A stretch of 64,000 bases of DNA from Anthoceros angustus (GCA_010909165.1 VJWM01000007.1:620001-684000), one strand, 5' to 3'. Counted from the stretch's first letter, positions 1 through 64,000 are shown. Numbers and translations are program-made. The notes: generated by a model from the letters alone, not told the origin.

Positions 1-2472
1 CAAAAGGGGCTGATGGCTCGGGCCATTTGCAACAACAACTCTGGCACCATTCGCCTTCTTCCTCGTGGAAGTTGATCCACGTGCAAGATAGTGAGAATGT
101 CGTCCAAGAGCTCATCTCTTCCACCACGCATTGGATCCTGCGCGCACACCAAATATGCGACCCAATCGATTAGGATCAGGGAAGACACAATCGCCGTTTG
201 CAGTCCAAAGCTTTCATTCGGGGGCCAACCTGAAGGATCAAATCCGTGTGAGTCTTATCAGGATACAGTCGGAAAGTGACATCCGCGCCAACCGAACGCA
301 GGCTCTCTGCAAAGCTAAAACTGTAGCACACACAGCAAACAAGCATGAGGGCAGGTTAGCCAAGAACTCTCTCGCTTACGAATCAAAGTATTCCTCGAAC
401 GACAATATACCTGGCATCACACGGGATGGAATAATCTGCATCGCCATGAAAGAGAGCCATAGAAGGCAGATGCTTGGCAGCATCTTTGTACGAGGGGCTT
501 TGCACCTCAAGATCAGGGGAAAACTTCGCCAAGTTGTCCTCACCCTCCACGATGCTGTAACATTCGAGAGAGCAGCAAGAATTCTCAGGTTATCAACGAC
601 CTAAGTAAAATGACATGTGTACCCTGTCCACTAGGGATCCGAAGGCGATTTGGGTTAGAAATCAACTGAAAAGCTCCACAATAGGCAAGAGATCTGTAGC
701 CAAGTCAGAGTTATCACCTGACAAACAGTGAACGATACAACCCCCGTAGATGAAAATGGTTAACCAGCTTACAGAGATTGTACCTACATTCCAGAAGTAT
801 AATGAGCGAAGCCCCTGAAAACTTTCTTCATTCGACAACAGACTTCACAGGAATTTTCATCAATCTCACCCGCCAGAAATGCCTACGAATGCCTGAAATT
901 GAGAAGACCTCCAAGTCAGCGAGGAGCCGTCAAGCTCTTCTTTGTTGGCTTGTTGAACTAGGGCATGAGCCGCAAGATGTGCACCAGCTGATTGACCAGC
1001 TAGATATAGTCTGATTTGAATGGCAGACATAATGTCAGCCAAATGCAACACAGACATGTAGCTCCTTAAAGAAAGTGACCCTGTGATATGGGTCTATGGC
1101 ATGCTCACCTCTTGGGATCACCTCCAAAGTGTGTCACATTGTTCACAACAAAAGATATGCCCTTGATGATATCCTCGGTCATGTCACTCATGCTTCCCTG
1201 GGGAAAGTTCCTAGCAGTCACGGCAATGGCAGTCTCAGGGAAATCAGAGCTGCAGCTTGCCAGACCCTCCGCAAGTTTGTTGTTAGCAAGAACCACCTGT
1301 AATCAATACAAGCTACAATGATGTCGTTCTCGACAAGCTGCTGAGCGAGTAGGGCTCCCCAGGCCTTGTACCTGCAAACTCATTGCGGGCGATAAACTCA
1401 AGGTCAACTATAAGTAGAAGGGCTTGCAGTGGGAGACTTCGAAGCTATAACATTTGCAACTGCAGATTAACAGTGAGCAAGTACATGAGTCAAGCAACAG
1501 AGGTTTGTTTGCCCAACCCAATAATCCAAGCACCTCCAGTGATGAACACCACCACCGTTTTGGGCTCCTTACAGCCTCCATCTGGTAAATACAGATCTAA
1601 CCTGCCCCAGAACGTTATCCATCAATACAGGCACGTTTGCAGCAACATTCACGCGAGCTCAGCTACTAGGTGGTCACCTGTTCCTCGGATTTTCACCATA
1701 GGTGACGCTTCGATGGACGTTCTTGGAGAAGAAATAGTAATAACCAACTGCAGCAGAAGGATGCAATCGGAGAAAAGGAAGTTAATGAACCGTCCCACAG
1801 CCAGTGTTGACAACTTGTCATTTTCAAACAGAAATAACCCTCCCATCCAGCTCATCCGCCGCAGAACACAGCGAGCTGTGCTCGAGAACAACCAGGCGTA
1901 GGAAAGGAAGTCTTACTTTGAAGAAATCCGGGCGATAAACACAAGGCGTACAAGCCAAGGGCCAAGAGTTTGGTAATCCATCGATAGCCCAACCTGAATA
2001 TTCAGCGTGCCCAGACACCTTGTCAGACAATGCAACAGCGCAAGCACGTGTCAGGAATGCCAAACTCCACAGTAGCCCAGCCATTTTTCCACAAGCACCC
2101 GTACCCCAGATAAGTCAGCAAGCTGAAAGTGAGCCGGGTGATGAGCCAGGTTTCAGCTGCTGCGTGCTCGATCTCTCTTCTCAGGGACTGTCGTTGCGGG
2201 TGCCGCAGAATGGCAGTGTCCGTGACAGTTCTCCTCAAGGGCAACCGCCGCTCCTTGCAAGCTGGTCGCTTCGTCAGCAGGGCTGCATCTGCGGAGAGCT
2301 GGTGGCGAATAGTGATTCCATGCTTCGACAGAAGCCGCTGGCTCTCGCCGTCGTCCAGTTCTTGGATCTCGGGAACGGTCAGGCAAGGGCTCGATTGGCG
2401 CAGCGGGGAAGGGTGTGCCACCAATGGATCTGCACAATGAAGCGGGCACGGCCGCCTGGAATAAAATTCCAT
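1..2472 (-). CDS. ICME: Isoprenylcysteine alpha-carbonyl methylesterase (ICME-like alpha/beta hydrolase), multi-exon; stop codon falls at the window edge
   Basis: Manually translated exons: [45 protein letters not shown]...[18 protein letters not shown], nucleophile motif [37 protein letters not shown]-terminal [19 protein letters not shown]; GT-AG introns. Confidence 0.92.
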
Positions 2473-3381
2473 CCAAGCACTAGAAACGGAAATAGACTAC
2501 GTCGGGTCGGAGGACGCTGGCGTGAGCGGCAGCGGCAGCAGCAGCAGCGGCGCACCTTGGGATGAAGCGATCAGAAGAGCATCTGGCACAAAGGCTCCCA
2601 CCCGGTCCCCATTCGGAAAGGCCTTGTGGCCCTGCATGGATCTTCCGTGGACGCCCAGTGGTAGGCTAAGCGTATCACTCCCTACGGAATTGGGGAGTCT
2701 GAAACAAGAGAAGGCGCAAGAGAGCTGCCGCGGGCCATACGCACCCCGTTCCGCGCTCCTTGTAAGGCAGTGACGAGTGTTGACAAGCGGTGAGCTGTGG
2801 CGCGCAGGATAACATGGCCGCCTCCTACAACAGGCAACTGGGCACTGCTAACTTCCGCCACCGATATCGGCGTAATACATTCCGCTACTGGACAGCGCCG
2901 ACCGGCACTACCTATTCCAGTTCAAGGGCAGATTAATTACCGTGGACCCAGCTGGACCGACGTTGGACGATACGTCGGGACTCGTCTCCACAGAAGCCAT
3001 GGGTAGAGTCGACCAAGCCGTGTTGCACATTAGTCTAGAGAACCTAATCTAAGCACATTAAACTAGAGCAACGTAGGCTAAATTTAAGAGATAAATACTT
3101 GGCTGCATATATAGTTCCGTAATCGATAGAACCATTCCATAGGAAATAATTATGTTTTATTTCTCTCAAGTAATATGAATATTATCCCGGTGCATGCCGA
3201 AATTCCCACTATCTATGTATGCGCGTGCCCAACTGCTTGGCTGTCCTTGTTTTGGGAGCGTTGGCCAACTGTCCGAAAGCCGTTTGACAAATCTAGTGCG
3301 CATCAGTGGTGGGGTGAGAGCGCGCAACAGCGCTAGTTGATCCCACGACGAGCGCGTGCAAGAAGTACTTGATCGCGCATA

Positions 3382-3682
3382 GGAACCACCGATGATGGCA
3401 CGCTTCGAGATCCCACGATGAGGGCGGACTGGAACCACCGGGGATGGTGCACAGGAAGCACCGAGGATAGCACACAAGAAGCATCGGAGATGGTGCATAA
3501 GAACCACCAGGGATGGTTAAGGGGTCATTTTGAGATGACTGATCTTGGAGAAATGTCGTGAAACCAACAGTTGGGAGACATTGGATGTGCAAGAATGCCT
3601 GGAGATGGGCTCAGTCCCAGCGTCCCAGGACACCCTCAGTCTCGACGTCCCGGGACACTCTTAGCCCTAGCGTCCCGAGACT
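3382..3682. repeat. Two adjacent minisatellites: 23-bp unit x4 (3431-3522, plus an outlier at 3382) and 25-bp unit x about 3 (3611-3682)
   Basis: Units GGAACCACCGGGGATGGTGCACA-like at 3431/3454/3477/3500; TCAGTCCCAGCGTCCCAGGACACCC-like at 3611/3636/3661. Confidence 0.85.
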
Positions 3683-4174
3683 TACATTGAATCTACTACT
3701 TGCATGCCCTAGCCTTATTTTCCTTTTCAAGATAGGCTATTGCTAGTTTCTTAAAGGCTATATATGTGCCCAATTGATTGGCGGCTTACATAAGTTTTCA
3801 ACATGATTAGTTAGGGCTTGTTTCATGAATGTTGCGTAGAGGTTGACTTTAGGTTTGGCCATGGTTTATACCCTAGATGCGCTGGACAGGTGTAGGACGG
3901 CCATGATGGCTCACACCAAGGGAGGCGAGTCTGTTGGAATCATAAGGAGGAAGAAAGCTAACCGCTACTCGAATCTAAACGTGGAGATGATGATGGGCGT
4001 TGAGCTAAAAGGAGCGAGGGCGCACATTATTGTTGTTGTTGAAGTCACGCCAGCGGCGTTGAGAATTGCGGAGAACATTGGAGCATTCTTGGCTCTTGGA
4101 ATGAGAGATTTGCTAACGTTTTTCTTGTGATCTTGCTTGTGAGAGTGGTTCATGGTGCAAGGGCGCCATTTCCA

Positions 4175-4742
4175 GACCTCCAGCCTCACAATCTTGTGAG
4201 GCCCCTTCAATTTTCAGTACCATGTTGTCCAACAGCATGCGTTGTTTCTTCACTTCAACAATCGGTGAGATTTGAGGAGGATTGAGCTGGAGGGAGGCAG
4301 CGGCGCAGCTACAGCACTGCAGCATCCCTAGGACGCCTCAAATCTAGCACTTAGATCTTTATTTCATTGCAATCTGGCACTGAGGACAGGAGCGGGGAGG
4401 CATTGATTTTGGAGAAGGGGCACGGCAAGGCACTACTGGGCAGCCCCGCAGGATTGGGGACCTCCACCTCACAATCTTGTGAGGCCCCTTCAATTTTCAG
4501 GACCATGTTGTCCAACAGCATGCGTTGTTTCTTCACTTCAACAATCGGTGAGATTTGAGGAGGATTGAGCTGGAGGGAGGCAATTCTGACAGACTGAGCA
4601 TCCCTAGGACGCCTCAAATCTAGCACTTAGATCTTTATTTCATTGCAATCTGGCACTGAGGACAGGAGCGGGGAGGCATTGATTTTGGAGAAGGGGCACG
4701 GCAAGGCACTACTGGCGTGACCTGCAGGATTGGGGACCTCCA
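4175..4742. repeat. Tandem duplication of a roughly 280-bp unit
   Basis: Near-identical blocks start at 4175 and 4459; GACCTCCA occurs at 4175, 4459 and 4735. Confidence 0.92.
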
Positions 4743-5796
4743 CGGTATCCTGACCACTTCAACCTTCAATCCTCCAGATATGCAACGCACCTACAGTGGA
4801 GCAGCTATCTTGGAGGAATCGATTTTCTCAAAGACACGATCGGTTTCCGGACCTAATATCCTTCACGAGGTGGATTTGGTGGTGAAGAGATTCAATTTCT
4901 TATGTCTTGGCATTGTGAATTTTTCCAACAGCAAATCAGTGATTTTGGACAGGAATAGGTAGGAATTGCCCTGGGCATTCTCTGATTTCTTATCATATAT
5001 CCTGCTGATCTGATTTGATTCTCATTGCTAATTTGGAGGTTTTCCCTCATCTTGGCATTTAAGCCCTCGTGGGAAGCGTAGATCAGTGCTGGACACCAGA
5101 TCTGAAGGACCAGCAGTCCGAGTGGTTGCCTCAATATGGACTGATTTCTCGAACTAGTGCCGAATTTCACTAGTCAATGGCTTGGCCTCCTCCAATCTCA
5201 GCTTGGACTCCTCTCTTTTAGCAGCATAGTGTGTGGTTCTACGTAGAACGCTGAGATTTCTCTAGCCGCATGGTTGGGATGCTAAATGTTAGTTGCTGAT
5301 TTTCATTCCTTTAACTGCTTTTCTCACATCTCAATTTTTGTTGATCAGCATTTCAGTACAGGCCGTGACGGCTTGTGCTGAGTTTTACTAGACTGTGCTT
5401 TCAATTTTTCAATCACAGCTGTGGAGCTGACCCTTTCTCTTGTGCGTGCTTTCATGGGGGATGCATTCTAAGGAGGATACAAGCCCACGTTACAGGCTTT
5501 GAACCCGTAACATTCCCAACCGAGTCACTCCCGAGTGCCTACAGCCCAGGAGGAGGAGGACAGCAAGGCGACAGCAGCAGTGGTTAGAGGAGGTGGAGGA
5601 CGGCATCAGGCCCGAGACACCGCCCTCTACCTCAAGATTTGTAGCCTGCTAGTCTCCCTTGACCGAGCTTACCACATGCTAGTCGACAAAAGAACTCCTT
5701 TTTTGATGCGGGGCTAGCACAATTGGCAGTCCATGGTGAGAAGGGAGAATTCAGATTTGCCAGTGTGGTGAAAGAGAAGGAGAATGTTGGCTGCCT

Positions 5797-5870
5797 CAGC
5801 ACCAGCCATACTCGGGACAATCCCAGCACCAGCCATACTCAGGACAGTCCTAGCACCAGCCATACTCAGC
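5797..5870. repeat. 27-bp tandem repeat x about 2.7
   Basis: CAGCACCAGCCATACTCGGGACAATCC-like units at 5797, 5824 and 5851. Confidence 0.88.
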
Positions 5871-6199
5871 ACGTGCACGTGCTTGTACTGGTAGCAAGTA
5901 GAATTCAACATATAGCTTGCTATGGATGCAAGGATGGCGATATTGAGCCTTCTACGTTAATGATTGCTGCATTAACCTTGTTGGTATGAGTCAGGTAGTA
6001 TCTAAGCCATTATCTTGAAAATATAATAATAAAAGTTAAAACAACAAGAAATTAGGATAAATATCAAGAGGTAGTGCATGAGCATAATTAAAATATAATC
6101 AAGAGATAGATCATAGGACACATAACGAGAAATGATTGGGTCTATCAAAAGGCTGCCTCAATCAAATTTTTATCATAAACCAGGCAAAAAGTAACTCAC

Positions 6200-7300
6200 G
6201 CTTTAAGCTGCTGTAAACTGGTAGTCCCATATTATAAATAGTGAGCCCTACTCAATGTCGCCCGTCTGCCAGATGCATTTCTCCACAACTTGAACCGTTA
6301 TCCAATCCCCATCCTTGGGCAAAAGTTCTGGCCATAAAATTGGTGTTAGCACCACATTTAAGCAAAATGCGACAATGCTGACTGTTTACCTGTCCCTACA
6401 AAGTGAACAACTCTCGTATTCGTGGGCTTTGGTGGATACTTACCACAGGGGTATCACCACGAGGCTGCCCTAGCCCAGCACGTTCCCTTAAGACTACTGG
6501 GTAGGCTTGTTTTCCATACCTACAACCCCTTGTACCTCGCTGACCTGTCGAGCAGCAGGAGGAACTCGTGCTCCGGCAGCCTATTGTCGTCCTCGTCCTC
6601 GATCACCTTGGCCTCGAGCAAATCGTTGCGGACAATCTTTAGCACGATGACCCCACCCATTATGCGTATAACACTGACCTTAAAGTGCTTGCGCTTGGGG
6701 TTTCATAGGGGCTCTCCATCTCCAGATCCCAAGCCCCCAAATTTCATGGCTTATACCAATCTCTAAACTCGTGGTACAAAGCATCAGCGGACTCCGCAAT
6801 CTGAACTGCTTACTCAAATGTGTGGCACTGCTTCTGAACAACACCCTTACGAACGGCATGTTTCACACCTATGGAATACTTGTCTAGTTTCTTTTCATCC
6901 GTGATGCCGGGGAGGCTCATGACGACCGTGCGAAACTTGCGAGTGTATGTTGCAATCGTTATCTGCTATGTCAATCGATCCAACTTCTCTCGAGCAACCT
7001 GCCTTGCTTTCAAGGGCACGAATTCTGCATGGACCAGCTGTACAAACTCGTCAAGGCTCCGATGCGCTCCTACCGCTCCTTGCGAAATCGACCAAAGCAA
7101 CTACACCCACCACAACAGAGCCGCCCCCTTCGAGTACGTAGCTGCCATCTGTATCTCTTACCCCGGCTCAGTCCTGCTTAGCTGAATATACGTCTTCACT
7201 TGGTGGATCCAGAGTTTGACCTCCATCAGGTCCTCCTTGCCTTCAAAATTGTTAGGCTTGGATATCTTCGACCCAACCGTTGCCCTTTGTGGTCCGTGCG
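6200..7300 (-). mobile_element. Degenerate Ty3/gypsy gag, zinc knuckle and aspartic protease
   Basis: Minus-strand translation: SKPNNFEGKEDLMEVKLWIHQVKTYIQL, MAATYSKGAALLWW, AREKLDRL, TYTRKFRTVVMSLP (Retrotrans_gag-like); knuckle GQCYTHNGWGHRAKDCP; protease-like ILLKCGANTNFMARTFA...MHLADG; several stops. Confidence 0.8.
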
Positions 7301-10167
7301 CACGTCAGCTCAACCACTATAGCACAGGCCACGCCATCAGACGGCCGCAGCCTCCATCTAAGGCATAAGGGCATCTCTCCTCGACACGTATCTCGATCGC
7401 CTTAGCTCGTGGTGAGCTTAGGCAAGCATCCGAGCTAGTCAGGTACGGTCGAGACCTTCCTCCATGGTGGACTCTTCTGATGGCATGACATAATAAACAG
7501 GTTAGAACATTCCTGCCCTAAACCCTAAGCCCTAAACCCAAGGCCATAATCGATTGCAATGATCAAGCTCGATTCCGCTTGTCATGAGTCGAACTTGCAA
7601 AACTAGGTAGTCCACTTGTACCGGGAGGAATGTGTCCACTATTAAGGGAGTCGGGCTTTATGCAGCTTTGCGTGGTACATGCCACTGATTGTGGTGGTAA
7701 CCTCGTCATGATCACGCCAGCGGATTATCCACCTCTAATTGCGGAAGGCGCTATCAAAACTTATAGTGACAAGAAACCTTTTGGCCATTATCTCAACCAT
7801 TGCAACTCCAAGTCCCTTGAAACGAATACAATAGTTAGAGGATAAAACAAACTGAGTTAGTTACAACTAACTAAGAGGTAACTAGCGCAGGTTAGACTAG
7901 CTAGAGTTATCTAGCGAACGGTTTGTGACTCTTCATATTGACGCTATAAAAGCCCAAATTGTTCTTCATAATTAAAAGCATTTGTTTCTCAGTTTCATAT
8001 GCTTCCGCACAAGCTCTTCCAACTCCAATACAAATTGCCTATGTGAAACAAGTAGATTGATGTATAGCAACTTGAAAAGGCCTTATGCAAATTATATGCA
8101 GTTTGGAAGGCCACAACTACATCGCTTCTAACCTTCCATAAGTAGCTCAATTGCCACATCATCCAAATACCCTTAAGGTTGCATTGGATAGATAATGCAT
8201 AGCAGGACGTAGTCGTCGAGAGTTGAAGTCTCTACGTAAGGCATCGCCACAAGACATCGTCATACAACGTCGCCACAGTTGGTCGTCATAGGACGTCGCC
8301 TCGAGACATTGTCACTCCATCAAGACATCAGTACCTAAGCATCCTGTCCACCAAATTCCCTTCTGTGTCAATCAACGTTGTCTTTGCTCCTTCTGCCGTT
8401 TATTCTTCACACAAAATCCTAAAAAGAGGGGAAAATACTATAAAAGCACAAATTAGCTGGCAAAGCCGACAAATTGTGGACTTCACATACCAAATTAGTA
8501 GAAGATGACGGTCCCTTCATAAATAAACTCAAATGGTCAAGGTATACGAATACTTAGGAGTCAACATATACACAAGAAAAATTGTGCATGAAGATGTACA
8601 GAGGGTTAAAGCAAAACTATGTGCGATGCAAAACTATATTACAAGGGAAAATATGAACATGACGGGATTTCTCTTCACTTGGTGGATCCGAGTTTGACCT
8701 CCATCAGGTCCTCCTTGCCTTCAAAATTGTTAGGCTTGGATATCTTCGACCCAACCGTTGCCCTTTGTGGCTGCCGCTGAGCTGCTGCGGCCACCTCAAC
8801 CACTATAGCCTGGGCCACTGCAACTCGCACGGCCGCAGCCTCCATCTAAGGCATAAGGGCATCTCTCTCCGCACAATGCATCTCAGACTGCCTTAGCTCG
8901 TGGTGAGCTTAGGCAAGCATCCGAGCTAGTCAGGTACGGTCGAGACCTTCCTCCATGGTGGACTCTTCTGATGGCATGACATAATAAACAGGTTAGAACA
9001 TTCCTGCCCTAAACCCTAAGCCCTAAACCCAAGGCCATAATCGATTGCAATGATCAGCCAAGCTCTGATTCCAGTTGTCATGAGTCGAACTTCGCAAACT
9101 AGGTAGTCCACTTGTACCGGGAGGAATGTGTCCACTATTAAGGGAGTCGGGCTTTATGCACTGGCTTGCGTAGTACATGCCACTGATTGTGGTGGTAACC
9201 TCGTCATGATCACGGCCAACAGCGGATTATCCAGCCTCTAATTGCGGAAGACTGAGCGCTATCAAAACTTATCCGTGACAAGAAACCTTTTGGCCATTAT
9301 CTCAACCATTGCAACTCCAAGTCCCTTGAAACGAATACAATAGTTAGAGGATAAAACAAACTGAGTTAGTTACAACTAACTAAGAGGTAACTAGCGCAGG
9401 TTAGACTAGCTAGAGTTATCTAGCGAACGGTTTGTGACTCTTCATATTGACGCTATAAAAGCCCAAATTGTTCTTCATAATTAAAAGCATTTGTTTCTCG
9501 CTTTCATATGCTTCCGCAAGCTCTTCCAACTCCAATACAAATTGCCTATGTGAAACAAGTAGATTGATGTATAGCAACTTGAAAAGGCCTTATGCAAATT
9601 ATATGCGCTTTGGAAGGCCACTACATCGCTTCTAACCTTCCATAAGTAGCTCAATTGCCACATCATCCAAATACCCTTAAGGTTGCATTGGATAGATAAT
9701 GCATAGCGGGGCGTAGTCGCCGAGAGTTGAAGTCTCGTAAGGCATCGCCACAAGACATCGCCATACAACGTCCACGCTTGGTCGTCAGGGGCGTCGCCTC
9801 GAGACATTGTCACTCCATCAAGACATCGGTACTAAGCATCCTGTCCACCAAATTCCCTTCGTGTCAATCAACGTTGTCTTTGCTCCTTCTGGCGTTTATT
9901 CTTCACACAAAATCCTAAAAAGAGGGGAAAATACTATAAAAGCACAAATTAGCTGGCAAAGCCGACAAATTGTGGACTTCACATAGTAGAAGATGACGGT
10001 CCCTTCATAAATAAACTCAAATGGTCAAGGTATACGAATACTTAGGAGTCAACATATACACAAGAAAAATTGTGCATGAAGATGTACAGAGGGTTAAAGC
10101 AAAACTATGTGCGATGCAAAACTATATTACAAGGGAAAATATGAACATGACGGGATTTCTCTTCACT
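7193..10167. repeat. Tandem duplication of a roughly 1.48-kb unit (7193-8671 and 8672-10159)
   Basis: The same sequence is read twice with many small indels; TCTTCACT at 7193, 8672 and 10160. Confidence 0.92.
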
Positions 10168-10330
10168 GTTTACGATATTTGCTTCAACCACCATACTTGT
10201 AAAAGACACTTGTACTTGAAGGAGTCCATCTTACAAATGAAACCTCTGCCAGGAAAAGGAATTACTAGCCAAGGGAGTAGCGGATACCTCACATCACCGA
10301 TAATGTCTTCTCTAATGCAAAACCATTAAT
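10010..10330 (+). mobile_element. Possible degenerate non-LTR (LINE) reverse transcriptase C-terminal fragment; further copies near 8530 and 11950
   Basis: LKW/VKVYEYLGVNI resembles the YKYLG motif of non-LTR RT domain 7; no YADD motif seen. Confidence 0.35.
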
Positions 10331-10469
10331 TGGGATGCAACACCCACTTAGATGTCTTCCAACATTTGCCAAAAGATACTACTCATTATTGCACAATGTA
10401 TTCGCATGTCGTTAGTTGCACTAGGCCATCATGCCATAATAACTAGAGCGTTGCGGCGACTGGAGCTCA

Positions 10470-11400
10470 TCGCCTCTATGTCCAAGCCCCGAAGTGTGAA
10501 TTCTTGCAAGAACGTCTGGAGTATTTAGGGCACATCATTGATGCTGAAGGTATCTGTGTAGACCCCACGAGATTCTGACTACTTTGGTGACTACCTCTAT
10601 GTTGGCATACTCTAATCCAGCCTTCCCTTTATTGTTACAGCTAATGCCTCCAATCTTGCCGTCAGTGTGGTCCTTCAACAAGACCAAGGCCAAGGACGCC
10701 AGCCGATTGCTTACTTCTCGCGAAAATTGGAGGGTGCCGAGTTGCATTGGACAAGCAGTGAAAAGGAGACTCAAGCTTAGGTCCTGGCTTTAAAGACTTG
10801 GCACTGTTTCTTGGAGGGTGCCCCTTTTGAGCTCGAGACAGATCATTGCCCTCAAAATTATCTCAAGCAGCAGACTCTCTCTCAAGCAAGCCCGGCTTGT
10901 TTAGAATACTAGTATCAAATCCGATATGTCAAGGGTCGTCACAACCAAGTTGCTGATGCTTTAAATATGATTCATACTAACGCACTTTAAAGTTGCGATT
11001 CAACCTAATTGGTAGGATGAAATTGCAAGGGCTCTCATATAGGATGTCGATGCCCACTCTACTTTTCATGCCCTTCGAGCTGGCTCCTTTGATTGGGCTA
11101 GGTGGGATGGTCTTCTATGGTATCGTTATCGGCTCTTCGTTCCTCAGGTCCCTCATATATGCCGGGCCTTGATTTCTAAAGCCCACAATGTTCCATTTGC
11201 AGGCCACCAGGGTGTAAATTGTACTACTACCATTCTTAGTCGGCTCTATTCTTGGCCTCAACTCACTGAGGATGTGTGAGATTATGTCCTCCTCTGCAAC
11301 TTCTACCAACACAACAAAGCTTGTCATCAATGTCCTACTAGCCAGCTCCAACCCTTGCCTGTCCCTTTGCTTCCTTGGGAGCAAGTCACACTTGACTTCA
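10470..11400 (+). mobile_element. Degenerate Ty3/gypsy pol (RT end, RNase H, integrase HHCC region), first copy
   Basis: KCEFLQERLEYLGHIIDAEG; IVTANASNLAVSVVLQQ...PIAYFSRKL; FELETDH; AHNVPFAGHQG; LQPLPVPLLPWEQVTLDFI. Confidence 0.88.
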
Positions 11401-12379
11401 TAATTAAAAGCATTTGTTTCTCGGTTTCATATGCTTCCGCACAAGCTCTTCCAACTCCAATACAAATTGCCTATGTGAAACAAGTAGATTGATGTATAGC
11501 AACTTGAAAAGGCCTTATGCAAATTATATGCGTTTGAAGGCCACAACTACATCGCTTCTAACCTTCCATAAGTAGCTCAATTGCCACATCATCCAAATAC
11601 CCTTAAGGTTGCATTGGATAGATAATGCATAGCATGACGTAGTCGTCGAGAGTTGAAGTCTCTACGTAAGGCATCGCCACAAGACATCGTCATACAACGT
11701 CGCCACAGTTGGTCGTCATAGGACGTCGCCTCGAGACATTGTCACTCCATCAAGACATCGATACTAAGCATCCTGTCACCAAATTCCCTTCGTGTCAATC
11801 AACGTTGTCTTTGCTCCTTCACGCGTTTATTCTTCACACAAAATCCTAAAAAGAGGAAAATACTATAAAAGCACAAATTAGTCAAAGCCGACAAATTGTG
11901 GACTTCACATACCAAATTAGTAGAAGATGACGGTCCTTCATAAATAAACTCAAATGGTCAAGGTATACGAATACTTAGGAGTCAACATACACAAGAAAAA
12001 TTGTGCATGAAGATGTACAGGGTTAAAGCAAAACTATGTATGCAAAACTATATTACAAGGGAAAATATGAACATGACGGATTTCTCTTTGTACGATATTT
12101 GCTTCAACCACCATACTTGTAAAAGACACTTGTACTTGAAGGAGTCCATCTTACAAATGAAACCTCTGCCAGAAAAGGAATTACTAGCCAAGGGAGCGGA
12201 TACCTCACATCACCGATAATGTCTTCTCTAATGCAAAACCATTAATTGGGATGCAACACCCACTTAGATGTCTTCCAACATTTGCCAAAAGATACTACTC
12301 ATTATTGCACAATGTATTCGCATGTCGTTAGTTGCACTAGGCCATCATGCCATAATAACTAGGCGTTGCGGAGCTCATC

Positions 12380-13560
12380 GCCTCTATGTCCAAGCCCAAG
12401 TGTGAATTCTTGCAAGAACGTCTGAGTATTTAGGGCACATCATTGATGTCAAGGTATCTGTAGACCCACGAGATTGACTACTTTGGTGACTACCTCTATG
12501 TTGGCATACTCTAATCCAGCCTTCCCTTTATGTGACTAATGCCTCCAATCTTGCCGTCGGTGGTCCTTCAACAAGACCAAGGCCAAGGGCGCCGACCGAT
12601 TGCTTACTTCTCGCGAAAATTGGAGGGTGCCGAGTTGCATTGGACAAGCAGTGAAAAGGAGACTCAAGCTTAGGTCCTGGCTTTAAAGACTTGGCCTTTC
12701 TTGGAGGTGCCTTTGAGCTCGAGACGGATCATCAAAATTATCTCAAGCTCTCTCTCTCTCAAGCAAGCCCGCTGGCTTGAGTTGCTTCAGCAGTACTAGT
12801 ATCAAATCCGATATGTCAAGGGTCGTCACAACCAAGTTGCTGATGCTTTAAATATGATTCATACTAACGCACTTTCTGAGTTGCAGATTCAACCTAATTG
12901 GTAGGATGAAATTGCAAGGGCTCTCATATAGGATGTCGATGCCCACTCTACTTTTCATGCCCTTCGAGCTGGCTCCTTTGATTGGGCTAGGTGGGATGGT
13001 CTTCTATGGTATCGTTATCGGCTCTTCGTTCCTCAGGTCCCTCATATATGCCGGGCCTTGATTTCTAAAGCCCACAATGTTCCATTTGCAGGCCACCAGG
13101 GTGTAAATTGTACTACTACCATTCTTAGTCGGCTCTATTCTTGGCCTCAACTCACTGAGGATGTGTGAGATTATGTCCTCCTCTGCAACTTCTACCAACA
13201 CAACAAAGCTTGTCATCAATGTCCTACTAGCCAGCTCCAACCCTTGCCTGTCCCTTTGCTTCCTTGGGAGCAAGTCACACTTGACTTCATAACCGGACTG
13301 CCTCGCACTGCTACTGGCTTTGATGCATTGCTAGTCTTCACGGATAAGCTTATTGGTCAAGTGCTCCTTGCCCCCACTACTGAGACATGCTCTATTAAAC
13401 AAATTGCTGACTTGTTTTTGAAAGTGGTTTATCGTGCCCATGGCCTCCCTCGCTCTCTTGTGAGTGATCGTGAGTACAAGTTTACGTCCCGCTTCTGGCA
13501 AGTGGTTCACTGTGGTCTTGGCATCAAGCCCCTGTGTGTCTACTACCTTTCACCCTCCGA
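12380..13560 (+). mobile_element. Second copy of the gypsy pol fragment, continuing into the integrase core; truncated
   Basis: ORF 13244-13576: PWEQVTLDFITGLPRT...GFDALLVFTDKL...HGLPRSLVSDREYKFTSRFW (rve integrase core motifs). Confidence 0.9.
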
Positions 13561-13953
13561 AGTCCATTGTGCATAGCAAACGAATGCTCCGTTGGAAGAT
13601 GAATGGTCGTAGCTGTTATAAAGTCCATGCAAACCGGAAAAATTCGGATCTTGTGGCGTTATCGTAATAGGCAGGTATAACGAGTCAGAAGGAGATGGAA
13701 GATGAAAATATGGGAATTTGGCAATGGATGTTATCCTAAAATAACAGGGACGGGCAAAAAAGGTTAAAAACTGGTGGAGAAAGAGGAGCGGGCTACCAGA
13801 TGACCAGGAGCCACACAAAGCGCCCCTCCGTCCGCCTCTGGCCAGGGTCGCTGAATCGCCCCTCCTCATTCTCTCTCCCGTCCACTCACATCATCCGCAG
13901 GCTCCCTTGGCGAGCTAACCCTCAGGCTGCCTTCTGTGCCGAGCATCTGGAGC

Positions 13954-14829
13954 ATGGCGATGGCTGCGGTGGCGCTGGAAGCCACGCCGCTAGTGGCAGC
14001 CCGCTCCTCGGCGCCCTCCGTCTCCTACCCCTCTTCCTGCTCGGGCCACGCCTCTGCGGCGATGCTCAAGTCCACAAGGCACGTCTTCCCCCCCTGCTCC
14101 GGCCTCAGAGTATGTGCAGCTCGTCCTGCCCCCTCGGCTTCCCTCCCCACGCGCCGTGCCTCGTCCCATCGAGGAATTGTTGCAGAGGTGCAGGAGACCG
14201 TGACCGGAGGTATGTCACCATGTGCTATTATGTGCCAGCGGGGGAAGCCACTGCTGCTGCATGTCCCGCGAGACACTCGGCAAAGCTTGCCAGTGGATCG
14301 CCAGCGGCTCTGGTTGCATCACTGTGCACGCTTACCTTGTTTTTCCTTTAGCTTTGTTCGCTCTTCATTCACTGCGGCTTTGCTTGACCCGTTGTTTGTC
14401 TGCCTTGGTTTCCTTCTGTGACTTCAGCTCTTGTTTCTCTTCCGACTCTGTTGCCTGCTCCTCCCTCTTGTTGAAGGCTAACGTCCGTTATGCTGGCCGG
14501 ATGCAGCTGGTGTTGTATCGGATAAGACTTTCAAAAAGCTAGTGCTTGAAAGTGACATCCCCGTGCTGGTGGATTTCTGGGCGCCCTGGTGCGGGCCCTG
14601 TCGAATGATAGCTCCGTTGATCGACGAGCTTGCGAGGACGTATGCGGGCAGGTTAAAATGTTTGAAGCTGAACACGGATGAGAGCCCGGGTGTGGCCACG
14701 GAGTATGGCATCCGCAGCATTCCGACTGTGATGATTTTTAAGGATGGGGTGAAGAAGGACACCGTCATTGGAGCTGTACCCAAAACCACCTTGACGGCAA
14801 CAATTGACAAGTACCTCGACTGGAAGTAA
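13954..14829 (+). CDS. TRX-M: Chloroplast thioredoxin m; exons 13954-14209 and 14507-14829
   Basis: Ser/Ala-rich transit peptide; GT-AG intron in compatible phase; [45 protein letters not shown]. Confidence 0.95.
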
Positions 14830-15265
14830 GCGAGGGAAGAGCTTGGCCTTTGTTGTGCTTGAGGCGGGCAAGGGTTAGTGTGTGGGGTCGTTGCCCGATA
14901 ACCGTGCTACCGGCAGCTCCCGCAGATGGCATCAGAAATGTATCATTGTATATCTGTTAGCAAGTTTCTCATTTGCAGGCTCCAATCCGAGGAGGCCAGC
15001 CAGCTACCAGCAAAGTCGATTGTATGCAAAGTATCGTGCAGCTTTCTTAGATTTCGACTGTCAAACCTCTCCATTTGTTTTTATTCAGTGTATGTACATG
15101 GCGCATCTCTTGCTTCATCCCCTCCTTCTGTTCCGGCTTATTGTAATACCTTGCCAGTAAGGTCCGTTGTGTGCCCGCCGGACTCGAAGCGGATGAACTT
15201 GTCAATGAAAATAACGGGCAACGCAGGCCTCGTTGCTACACGCACGTGGCTGTCCTACGACAGAG

Positions 15266-16501
15266 TCAAGATCTCATATTCTTAGCAATTTCACCGAACG
15301 CTTTAGCAAGCTCTCCTAATACATGGACCATAGCAGCTCCTTGCTCCTGCCTGAGGTTTCGGTCCATCAGACTGTTTTCCTTGAGAACATCTGTGAAGGC
15401 CTTGGTACTTTTGTCTAGAACGGAGATGATGAAGTCATCTGGGAACTGAGAGCTTAGCTGCCGCTTCCTGGACTTAAATACTGGCGTTTCTCTAGGAAGT
15501 TCTTCACCGTTTGAACCTAAGGATAGGAGCCATCACACCAAGTAAGCATGGATCGTGACGCGATCAGAAACGACATGGGGACATGCAGGTAGGATAAGGG
15601 CAGGCACTTACAGTCAAGAGTAGCAAAAATTTCATCTCCACTGGTCGGGCTGGAGTCATGGACTGGAGGAGCGGGGACCTCGGCATCACAAAAGTCCAAA
15701 TCATCCAAGTTCGGGGACTGGCTGTAGATGCGGTTTTTATGCTCGGCAGCAACATGCTTGGCTCCCGATTTCCTGCCAAACCAATCCATGCTTCGAAACA
15801 CATCCACGTCGAAGAGCGGGGGCAGCTTCAGCCGCTTCTTACGGTCCGACTTCATGAGCCAGTAGGTCTCGGTGCCACCCTTGAGCTTCTGGTAGTCCTT
15901 GATCTTCTTGTAGTCAGTCACCAGCTGACTCCATCGCTTGCGGCACTGGGCGTCAGATCGGTCACAGCCGTTGGCCTTGCAGTGCTCAGAAATGGCAGCC
16001 CATTTCTCGTCTGCGGACAATCGCAACCTTTCCTGGGAGGGCAGCTTTTTGCCTACGAATTGCCCCAAGGGCGAATGGATTTGGATTTCAGGAAGGGAAG
16101 CCGCGGCCTGGACCCCAGATCCATCACAGGTTTCCAACACAAGGCCACCGCGTGAGATGCCATGGCCTGGTAAGATCACATGAAATCAATCAACGTCACC
16201 GACCTTGGATGAAACCAGAGCATACCACTATGCCACTCAGGGCTTCCTCGTGCTGCCGCTGCCGCTTGTTGGACAAGTCTTCGAGCTCGCGGCGCTTGCC
16301 TAGCTCCTCGCTCTCGCGCTTCTTGGCCAGCACCAACACCTTGGTTTCGTGGATGGACCAGCGTACGCTACGATGCTGCTTCTCTTTCTCCTGCAGCAAC
16401 AACGCCTTGTCTTTTTGCTGCACAAGGCCCCCTTCCTCCTCCCCTTCTTCCTGCTCTTCCTCACCACCTGCAAACTCCGTGTGCGAACTCTCTGGGTCCA
16501 T
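15266..16501 (-). CDS. Trihelix (Myb/SANT-like, Myb_DNA-bind_4) transcription factor, ASR3/GT-like, multi-exon
   Basis: RWSIHETKVLVLAKKRE; KWAAISEHCKANGCDRSDAQCRKRWSQLVTDYKKIKDY...YWLMKSDRKKRLKLP; last exon ends ...MVHVLGELAKAFGEIAKNMRS* at 15266. First intron boundaries not resolved. Confidence 0.85.
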
Positions 16502-17173
16502 TCCCTCTCCCGACCCTACGCTGCTCCGTTCCTTGCCTCCCGCAAGGGTAGGTACGTAGCTGCTGCCTTACCTTCGGGTAAAAGGCCACGGTTGAAAGGC
16601 AAAGCCTAAGTTCATAATAGACGTGTACACTACACACCAGTTCCGAAGTTCCCCTTTCCCTCTCACATTCACGTAGCGTGCCAACTGGTCTAATGAATTT
16701 TTCATTTAACAAACAGAGTTAGGGCTGGTTTCCATGGACAAGTTTTCATCAACTTCAACTTCTCACATGACTATATGTATAATTAGGACAAAAACAAAGC
16801 AAGTTTGGGGGAAGTTTCAACAAACTCCCAGGATGAGCGGAGACGAGCGGGTCCAGCTAGTTGAACCGGGTACGAAAGCCATGGTGTCACGTTGAGGTTT
16901 TCCCCGGTCTCCCAAGCGCGGGCTTGCAACGCGGGCAATTGCAAGGACACGGTGCTGGAAAAGGGTGGGAGGCAAATGTGTAATCGATCAGGAAGGCAGC
17001 CGCTTGGGCAAGAAGGGAAAGCAAGGGTACGAGCTGAAGCAACGGTGATGGCTGAAGGCTTGGGGCAGCCGTCTCAAAGATGCAGCTTGCCATTAAGTGC
17101 GCTGCCTTCGAGTTCTTTGCTCCCCAATTTTCCCATAAGTTATCCATTGCATGGCTTTCATCTCGCCTTTCAG

Positions 17174-18253
17174 TTATCCGGCCAGGCCTGTCACCTCACA
17201 AATTGATGTACCCACAGCAACAGTCATGAGCCAGGGCCTGTCCACACACCAGGGATTTCAGGCACCGAGGAAAGTGCGGACATTGCAGGAGCTTCACATT
17301 TTGCAGGCAGCTTAGTAGATTGATCACGAATCCAGAGTGATGGGAGGCAACAGGGAAAAGAACAAGAAGGGTACTGAACGGTGGGAGGAAGTGGCACGCT
17401 ACTGCTATATGAATGGTGTGGTGTGTACTGCGAGTCAGGCCAGAAGTAAGTGGGACAATCTCGCAAAGGATTGGAAAAAAATCAATGACCATTGCCGGCA
17501 TCCATTAAGTGGACAGGATACGTATTGGCAGATGACTGTAAGAGATATAATGCGCTTGTCGACATCATATACAATCTGAAGGTTTATCTTAGCAATGTTT
17601 GCTCCATTTCTTGCAGCACGCAACCTGCATAATGTCACTGCTAGTTGCCAAGTACCTTGACTTTGGGAGCAATTGGAGTTGTTAAAGAACACTTCAAGCC
17701 GCTGCCCCAGACTTTGCAAACTTGGGTGACATCAACACCATGCCACCAGGTACTACCTTTTGCTTACTCCTCCTAACTACATTGATGAAACTTCAGATGA
17801 AGCTCATGACTTGCTGGCTTCTAATGTGCGCAATTTTTTGCAGACACGCCTAATTCTTGAAGAGAGGCCTCACCTAGTGCTGCCCCTCCAGAACCTAGTG
17901 AGGAGTCTCCATCACCAGCCGAGTCTTTGAACATAGGCATGGAGTCTGAAGATGCAGTTGATGCTTTGAAGGGCAGCCGGAAAAAAAGGAAGGTGCTCAC
18001 TTCTTAACGAGGTGAAGATTTGTTCATAACTATGACTAGCAATTTTGTGGAACAATTAAGAGACACAGAAGCCAACAAAGACAAGCGATACAAAGCTTAC
18101 ATGGATTTCCAAGAGAGAGTGCACCAGGACATTACGACGCACGACCGTGCTCTTGTGCAGACACAGACACAGAACCAGATAAGTGAAGGTTTTGTGCATG
18201 CATTCATAAAGATAGGTGATGCCTTGAACATGATAGGAGATAAAATGTCTTAG
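17174..18253 (+). pseudogene. Harbinger Myb/SANT (trihelix-like) DNA-binding gene, disrupted
   Basis: KVRTLQELHILQAA**IDHESRVMGG (TAG TAG at 17313-17318), ERWEEVARYC...QARSKWDNLAKDWKKINDH...YWQM; coiled-coil end ...FVHAFIKIGDALNMIGDKMS*; true start and exon structure uncertain. Confidence 0.8.
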
Positions 18254-18357
18254 AATCAGCCACTTGTATCTTGCATTTCACGGCTAGACCACAAGAAATT
18301 AGTTATGTTGTTACGAAGTTCGTCATCACCTGCATCTATATTGTAATAAGGGATAGT

Positions 18358-19630
18358 TCATAAGCCAGCATCATGTGTGTGCTGGTCATCATTTTCTATC
18401 ATAGCCATCTCTCCACGGTCAATCAGCACGTTATGTAGGTAGCAGCAGCACATCAAGAGTGCCCACAATGTGTCAATGTTAATCTTCCAAATGGTTCTCC
18501 CTAACATTCTCCATATACCTTTAAACTTACCGAATGCTCGTTCTACCACCATGCGGGTAGAAGAATGCTTAAAATTGAAGTAGTCTTTCTTCACAAAAAT
18601 ATTTCTTCCCGGAAATGGTGTAAGAAGCCACGGCAGTGAGGGATATCCCGTGTCTCCCACAATGTACTCCCTGGCGTTGCCCATCAATGCTCACCATTCA
18701 GGATATCTCCTGCCATAGCTTTTCGACAGAGGCCTGCATTACTGAAAATCCTTGCATCATTTACAGAACCCAGGAACCCAGCAAACACATCTATAAAATG
18801 CATCTTCATGTCAACTACCCCTTGGATGCAGACACTATAATCATGATTACGATCGAAGTAATCAGTTGCCATTTCCCCGGATATGAGCTCCATTTTGACG
18901 TGTGTTACGTCAATTGCGCGACAGCAATTGACTAATCCTTGATGCATTCAAATTCTGCCTTGCAGCTAGCTAGAGCTTCTCCTTGTGGCCAAGCAATGTG
19001 GTGTCTCCCTCTTCTGATCATGGCTCTTATGAATCACCACACAATTTTCGAAGCTGTAGATTCCGCTACACCAAAAAGTTTCGCAATGGACTTGAGAGTA
19101 TCCCCTATGGCAAGTCTTCTAATTGGTAGAGCCACTGGGATGTTAAACAGTAATTGCCTGTTTGGAATCCGTCGTAGAACTAATGGTGTCTTCCTAGTCA
19201 GATCCACAGCCACCAAGCTACACATATACTCAAATGTGGCAGGTGTCATTCTAAAAAACTCTCTAAAACGCTCAGGATCAGTTGTCCATGTTGCTTCCTT
19301 AAAAAAGGACCACCAAGCCAAACTCCTGTCCTTGATATATTGGTCACTAGGAGTACATTGCTTGCGTGAAAGAACTGAAATGTGAGTGGAAGCAAGAAGG
19401 AACATCATAGAAGAAATTGTGGTATGTGCACCTTCCTTAGCATTCAGTTGCCTTGCTTGCCTGCATGAAGGAAACCGTTTAGGTTGACGGTAAAGATAAT
19501 TTATTGCAACAGGCAATGCAATTGCTAAAGCAAGACCTGAACACACAACGAGCTTTTTATTCTTATCATGGCCATACATAGAATCAATGTCCTGAGCGGC
19601 CGCGCACTGAGCTGCATCACGGGCTTCCAT
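18358..19630 (-). pseudogene. PIF/Harbinger DDE transposase (DDE_Tnp_4, HARBI1/ALP1-like), disrupted
   Basis: FREFFRMTPATFEYMCSLV, AIDVTH (D at about 18910), GFLGSVND, IVGDTGYPSLPWLLTPF (D at about 18653), RMVVERAFGKFKGIWR (E at about 18542), CCYLHN; in-frame TGA at 19034 and frameshifts near 18943 and 18685. Confidence 0.93.
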
Positions 19631-21970
19631 CAGCAGGCGCTCAAAGTGAAGAATTAGCTATCGCACTCAAGTGACTTGCATAAAGTGCAAAGCTTGGGAC
19701 GAAAGCCGGACTCCCATGAGCGCTGAGTAGCTGGTCGCTTGCGAGTGATGAGTAGCCGGTGAAGGTCCTTTTTTTACGGAAGGAATGCACATATGGAAGC
19801 CATGGAAAGTGGCAACACCGTTCCGGTCCAATTGCAAGTTGAAAAAGCTGGCGTAAATATCGGCCCTCATGGAAACCAGCCCTTAGAGGGCCTCGTCTTG
19901 CTACATCGCTACATCGTGCTGGCCAACCTCATAGTAGAGGGGTCGCTCTACCCCGTTCCAACCTGTACAATTAGCCTTGAGAGCCTTTTTTTAGAGAAAA
20001 TGAATCGAGATATATTAAAAATAAAAAACCTTAAGGGCTGGGAACCTCAACCTAGAAAGTTTAGCCTAGCAAACACAAGAATGGATGATAAGTGGATCAT
20101 AAGTTCATGAGCAATTTGCTCTTTGAAGTGACATTTTGAGATGGTTTGTGTATGGTAAAGCGATGACATTATGCATATGAGGGTGTCATAGGTCCGACCG
20201 GAAAAATCAAAGAAACATATAACCAAGCACCCGCTCTCACATTCCCCACTATGTCATTGCCATTCCAATAGCAATTGTGGAAGCAACCTAGGTCCGATTA
20301 TGCGGACACACAATTTCAAGTCCATCGAACTATTTCCGGAAATGGTGTAAGAAGCCAGCGATGAGGATATCCGTGTCTCCCACAATGTACTCCCTGGCGT
20401 TGCCCATCAATGCTCACCATTCGTGATATCTCCCGCCATAGCTTTTCGGCGAGGCTGCATTCTGAAAATCCTTGCATCATTTACGAACCGGGAACCCGGC
20501 AAACATCTATAAAATGCATCTTCATGTCAACTACCCTTGGATGCGAACACTATAATCATGATTACGATCGAGTAATCGGGTTGCCATTTCCGGATATGAG
20601 CTCCATTTTGGCGTGTGTTACGTCAATTGCGACGAATTGACTAATCCTTGATGCATTCAAATTACGCCTTGCGACTAGCTAGAGCTTCTCCTTGTGGCCA
20701 AGCAATGTGGTGTCTCCCTCTTCGATCATGGCTCTTATGAATCACCACACAATTTTGAATGTAGATTCCGCTACACCAAAAGTTTCGCAATGGACTTGAG
20801 AGTATCCCCTATGGCAAGTCTTCTAATTGGTAGAGCCTTGGATGTTAAACAGATTACTTTGGAATCCGTCTAGAACTAATGGTGTCTTCCTAGTCGGATC
20901 CACCACCAAGCTACACATATACTCAAATGTGGCGGTGTCATTCTAAAACTCTCTAAAACGCTCAGATCGCTTGTCCATGTTGCTTCCTTAAAAGGACCAC
21001 CAAGCCAAACTCCCGTCCTTGATATATTGGTCACTAGGAGTACATTGCTTGCGTGAAAGAACTGAAATGTGAGTGGAAGCAAGAAGGAACATCATAGAAG
21101 AAATTGTGGTATGTGCACCTTCCTTAGCATTCGCTTGCCTTGCTTGCATGAAGGAAACCGTTTAGGTTGACGGTAAAGATAATTTATTACAGCAGTAATG
21201 CAATTGCTAAAGCAAGACCGAACACACGAGCTTTTATTCTTATCATGGCCATACATAGAATCAATGTCTGAGCACGAGGCATCACGGGCTTCCATCGTGA
21301 CGCTCAAAGTGAAGAATTAGCTATCGCACTCAAGTGACTTGCATAAAGTGCAAAGCTTGGGACGGCCGGACTCCATAGGAGTAGCTGGTCTTGCAGTGAT
21401 GAGTAGCCAGTGAAGGTCCTTTTTGGAAGGAATGCACATATGGAAGCCATGGAAAGTGGCAACACCGTTCGGTCCAATTGCAAGTTGAAAAAGCTGGCGT
21501 AAATATCGGCCCTCATGGAAACCAGCCCTTAGAGGGCCTCGTCTTGCTACATCGCTACATCGTGCTGGCCAACCTCATAGTAGAGGGTCGCTCTGCGTTC
21601 CAACCTTGAGAGCCTTTTTAGAAAATGAATCGAGATATATTAAAAATAAAAAACCTTAAGGGCTGGGAACCTCAACCTAGAAAGTTTAGCCTAGCAAACA
21701 CAAGAATGGATGATAAGTGGATCATAAGTTCATGAGCAATTTGCTCTTTGAAGTCGGCATTTTTGAGATGGTTTGTGTATGGTAAAGGCAGTCAGACATT
21801 ATGCATATGAGGGTGTCATAGGTCCGACCGGAAAAATCAAAGAAACATATAACCAAGCACCCGCTCTCACATTCCCCACTATGCCGCTGCCATTCCAATA
21901 GCAATTGTGGAAGCAACCTAGGTCCGATTGCGGCAGACACACAATTTCAAGTCCATCTGAACTATTTCCG
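18606..21970. repeat. Tandem duplication of about 1.7 kb covering most of the transposase, the right TIR and flanking DNA
   Basis: About 20334-21966 repeats about 18606-20333 with many 1-4-nt deletions; second right TIR plus TTA at 21514-21531. Confidence 0.92.
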
Positions 21971-22339
21971 TGGAAAAATAGCCTAAGACATCCCAGTCAT
22001 ACTTTGGTTAAGGAACTCCAAGAGTTTCAGAAGAGGGAGTAGAGGCTCATAATGTTCATCCAATGGAAGGTCAAATCTCATAACAATGGAAGAGACAAAG
22101 TGAGTCAAAGCGTCCGTATGAACGTTCTTTCACCAATCCAACTTCAGGATATCACAATAGAGCATAAGATAATCACGAAAGATAAGGCGTTAAGCAATCA
22201 CAAGTGGAACGATCCAAGATAAAGATGAAAGCTTCTTGGCCAATAGACCAGTGAGGCGAGAACCCAACAAGTACAGATAGGGGCATTGTATGCAATTTTT
22301 GCATGAAACTAATTCATACTAATGTGGCCTTTTGTGGGC

Positions 22340-22370
22340 AATTCTGCGTTCTGTATTAGAACGCAGAATT
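22340..22370. repeat. Perfect 13-bp inverted repeat with a 5-nt loop
   Basis: AATTCTGCGTTCT-GTATT-AGAACGCAGAATT. Confidence 0.95.
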
Positions 22371-22382
22371 CTTCTATCTAGC

Positions 22383-22456
22383 AAGATGGGGTGGTGAAAC
22401 GGGGAGCCATCTGACTATCATAGATTAGATGGTTCCTTATTTTGCCGCCCCATCTT
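22383..22456 (+). other. 74-nt fold-back: 32-position stem with 24 Watson-Crick pairs, 7 G-U pairs and 1 mismatch
   Basis: Manual pairing of 22383-22414 with 22425-22456. Confidence 0.8.
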
Positions 22457-23347
22457 CTACTTTACGAATCTCTTCCTAAGCCTACAATTCAATGTCTTAG
22501 AGCCATCAATCCTGGCAAAATGAAAACTTGATGGATACCTTAACGTGCCCCACCTTGTGGAATTGATAAGGCTTTGTGGAGTTTGTTCTTTTTGTTTGCT
22601 CAGTTGCAGTTGGGACTAGGGCAGACTAACCTAGTCGCATTTATGACAGTGCGCCAACTACATTCACACATAATGATGCAGTGAGGTAGTAACACGAAAT
22701 GGCAAGAGCCATTTTGCAATGTCAAGCAAACCATAATTCCCACTAGCGGACCAGAAACGTTAGGACACGATGCAAGTACAAATGGTAAACCGTCCAATAA
22801 ACCCCACCGTCCAATAAACCCCACTCTGTCATTCCTTCCACAGGGAAAGAAGTGAAAGTCCAGTAGCCTTAATAAAAGCTTAATGAGGAGAGTTTAGCCT
22901 TCGTGAGGAGATCTCAACACCCAAACAAGCACGATTCCCATGGCAAGAGACATGAACGTGACCGGGGGAACGTACACTAACATTCCAACAAAAAGAATTT
23001 TGATTCGACCACGAAAAATGAATTTTAATTCGATCAGGAAACACGAAAGTTAACACGGAAAGTTGGTTTTGAGCCCATACACGAACGTTCCAGGGTTAAG
23101 GCAGAATTTTAAACCGATTTCACATGTTCAGTTTTGACTTGTTTTCATCTGTCATTCGTCAAATATGTAGTCATTCATCAAATATTTTTTGAATTAGATT
23201 TTAAATCAGTATGATATCTTGTGAATTTAGATAGGCTGCAGGCACAACTGTTGTGTCGTATTTTACAAGAGGGGCTCTACAATAGGCATCCAAAAACGGC
23301 GGCTTTCCAACGCTCCAGTGGAGCAAGAATGTCAAAAGTCTAGGAGT

Positions 23348-26300
23348 CTACACTAAGGCAGGGGCGGAGCCGGTGGGTTCCGGAGGCGTGCGAAAGCCTG
23401 CGAGCTTGGGACTAGCCTCCATGTCCAGTGCCTCCATCAACTGTTCCAAGGCAGTGGAAGACTCCTCCGAGGCGGACTTGGATTTCAACCGACGCCTGGA
23501 TTTGGACTTCCGAGAGCGGTTGTCCGACGGAGGGGTTGCATCCGCAGCCCTGATTTCTCCAGCCCCTCGGTCGTCCACGTCTAACGACACCACAGCACGG
23601 GGGTCGATGAAGACCGGCGATCCTGGGGCATATCTGGGCGGCGACGTGGTCTGCACTGGTGCAGCCGGCGACGCATTGGCCTCCACTGCCGGGCTGCTGC
23701 TGGCTGGAGGCTCGGGGCTGGATTGGGGCGGAATCGCACTCCCCACCCCGATCGGCTTAGGTTGAAGAATCTGAGGAGAGATGTAGGAGCACCAGCGGCT
23801 GCGGGGCAGCACAGGCAGCAGCAGCCCCTTGACAAGCATTTTCACCCCCAGCTTCAGGGACGTGTCTTCCGTGGGCGCCAGCTTCAGCAGCTGGTTCATC
23901 AAGGCGTACCATTCGTTCACCAGCTGGGCGACGAAGCTGAGAAGGAGTAGAACCAACATGAAGATGCTTAGTCCCAAGTCGTCGTCGGCAGGACGGTCTC
24001 GGGCCAAGAGCACCAGGGAGGCGGTGAAGATGCCCAGCTCGCAGAGGACGGAAATTGTCTCCACCAGCTGCACTCCGCGGCGGACGAAGGGCTTGCATGC
24101 CACCAGGTATGCGAGCTGCAGCAGGGTGGCGGTCCACACCACCCATACCTGACTCCATGACTGCTGGCCTTGGCCGGTGTAGTACGCTCCCGAGACCACT
24201 CCCAGGAGAATCCGCCTGGCGATGTCAGCTAGCAGGTAGGCAGAGCGCAAGGAGCCCATGACTTGCTCGCCGTCGGTGATGCTTGCAGCCTCACTTTCGT
24301 CGCTTGTGTCCACGGCGCGCATTCTTCCGATTCCATTGGCGCCGCTGTAAACCCATCGTGGCGGGGCTGCACCGCTTTCCAGAGTCTTGATCTTCGGGGG
24401 CCCCTTACGGTCCTCGAACAGCAGGCCGTAGCGAGGGAGGAATGTCGGGGCCAGACCCTCTCGCCGTACCCACTTGCTAATAGCATTCTTGCCACCCACG
24501 GATCTCAGAATCTTCCCAATCAAAGGCACTGCTTTCTCACGCTCGTCGCTCCTCACCTCCTCGTATTGAACAAAGGCTCCCATGAAGATAGCCACTACCA
24601 AGAACATGCCAACTGACAAGAAGAACGATACAGGTACGGCCAATAGCAGCACTCCAACTACAATGCCCCCGGCAGATCCCCCTGCAAACCCACCCATTCC
24701 GGTCAGCATCCCCAGCACACTCATGGGTGCAACACGAGTCAGCACAGCTGCACTAGCAACCAGCCTCAAGTGCGTACCTCTGATCACAAATGCTGACGCC
24801 TGACACACGCAGGGCACGGCCAAAATGAGCAGAAATAACTCAAATCTGGGAAAGGACAAGGCTCCTCTCAGGGATGTTCTTGTCCTCCACCGCAGAAGCA
24901 CCACCAGCACCATGTGAAGCACGATCAGGGCTCCTCCAACAGTACCCAACCAAAACAAGTTCCTTCCGAATCCCCACCACCTGCGAATCACAGCAGCCCA
25001 CACGCTTATAACACTCGTAGCTCTCTCTCACTGCCAAATTTGAAATGCGCTAGCCGGCTAGCTGGCTTACCCATGGGTGGTATATCCGCTGACACTGCCC
25101 AAAACCACCACAGGACTGAGTCCGGTCAAGCTTCCGTTCTGCGCGACAGCCACCATGAGTCAAAACATAATCATTTCCGCATGAGGTTGCTGTCGGAGAT
25201 GAAGCCACTTCAACAGAAATTTGGCGTGCAGCTCACCAAGAAAAATGTTTCGTACTCCGTTGCACTAAGAGCAGGACCGTACATGGAACCATTCGCTCCA
25301 AGCCTGCGCTCCTGCCGAGAGAGGTGTCCTTCAACACCCCACTTCAGAGCCACCACATCGACAGCTTGCCTCCTTTTTCCCCTATTTCGCAACCACGCCC
25401 CATCGATGTCTATCCTTCCCACGGGCATCAACATTCTGGGAACATTGAATTGAGATATAGATGGAGTCCCTCCGACCGGCGTGATATCCTCACTATGCTT
25501 TTCTTCCCACGGAAGCCGCACATTAGGAATGGTCCACCTGAGTCCCCTGGCTGTCTCACTGTATTTGATAGGTAAACTCACTGCCAAATAGCTGGACAGC
25601 GCCAAAACCTGAACATGGCTTGCCATCCCCTGCACATACGCATGCAATCACATCTCAATGCTCCAGGAGTCCACGATAGTCGCATGCACGGCTTAACAGC
25701 AGGACAAGTTCCAAACAGATAAACGGCTTTAAACAGTGTTCAGGGTGCTCCGCCAACAATTTGCATCAGGGTACAGCTTGATCTTCGAAGTCTTTATTCA
25801 TACCAGCAAGTTTCGTGAAGGATCAGCTCCGATAGATCCTGCTGTTCTACTTGCCAGTGCACCAGCAGCAGCTAGGGTTGCCGAAGAGATTGCAAGGGTC
25901 CCAGAAGCTACTGCTGTTGCAAGTAGACCAACAGTGACGAACGATGAGAGTGCCACCGAGACTGCTGGAGTGGTATCTGCACACCAGCATAAACAAGGGG
26001 GTTGACTACGAAGTTCAGAAAAAACACATAAAAAGAGACCAGAGTGATCACACCTACAGAGCATGTAGCGACAATCCTAAAAGCAGATCCCTGTTAGGTC
26101 ACTTGAAAAGAGAAAGGTACTCACAGTGTCTCACTTGAACCATGTTCGAAGCCAAATTGGCATTGCCGGCAACATCAGCAGCTTTATTCTCTCCCACCAC
26201 AACAGAGACAACGTCATCTGCTGCCACGTATACTTGCAAGGCGTATGAGAGTTTAGATTGTTCCACAAAGCTGCAAAGCAGAGACAGCGCATCAGAAAAA

Positions 26301-27861
26301 AAAGCCAGACATTACAGAGTACTGCCTTTCAAACAAATGATGAAGGCATCAAATCCTGCACCTGCCTTGTCATCGTGCCTCCTGTGACTCCTACTCCAGA
26401 ACGGTTGAAACCAAACACAGGCTCACTGAACTGAACAAAGATAGCAACTTGTTGGTCTCTTGTCCTTGATGGAGTTTGTGTAACAAGCTTGACCGATGGT
26501 CTCACAGGATCTGCCGACAATTACAGCCACAGAGTTCAGGAAGTGCAGCCCCTTGAAGGCCTCGTGTGAAGGAACGACACTCACAATAGGTACACAAACC
26601 AAGTTTTTGTCCCCTCTCACAACACGTACCGTAGAGACAAGCCAGGGACGTTGGCTCAACAGCCAAACCTGATCTACCATAAACCGTGTTAGGAGGAAGG
26701 GCCACCGAAACCACGGATGAGCTGTGGTTGGGTTGAATCTGGAGACCCACCAAGACCGATCAGGAGTAAAATAAGCAGGAGTACCGGGAAAAGGTAGGAC
26801 AGGCTTGGAACAGACAGCAGAATTGCGCCAGTGTGCATATTCACCTTGAATGCGAACCTCCGATTGCCCTTACTTTTTCGTTTAGTTGGGAAGAGGATAG
26901 CGTGCGTCGGTAGAAGAGCACTTCCAATTTCAAAGGAACTGTTCAGGACAGGCGAACTGAAGTCAAGGTAGAGGAGAAGATCAGCTGTTGAATTGGTAGC
27001 CTCCACGGTCCTGGCTTCATTGTTGATTTGCAACTGAGCCCCAGCGATAGGAGTCCAGACATTGACCGTCACAGGATTGCGATCTGCAGGTGCAGATTAA
27101 TGGTGCTTAGTAGCAAGCACCAAGTAGAAGCTGACAAGCACACAAGGTGAGATCAACCTCGTTGTGACCCCCCCCGAAAAAACAGAAAAAAAAAAGGAGT
27201 CTCAGAGAAAGGACAGAAAGGAGACAGACCAAAGCGTACAGTGGCGTTGGAGTTTACTGTTCTTTGAAAAAGCCTTCCAGCAGAATCAACGCAGAAGGCT
27301 TTTCGCATGGCTAGTACAACTTTGCCTGTCTGATTGATTGTAGAGAGATTGACTTGCAAGGAATACTTCAATCCAGGCTCGGTTTCGTTCAAAGAGGATG
27401 GAAGAACAACTCCATCACCGTAGATCAGCAGCTAAAGCAGAAAACAGACGAGTGAGCTGAATTGGAGAGTGGGTGACTGCACTGTCAGAAGTGACATCCA
27501 AAAGACTAGACTTACATCACACGCTGCAGCGTCACTGCACTGAAAGCCAGTCTGGTTGCCAGCATCCGGTCGATAGCAGGGCTTGCTAAAAGTGACATCC
27601 ACTTGGAGGCTCTCGGCAGCAGTGAAGGGAGGCCCGGCAAAAATGGACGCCGTGGGTGCGTCATTGTCTGCAGAACCAGAGCCGTGTGAACCCAAGCAGA
27701 AGCAAGCAAAAGCAAAGCAAAAAGAAGTACTTGCATACAGCCAGGGGCTGACCTTCCTGCGCATACACCCGCGCCGGCCTAGGCAGAGGCAGCAGCAGCA
27801 GCAGACAAATGGCCAGAGCAGCCAGCGCAAGGCGTCGAGAGAGCCTCGGAGGCGAATCCAT
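23348..27861 (-). CDS. Large conserved membrane protein (At3g48200-like): signal peptide, Ig-like ectodomain and multi-TM C-terminus; multi-exon
   Basis: Signal peptide MDSPPRLSRRLALAALAICLLLLL; APTASIFAG...VDVTFSKPC; YSLQVNLST..GKVVLAM; VQFSEPVFGFNRSGVGVTGG; HVQVLALSSYLAVSLPIKY; several hydrophobic helices in ORF 23348-25003. Homolog recalled from memory. Confidence 0.8.
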
Positions 27862-28251
27862 GAGACAGAAGGCAGGATCAGGACGGCATTTGCAGCCTCT
27901 GACAGACGAGCGAGCGCGGGCCGCGCCGTAATTCAGCCAGTGCCGGCGTCATCCTGACAGCAAGCTGCGGGTCGGCGTGTCACAGGAATGCGGGAACGGG
28001 CGGGTCCTGAGCTGAGCTGAGAGGGAGCTGGGAAGGTGCAAAACACTAGGCTTGGGTGTGTGGCGTTCCATCTTCAGGCAGTGGTGGCAGGTTGATCGGC
28101 CCCGGATTGGGAGCCGAGAGCGGGGATTGCAGGCCGGGTGAGACGAAAGTCCATCCCTCCACACTCCCCGTTACAGCTCATCCTTCTAGGTGCTTTCAGC
28201 GCTGTGTCTTCCTCTTCGGGAGAAACGGAAGCGGCGTCCATAGCGGGATGC

Positions 28252-28291
<40 letters not shown>
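28252..28291. repeat. (GCA)n microsatellite, about 13 units with one GTA interruption
   Basis: Direct reading. Confidence 0.95.
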
Positions 28292-28293
<2 letters not shown>

Positions 28294-29358
28294 ACGGAGG
28301 CAGTCCGGGCCCGGTGGGAGGCAGGGCAGGGAGCGGCAGGCAGCTGCAGGACGAGTGTGGTTGGCGGGAGGGAGGCAGCGCAAGCGCGGGCATTCGTCAT
28401 AGAGGCAGGCGTCGAGCTGACCAGAGGGAGCTCATCTCAGCGAGCTGCAATGCACTGCACGGCACACAGCAAAGGGCGGGCGAAGGTGGGCGGGGGCAGA
28501 GGCGAGCTAGAGAGCCTCGGTGGGTGCCACACATGTGGGCCCTTACTGCGGCTAACGTAGCTCACTTTTAGCTAGAATAGAAGCTTCAGGTTCAAATTGG
28601 GTCCCCTGCTATGTCTTTGCACCCCTTTCTTTAGCACCTGCTTAGTTTTCATGTGTGGTCCACACTGCAGTAACTCAGTAACTCCAATCACCAATTAGCA
28701 CTTTACATTTTTATTTATTTCCAAGAAAGAGGACCGCCTTTACCCCCCTTTACCGCCTTTACAGCCTTTACCGCCTTTTCAATATAAAATTCTTGCCCTG
28801 GCCTTACGTGATGAGTTTCGCCCGTGAGCGTGTCAAGGGCATCACAAGAGTGCTAAGCATCCAACACCACCTATACTCATCGTGAATTCAGGTGAGGTCC
28901 TTGTTTTAGGTCTCTCAGTCTCGTCGTCTAATGGGTTTGTTTAAGTGGTTGATTGAGTCAGCCCTTCCACATGAGTTTAGACCAATGATTTGGTGCTCTC
29001 TGATAAATAGTTTGGTGCTTGAATGGTGAAGCAAATATCTCATGCCTCCAGGTTTTATTAGGTTGGTTCAATAGTTTTGCCTCCTACAAAGTAGCCACGG
29101 TATCAATATCGTGGATATTGCAGTGGGGGATTTTGGGCATGCTAACATTGCTTAGTAGTTGGTGTTAATTTGGAGTTTGTTTATGTGTTATTTTAAGTCG
29201 GCATAATTTGTTGGCCATCGAGTGAGTTGTTCATCTTCTCTAGTCCTCACTAGTTTGGCGTGTAGGATATTGTAAGAGTGTCTAAGCTTGCATCTCGGTT
29301 GTGTTTGGAGAGGGTGTACGATGTTGTTGGAGTGCTTGGACCTGCAGTTTAGGTGTTT

Positions 29359-29522
29359 GAGAGGAGGTACCCTCATATGGGATGAGGGCTCTCAAGAGGA
29401 AAGATCCAAGTGTTGGAGAACCCTAAGATCATCTTCTCGTATGAGAGAGGGTACCCTCATCTCATATGAGGGTTCCCAATAGGAAAGTTCCAGGTGTTGG
29501 AAAATTGTAAATATCATCTTCT
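29359..29522. repeat. Degenerate two-copy tandem repeat with a period of about 84 bp
   Basis: GGTACCCTCAT...ATGAGGG...GGAAAG...GTGTTGG...ATCATCTTCT appears twice. Confidence 0.75.
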
Positions 29523-29711
29523 AGTTGTAATTAGAGAAATCGTGTTGTATTAAGAATGATTTCTCCTATGAGCAAAAAATCGAAACTTGATTCTTCTTAT
29601 TGCGAAAAGATTTTAAATTTTTAGTTCAAGATTGGAGATGTTCATGGAATCCTATGTGTTTGCAGCTTTCATAACGGATTAGGTTTGAGGACGAGGTCTC
29701 ACGGATTCATA

Positions 29712-31039
29712 ATGATGACTTTAAATAAAAAAAATATTTTGCTATTCTATTCTATTTTTATGTTTTCCTTGGGACTTAGAGTTCAAGGAATTGGAGTGAA
29801 TTGGGGAACTCTATCATCTCATGTTCTCGATCCAGAAGACGGCATTAGGCTTATCAAAGAATATGGATTTGATAAAGTGAAGTTTTTTTCACCAGAACTC
29901 AAACTATTAGATGCTTTGACAGCTCATCAGGAACTTGAAGTGATGGTTCAATGTACCAATGGGGATTTATTCAATATATCTGCAAGTCTTGACTTTACTA
30001 AAACTTGGCTACAAAAAAATATTGTAAAGTTTACTAGTCGAGGGGCAGCAATCACGTAAGTCTTTTGATATTAAGTAACCATGTTTTTTTATTTTAAATT
30101 TATGATATTTCAAAATTTAAAATAAATTAAAAAATCTTATCTTTGATGTATGCTTAGCATATTTAGTTGTAATGTAGGTTGATTGGTATGGGCAATGAAC
30201 CATTTCTAAAGGATTACGGGGATCAGTATACTTCAGTTTTGTTGCCAGCAACTCGAAATATGTATCATGCTCTAAAAGAAACAAACCTCCATAATTCAAT
30301 CTCCCTTACTATTCCAATGAATGGAGATGTCTTATCGGGTGCTGGATCACCATCACAGGCAACTTTCCGCGAAGATGTTTCAGAGTTGATGACAGAGATT
30401 GTTCAGTACTTGTACTCAATTGATGGAGTATTTATGATCAACATATACCCTTTTTTTGACACACTCTACGATCCTAATTTTCCCCTTCCTTTTGCATTTT
30501 TTGACGGAAATGACACGACCCCTGCATATTCAAATGTGTTCACTGCAACATATGATATGCTTGTAGGTGCACTAACAAATATCAGCTTTGGCGACATGGA
30601 TATAATAGTGGGCGAAACGGGATGGCCAACAGATGGTGCTGACAATGCCAACTTAATCAATGCACAAAAATTCAACCAGGGATTTTGTGATTTTGTAAAT
30701 AGCGAAATAGGTACTCCACTACAGCCGTACAAAGCCGTGCAAGCTTTTCTATTTGGCCTGAATGATGAAGATTTAAAGTCAACTTTACCGGGTTGGTTTG
30801 AGCATTCTTGGGGATTGGCTGATCTACATGGTGATCCCAAATATCCTCTACAATGCGGCCACTTATCATCAAATAGTACACCTCCTTCTCCAGCTCGCAG
30901 TCCTCGTCCTCGTCCTCATCCCCGTCCTCTTGTACCAGCTGCTCATCATGTATCAGAAGCTGCGTTCAGTCATTACAGGTCCCCAACCCTGGCTTTGTGT
31001 TTTAGTGTTGTAGCTCTTTTTGGTCTAGTTCTCTCTTAA
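29712..31039 (+). CDS. Glucan endo-1,3-beta-glucosidase (GH17), two exons, no X8 domain, Pro-rich linker and probable GPI signal; splice phase off by 1 nt
   Basis: Signal peptide, GIGVNWGT, GNEPFL (acid/base Glu), FMINIYPF, IIVGETGWPT (nucleophile Glu), FLFGLNDEDLKS, hydrophobic C-terminus; donor at 30056 and acceptor at 30178. Confidence 0.85.
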
Positions 31040-31727
31040 TCTAAGTGTACCAAAGCATATCATGCACAAAGGCTTGTGACAAAACAAGACTACCTTCCTT
31101 ATCTTCATCAACATATATGCATTGAGGAGAGGTATGCGCATAGGTGGCTGGACATGGAGCCTGCCAGTTGCTTGCTCCCTCTGAATTGTCTTATGTTACC
31201 GATGGGCTTGGTCCATGTGTATTTATTCAATAACGTTACATGGTAGGATTAAATGGCCGGGGACAAAGAGAAGTAAGTCTGAAGGGAATAGTCTGACGAG
31301 TCGGGGGGAGAAAGCGTGGGGGTGAAAGAAGGGGAAGGGCAGGGGGCGGGACATGGTATAAAGGCAGCTTGTGACGAAGCGAGGCCCGTGCAAGGCTGGG
31401 CCTGGCGCCCTGTAAAAGGCTGTACTGCGCAGCAGCAGAGAGTGCAAGCAGGTATGTACCGGCACCTGCTCCATCACTCCCCGCCTGCCACCAGCCAGCC
31501 GGCCAGCCAGCGTCCGCTGTGTCCTGGGTGTAACGATGTGGCAATTATGGGCAGGCGCCCCCTCCCCCCTTCTGTACATACGTGAACCCAAAACGGAAAG
31601 GATCTCGGTTCTGCCATCTGACATCCCCCACCAATGGGGTTGGCACACCCTATTTCCAGCAAATCATGGGAGAGCGGGAAGTTGGAACTCGACCGCCCGA
31701 CCCCGGCCTCGGCCTCTGGCCTCGGCG

Positions 31728-32025
31728 CCTTCCCTTCCCCTCCCTTCCAAACCCTCCCTTCCCTTCCTTCCCTTCCTCCTTCCCTTCCCTCCTTCCCTCC
31801 TTTCCCTCCTTCCCTTCCTTCCTCCTCTTCCCTCCTTCCCTCCCTTCCCTCGCTCCCTCCTCTTCCTTTCCCTTCCCTCCTCTTCCCTCCTTCCCTCCTC
31901 TTCCCTCCCTTCCTCCTCTTCCCCTCCCTTCCCTCCTCTTCCCCTCCCTTCCATCCGCTTCCCCTCCTTTTCCTCCCTTCCATCCCTTCCCTCCTCTTCC
32001 CCTCCCTTCCCCTCCCTTCCCTTCC
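31728..32025. repeat. Nearly pure polypyrimidine/polypurine tract of about 300 bp
   Basis: Only a handful of purines on the + strand; CCTT/CCCT/CTT motifs. Confidence 0.95.
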
Positions 32026-32733
32026 ACTTTGGAACCTTCAACATATCCTGACCAGGTCAACACCACACACTTCGCTTTGAAAATCAGTAACAGTAACAGT
32101 CACAGTCACAGTCACCATTTGCAACTGTGCGGTAACAACTGCAGCAACACCCACGTTAATGCAGCTTGCAGCTCATCCGCCACGGTCCGCATACATTTTT
32201 GCTAACCGCCTGCCTGCCTGCAGCTGTGCAGTGCACACTCTCCCACATCCCTACAGGTGTACGTACATATAGTGCACATGAAAGGTCACTGACTTGAATC
32301 CCCACAGCCCATAAAGGCTGCATCCCACAATATCCTGCTTGAATTTGCAGGCGGGAAAGGATAAGACAAAGGAATCAAAATATGCGTGTATCAACGGTCT
32401 CTCCTACGAGTTTTGGTACACGCAAATGCATTACATAAATGACATCCAGGCCAGGTTATGGATGCTTCAACACCGCTATTGCCAAAGAATTGCCGAGCTG
32501 CCGACCTACAGTATGTGCTCCTCTTTTCATAAATGATGATGGCCTGGCTGGGTTGTGCTTCAACACCGATGCTGCAAAAGAATTACCGAGCTGCCAAACT
32601 AGTCTACTCCTCTTTTCTGCCTTTCACACCATTGTTGTCAAGATGGACGCCCTTCACCTCAGAAAGTCCGCCGGCCGACTCAAGTTGTTGCCGCTTCTGT
32701 CACATCAGACATGACCCCATTAGTCCCTTTGCT

Positions 32734-34082
32734 TTATTCGTCATCAAGTACCTGCTGGAGGTAACATGGTGACTGCTGACACGTCCATCACTGACAAACT
32801 AAAAGACCCCTTAACAAAATGAAAGTAGAAAGGTCCTGGTCCTCGAACATACCTTCTGCTTCTGATATCGGTAACCCTGCAGGAAAACAGAGATGAAACT
32901 ACCTGAGCTCATGACACAAAACCCAAAGCCCAGCCATTGCTTCTAATTGAGAAGCAAATGGGAATACACCACGCTGGAAGCTGGAGAGACACCTCACCTT
33001 GTCAGTCCCGTAGATGTAGTCACAATATGTGAAGACGGATGCAAAGTTACTCTGGCTTTTCTCCCCGATGAAGTGATGGTAGTCGTGATACTCAGCACCT
33101 CCGTAGAATGGGATGAGTTTTGTGGGATTCCATGGGAAGTCGTACCTGAACACAAGCCAGAGCCACCGGCATGGCACAGTGCAACGTGAGAAAGATGTCA
33201 ATTGCACACGTGCGCAAGCAAGGAAATCCTACGAGTCGCCATACCCGCTGTGCGTGTCGAGAGCCTCTATTTGGCGTAGACCCACCCAAAGCCAGAACGT
33301 GATCATGTGTCCGGGAGTAATTGCGGGGCCCAAAAAGGCAGGGACACCCAAAATGAGCACCTCCGCCCAGTGCGCATGGGGTGCTGCAAAGCTCATAGGT
33401 GCTGAAAACTTGTGATGGACATAGTGGATGTTCTTAAAGCCCCATTTGGAGTGCAGCCAGCGATGCAGCCAGTAGTTCCCGTAGTCCTCCACCACAAAGT
33501 AAACCCCTAGTTGAAGGAGCACCTCCCACAGGCTGGGCAGAGGGAGACCTGCCCGAATACCAACGAGCTGCACTGCAGCACAAGGAGAAATTACAACAAG
33601 AAGGCGCTGGGCAACCCACCTCCGACACAGGGAGTTGCAGAGGCTCTTCCAGCGCTTGCACAGTGCTGATTGCACACTACCTGTGACTGTTCGCCAAGCA
33701 GGACAACAATGCAGCAAAGCGAAAAAAAAAACGAGTTAGAGCTTCCGGCTACCTTGATCAGCGGGTAAGACGAGAGCTGCAAGGGCCCCACGACCGTGAT
33801 GAATACTCTCATCACGTTCTTCCAGCACTCCAAAACCTCCCGCAATGAGGTGTGCACTCCTGGCTGAATCTTGTACCTCTCAAAGGCCTGGATCTTGAGC
33901 GCATCCAGCAAGACCATGGGCACCGGGACCAAATTGAAAATAAGGAAGAGGAAGAGGATGTTGCAAAAATACAGGTAACAATCTGGCACATCAGCGGTAT
34001 ACTTCAGCCATATCGCTTCCGCAGAAGTGAGATCTCGACCCAGAGCCTCCCCGGCCGCTTGGGCGGAGCAATACGGGAGCAT
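32734..34082 (-). CDS. SMO1: Sterol 4-alpha-methyl oxidase 1 (methylsterol monooxygenase), multi-exon
   Basis: [20 protein letters not shown]-terminus typical of SMO1; His boxes HRWLH, HYVHH, YHDYHH; HSGY/DFPW; GYRYQK exon at about 32854-32877. Confidence 0.93.
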
Positions 34083-34569
34083 CTCGCTCACTCAAGGCGC
34101 TGCCTCCAGACAACAATGTCACCAACCTGCCCCTTCCCCTGCTCCTCCTACTGCATGGAACTTCAGGGAAGACACCTGTGAAAATTCCTTGAGGGATGTA
34201 TGAGAGTTATACTACTCTGCAAATCTGCTTGCTAAATCAGCCCTCTAGAATAATAGGGTTCCTCCTGCAATTGGCGGTTACACGTGTCTGGGTAGAAGGA
34301 GGGAACGAAGACACTTTGAGAGCTGTTACACTGTTACACTAGTGCTGTCGCATTTACTTGTGCGGTGTCGTGGAATCGCCAGCGGAAGCCCTCTGAATCG
34401 GCCAGCGACTTCGAACAAGTCACTGAGGAGAGATGCGATTCCCCAACTCCTCTAGCCTCTGATGGCCACTGGCGCTTTCCAATCCTGTCGTTTGTGACAT
34501 TGGTTTTTACATCAACGCCCAAGAACAATCGACATACCTATATAGACTACATGGATCAGGTTCTGGGGA

Positions 34570-37500
34570 TTATCGAACCATAATCAAAGCCTCCAGATAC
34601 TCGTCCACGTAGGCCAAGGAAGGCCAATAATCCGTCCGTATGCGGACCAAAGTTGAGAACTCTGACACCTCCATCTTGAAAAGCATGTGATACCGAGGAG
34701 GCAAGAAAATAAGAATGTGTATCGAGCCCTTGTGTAGGTTACTGTTGGCAGCATCCTCTCTCGACTCAGTTACAGCCAGCTCCTTACAGGACTCCAACTC
34801 CACACCAGCAGCTGCATCATCAGCCCCTTTCAGCCTCAAGTGCGGCGGCACCAAGCTGACAGCAGCAGGCCTTCTTGCAGCTTTGATGCTGGAGTCACCT
34901 TGTTCCTGCCAGACGATGTCTCCTAATGCTGAACGGCTCCTCGTTTCTGAAACAATGGGCTCCCCACTTACAGCCACTACAAAAGGTGCCAACCAGTGCT
35001 CTACTGCGTCCACCACACCGCCTGCTGCAGCCTCTAACAGCTTCACTGACTCCGTGCCCCTGACATCTATGCCAGCCCTCCCACCCTTGAGCAGGAATGT
35101 CTCACCTCCCAACTTACCTGGTCCTCCACATGCTTCCCACATAGCCCGATACACATCGTAACGATATCTAGCCTGCTCCTGTGTCCCCACATGTGCAGGA
35201 CACGGAGTAGCCATAAAAAGGTCCTCAAATCCTATGCGAACGCTATCCAGCTGTCCTCGTACAGTATTCCCGTTCTCGTCATTGAACACTATTCTAGCTT
35301 CCACCAAAGTCGGTACTGGTTCTTTAGGCTCCAGCTCTATCTCCAGCTTCTGTACCAAAGCACTATCATCTAGCTCAGCAAGCTCCACCTCTAGTTCACT
35401 GCCCTGGGCCACCCCATCTAATTGCACAGAAGTACTGGTGGCCAGTACACCAGGATCACCATCATCTGTTGCAACTTGCTGCTTGTTCCCAGTTCTTCCT
35501 TCCAAAAGCCTGTCCTCTCCGTGCAATGCGTTTCCTGTTCTGCTGAAGCTGCTGCGGCGAGATGGCCTCGTACTAGGCACAAAAGGTAGCCTCAGTTTTG
35601 GTATTGCCGCATAGGGCCCAGACGAGTGGAAGGATATCACCACTGCATACAGAGCTGGCCAGGTATCACGTGACCTCCACATTGCAGTGACAGCTTCTTC
35701 TGGTGAAGAAGTCTTTGAATCAGCTTCAGCCAACCACCTGAGCTTTATTTCGCCTTGGAACCGGAGCTCACAATGCACATGGACTCTGAAACCAGCTCCA
35801 TTGTGGAAGTCGGGAATGTCAGAGAAGTGCTGACGCAGAGTGTTCAGGACAAATGAGCTTTCAGCATCCAGGACCCTGGGCACGTTTCCCGCAGGCCCAA
35901 AACCTGAAGGTTCCAAAACCAAGATTGCATCATCTTCCACTTCAAAAGCTTGTTGCTCTGTTGGGGACTGCTCTGTGGGCTTCACTTGTTCACCTTTGAA
36001 GTTGGACCCAATAGCATTGTAGAGAACCATTGTCCACGAATGTGGGACTGTGAGAGGCCTTGCTCTAGTCAGTACAACGTAAGATGCAACTCTCAATCTT
36101 CTCCTTTTGATGTCTGCTCGGTAAGAGAGAGATCTTCTTAAAGCTGAAACACCCAGCAAATTGTGGGAGGCAGACTCCTCCTGCTCATCCCCAGAGCCCA
36201 ACATCTTGCGCAGTTTCCTTCCTGGTATGGTGATGAGCATCCGCAAAAAGAGCCTGAAAGGAAGGAGAGGACACCATTCTATCTCAGTGACAAATCCGGG
36301 TGGGCAACCAGTTTGCAACGGAGTGAACAAAAGAGCAGAGACAGGAAGCAGCCAGTGGAGAGAAGGGGGCCCTTGTTTACCTGGCAGAATCTCGCACTTC
36401 AAGGTCAGGAAAATGTTGAGTCAAGTAGGCTAGCAGGTCGGCCAATGCAGTGAGCATCCTGGAACTGCGGTGATGTGCCATTAAAATTCTACAGATACCA
36501 AGGACCTGGCTTCCTCTTATCCACATGACCCAACCCCTGTGACCACCCTTGAATCGTTGAACTTGACCGGTTGCATAAACAGTGACAGCCTGAAGAAGAG
36601 GCTGAGGGGAGATGTGCGCACACCCTGCCATCCGTTCAAAGAGCGGGAAGTAAGCTGGGAGGTGAAAATCGGGTGGCAATCTGGGCACAAGCTGGTCACT
36701 GAGAGTGTGGAGAAGACGATCTCCCAGAGCCCTGTGCGAGCTGCAAATGAGGAGCCTGTCAGTGAAGTAGAGCAAGCTAGGTACCAGTCTGCGCAACTCT
36801 ACTGCCACGGTAAGCAGGATGTCTTGAAGTGCCTTGAAAAGGTCAGAGTGTGTGACCAGAGGGACAGGCTGCTGTGATCCCTCAACATCCCCAGATTGAG
36901 GCACAGCTGCTGTGAAGAACCTGTGCAGAACGTGAAAAGCTAGGCGCGTCTCCGTGCTCTCAGCAGGAAGCCATTTGAAGGCGGACAAGGAGGTAAGCCC
37001 CGTACTGAGTAGCTGACTAGCAGTCTGGAAGGTATGCACTCCTCCATTGGCAGCGACAGATGCTGCCTGGAGACGAGCCGCACAAAAAGCAAGGGCATCC
37101 AGCTTGGCTGCTTTCAACGACAGAGAGTCGAACACAACAGGGTGAAGCCGGGGTGCCAAAGGAAGCAGGACTGTCGGGTGCCTCTGGGAATGCAGCCTGT
37201 CGATCCCCAGAGTCCAGTGAATAGCAAGGAGGCGGAAGGGAAGCGGTTGCCAGCTATCGTTGCAGAGCAGCATGAGGCGCTTCAGAATGGCATCCTCGTC
37301 GAGGATGAAAGCCTGCACGAAGTTGGCGTACATCATCAGAACCACGTGGCACAGCAGAGGGCTGTAGGTGTGCAACACGGACGCAAACTGGTGCTTGAAC
37401 AGGGAGCCATGCAGCTCCAACGCTGGTGCAATGTGGATGAGGTACGCAACAAACTCCAGCAACCCGTACTCCGTCAGCAGCTGCGGGGCTTCCAGCAAGT

Positions 37501-38311
37501 AGGACATGACGCGGTGGCATTCCTTCAACCCCGAGGGCGTGAGATGGCGCGACGGAATTCCAGCCGCCTCCTGCCCTGGCACAGATCCTGCTAGGAAGGC
37601 CGGGGCCGAGAACGGCACCAAGGGCACCGCCGTGGACACCAGGGTGTGCGCGGCCGCAGCAGAGGAGGTCTTGGACGGAGCGTTGAGCATGTGCGCGCAG
37701 ACGTTGTGCACGATGCCGGTGAGCAGCAGCGTGTAGCTCTGCGAGACATGCGTCCTCTCAGCCTGGCACGAATTGTAGACGTGCCCCAGGCAGGCGTGCA
37801 GCAGGCAGGGGTAGGCGATCTCCAGCTCGCGCAGGCACTCGCACGCCACGCCCCGCACGTGCCGATCCGCCGCGGAGTTGGTCCGGTTGATGAAGGTGAG
37901 GAAGAGCTCCACCAGGGTTTCCAGCGCCCGGAGCGCCGTGTGGAGCGCGTCCAGAACGATGGCCAGCACCGAGGCCGTGATCATCATCTGCTCCTTGACG
38001 CTGTTGGACACCACATTGCCGTCGTTGGCCGTGTGCAGGAGGCCCCTGGTGCAGTCCACCACGGCGGTGAAGCCGGACTGGACGGAAGTGCCGATCAAGC
38101 GCGCCGCCTGCTCCTCCAGGAAGAAGCAGAGCTGGAGCTTGAGGGGAGACTCCTTCTTGGCGATGATTTGCAGAGCCTGCTCCAGCAGCGCATGTCCAGG
38201 ATGCTCCGCCAGCCATCTCGCTTGAGCTGCGTGCGCATCCGCGCCGAAATCCTGCAACACCTTCTCCCACTCCTGCGTCGACAGAGGCTTCGCTCCCTTG
38301 TCGGCCGCCAT
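34570..38311 (-). CDS. AP5B1: AP-5 adaptor complex beta subunit; exons 38311-36381 and 36253-34570
   Basis: KPLSTQEWE..., PLKLQL, AVACECLRELE, FPDLEVRDSARLFLRML across the intron, C-terminal RIRTDYWPSLAYVDEYLEAL. Confidence 0.88.
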
Positions 38312-38588
38312 GGCCGGGCCGTCGCGTGCCCGCCTTCAGAGCTGCTGTACAGGCATCGAGCAGCGCTGCCGGTGCCGGGTGGCGGTGCCCGGTCCGGCCC
38401 GTTCCGGGTCCCGGCCGCCGTCCCGGGTGCTGTGTACCAATGTAGTATATACTGCATATACATATTATTCATGTCTGCATTTCTTTTTTTCTCAGCGAAA
38501 TATGTACATACAGATTTAGGTCTGCCGCAGTTTGCGAACGTTTTACATTATACCCATCTTGCTTTGTGTAAGGATGAAGGAAAAGGTG

Positions 38589-39525
38589 ATGTCGCTCATG
38601 TGGCTGTTTCTGCTGGCGCTTGCGTCGGCGGCGCCTGCCTCCGCCGGTGCATCACAGTGAGATAGCTCACTCTTGCCTGCTGCTCGTTGCAGGCACCCGG
38701 GGATGCTCACGCTGTGGAACTGGATGCAGCAGACCTGAAATTCGGCAGCTCAGGGTTGGCGAAGAGCTGACATGGGAGAAGCTGGCGTTGCGCGATGGAC
38801 GATGCATTTACGAGCTGCTTGGTTTGGAGACGTCCAAGCATTACGAAGTCAAGATTTCCTACCCTGCATCTGTAGGTATGCGATGCCGTGGCGTGCCGTG
38901 AGCGGAGGCTCCTTGAGAGGCTGGATACTCCACGCATGTGTTGTTCATGACGCTGTTATTCCGCAGATACCGGCCATCTTCTCCCTCAGCCTGGTTGAAG
39001 ATGTAGCGACGGTTGCTGGTGGCGGAAGGCTGGGTAGGAAGTTGCTCAACACCGAAAAGATTACGTTTGGCGCAAGCCAAAAGGTTGCCTTCTGTGACGA
39101 GTGGGAAAGAAAAGGTTTTGTTTTGGCTTCTGTTCAAGAATGTGTGGAGATCCGCGGCTTGGTTTCTTACCTACGTTCTTGGTGACAGTTGGGTAGGAGC
39201 AGTGTTCTGGTGAGCGTGCGGCCTGAAGGCTTTGTAGGTATTCCGGGGGTGCAAGATCAGGAGTGGATTGTGTACAACATTTGTAAGTTCTCCTCTTTTC
39301 TTTCAGTGAGCTTGTTAGCTTCCTTCGTTTTGGATTTTTGGTTTGATTGACGAGGACGGAGTGGTTGTTTTCGCAGTGTGCGAGGAGGTGATTCTAGGTC
39401 TTCCCAAGCAGGCTTGGTGGATGGGCTTGCTGCTCGTTGTGGCTCTGGTGGGCAGTGTAACAGTGTGGCGGCACGGGGCATTATCCAGGATGCTCTTCAC
39501 GGATGACGAAGCCAAAAATCAGTAG
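38589..39525 (+). CDS. Uncharacterised type I membrane protein, multi-exon
   Basis: Signal peptide MSLMWLFLLALASAAPASA; exons YEVKISYPAS/IPAIFSLSL, RKLLNTEKITF, VSVRPEG, YNI/VCEEVILGLP; C-terminal TM helix AWWMGLLLVVALVG. Confidence 0.7.
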
Positions 39526-39676
39526 TGAGTTTGTAGTGTAAGCCTCCTTCCCAGGCCTATCTTACATTGGGTGTGGAATTAGAATCCTACCTCAAAGAAT
39601 GGTTGGGAGTGAGCGACGGGGAAGAGAGAGGAGCCGCTGTAGTAGTCTACTGTGTGAGTGACTGAGGAACTATGAT

Positions 39677-42129
39677 TTACAGGAAGAGAGGTGCCATGAC
39701 CAGAGTGATAGTTGCCAACATTTTGATAAGCACATGAAGCGACGGTCCGGCTGTATCCTTGAAGGGATCTCCTACGGTATCTCCAGTGATCGCTGCCTTA
39801 TGTGCCTCACTACCCTTGCCTCCCAGCGCGCCAGTCTCGATATACTTTTTGGCATTGTCCCAGGCCCCGCCGGAGGTATTGAGGAAGAGCGCCATCAGAA
39901 TACCGGTGACAGTGGCGAACATGAGAAACGCGGCCACAGCTTTGGCGCCCAGCAGTTCCTGCCCGGTGTATCGGCCGAGCAGCCGCATCGTCAATCCCAG
40001 CGCCATGGGCGAGAACAGGGCCAGAAGGCCGGGCTTGATCATCTCCCGCAGCGCGGCGGCCGCCACCAGCGACACGCAACGCGCATAGTCCGGCTTGTCC
40101 TGGTAAGTGAGAATCCCAGGGCGCTCCTGGAACTGTCGCCGAACCTCCCGCACTACCTCCTGCGCGGTGCGCCCGACGGCGGCGCAGGCCCACGCAGAGA
40201 AGAGGAAGATGAGCGCCGAGCCCAGCAGCCCCGACACGAAGAGCTCGGGCACGGCTATGTCCACCTGCGAGAAGGCCACGCCGGCGAAGGACGCCACCTC
40301 GTCCATGTAGGCGGAGAAGAGCAGGAAGGAGGAAAGCGCGGCGGATCCGATGGCGAAGCCCTTGGTGGTGGCCTTGGTGGTGTTCCCCACCGCGTCCAGC
40401 AGATCCGTGATGGCCCGCACCGCCGGTGGCTGCTGGCTCATCTCCGCAATCCCCCCTGCGTTGTCCGCGATCGGCCCCATCATATCCATGGTGAGCACGT
40501 AGGCGGCAGTGGTGAGCATCCCCATGGTCGCCACCGCAGTCCCGAACAGCCCCCCAGCCGGCGCGCCCGTGACCGCGTCCCGCAGCCCCGACGTCCTCCC
40601 CAGCCAGTACGCCGTCACGATCGCCACGCTGATGAGCAGAGCGGGAATAGCCGTCGCCTCCATCCCCAGCCCCACGCCCGCAATCACGTTCGTCCCATGC
40701 CCAGTGGTACACGCCATCGCCAGCGCCCGCACCGGCTCGTACTTGTAGTCCGTGTAGTACTGGGCGAGGCGGACGAATGCGTACGCCGTCGCGATGCCCA
40801 CCAGCCCGCAGAGCGCGAAGTGCAGCCACGCATAGGGAGCCTGCTCCGAGTGCAACAACCATCTCGTAGCCCCGGCCAATCCCACAGTCGCCAGCCCCAG
40901 GCTGAGCGAGTACGCGCGGTGCATCACCGCCATGGGGTCCTCCGCCACCACCGGCCCTGTCCCCGCTCCGGCGGCCTCTTCTTCGTCCATGAGCACAACG
41001 GAGGTCGCCGAGGAGGAGGAAGACGATAAGGAAATGGAGAGAATCCCCACCCCGGACACCACCACGTCCAGCGTGTGCACCACGAGCGGGAAGAGCACGA
41101 ACCCGATGGCAGACCCGTCCTCGTCCAGCCTGCACCTGCGCACCAGCGAGCTCCCCAAGATCATGGCGCTGATGATCTCCGCCGCAATGCTCTCGAACAG
41201 ATCCGCCCCCCGCGCCGCGCAGTCCCCGACGTTGTCCCCCACCAGATCCGCGATCACAGCCGGGTTCCGCGCGTCGTCCTCCGGGATGCCCTGCTCCACC
41301 TTCCCCACTAAATCGGCCCCCACGTCGGCGGCCTTGGTGTAGATCCCGCCCCCGAGCTGCGCGAAGAGCGCCACAAACGACGCCCCGAACCCGTACCCCA
41401 CCAAGAGGAGGGGGACAGACCCCGAGCTCGCCGGACCCAGGAGACACCACACTCCCGCGTACAGCACAGCCACTCCCAGCACCGTCATGCTCACCACCAG
41501 AAGCGCGGAGCACCCCGGCCCGCACCGCCACCACCAGCGGCTCCCGGGCAGACCGCCTCGCCGCGGCCGCCACACGCACATTGGCCCGCACCGCAACCCA
41601 CATCCCCGCGAACCCGGCCAGGGCCGAGCAGACCGCGCCCAGCCCGAACGCGGCAGTGGTCACCAGCGCCAGCGTCCTCCGCCCCACCTCCTCCTGCTCC
41701 CCGCCCGGGGCGCGCACCAGGTACATGGTGAGGATGCAGGCGGCCAGCAGGAAGCCCATCTTGGAGATGGTGCCGTACTGCGTGCGGAAAAAGCCCTCGG
41801 CGCCCTCCCGGATGGCGTCCGCCACCACCACCATCTCCGCCGGGCCCTCGTCCTTGCGCACCACCCAGGCCGCCAGATACCAGGCCAGCGCCACCGCCCC
41901 GACGCACACCAGCAGCACCAGCGCCAGGATCCACGACACCTGCGCCCCCATGTAGAGCAGGCCCAGCAGCGCCGCCAGCCCGGTGAGCGCCGTCCACGGC
42001 CTCCCCGTCCCAGCTCCCCGCATCGCCTTCATCCCGCCCCGCCTTTCCCTTCCCGGACGCCACCCCGCCGCGCCCGATCTTGCCCTCCTTCTGGTACACC
42101 AGCGGCAGCTCCGCGTCCTTGTCCGCCAT
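39677..42129 (-). CDS. AVP2: Type II (K+-independent) proton-pumping pyrophosphatase, intronless; apparent frameshift near 41517; start at 42129 or 42032
   Basis: KDEGPAEM...DAIREGAEGFFRTQYGTISKM; GGGIYTKAADVGADLVGKVEQGIPEDDARNP; GDNVGDCAARGADLFES; GPIADNAGG; GNTTKA (K+-independent signature); GGAWDNAKKYIE; GDTVGDPFKDTAGPS. Confidence 0.95.
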
Positions 42130-42547
42130 CTCCCCACCTCTCGGACGCCTCCTTCTTCCTCCTCCTTCTCCTCCTCCTCCTCCTCCTACTCTCGCAGATC
42201 GCAACAACCTAACCTAACATAGCTCCGGGGATCCTCGCGAACCTATGTAGACTCCAGTCCATCCCGCACCCTCCAGACCTACGCGCTCCAAGAACCTGAT
42301 GCCTTATGCCATCGCCAACCCTAATAGTAACATGGTGCAGGTACCGTACATGTACATAAGGAGCCTAAACTCAGTCCCGCACAAATGTGTGCAGGCTGTG
42401 GAGCGACCGCCACTGCCTCGGTACTGTGTATAAATAAATGTATGGAATTGCAGACGCTTGCGTTTCACGAATTAGGGCAAACGATTTGATCTCCAGGCGC
42501 GAAGCGAAGCCGAGGAAGCGGATGAGAGCTCGTTGAGCCCGCGGGCC

Positions 42548-45500
42548 ATGGACGACGCCGCCCCAGCCGGGCCACCGCTGCCTTCGTCCCCGACCAAGAA
42601 CATCTGCGGAATATGTGGCTCTCAAGTCACCAATCAGGGCGTTTTAGACTGCTGCCAGCACCCGTAAATAATGCCCACCTTACCCTCCCGCCTTGGCGCA
42701 AATCTGTGCTCCGTGCGCGTCTCACGCCTGGCTGCTGCAGATTCTGCTTCACCTGCATTGACGACTGGGCGTCTGTCACCAACCTCTGCCCCTTGTGCAA
42801 CTTGAGGTTCCGCCTCATCACCTGCCTGCCCGTAAGTTTACTCCGACCCACCTGCAGTCCTGCATTCTAGTTCACGGGGTGCATTCCTTTGCCTGATGCC
42901 ACAGCTGCTCGTCTTTGCTTAGCGCAACAGGGGACTGCTCAACATGGGGATGGGGTTGGGGATGGCGATGGCGGTGGCGATGGCAAGGAGGCAGAGCCTG
43001 GTCCTGGTGGCACCAGTGACGCTGAACAAATGTATTGTGGCTAAATAGTCAGCTGGGTGTGGCTGGGGGCAGCGCCCTTGCTTTGTGTTGTTACTCTGTT
43101 CGTTGTGTTGTGGGCTAGTGCCGGGCTGGGGGTGGATCATTTCGTAATTTCTTGTGTTGCTGTTGCAGACACGGGGACGGGATGCATCCGGCTTTCTATA
43201 TTGATGAGGAGGTGCGGGTTTTGGAGTCTTGCCGTGGCTTCCAGTCGTACCTGCCATGGAGTTCCAGCTCCTCACTGCTGTTGCCTCGTTCTTTGCAGGC
43301 CGTTACTTGCTTGGATGGAGATGACTGCCTTGTTAGATCAGGGGTCTCTATGGAGGTGGACACTGATTCCTCCGTGGCCTGCGACTCTTGCGATCGCTGG
43401 TCAGTTAACTTCACCTCACTGGAGGTCTATCCATCCACCGCGACAGGACTCTGGACGCTGACGTCTGCCTTTCCAAAGGCCCTACTTTTGTTGCGCTGAG
43501 CTTGCGATTGATGAAACTGCAGGTACCATGCTGGTTGTGTCGGATTCGACACCACGGGTTGCAACCAGGGTTCGTGGTGGTGTCCAAGGTTGTCCCGCAG
43601 CACCCGCATTCTGTGATTACGAGTATCGTCTGTTCCGTAACCGCTTTTGAACAAAACTCACTCATCGATGCATCTCTTCCTTGCAGGTGTACCTCAAGTG
43701 GCTCCCCGAATGGCCAAGGGCCTGGTGGATCTCAACTACCTGCTGCACCCTCAGCACCTGCCGATTTCTTCGGTCTGCCATCCCAGCCATCTGTAAGCTC
43801 TGCACAGGCTGGGACCTCGCAACTGCAGACTGGAACTAGTGTCTGCAATTCACAATCTTCGTCCCCGGCTGTCAATCCAACAAGCACTGGCACACAAGGG
43901 GCACCGTTGAATGCAGAGGCAGATTGTTTGAGGAGTCGTGTGGAAACCGAAGTCAGTGCCACAAAGTCAAAGCCTTTCGTGGTTGACGGCGGAGAAAGCA
44001 ATCCTCGAAAGCGGAGCAGGAAGAACAGGTAAAGATTTCTGGTTGGTTGTGCTTGTGTTGCTGGACTCGTTGTTGTAGGGGAATGGAATCGCTCTCAGGA
44101 AGTGATCGATTTAGGTTTTGATGATTTAACTAGGATGGTGACTGCTGATGAATGTTGCAAGAATGTTGGACCGACTGATCCAAAATATCACTGTGATATG
44201 GCTGACTGTCAGAAATACCAGTAGCTGATGAAAAACTCTTCTTAGCTTTTTGTTCACTTGGTTTCCAGCAATGTCCAACCTCTCGAGGATTTACAGACTG
44301 GACCGGGAAGCTATGGTAACAAGCCTGAGAAGAGGTCCAGACTTCTATCGGCAGGTGGGGAGGGCATTGATGACCTGCTCGAGATTGTCAGGGATGATTC
44401 TGGAAGAGCAATGGCTGGGGAGGCCGCCAACGAACCCTCTACAGGAAGCGGTGTTCGAACCAGAATTATCATGCATAGAGCTGAGAATAATGGCCAATCG
44501 TTGGTGGAGGAAATAAGGCACAAAATGAGGACAGAGGCAGGATATGGTGCTGCAGCGGATCTGGGCAAGGTGGAGGTTACGGATGCTCGATTTCTTGCTG
44601 CCTACAGGGCAGCTATTGCTGGGAAAGATCGGGGAGAGGAACAAGTGAGGAGGAAGGCTCCCAAGGGAAATTCCTGGGTTGTGAAAGCATTAAAAAACGG
44701 GGCAAGTGTTAGGGATAATCTAACTAGGAAACTCTATGGTGGCCTAGGTGGTCGGCGCATGTGGGACAGAGACTGGGATGTGGCCTTCTGGAGGGGAAAT
44801 CGTCAAAATTTGAAGAGTGACTCAGCAAATAAGCTGCAGGAAGAGAAAGTAGAGGATGATTCAGATGCACTGAAGGTCCACATTGCAGATAGCTCCTTGT
44901 TTCCAAGGAAAGATGAGTCTGAAGTTGCTACTAACTCTGGAGGCCAGCTACCAGTGGATTTGAATGGCATCAGTTGCATCGGAGCCAAAGGGTCAGCACA
45001 ACAGTCTAAGCATGATGAGCTGTTGTTGCGGGACAGTAAGCGCTCTGGGAGGCCATTCTCAGGACCTGGAAACCCCTCCGGCAGTGGTTCAGACCAAGTG
45101 AGAAAAAAAGTCCGGTTCTCTGATGATGCGCCTGCTGCCAGACTTGAAAGCTGTAGTGGAGCTGGGAATCACAAGTCATCTGACAGAGCCAAGCTTCCAG
45201 GCACAGTGCATGATCCCAGTAACTTGAATGTGAGGGACAAGAGGATGTGGGCCCTTGAAGTTCTAGCTAGAAAAACAGGTGAATTTGGAGCTTCTGGAGC
45301 GACAGGGAACACCAACAAAGGCAGATCTCTTGTGGTAAATATTTCTATGGATGGAGCTGAATATAGTTTGTGGCTCAGGTTTGATAAAAACTTACTTTTT
45401 GCATTTTTGTATCCCATGGCTGTGCCTCCCCGCCCCACTGTAGGACTTATTGCCTCCAGAGTTAAGGCCTTCCATCAGCATCAACATTCACAGCAAGGTC

Positions 45501-47705
45501 CCGTCTGGGGTTCGACAGGTGTATGCCCTAATCCTATTCAAGATTTGGAGATGCAACTTGGTGTAGCCTTTATGCTGTTGAAAGGTTAGCCAATGTGTCA
45601 TACTTGGCCTGTAATCTTCTGTTGAGTGGTGTGCTGAAAACTTGCGATTCAGGCCATGAAAATATTGTTGGCAGTTGGCCATAGGCAGGTTCATGTGTTT
45701 TTAGTTTGATTCTTGGCATAGGCAGGTCGCAACTGTCGGGGGCTCTGGCTGCGCAGATATTTTAGTGTAGCAGGCCTGCTTCAATTGTTTAGAGTTGTCG
45801 ATGTCCTTGGATGATCTACCACGTATAGGATCACAGTAGGAAATGCCAAAGTGATTGCCTGTTCCCTCATTTCAATTTGCACGGTGATTTGTTCTCTGAT
45901 CTCATGTGCTGTATTTACTAAATTTCAGGTGCAGCTTGATCGGTTTCTAGAATATGAACTGAAGGGCTCCGGAGTGAGGAGGGATCCTAGAAGTGCAAAA
46001 TGTGAGCGAGCAGTCGCAGTTGCAGTTGCCAAGGAGCAGGAAATATATGAAAAATCAAACTCCAAAAGTGTTTACTTGAACTTGTGTGCAAACTTTTGTG
46101 CCACCTTGAGTGCCAGGGCTACAGCAAGGAAGGCCAAGAGCAATGCAACTCTTCAAAATATGCTGTCTGAGAGCAAGGTCAGGTTGGCACTGGAAGCAGC
46201 TGGATTGGGTTTTGATTCTGATTCTGACCCCGAACGTGCTTCTGGTTCACGGGCGAAGAAACTAGCTGCAGGGTCAGTGGTTGCATCTGAGTCATTGGAT
46301 GTTAGGCCTTCTAATCAGGTTGCTGGTGGAGTGGCATCCTTGAGGGGTGCTCCAGTAAATGTCAAGTGCACAGATGCAAATACTGTGGTACCGCACTCTG
46401 GAGCATTGCCAGATGATCTTGTAGCTCCATCAAGCCCTATGCTTTGCACTCTTAGTAAGGATCATCTCACCTTGAATGCTGAAAGTTGTGGTTCAGCCAT
46501 GCCTGACTCCCTTGCACAAGAGTCATCACCTTTGTTCATGGACGGGATTTTTGTATTGGATGGCGAAGAACTTGAAGTTCCTGTGCTTTCAGGCAGTGTA
46601 GGCAACACAACAGTACAAAAGGATTGTGTTCCGAAGGTCAAAGTTGTGCTAACTACCATTCACAAGTTTAAGCAGGAGCTAATTGCAGTTGAAGGGGGAA
46701 CTGCAAGCGAAAGACAGGAAGACTTAGCCCAAATGGCTGCCGCAGATGGTGCCAGTAGTAGTCCACAGGCAGATGGCTGTAGAGTCACTGCAGGTGGCAG
46801 TGTGATAGCTCCAGAACTATGCCCACCATTTGAGGCTCCAGCCAGTGGGTGCTCTAGAGACTCAAAAACACCGCAACAAGAAAGTGTGGAGTGTGAGAAT
46901 CAACACGATGCACCAGAAACGAGTGCTGCAGGAGATGTAGTTACAGAGAAGGTAAAAGAGGGAGAAGTTGAGGCCAAGGAGGCTGGTTGCTTGCAGATCA
47001 TGTCTACAACCGCACCTCTTGTGAAAGGTGACCAATCTGATATGGCCCCAGCCCCAGATGAGGAAGCTGATGCCAATGTCAACTCCAAAGACTCCTTGTC
47101 CTGTCAAGTGAAACAGGATGTAAGGATTAAACAGGGTAGTGCTGAAGCTGAAAGTGAAGTCGATGACTGGATGAAGGCCGGCAGGTTTCCCAATCTTGAA
47201 AGTAGGATTGACGAAGTGAGAGAGAGCGTTTTGAAAAAGGGTGCAGATATGCTACATCTCCTTACCGAGTACCCCAGGTTATCTGGCGACATTGTGGATC
47301 CACAGGGTTCTTGCCTGAAAGCTGATAGTGCAGAGACGAGTTTGGAAGGTGAAAAGAAGTCGGAGATCGGTCACGGTCGTGGAGAATCCCACGACAGTGA
47401 AGTAGTCGAGAAACAGGTGGAACTTTGGACGCTGTCTATTTTAGTTCTTCCACTTGACACACAATGTATTCATGTTTGACCGAAATGTGCAGGTGCATGC
47501 CTATGTCCGCGAGCATTTGCGGCCGCTGCACAGGAGTGGAGTTATCAATACCAAGGATTATAAGTGGGCTGCCGCAAAGACAGTCAGCAAAGTTATGCAA
47601 CATCACCCAGATGCGAAGTCTGCAGATTTTTTGATAGTGGAGGGTAGCAAGGTGAAAAAGCTGGCAGACGATTATCTTAAAGCCCTGACAATGCGGAAAG
47701 TCTGA
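42548..47705 (+). CDS. RING (C3HC4) plus PHD finger protein with SRI-like C-terminus (At4g10930-like), multi-exon
   Basis: CGICGSQVTNQGVLDCCQH/FCFTCIDDWASVTNLCPLC; CDSCDRW/YHAGCVGFD; IAGKDRGEE; VHAYVREHLRPLHRSGVI...YKWAAAKTVSKVM. Confidence 0.85.
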
Positions 47706-48826
47706 AAGCATATTTTCATGATCCTTGGAACCGTGTCCGTCGTTTTGGGACCGTCGTTTTCCTGCGATTCTTTCCTGGCTGTGGAAACGAGGCTGTAACG
47801 TTTACTTCGCACATGATCCGTAGCGCTCCTGGCGTGGCCTTCTATCCTTGACCGCTTGCCATGCATACGCGAGAACAACCGTGCACGGACGTGCGATACA
47901 AAACCGTCTTTATTCTATCTGTATGTACCTGTTTAGCGTTGCTGTGCCATATGTTGGCGTATTCTCATTCGACCGAATTTTGCTCTCGGTCGTAACTGCA
48001 GCATCGACCATGTAGGCGTTGTCGAGCTTCCCATTGGACAATCCTGCCCTACCTACCCCACAGTTAAAGAATTCGCAGTGGTTTACCTCATTGTGTGGTC
48101 CTAATTGCTCACAGGCCTCTTCTAGGGTAGGGGTCATGGCAGAAGCATCCCCGGGTTACCGCTAACTTCCATGCCTTCAACTCCAAAAAGAAACGGAGAC
48201 TCAGTGCTGCCAAGTGGCAAATTTGCCAAATAGGTGTGTGAGAGGAAAAAAGTAGAAAGGCAGGAGAACCGAAATCGGCAGCGCATGTATGCACTTGGCA
48301 CGAGGTGTGTTTTGTACATATGTAGTTATGAGACTAAAGGCCCTGACTTAAAGGGCGTCCAGTACAATAGCTTTAAACGTAGGTAGATATCTATTTTGGT
48401 GACTTTTCAAAGAAATAATGGTGGTGTGAGTTCGTGGAAGGACGTGAGAAACGGCAGAAACCGAGGGCAGTCCGTCCCCCACCATCACCGGTGCGGTGTT
48501 CGCACGACTCGGAGTCGTCTTGATGCTCTGTACTGACTCACTGATGCGGAAGAAGTGATTGCTGCCTGTTGCTTGTTGCTGCGCACTAGCTTGGAACCTT
48601 GGCTGTGGCTATGCAAGAGGGAAGTGGCAGTGCAGATCCGTGGTAGCTACCGGGGATCGGCTCAACGCCGTTCAGCGCCTTTTGCGCTGTCCCTGTGGTG
48701 GCTACCCTGCCCAGGTACGACTTTCAACCTTCCTGCCCCTGCTTGGCCTGGTTTCCGGCTTGCTCTAGGGCTGCTGGCTAGGCTCCGCAGGTCGGAGGAG
48801 CAGCTCGAGCTTGGCCGTTAGCAGAC

Positions 48827-49897
48827 ATGGCAACGGGTGGCGGCAGTGCTGCTGGGCACTCCAATGTTCTCAGGAAGGTGCTTCTAAGTTATTTGTATGT
48901 GGGGATATGGATCAGCCTGAGCTTTGCGGTGATCGTTTTCAACAAGTACATCTTGGACCGGAAATTCTACAATTGGCCCTTCCCTATTTCGCTGACCATG
49001 ATTCACATGGGGTTTTGCTCCAGTCTGGCTTTCCTGTTGGTGCGAGTCTTCAAGTTCGTGGAGCCCATCTCAATGACTCGCCAGTTGTACATGTCCTCTA
49101 TTGTACCCATTGGTGCACTTTATGCGCTGTCGCTATGGCTGTCAAACTCGGCTTATATTTACTTGTCAGTGTCTTTTATTCAGATGCTGAAAGCGCTTAT
49201 GCCTGTGGCTGTGTACACAGCCGGTGTTTTGATGAAGAAGGAAATCTTCAAGGGACAGACTATGGGTAACATGGTGTGCATCTCACTGGGAGTTGCCATT
49301 GCTGCTTATGGCGAGGCGAAATTTGATGTCTGGGGAGTGACTTTGCAGCTTGGTGCTGTTCTTTTTGAAGCAGTAAGGTTGACTTTGATTCAGATTTTGT
49401 TAACGTCGAAAGGAATCAACCTGAATCCCATCACTACTCTGTACTATGTAGCCCCTTGCTGCTTTGTGTTCTTGGCTATTCCATGGACATTTGTGGAGCT
49501 CCCTGTGCTGCGGGAAATATCCACTTTTCACTTTGACTATGTTTTGTTTGGGGCCAACTGCGTCTGTGCGTTTGCTCTGAACCTAGCTGTATTTCTTCTC
49601 GTTGGGAAGACCTCGGCTCTTACCATGAATGTCGCAGGCGTAGTCAAGGATTGGCTGCTCATTGCCTTTTCATGGAGTGTGATCATGGATAGGGTGACTA
49701 CTGTTAATCTTATTGGTTACGGTGTAGCTTTTCTCGGAGTTTGCTACTACAACCATGCAAAGCTTCAAGGGCTTAAGCTGAGAGAAATGCAGAGGAAGGG
49801 CGGTGAGGGTGATGAAGAGACAGTAGCTTTGGTCGAACAAAAGTTGGAGAGGAAGGAGGATGCGAACGGCATTTTAGGGCGGAAAGCAGACACGTAG
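48827..49897 (+). CDS. Nucleotide-sugar transporter of the TPT/NST family, UDP-arabinofuranose transporter (UAfT)-like, single exon
   Basis: 356-aa ORF; [66 protein letters not shown]. Confidence 0.92.
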
Positions 49898-50362
49898 GCT
49901 TTAGACTTCAGGGTTCTCAATCCCTGGTTGTATTGGTTTAACCAACAGCCCTCTCATTAGTCTTTTTGTCAGCGTAGTAGTTTGTAGGTACAAGCGTTTC
50001 TGCAGAAACAGTCTCCTCACGGTGCTCCAAATCAGTGTAATCCCAGGGCATTCCAATTTCTGCAGCTGCTACAAATTATTTATAGTTGGCGTGGTTCTGG
50101 GACACCTAGTGTCAGGTACTCACCTGGTCGCGTGTTTTTCCAGATGGTGGGCTGTTTTCTTGTTATGCGTTGTTCAACAGCTAGCTAATGTCATCTACAG
50201 CCTTTTTGTCCACGAAGGATCTCTGGTTAATTGCTGAAACGAACTGGAGGCGCTCAACCATGTCAGTGTTCCTAGTAGCTAGGTCAGATAGATATTTGAC
50301 TGTAGGGCGACGATCCCCATAAGCATGTTACAGCGAATAGTAGTCTACTTCTATACTCTCAA

Positions 50363-52568
50363 TTACATCGGAATCGCAATGCACTGACCGGATCGAAAAG
50401 CTGGGGGAGATAAAAGCCTCAAAATCAGCTGTTCTAACCGTTGGGACCCTAATCCAGGGTTCAAAATGCTATAATCTCCAACCACCGAGCAGGGATCTCC
50501 ACCTCCATCCGACTCACCTTTACACCATCCACCTGGAGTGAACCGGTTAGGAGCCCGTCCTAACAACTCCACGTCTATTCTATCTAAAACCGGATCGTCT
50601 ACGTCAAACTTCCGAGCAAAAGCAGCGCCGCTCTCTGTCATGTTGTAGAAATGCTTGACACCAAGCGACAGTGGATGTTGTTTCGGAGGGTTGTCCCATG
50701 CTATATAATGTAGGTCATGGTTGACAGTAGTGTTCCTGAACTCCCGAGTGTTGCAGATAACGCTGTGAAAGTAGCCCTCAGGTGAAGAAACAAAGTTTGT
50801 ATAGTACATGAGAACAGTCCGAGGAAGATTATCCCAACCCATAATACAGAACTCCATGAAAGATCGTGTCAACGCCACCCAGGCGGAGCCTGAAAGTTGG
50901 ATGACGAGAAACCCGCCAATTTGTAAGTCAAACCGAGAGGACTCGTGAGAGCAATCAAAGGTCGAGGGAACAAAGACTCGCTCACATTCGGGCTCGGCGG
51001 CTACATACCTGTGAATAAGCGGAAGGCAGTAGGCAAAGGCCGTCTCTGAGTCACCCAGAAAATATCGCTCTTCCTTGACATGTACAAACCGGGATCAATG
51101 ATGATGGGTTTCGCCCTTTGAAACCTGCACATAGAAGAGGCGAGGCTCAACCCTGAGATTACCTCTTGAAAACTGGTTCCTATTCTGGCAGGAATGGGGA
51201 CTGTAAGATCATTGCCCATCAGACTGAACACCCTGATGGCAGGCAGGTTGCTCAGCGTATCAGGTAAGTGTTCTGCTGCGCAAGTCCAGCCATTGGAGAG
51301 ACTTACAAATCCCACGAGAATTAGGGATGCTGCCGCTAAATCTGTTCTAAGACAATGACATGAACCGCAGGTTTTGAAGAGTGCCTAATCCCGCTATACC
51401 GGCCCTGTAAGCTGGTTAGCAGAGAGACCATAGATCTGCAATGAAGGCACTTCAGACTCAGATGGGACTGATGGGAATAAAACCGTGAAATAGGTTGAGA
51501 GACAGATGTAAGGTGATGAGTTTCAGGAGAAAGGAGCCCACGTCAGATGGTACGTAGTCAGTAAGACGAGGGAAAAAGCTGGCTGACATAAGTGGGAGGT
51601 ATCCAACCCATCATGCTGTTTTGAGAAAGGTCCAGAATGGAAAGCTGGGTGAGCGAGTGTATGTTGAAGGGGATGGCACTGGATAAATTGTTGCGGGAAA
51701 TGATGATGTTTTGGCTAGGTTGCTACAGTTCCCAAGGCTATCAGGTATGACCCCTGTTGAACTATTAAGACTTCCCCAAGTTAACCGCCTGTAATGGTTG
51801 CAAGGAAGGAGAAGGAGAGTTCAATCAGCACTCTACTAGGAGAGATAAGAAGTGTGAGCTTACGCCTTCCAGCCGATGTCACTGGTATGCTCGATGAAAT
51901 TGAGATCCTTGGGCAGGTAAGAGAGCACATGCAGAAGATCTGCCATTCAAGCAAGCACAATTAAACTTTGTGGTGAGAAAATTGAACACGGAATCGGGAG
52001 CAGAAAGGAATGACAAGACAGGGAGCAGGAATATACCATCTTGAGTAATAAGAGGGTAGTCGGAGGCGCTCAAATTGATAAACCAATCCCAGTCTTGGCT
52101 TTGCTTAAGCAAAATCGCAGCCGCATGCAGGGTAGTAGCAATCATGGAGGGCCCTTTGTAAGTGACCAGATTCGCCTTGCCTACAACGTGCACGTTGTCA
52201 ACCTCCACAAAGGTGGGATCCAGCCTGACATACCTGGCCAGATCCACTCTCTCCTTGGTGGGTGCTTCGAGATCTAGGTGCAAAACATAGTGGTTCCTGG
52301 GGTGATAAATAGCCTGCAACACCCTTCTCATCCGTTGCCCGTCACCCTTGGTACCTGAGATTAAGTAGGCCAACCTGGGGGGAGGCGGGAGGTCCGCGGA
52401 CGGCAGTTGCACCGCTTTGGATGCTGTTTGCTCATCTACGGAAAGGTGGGGCCGCGGAGAGGAGCTGACGCAGTGTGAAGCGGCCCCGAAAGTGAGAGTG
52501 GCGGCCAAGAAGAGGACGAGGGATATGACGGAGCTGGCTATCAAGGGTAAGAGCCACCTCCGTTCCAT
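50363..52568 (-). CDS. GT14 core-2/I-branching beta-glucuronosyltransferase (GlcAT14-like), paralog 1, four coding exons
   Basis: PRLAYLISGTKGD, YHPRNHYVLHLDLEA, WDWFINLSASDYPLITQD, GWDNLPRTVLMYYTNFVSSPEGYFHSVICN, FARKF. Confidence 0.93.
51155..51820 (-). pseudogene. Degenerate plant-specific LRR gene fragment inserted in intron 2 of GT14 paralog 1
   Basis: TGVIPDSLGNCSNL, IIISRNNLSSAIP, LTQLSILDLSQNSMMGWIP, LITLHLSLNLFHGFIP, GLSANQLTGPV, LRFMSLS*NRFSGSIP, IRVFSLMGNDLTVPIP; absent from the homologous intron of paralog 2. Confidence 0.88.
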
Positions 52569-52998
52569 GGTGACCAACCCTAAAGGCATTTGAAAGAGCT
52601 TCGTCATGCCTATCCACCATGTGTGAGGACCTGCGTGAAATGCGAAGGAGAGGGCAAAGCAAGGTGAATTGGCAGACACGGAGGCGTGGATGAAAACGGG
52701 ATTTCAAGCACGGCCACACGAGAATTGATTACCTGGAGAGCTCTGCATGAGCAGCAGGAAGTCGGAGGCTCCGGTTGCTCAGGTCCGGAGCCGCGCACAG
52801 AAGCAAGTGTCCAAAAGCAAGCTGCTACGCCAAACAAAGGCCGGGCCGGAGGTGTATCAGAGAGGAAGGCGGATCTGCCGACGGCGGGGATGCAGCGCTG
52901 CAACACGAATAAGATTGCGGTGGCGAGGGAGTGGCACGGGCAATCTGAAATGCCAGCTGGGACCGTCGGGGGAGCTGCAAATGCCGCACCTGTGACTG

Positions 52999-53042
52999 TC
53001 GTTGCCGCTAAACAGCAAGGTACGCGGCGTTAGCAGCAACGA
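52999..53042 (-). other. 13-bp stem-loop upstream of GT14 paralog 1
   Basis: Minus-strand UCGUUGCUGCUAA pairs with UUAGCGGCAACGA (one G-U); 18-nt loop. Confidence 0.6.
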
Positions 53043-54069
53043 AGTGAATTGCGGAATCGCGTACAGTATTTGAGTAAGAAAGACAGGGGGAGCAAGTCCC
53101 CGGGCAACTGCCTCCACGTGGAGGCAATAAAATAACGCTTTCAAATGAGGATTTTCCCTCTCCGGTATATCTTATTCCTCATTGGTCATGAGAGTCGAGC
53201 GACGAGGCGAGCCTCCCGTGGGGCGTGGCGTGCAGCCCTAACGCGAGCGGCCCCCTGAGCCGACAGCACCTGGACATGTAAGTGGGGCCCTGCCTTCACA
53301 TATCTTCTTGTCTAACGCTACATCCACGCCTTTCGGAATGATTGTCCAATAGCTCTCTACATACGTGGACGATAAAGTAGAGTAAAGGTGCAGATCAATA
53401 TGTGAGAATCTTAACTTTTGCCTTGGATGAGTGTCTACCATTACAATGTCCGCATTAGACTAGACCTAAACCTCAAACCAGAGAAATAATAACAGGGGTT
53501 AATTAATTATTAATATTAATAAAAACTTTATCTGTATAGGTGTAGACTTCAACCCTTTTGGGCAGCAAATGAAATAGTCCTCATCACCAAGGTCGTCCAC
53601 TTCGGGTTTTGGTTACTTCCGTAGCAAAGCAGACTAGCTCCGTTACTAAGGGCATATGCCTTGCTTCTAATCTTCTAATCCAGAAAGCTTGGGATTTGAT
53701 AAAAGCCAGGTGGGAAATCTCATCTACCCCGATACGAAAGGGAACAACCCTCATGAAGGCACCAGACCAAGGAGGACTAGCTCCCGATAGTAGGTAAGCC
53801 CTTTCTCATTCCATACTACAAAATATGTTGACGATTGGTAGCCTCAAGGTAGATCTCCGCGTTTTTCACAAGGCAATATTTATAGTCATATTATGGAAGA
53901 AGTGGTCTCATCTCCCGATAAAACTCTTACCTAGAATACATATATCTAAGGCGTTCAACCATGTCAAATGTTCCCAATAACATGGTGAGATGGATAGCCG
54001 ACCGTTGGGTCCACCTCCATAAAACATGTTACTGCGAGGTGTAATCTCCAATCTATAATCACGACTAGT

Positions 54070-55628
54070 CTATGTCGCCATGCATTGACGAGATCGGAAA
54101 GCTGGGGGATGTAGAAGCCTCAAAATTAGATGTTCCAACCGTTGGGAACCCGGTCCCGGGCGTAGTACGCTATGATCTCCTACCACCGTGCATGGATCTT
54201 TACCTCCATACGAGCCACCGTTACACCATCCACCTGGAGTGAACCGGCCTGGAGCCCGTCCTAACAATTCCTTGTCTATTCTGTTTAACACGGGATCGTC
54301 TTCGCGAAACTTGCGAGCGAAGGCAGCGCCGCTATCTGTCATGTTGTGGAAATGCGCGTCACCAATGGACAGTGGATGTTGTCTCGGAGGGTTATCCCAT
54401 GCTATATAATGTAGATCGTGGTTGACAGTGGTGTTCCTGAACTCCCGAGCGTTGCAGATAACGGTGTGAAAGTAGAACTCAGGTGAGGAAGCAACGGATC
54501 CAAAAAACAAGAGAGCCGACCGAGGAAGATTATCCCATCCCATAATCGTGAACTCTATGAAAGATCGTGACAGCACCGCCCAGGCCGAGCCTGAAAGTTG
54601 GATGACAGAAACCCGCCAATTGCAATTCGTAAGTGAAACCGAGACGACTCGTGACAGCAACGCAAGGTAGGATTACAAGTAAAACGAACCCAAACTCTTT
54701 CGGGCTCGACGGCCGCATACCTGTGAATACTCGGAAGGCAGTGGGCATGGCCCGGGACAGACGAGTTTCCCATAGCTCGGTCTTCCTCGACATGTACAAT
54801 GCGGGATCAATCACGATAGGTTTTACCCTCCTATGCCTGCACATACAAGACGTGAGACTCAACCCTAGGCCTGGGTCAATTACCCGCTCTACAGTACCAG
54901 GCTGGGAGAAGCAAGAAGTGTAGGCTTACTCCTTCCACGCGAGGTCACTGGTATGTTCAATGAAGTTAAGATCCCTGGGCAGAAAAGAAAGCACGTGCAG
55001 AAGATCTGCCATTCAACGACAATTAAGCTTTGTGGTGAGAAGATCGGACACGGAATCGGGAGCACAAATGAAAGACAAGCCAGAGAGCAGACAAATGCAT
55101 ACCATCTTGAGTCATAAGAGGGTAGTCGGAGGCGCTCAGATTGATAAACCAATCCCAGTCTGCGCTTTTCTTGAGCAGAATCGCAGCGCCCTCCAGGGTA
55201 GTAGTAACCATGGACACCCCTCTATAGGTGACCGGATTCGACTTGGTTATAACGTGCACGTTGCCAACCTCCTTGAAGGTGGGATCTCGCCTGACATGAA
55301 CGGCCAGATCCAGCCTCTCCTTTTGGGGTGCTTCAGCATCTAGGTGCAAAACGTAGTAGTTCCTGGGATGATAAAGGGCCTGCAGCAACCTTTTCATCCG
55401 TTGCCCGTCACCCTTGGAACCTGAGATCATGTATGCCAACCTGGGGGCCCGGGGAGGCGGGAGCTCCGTAGACTGCAATCTATGCACAGCTTCGGAAAGG
55501 CTGGGGAGTGCAGCGGATCCTGAGCTGACGCTGGGTGAAGCGGCTCCGGAAGAGGGAGTAAAGGCCAACAAGAGGACGACGAATATGAAGGAGCTGACTA
55601 CCACAGGTAAGAACCACTTCCGTGCCAT
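54070..55628 (-). CDS. GT14 beta-glucuronosyltransferase-like, tandem paralog 2
   Basis: Same exon structure and motifs as paralog 1; 5' and 3' flanks are also homologous. Confidence 0.9.
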
Positions 55629-55941
55629 GCTGACCCACCTAAACGACCATGAAAGGTGACCTTCTTCACGGAAATCCGCCATGTCTCAGTCTAGACCTGC
55701 GAAAAATGAGCAAGAGAGGGCAAATCAAGGTGAATCATTGGCAGACACGGAGGCGTGGATGGAATTAAACGGGAAAGCACGGCCACACGGGAATGAATTA
55801 CCTGGAGAGCTCAGCATGTCTAGCAGCGAGTCCGAGGCTCAGGAGGCTCAGGTTGGGAATCGCAGCGATGCAACAAACACAAAAATTGCAAGGCCAGCTG
55901 CCACCGTCGTGGGAGCTGGAGATGCAGCACCTACGACAGTT

Positions 55942-55980
55942 GTTGCTGCTAAACAACGAAGCATATGGGTTAGCAGCAAC
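55942..55980 (-). other. 11-bp perfect stem-loop upstream of GT14 paralog 2, homologous to 52999-53042
   Basis: GTTGCTGCTAA ... TTAGCAGCAAC with a 17-nt loop of different sequence. Confidence 0.6.
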
Positions 55981-56490
55981 GAAGAGTATGGAATCCCGTA
56001 GGTCTTTATAACGAGAAGCTGGAAGGGAGAGTCTGAGGTCTGAGGGCAACTGCCTCCATAGGAGACCATAATATGGAAATCTGCTTTCTAGGATTTTCTT
56101 GCTTGGATATTTCTTATTTCTGATTTTGATCAGACGATGGGAGCCTCCCCTCAAGGCGTGCAATCACGTAGAGCTCTAAATGGGAAGCCCATAGCCATAG
56201 GTGGGGGCATGTCTTTGTCAGGCAGGCTACCTCCAAATCTAGGGATTGTATGCCTAATAGGTAAAGAATATAGTGCCTATCTATCTATGCATATCGATGG
56301 TAGTGTGTTAGGTATGTCTACCTTTCTGTTACGTTCATACCTATGTCATGTTATAGGTAGTGCCAAACCGAAAGTCAAGTTATTAAAATACTAAAATTAA
56401 CGACGACTAGGTAGAGTAACGCTCGAGTCGCGGCTGCCCGGCGCTCGGGCGAACTCGGGGAGTAAGAAGGCGACTGTTCTGCGGGTGGCC

Positions 56491-59400
56491 ATGTCGCGGG
56501 TGGGGGGAATGCTGGAGGCGCTGCAATCGGTTGCTGCATTTAGGAACGATGGCGGTGCCGCCTCCTCCAGTGGAAGCGAGAGGTTCGACATTGACGATCC
56601 CGTGGACAGGAGGCGGCGGTTCCAGAAGGCGCATGGCAAGCATGAGCAGGGGCAGGGGCAGGACCAGGGTCATGGCGACAGCAGGGATCCAAAGCGTGAA
56701 AAGAAGCGGCACAGGAGAGAGAAGCGGCGGAGAAGGGAGAAGGAATTGTCGGAGTCTAGTGAGGAGGATGCACCCCGAGAAAGGGATCGTGGTCGGAAGA
56801 CCAGGGATGCAAAACAAGACGAGGAGCGAAGTCGCCCTAGGAAGAGGAGGAAGCACTCCAGCAGAAGGCGAGACAGCGAACGGTGCTCTCCTCCAGCTGG
56901 ACATTGTGAATCAGGCTTGAGTCCAGTAGAAGTGGTCACTGCTATCCTGCAAAAGTTTTCCAATGTCGGTCGCGATCTGAAAGTGGTAACATGCTCTCCC
57001 TGACCTGGGCACGCGGGAATGTGAGGTCTGTGACTGTGGCTCACGCAAACTCTGCTGGTTGCAGCTTCTTCAAACGGTGGATAACGGGCAGGCCGTGGAT
57101 GTCACTGGTTTACCGAACAAGGCACTGGTTAAGATGTTGGAGAGGTTGTTTGTGTCCTTGGAGCTCAACAAGCTGCGGGACGGAGTGTACTCTCGCCCGG
57201 AGAGGTCCCGTCCGACTATGGAGATCCTGGGATCGTGCTTCGGACGCCATGCAGAACGGGATACTGAGCGTGTCAATGAACGGGCTGTCTCGGAAGACGG
57301 CGAGTCTCCTGAGATGTATGGACCACAGTTGCCTACACCTGCTCAGACGAACGGTCCATCTCCCGTGGTTGCACCTGTTCATGACATGCCTGAGCGCCCT
57401 GAGAAAGAGAGTGAAAGAATACCTGGAGCTTCGGAATCTGCAGGTGAGGTCGCCTCAGATAAGGCGGTCCCAGACGTTAGGCGGAGGTGAGCAGTTATGG
57501 TAGGAGTTGGATTTTATTGTGGCTTTTGGGAAAGCCTGCCTGGTTGTCTTGAGGTTTGAAGACTGTCGGCTGAGGCATGCTTTCGGGTGAGATGTTTTTT
57601 CCTGAAATCCGTTTATGGTGACATTTTGTAGGGTGATGGGACCAGCCATGCCTTCAGCTGACATGCTGACGGCTGCTGCTAAATTGACTGCTGCCCAGGC
57701 TGCTCTAAGGTCAGAGCCTCATCTATCATACTTCTGCAACAATCTGAAATGTATCGCTACTAGCTGTTGCTGATCAGTGGCGATGGTTGCCTTTACAGGG
57801 AGGCAGAGGAAGAGCTGCTCCGTGATCCATTGGTTGGACCAGCTCCAGCTGCTGCTGTTGCTGAGTCGGAATCTGTTAATGAAGCTGAACGGTTTGAAGA
57901 GGTAGACACTTTGTTTTTGCAAGTCAAGGGTTAGCTTCTCACGGAGCATTACGTAATACCTGTCCTGTTGTGCTTAGGTAACTCGACTGATGGCTGCAGA
58001 CGTGGGTGATGCGTATGATGTGCTTGGCGTAAAACCAGATGCCGTGGCTACCACCTTAAAAAAAAGGTGGGTGGCTGTTGAGATCCAAGAGTTTTCTCCC
58101 TGTTCGCTTGGGCCCAGGAGTACAAGCAAGTGGACAACGGTCCTCTTTGTTGAGGTTTCTTTGTCTGGTTGCCTTTTCTAAGAAAAACTGTGGTTTACAG
58201 ATACTGGAAGCTATCGCTGTTGGTACACCCGGACAAATGTGCACATCCTCAAGCTCAGGAGGCTTTCATGAAGGTCAACGGCGCTTTCAAAGACTTGCAA
58301 GATCCTGTGAAAGTAAGGCTTGCCTGGTTGATCCTTTCATGTTAGTCGCATGCTGTTGGCAGCCTTCTGACAGTGAGTTTTGCACTGTTTTACTGTGGCA
58401 GCGGGCAAAGATTGACCAAATCGCTTTGGCAAAGCGTGAAAGGGAAGAGCACGAGGTTACTGAATTTCGAAACCCAGAATTGACTTGAGACCGAGAGAGT
58501 TGATTTTCCGCTTTATATTTATTTTTGCATACTTGACTGTTGCAGACTGAACTTCGATTGCAACGTGAAGCAGCCCACTGGCGCCGACTGAGAGGTCAGC
58601 CCCTCCTACTGAGATTGTATTTCCTGCACTGTAGCAGGAAATTGATTTGTCTTCAATCTGACACTACGAATCTCCATGAACCTAATTGCAGGAGAATCAC
58701 CGCTTCCAGGTGATGAGGTGGTGCTGAAGCAGGAAGCATCCCGTGATGAATGGATGACAACTCTTCCTGATGTCAGACAGGTATAATTTGCTGACACTGG
58801 ACTTACAGCCTGGTTGGGTGAAGGCTTTATGAGGTCAATTGCTGTGTGATTTGTATGATTGGTAACCTCAAGTATGTGTGTCCGTCATGTGTTACAATGT
58901 TTCTGAAGCTTTTGGAAGGTTGTTTTCAAGTGCTGTAATGTCAAAATCACGGAAGTTGGGGTTTTCTTTGGTGCAGGCACACCATAGCTACACCCAGACC
59001 ACGTCTTTCAGCAGGTTTGACAAGAGCCGAGGTGATACAAGTGGTTGGACAGACACGCCTCTTCAGAAGGCCCAAAAAGCAAAGATGCAGTAAGTTTGTC
59101 CCGACTTGTTTATACCGGCAAGTGTTGCAATGATTTGCCTCACATTGGATACTCAATGCACTTCTTGGCAGATATTTGGAAGCTTTCCAGCAGACTGCAT
59201 CGGCAGCTGCAGAGGCAGCTGAGAAGACTAGGCAGCAGGCTCAATCGACAGAAGTTGCAAACCTTGTGGACTCGTACAATCAAAGAAGCCGTCCAGTATC
59301 TCTGCTGAAGAAGCATCAGCAAAGTCAAGCTGTTGAGAAGAAGGCCAAGAAGTCCAAAAATGCAGTGAAGACCAAGAGTGATAGTGATAAAGCATGGGCC

Positions 59401-59544
59401 GAGAATCATCCGTGGAAGCCATGGGATAGGGAAACTGATCTTAGCGCAGGTAGAAAAGCAGTCAACTTGGAACCTTCCAAGCTGCAAGCAGACTCATTGC
59501 AAAATCGGTTTGGGAAAAGTGAAACAATGAGAAATTTTTTATAG
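56491..59544 (+). CDS. DnaJ-domain protein with GPAxP motifs and DUF3752 C-terminus, multi-exon
   Basis: Basic/acidic N-terminus; MGPAMPS, LVGPAPA; J-domain YDVLGV...[16 protein letters not shown]; RDEWMTTLP; [12 protein letters not shown]. Confidence 0.87.
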
Positions 59545-59610
59545 CATGGAGTGGTTTCACACTAAGTAGGTGATTTTACACGAGCAGACGATGCTGTGAG
59601 CGAAAATTTC

Positions 59611-62178
59611 TTAGGGAGCCCAAATGAATTCGTATACACTCTTGCTGATGGCACCGCTAATCGCCTTGTCCTTGTTGCGGATAGGTAAACCCGTTAACAT
59701 GTCCCTCTGTGCAGCAAGGTTACCTTCCTGCGTCATTTAACGTCTGTCAGAGATCCACGGAGTTCACGTGGTTTCATGTTCAAAGTAGACAAGTTTGGGG
59801 ATACTTACAAGGGCCGCATATCCCTGAACAAGGGCGCACAGTGTTGGATATTTTTCCACAATAGTGAGGGCCACGTCCTCGGTAACCAATCTAACCTGAG
59901 CAGCCACATAAGATTCAGAAAAAACCTTGTTGCAAAGGTCTGAAAGAAGAAAGAGGAATAATCCTACCTGTGTCAGCTGCACGGCAAAAACATCACTAAT
60001 GCGCTCTTTCTCCAGATCTTTGCAACGATTGACAAACTCGCTGAAGGTCAGGCATGTATTTTCGCCCACTGGAACCCTCTTGCTCTCGAGCTGGTGCCGT
60101 GCGGCTATGGCTGTTGTGAGATCACCATACCTCCTCATGGTTTCATGAACATCGCAAGTGCGTTGAACATCAAACCCATCAGCTAGTTCTGTGGAAAAAG
60201 CCCTGGAAAATTGACGTACTTCAGTCAAGGCAATATAAGAGAACAGATGCAGCTAGAAATCGTCATGGTGGTTAAAATGTAGCTTACGCAGTTTTAAGTG
60301 CTTCTGTGGCATCAGTCAGGTTTGGATCACCTTCAATGAGGTATATCAACCGCTTGATACCACACCTCTGCAGATGTTCATTGGCTCGAACAAGTCAGTC
60401 TGTTAAGAAAGGGACCCTTGGGCGTTATCGTTGCTGAAAGAAGATATAACCACCTGCAGTTGCATCTTTTGATTCTTGTACCGATTGTCTTTGATGGATA
60501 TCCACAAATCATCCACCCTTTTCCTCTCCACAATAAAGTCCAGCATATATTCGACATTTGATATCTTGTGCCGAGCTATCCATGCAGCATCTCCTATGGG
60601 TAGATGTCGCACCTGCAAGGGTAAAATAGGGCTGCCAGTCGGAGATTGAAAAAAATTCAAGACTTCCAAGTCTCAATAGTAAATAGGGACGTTAAATCTA
60701 CCAGGACTTCGATATTGTACTGCACCATCAACCGCTCTGACAATTTCTTTGTACAGCTGACCCTGCAGAATCGGCAGAGTGTCACAATACTTAGAGTGCA
60801 GTAGTGCTCCAAATGCGGAGAACTTTTGACGTGAAGACTGAAACCATCAAAGGAAGAATTTACCTTTTCGCATCTCGAGCAAAGTGTTCACGGTCATCTA
60901 AGACAAGGAGCACATCATACAGGTCTTCAAAGTTTTCGCCAACGCGTAGTGGAGGGGTAGATAAACTGTTGCGATTGGCTGCAACTCCTGCTGGTCACAT
61001 ATCGAGATGAGTGCATATAACTTCTGTAAGTTTGCAGGCAAGCAGCAAACATCTACAGCTATGACGGCAGATGAGAAGCATGGTTGGACCAGGTACCTGC
61101 TCTGGCACTGGGCGTGGCAGGAAGATTCAGGGCTGGTGAGGAGAAAACACGTGAGCTGACGGAGTCCGCAGGCTCATCTCTGGTACACGAATTCTGAGGA
61201 TGAGGCACTTGTTGCTCCACATCGAGTCCAGATCTTCTCAAGCACTCTTCTGCAACTTTTTTGCCTTCCACAGTGAGCTTGTACCTGAAATAAGACCGTG
61301 TTAGGGCCCCGTGTGAGAGGGAGGTGGGAGGGGAGACGGCGTAAGCGAAAGAAGCACACCTGGCAGGGCAGTTTGACTTCACAACAAGAGCTTTGGATAT
61401 GAGTGTCTTCATGGAGCTCCAGCCGGAGTACCAGTCTCTCGTGGAGTCTCCAAACCGCCCTGTTGCCCCGGATCCCCTACCTGGCCTGCCGCATCACAAG
61501 CTTTTCATATTGAGCTGCGCAAAAGGCAACGCAGAAGAGGAAAACCTTGGCAGTTGCATGACTCACTCAATTGGCTTCGAGGACAGACCACTAAGGTCAG
61601 CCGCCTGAATGAGCTCTTGCTTGGACAAGAAATCCTTTTCCCGCTGCACTGTACCCCTGAGACAGCGGTGACGCATTAGCCACAAGGCACCAGAAACGAA
61701 GTTCATCCTGCCAAAATACGACAGAGGCTAACCTGAAGAGCGTGATGAGGATGGCGTACGGTGCCGAGTTCTTTTGAGGCAGGTACGTCCTTGAAACCAT
61801 CGGCCGCCTGGCTGCAGCTTCAGAAGGCGCTGTCTGTTGAGCAACGTCGACGTCCTTGTAGAAATCCGCCTTCAAGATATTGAGAAGCCAAGCTCCAATT
61901 CCCCTGCTCATCCGGCGCGTGAGTTGTGTGGGAGTCGGAGTGGGAGTGGCAGGCCAGCCAGCAGAACGTGCTCGTTACCTGACTTTGCGCGCTTCCTGAA
62001 GGTTGTGGATGGGATGCTTGTGCTGACAGACGCTCTTGTAGGCCTGGTTGTAGACGGTGTCCAGTTTGGAGCAGGCATCACCCTCCCCGCTTTCTCCTTG
62101 CCGCAGCTGGTCCCTTCTGGCGCACAGGAACTCCGCCAGCTCCACATTTTCGGGACAGGCCACCTTGGGAGGCGCCAT
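59611..62178 (-). CDS. MUS81: Crossover junction endonuclease MUS81, multi-exon
   Basis: CPENVELAEFL...YNQAYKSVC; winged-helix YLPQKNSAPYAILITL; ERCC4 core LPIGDAAWIAR...DFIVERKRVDDLWISIKDNRYKNQK; SDVFAVQLTQV; ends SVYEFIWAP*. Confidence 0.93.
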
Positions 62179-62220
62179 CGCCGCGTTCCCTCGCTGCGAA
62201 CATTACATCAAATGTTTCCC

Positions 62221-62288
62221 GCCAAGCCAAGCCCAGCCGAGCCGAGGCGAGCCGAGCCGTGCCGAGCCGTGCCGAGCCAAGCCGTGCC
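62221..62288. repeat. Degenerate (GCCGA)n pentanucleotide microsatellite just upstream of the MUS81 start codon
   Basis: GCCAA/GCCGA/GCCGT units x about 13. Confidence 0.9.
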
Positions 62289-62549
62289 CAGAGCCTGTTA
62301 CTCTTGTAGGGTTTATGGTATGGGCATATGATACATGTCACATCTCTGTAGCATGTACAGTCCCTTGTATCCCTCTCCACTTTGAAGGGAGCCAGATCCG
62401 ACGTCCCCATAACCAATTAGGGAGGGCCGACTGTAGTTGAGAGACTCCAAGACATGTTGTGTGCTGTTTCCTGCTCACGCTATGCGAGGATCCTGGGATC
62501 CTGGCTTGCATTGCAATTTGCACTAACCAGAGCCCAGTGCGGGGCAGAT

Positions 62550-62567
62550 AACCCTAAACTAAACCCT
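62550..62567 (+). promoter_or_regulatory. Telo-box-like motifs in the MUS81/ADK divergent promoter
   Basis: AACCCTA and AAACCCT; short motifs that could occur by chance. Confidence 0.3.
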
Positions 62568-62767
62568 GGTGGGGTCAGGTGAGCGGCAGCAGGGGGGCAG
62601 GCAGCTTTAATGCCGGCGTTGACAGACGCCATGCTGGCTGTGCGAAGCTAGCGTTGCTCGGCTCGGGCGAGCAGGAGCAGGAGCAGGGGCAGGAGTAGAA
62701 GCATCGGTGAGCAGGGTGAGGGGAAGGGGAAGGAGAAGCAGGAGCAGGCGAAGGAAATCTAGGCTCC

Positions 62768-63870
<1,103 letters not shown>

Positions 63871-64000
63871 TGTTGCCGAGAGAGTTTGGAGCACAACCTG
63901 GACATGGACCCCGAGATTCGACATTTCAGGTGTGCTGCTGTTCTTGCACTTCCGCAAGCGTGTGAACTCAAGCGTGTCTCTATTTTCATTGTGATGATGG

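Follow-up and report, generated by a model that had tools for sequence, protein, structure and literature searches.

A decayed two-gene PIF/Harbinger transposon in the hornwort Anthoceros angustus and its ALP1-related transposase

A PIF/Harbinger transposon of 3,161 bp, bounded by perfect terminal inverted repeats (TIRs) and enclosing two convergent genes, lies in a 64,000-nt stretch of the Anthoceros angustus genome (GCA_010909165.1 VJWM01000007.1:620001-684000, hereafter the window, from whose first letter all positions are counted). We consider it probable that this is a decayed element of the autonomous type, inserted at TTA, whose transposase belongs to a streptophyte-specific subfamily and, within it, to a clade next to, and outside, the ALP1/At3g55350 orthogroup. 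Because this small clade lies beside but outside that orthogroup, the element would represent a mobile lineage that is a cousin of the transposon from which ALP1 was domesticated. It is not an ALP1 gene, nor can it be shown to be a direct progenitor of ALP1, and it is from its anatomy alone that we infer mobility.

Results

The ends of the element are listed in Table 1. Its TIRs are the sole inverted pair of at least 15 nt with 100% complementarity in a 3.8-kb region, and the number of such pairs expected by chance is, by our own arithmetic, ~0.002. Relative to a trihelix-like host gene, the insertion at TTA is situated ~220 bp upstream. A DDE_Tnp_4 transposase with a D-D-E triad, a Myb/trihelix gene, and short TIRs with a 3-bp TTA duplication together identify it as PIF/Harbinger. 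The original prediction had described a Harbinger element at 16722-19882 with perfect 15-bp TIRs, a TTA duplication, and convergent transposase and trihelix-like genes; we located both ends with a TTA on each side, and Pfam matches to DDE_Tnp_4 on the minus strand and Myb_DNA-bind_4 on the plus strand bear out the gene calls. Elsewhere in the window, at 10209-10316, 36 residues of a related transposase occur as a fragment. An Rfam scan of the window returned zero matches. A metagenome scan with a 16-nt end yielded chance matches only, with neither a transposase nor similarity beyond the seed; the best of them (21 nt) lies, by eye, within a gene resembling that of a bacterial periplasmic protein.

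Table 1. Features of the element and of the adjoining repeat.
Feature	Position	Strand	Remarks
Left target-site duplication, TTA	16719-16721		Directly precedes left end; identical to 19883-19885
Left TIR, GGGCTGGTTTCCATG	16722-16736	+	Perfect 15-nt match to reverse complement at 19868-19882
Myb/trihelix gene, first part, Myb_DNA-bind_4 domain	17229-17537	+	Pfam 8.6e-8; exon limits putative
Myb/trihelix gene, C-terminal part	17844-18253	+	After tttttgcag acceptor; ends TAG 18251-18253; exon limits putative
DDE_Tnp_4 transposase pseudogene	18358-19630	-	ATG 19630-19628 to stop 18360-18358
Catalytic Glu, within VVERAFG	18541-18543	-	Aligns with triad of relatives
Frameshift 2 and deletion	18673-18689	-	17 nt versus ~10 codons in relatives; same in duplicated copy
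Catalytic Asp 2, within GSVNDAR	18756-18758	-	Aligns with triad of relatives
Catalytic Asp 1, within AIDVTH	18909-18911	-	Aligns with triad of relatives
Frameshift 1	18939-18946	-	8 nt versus 3 codons in relatives; same in duplicated copy
Nonsense codon, TGA	19034-19036	-	Relatives carry Arg; same in duplicated copy
Subterminal extra copy of inner end motif, TTTCCATGG	19800-19808	-
Right TIR	19868-19882	-	Exact reverse complement of GGGCTGGTTTCCATG
Right target-site duplication, TTA	19883-19885
Indel-rich head-to-tail second copy of 18606-20342	20333-21976		Right 1.28 kb of element and 0.46 kb of flank

The transposase is read on the minus strand in pieces (19630-19037, 19033-18947, 18938-18690, and 18672-18361) that were searched separately and joined, with X at the breaks, for alignment and trees only. 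Two pieces match Pfam DDE_Tnp_4 (PF13359; 5e-10 and 3e-16), and the C-terminal piece, scored separately like the others, reaches 59.7 with DDE_Tnp_4 and 21.6 bits with Plant_tran (PF04827), for which the cut-off is 22. The catalytic triad is retained in alignment with that of relatives despite one nonsense codon and two frameshifts, as had been predicted, and all three lesions have now been mapped. Since relatives carry Arg at the position of the TGA, a change from CGA to TGA is likely.

With the 198-aa N-terminal piece as query, an exhaustive phmmer search against 1.84 billion representatives retrieved only 97 relatives, the best of them 52% identical and angiosperm and fern ALP1-group proteins among them. 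The nearest intact-enough relative (P0003), which is 57-73% identical to the transposase pieces, retrieves ALP1-named proteins, and ALP1 proteins are the best named matches of the element transposase as well. Identity to the element is 43-45% for the ALP1 orthologues of Physcomitrium, Riccia, and Marchantia, 38% for angiosperm ALP1, 36% for At3g55350-like proteins, 39% for gymnosperm/fern transposon-like (TE-like) copies, and 22-31% for animal Harbingers.

These values bear on a second reading, in which the element is just another streptophyte Harbinger, not specially tied to ALP1, and the resemblance is that of a broad subfamily including multi-copy gymnosperm, fern, and charophyte members. 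Fuller sampling would, on this reading, put many other transposons as near to ALP1 as the element is. We regard this reading as possible, though distinctly the less probable one. It gains from the fact that the identity to the gymnosperm/fern group is at least as high as that to angiosperm ALP1 and At3g55350-like proteins; it loses from the fact that the top identities to named proteins all fall to bryophyte ALP1 orthologues.

The maximum-likelihood tree (LG+C20 PMSF) comprises 45 rows. Its ALP1 clade is anchored by RefSeq-named orthologues, and canonical angiosperm PIF/Pong/Ping, Arabidopsis ALP1, At3g55350, HDP1, and vertebrate HARBI1 are outside its sampling. The tree supports a streptophyte clade at 100/100 and, when left free, a 27-row clade (93/89) that unites the element clade (96/93), the P0109 group, and P0006 with the ALP1 orthogroup (96/92), which argues against an ordinary Harbinger. 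There the element clade, the ALP1/At3g55350 orthogroup, and one unnamed lineage form a three-way split. The element lies outside the orthogroup (96/92), and the AU test rejects its placement with the vascular ALP1/At3g55350 group (p=0.015). The same test does not reject a clade made up of the element's group and the gymnosperm/fern TE-like copies (p=0.196), as an ordinary Harbinger would allow.

Of five blocks that the original prediction had read as ALP1-like, TF.Y.CSLV and W(R/K)F...HH..WP do belong to the ALP1 side: they occur only in the element, the ALP1 orthogroup, and the "near" lineage (P0107/P0109/P0110/P0006), and their absence from the gymnosperm/fern TE-like, charophyte, and animal groups weighs against the ordinary-Harbinger reading. 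The two blocks NCC.AID.TH and REYIVGD.GYP.LPWL, by contrast, are common to the whole streptophyte clade, as that reading would have it.

By these comparisons of sequence, the transposase stands clearly closer to ALP1-type proteins than to the other Harbinger lineages sampled, so that its predicted proximity to ALP1 and At3g55350 stands, but as that of a neighbor of their orthogroup rather than a member. The phylogeny that had been proposed as a check, here with 45 rows, places it accordingly. When a Taxus TE-like protein served as seed, the matches comprised gymnosperm, fern, liverwort, charophyte, and At3g55350-like proteins and animal Harbingers, and no canonical angiosperm PIF/Pong was among them. 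As canonical PIF/Pong proteins were retrieved in neither one exhaustive search nor two word searches, the statement that the element is closer to ALP1 than to PIF/Pong derives from their absence from the searches and not from the tree.

To the right of the element, the assembly carries a head-to-tail repeat of the element's right part that the original prediction did not mention. The duplicated segments are 91% identical, the second copy lacks bases at 53 small sites, and the repeat gives rise, at 21514-21528, to a third perfect end that has a TTA of its own and the same flanking sequence. Probably the repeat at 20333-21976 either arose as an artefact of assembly or is a real duplication that was left unpolished. 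It is one of three indel-rich head-to-tail repeats within 15 kb, and the assembly around the element is error-rich. Such surroundings lend some color to the idea that the element is intact and potentially active, its stops and frameshifts being errors of a noisy long-read assembly, an idea that we nonetheless judge very unlikely. All three transposase lesions are the same in both copies, which differ at 62 indel sites elsewhere, and their identity in an independently noisy second copy leads us to take them as real rather than as random errors. Frameshift 2, moreover, is a multi-base deletion (~13 nt), and five stop codons are spread across the two genes, substitutions being untypical as errors of such assemblies.

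Four of those stops lie in frame in the Myb gene (TAG TAG at 17313-17318, TGA at 17858-17860, and TAA at 18005-18007); none had been noted before. The prediction that both genes and both ends are in place is thus correct as to position, but both genes are dead. Myb_DNA-bind_4 model positions 26-86 are matched by 17337-17579 on the plus strand, and GTAAGA at 17538 directly follows the first part of the gene. Two Trp residues are kept, and an Arg (CGG) occupies the expected position of the first. The last 80 residues are weakly similar to a convergent open reading frame beside a related transposase (contig L007; E 0.007), the one weak homologue of the Myb C terminus on the contigs of transposase relatives (L002-L007), where no convincing TIRs were found; L003, L004, and L005 are overlapping contigs of a single locus. 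A decaying domesticated host gene pair of nuclease and Myb protein with a merely coincidental inverted repeat and TTA is scarcely credible, given a standard Harbinger layout, two genes full of stops, and an inverted repeat that is perfect over 15 nt and has the same TTA immediately outside each end, which is very unlikely by chance.

The proposal that the element is a relative of an ALP1/ALP2 progenitor finds no support on its ALP2 half, as nothing ties the Myb gene to ALP2: the gene keeps Trp residues, matches Myb_DNA-bind_4, and, compared by eye with the sequences in the S1 Text of PMC7282668, displays none of the conserved ALP2 blocks. ALP2 proteins lack the three conserved Trp residues and have conserved regions I-III of their own (PMC7282668), and reports of ALP2 orthologues reach no deeper than ferns (Velanis et al. 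2020, PMC7282668).

Discussion

The pairs ALP1/ALP2 and HDP1/HDP2 are the textbook examples of paired domestication of both Harbinger proteins. The Anthoceros element is a PIF/Harbinger transposon probably from an ALP1-adjacent branch, and we found no description of a delimited transposon from the branch beside ALP1 in the literature searched. This copy by itself is a dead transposon whose placement is moderately supported, and it is a lead rather than a result.

By analogy with Harbinger elements, the Myb/trihelix protein of an intact family member would bind the ends and the subterminal motifs and would then recruit the separate DDE nuclease, which would excise the element, insert it into TTA, and duplicate 3 bp. 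The present copy, with one stop and two frameshifts in the transposase and four stops in the Myb gene, cannot make either protein, and its movement would require both to come from intact relatives.

It is conceivable, though we advance the idea tentatively, that the Harbinger lineage from which ALP1 arose survived, with a sister lineage remaining mobile as a two-gene transposon in hornworts and their relatives after land plants had diversified. If so, intact members of the family could indicate which properties of ALP1, such as binding of a Myb partner and contact with MSI1/PRC2, predate domestication. If hornworts have no true ALP1 orthologue, the "ALP1 homologue" from a hornwort that retains its DDE triad, and that was used in 2015 to place the domestication in the ancestor of land plants, could itself be a copy of such a transposon. 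As a concrete mobile outgroup, the element could help to date the domestication of ALP1, could reveal the changes that accompanied it (the loss of D/D/E and the loss of the Myb tryptophans), and could be used to ask whether transposon proteins already contact Polycomb components.

Comparison with known systems

Like the PIF/Harbinger elements maize PIF, rice Ping/Pong, and zebrafish Harbinger3_DR, the Anthoceros element has short TIRs, a 3-bp TTA duplication, and separate genes for a DDE_Tnp_4 nuclease (D/D/E) and a DNA-binding protein of the Myb/SANT/trihelix kind. PIF prefers the target CWCTTAGWG, and the right half of the element's reconstructed target (GAG-TTA-GAG) fits that preference. 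The element departs from these systems in having a Myb_DNA-bind_4 (trihelix) gene as partner and in being a dead copy, and its enzyme groups with ALP1 in a clade specific to streptophytes and not with any retrieved canonical element.

The Myb gene occupies the DNA-binding role in the two-gene design that ALP2 and HDP2 also fill (PMC7282668; Duan et al. 2017, PMC5339849). Its layout of a Trp-containing Myb domain and a C-terminal helix resembles, by eye, that of HDP2, whereas ALP2 lacks the three tryptophans and has blocks of its own.

ALP1 (At3g63270) and At3g55350 are domesticated Harbinger nucleases (Liang et al. 2015, PMC4671723) of the same subfamily as the element, with 36-45% identity over ~315 residues and with all four of the motifs discussed above. 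They are solitary genes without TIRs, a target duplication, or an adjoining DNA-binding gene (PMC4671723), all of which the element possesses. The triad is D-D-E in the element but D-x-x in the angiosperm ALP1 rows (DFV, DTQ, DVV, and DIE) and DDQ, DDK, or DEQ in the At3g55350-like rows, and the element shows no sign of the conserved 5' intron.

The Physcomitrium orthologue of ALP1 has introns, and that of Marchantia is a single long open frame. No partner gene is called at the Physcomitrium locus and none was recognized alongside the Marchantia gene, and the 8 kb to each side of the two revealed neither a Myb partner nor a TIR/TTA pair. The gene adjoining the Marchantia orthologue, considered as an ALP2-like partner, proved to be low-complexity and GC-rich, with no Myb/ALP2 motif by eye. 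The bryophyte ALP1 orthologues (Physcomitrium XP_024387823, Marchantia polymorpha AXG93_4003s1400, and that of Riccia) share an intact DDE triad with the element and differ from it as solitary genes from a two-gene transposon.

A Dead Two-Gene Harbinger Transposon

The stretch between the two copies of GGGCTGGTTTCCATG is a real but dead Harbinger transposon in which both the transposase and the Myb gene are dead. This sequence of 15 nt at the left end recurs as its exact reverse complement at the right end, TTA borders each end on the outer side, and no other fully complementary inverted pair of 15 nt lies in the region around the element. An additional TTTCCATGG sits 60 bp internal to the right end. 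A DDE_Tnp_4 transposase, readable in four pieces, lies on the minus strand between the ends, and a Myb_DNA-bind_4 gene on the plus strand converges on it. The inverted-pair scan and the Pfam matches thus confirm the 15-bp terminal inverted repeats (TIRs), TTA duplication, and convergent genes of the original prediction, and they show the two-gene Harbinger anatomy and the insertion at TTA. The G+C content of the window is 50%.

The same prediction held that the transposase retained its D/D/E residues despite one nonsense codon and two frameshifts, and alignment to relatives bears this out: all three catalytic residues line up with the triad of the relatives, and the lesions are placed as in the table. 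All three lesions are identical in both copies of a duplicated segment, and so they are unlikely to be random assembly errors. The Myb gene carries four in-frame stops that the sequence-only reading had not recorded. By analogy with known Harbingers, the Myb protein would bind the element ends and then recruit the DDE nuclease, and the element would move by cut-and-paste, duplicating 3 bp at the target. The present copy can only be a passenger.

Features in and around the Harbinger element (window positions)
Feature	Position	Strand	Remark
Head-to-tail repeat 1	7193-8679/8672-10167		
Head-to-tail repeat 2	9473-11403/11396-13292		
Related-transposase fragment	10209-10316 and 12125-12232	minus	36 residues (REYIVGD..LPWL block)
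Trihelix-like gene	15517-16501	minus	Myb_DNA-bind_4, 4.5e-10
Element, left end	16722-16736		
Head-to-tail repeat 3	18606-20342/20333-21976		also delimited as 18606-20338/20333-21970
Frameshift, ~13 nt lost	within 18673-18689	minus	alignment to relatives
Frameshift	within 18939-18946	minus	alignment to relatives
Nonsense codon TGA	19034-19036	minus	Arg in relatives (alignment)
Element, right end	19868-19882		
Third perfect copy of element end	21514-21528		
Ordinary host genes	30179-57503		right of element
GH17 glucanase	30.2-31.0 kb		
AP-5 beta subunit exons	34.6-38.3 kb		
H+-pyrophosphatase fragment	39.8-42.1 kb		
TPT-family transporter	48827-49897		single exon
Branch-type glycosyltransferase segments	50.2-52.8 and 53.9-55.9 kb		78% identity to each other

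Repeats and Neighboring Genes

Repeat 3 duplicates, head-to-tail, the rightmost 1.28 kb of the element together with 0.46 kb of flank. The two copies of the right segment are 91% identical and differ by only 36 substitutions; the second is short of 106 nt at 53 small sites and the first of 13 nt at 9 sites. This indel-heavy, substitution-poor difference looks like sequencing noise rather than divergence. All three head-to-tail repeats (1.5 to 1.9 kb each, 91 to 94% identity) have at least as many indel events as substitutions and share ~8 bp of microhomology at their junctions. They are either real duplications with one unpolished copy or artefacts of gap filling or assembly. The related-transposase fragment (57% identity to the element) is left over from a different member of the family; its double occurrence reflects its location within one of these repeats.

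The trihelix-like gene begins ~220 bp from the left end of the element, beyond the TIR. A short intron interrupts its Myb domain, which is 36% identical to that of the element's second gene. The gene either belongs to the host or survives from a different Harbinger.

Relatives of the Transposase

When the 198-aa N-terminal piece was searched exhaustively with phmmer against 1.84 billion representatives (E ≤ 0.001), only 97 proteins were returned, the best at 52% identity; those near relatives that carry names are liverwort and fern proteins. The closest relative, P0003 (287 aa, 57 to 73% identity to the element pieces), stems from a decayed copy on a short Logan contig (L001, SRR33208241, 132-1158). 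The reading frame of L001 is broken ahead of the N-terminal Met of P0003, and a C-terminal CCCYLHNVL block recurs in another frame at 973-1158. An AT-rich eukaryotic contig, L007 (ENA ERZ25073694 ctg131647, 7959-10613), carries a related transposase in two open reading frames (ORFs), and a convergent ORF downstream of it shows weak similarity to the C terminus of the element's Myb gene (E of 0.007), which suggests the same tail-to-tail two-gene layout.

A further search, started from a transposon-like protein of Taxus, contributed multi-copy sequences from Ginkgo, Taxus, and Adiantum, proteins of Marchantia, Riccia, and Klebsormidium, animal Harbingers, and the At3g55350-like clade; canonical angiosperm PIF/Pong sequences were absent from its results. 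A Striga protein named "PIF / Ping-Pong family of plant transposases," the label that TAIR gives to At3g55350, falls in the At3g55350-like clade. Four proteins from Acorus, Cuscuta, Papaver, and wheat (P0041, P0060, P0070, and P0093) represent an angiosperm-wide DDE_Tnp_4 clade on a long stem, its triad degenerate (Y-D-x), placed outside the streptophyte clade that contains ALP1; this clade probably represents a further family of domesticated Harbinger nucleases.

A Neighbor of the ALP1 Orthogroup

For phylogeny, the transposase pieces were joined with X at each break, and 45 rows, drawn up without canonical PIF/Pong (maize PIFa, rice Ping/Pong), Arabidopsis ALP1, At3g55350, HDP1, or HARBI1, were analyzed under LG+C20 PMSF and rooted on animal Harbingers. 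Within a streptophyte clade (support of 100/100), a Klebsormidium pair branches first, followed by a gymnosperm/fern transposon-like clade and then by a clade of 27 rows with support of 93/89. The latter has three branches: the element clade, an unnamed group (P0107, P0109, and P0110), and Riccia P0006 with the ALP1 orthogroup (96/92). The element clade (96/93) unites the window sequence and P0003 (100/99) with three metagenome proteins. Besides the At3g55350-like and ALP1 clades, the ALP1 orthogroup takes in fern and gymnosperm sequences and the orthologues of mosses (Physcomitrium XP_024387823) and liverworts. An AU test rejects grouping the element clade with the vascular ALP1/At3g55350 group (P = 0.015); its grouping with the gymnosperm/fern clade is not rejected (P = 0.196). 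Identity to the element is 43 to 45% for bryophyte ALP1 orthologues, 39% for gymnosperm/fern transposon-like copies, 38% for angiosperm ALP1, 36% for At3g55350-like proteins, and 22 to 31% for animal Harbingers.

The proposed kinship with the ALP1 clade therefore survives as that of a neighboring clade but not as membership. Among the blocks cited for it, TF.Y.CSLV and W(R/K)F..HH..WP are common only to the element, the ALP1 orthogroup, and neighboring lineages, whereas NCC.AID.TH and REYIVGD.GYP.LPWL are clade-wide. The link to ALP1 is genuine as one of subfamily and neighboring clade, although the exact placement on this set of 45 rows is provisional. Our triad table, in which DDE is retained in non-angiosperm orthologues and lost in both angiosperm clades, reproduces the pattern of Liang et al. 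2015 (PMC4671723).

The ALP1 orthologues of Physcomitrium (with introns) and Marchantia (one long open frame) are solitary at their loci, with no recognizable Myb partner and, in a scripted search that does recover the TIRs of the window, no TIR/TTA pair within 8 kb. The element would thus be a separate, still transposon-borne cousin lineage. These data fit domestication of ALP1 before the moss/liverwort split. Full-text literature searches turned up no paper on a mobile element in bryophytes that neighbors ALP1.

Comparison with ALP2 and HDP2

The element's Myb gene fits a trihelix-type Myb model; of the three Trp residues it retains two, with Arg (CGG, a single substitution away from TGG) at the first position. 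In ALP2 proteins all three are missing, and ALP2 orthologues have been reported no deeper than ferns (Velanis et al. 2020, PMC7282668). The idea of an ALP1/ALP2 progenitor thus draws no support from the second gene, because two Trp residues are kept and, by eye against the sequence file of Velanis et al. 2020, the blocks of ALP2 are absent from it, whereas its layout is similar to that of HDP2-type proteins.
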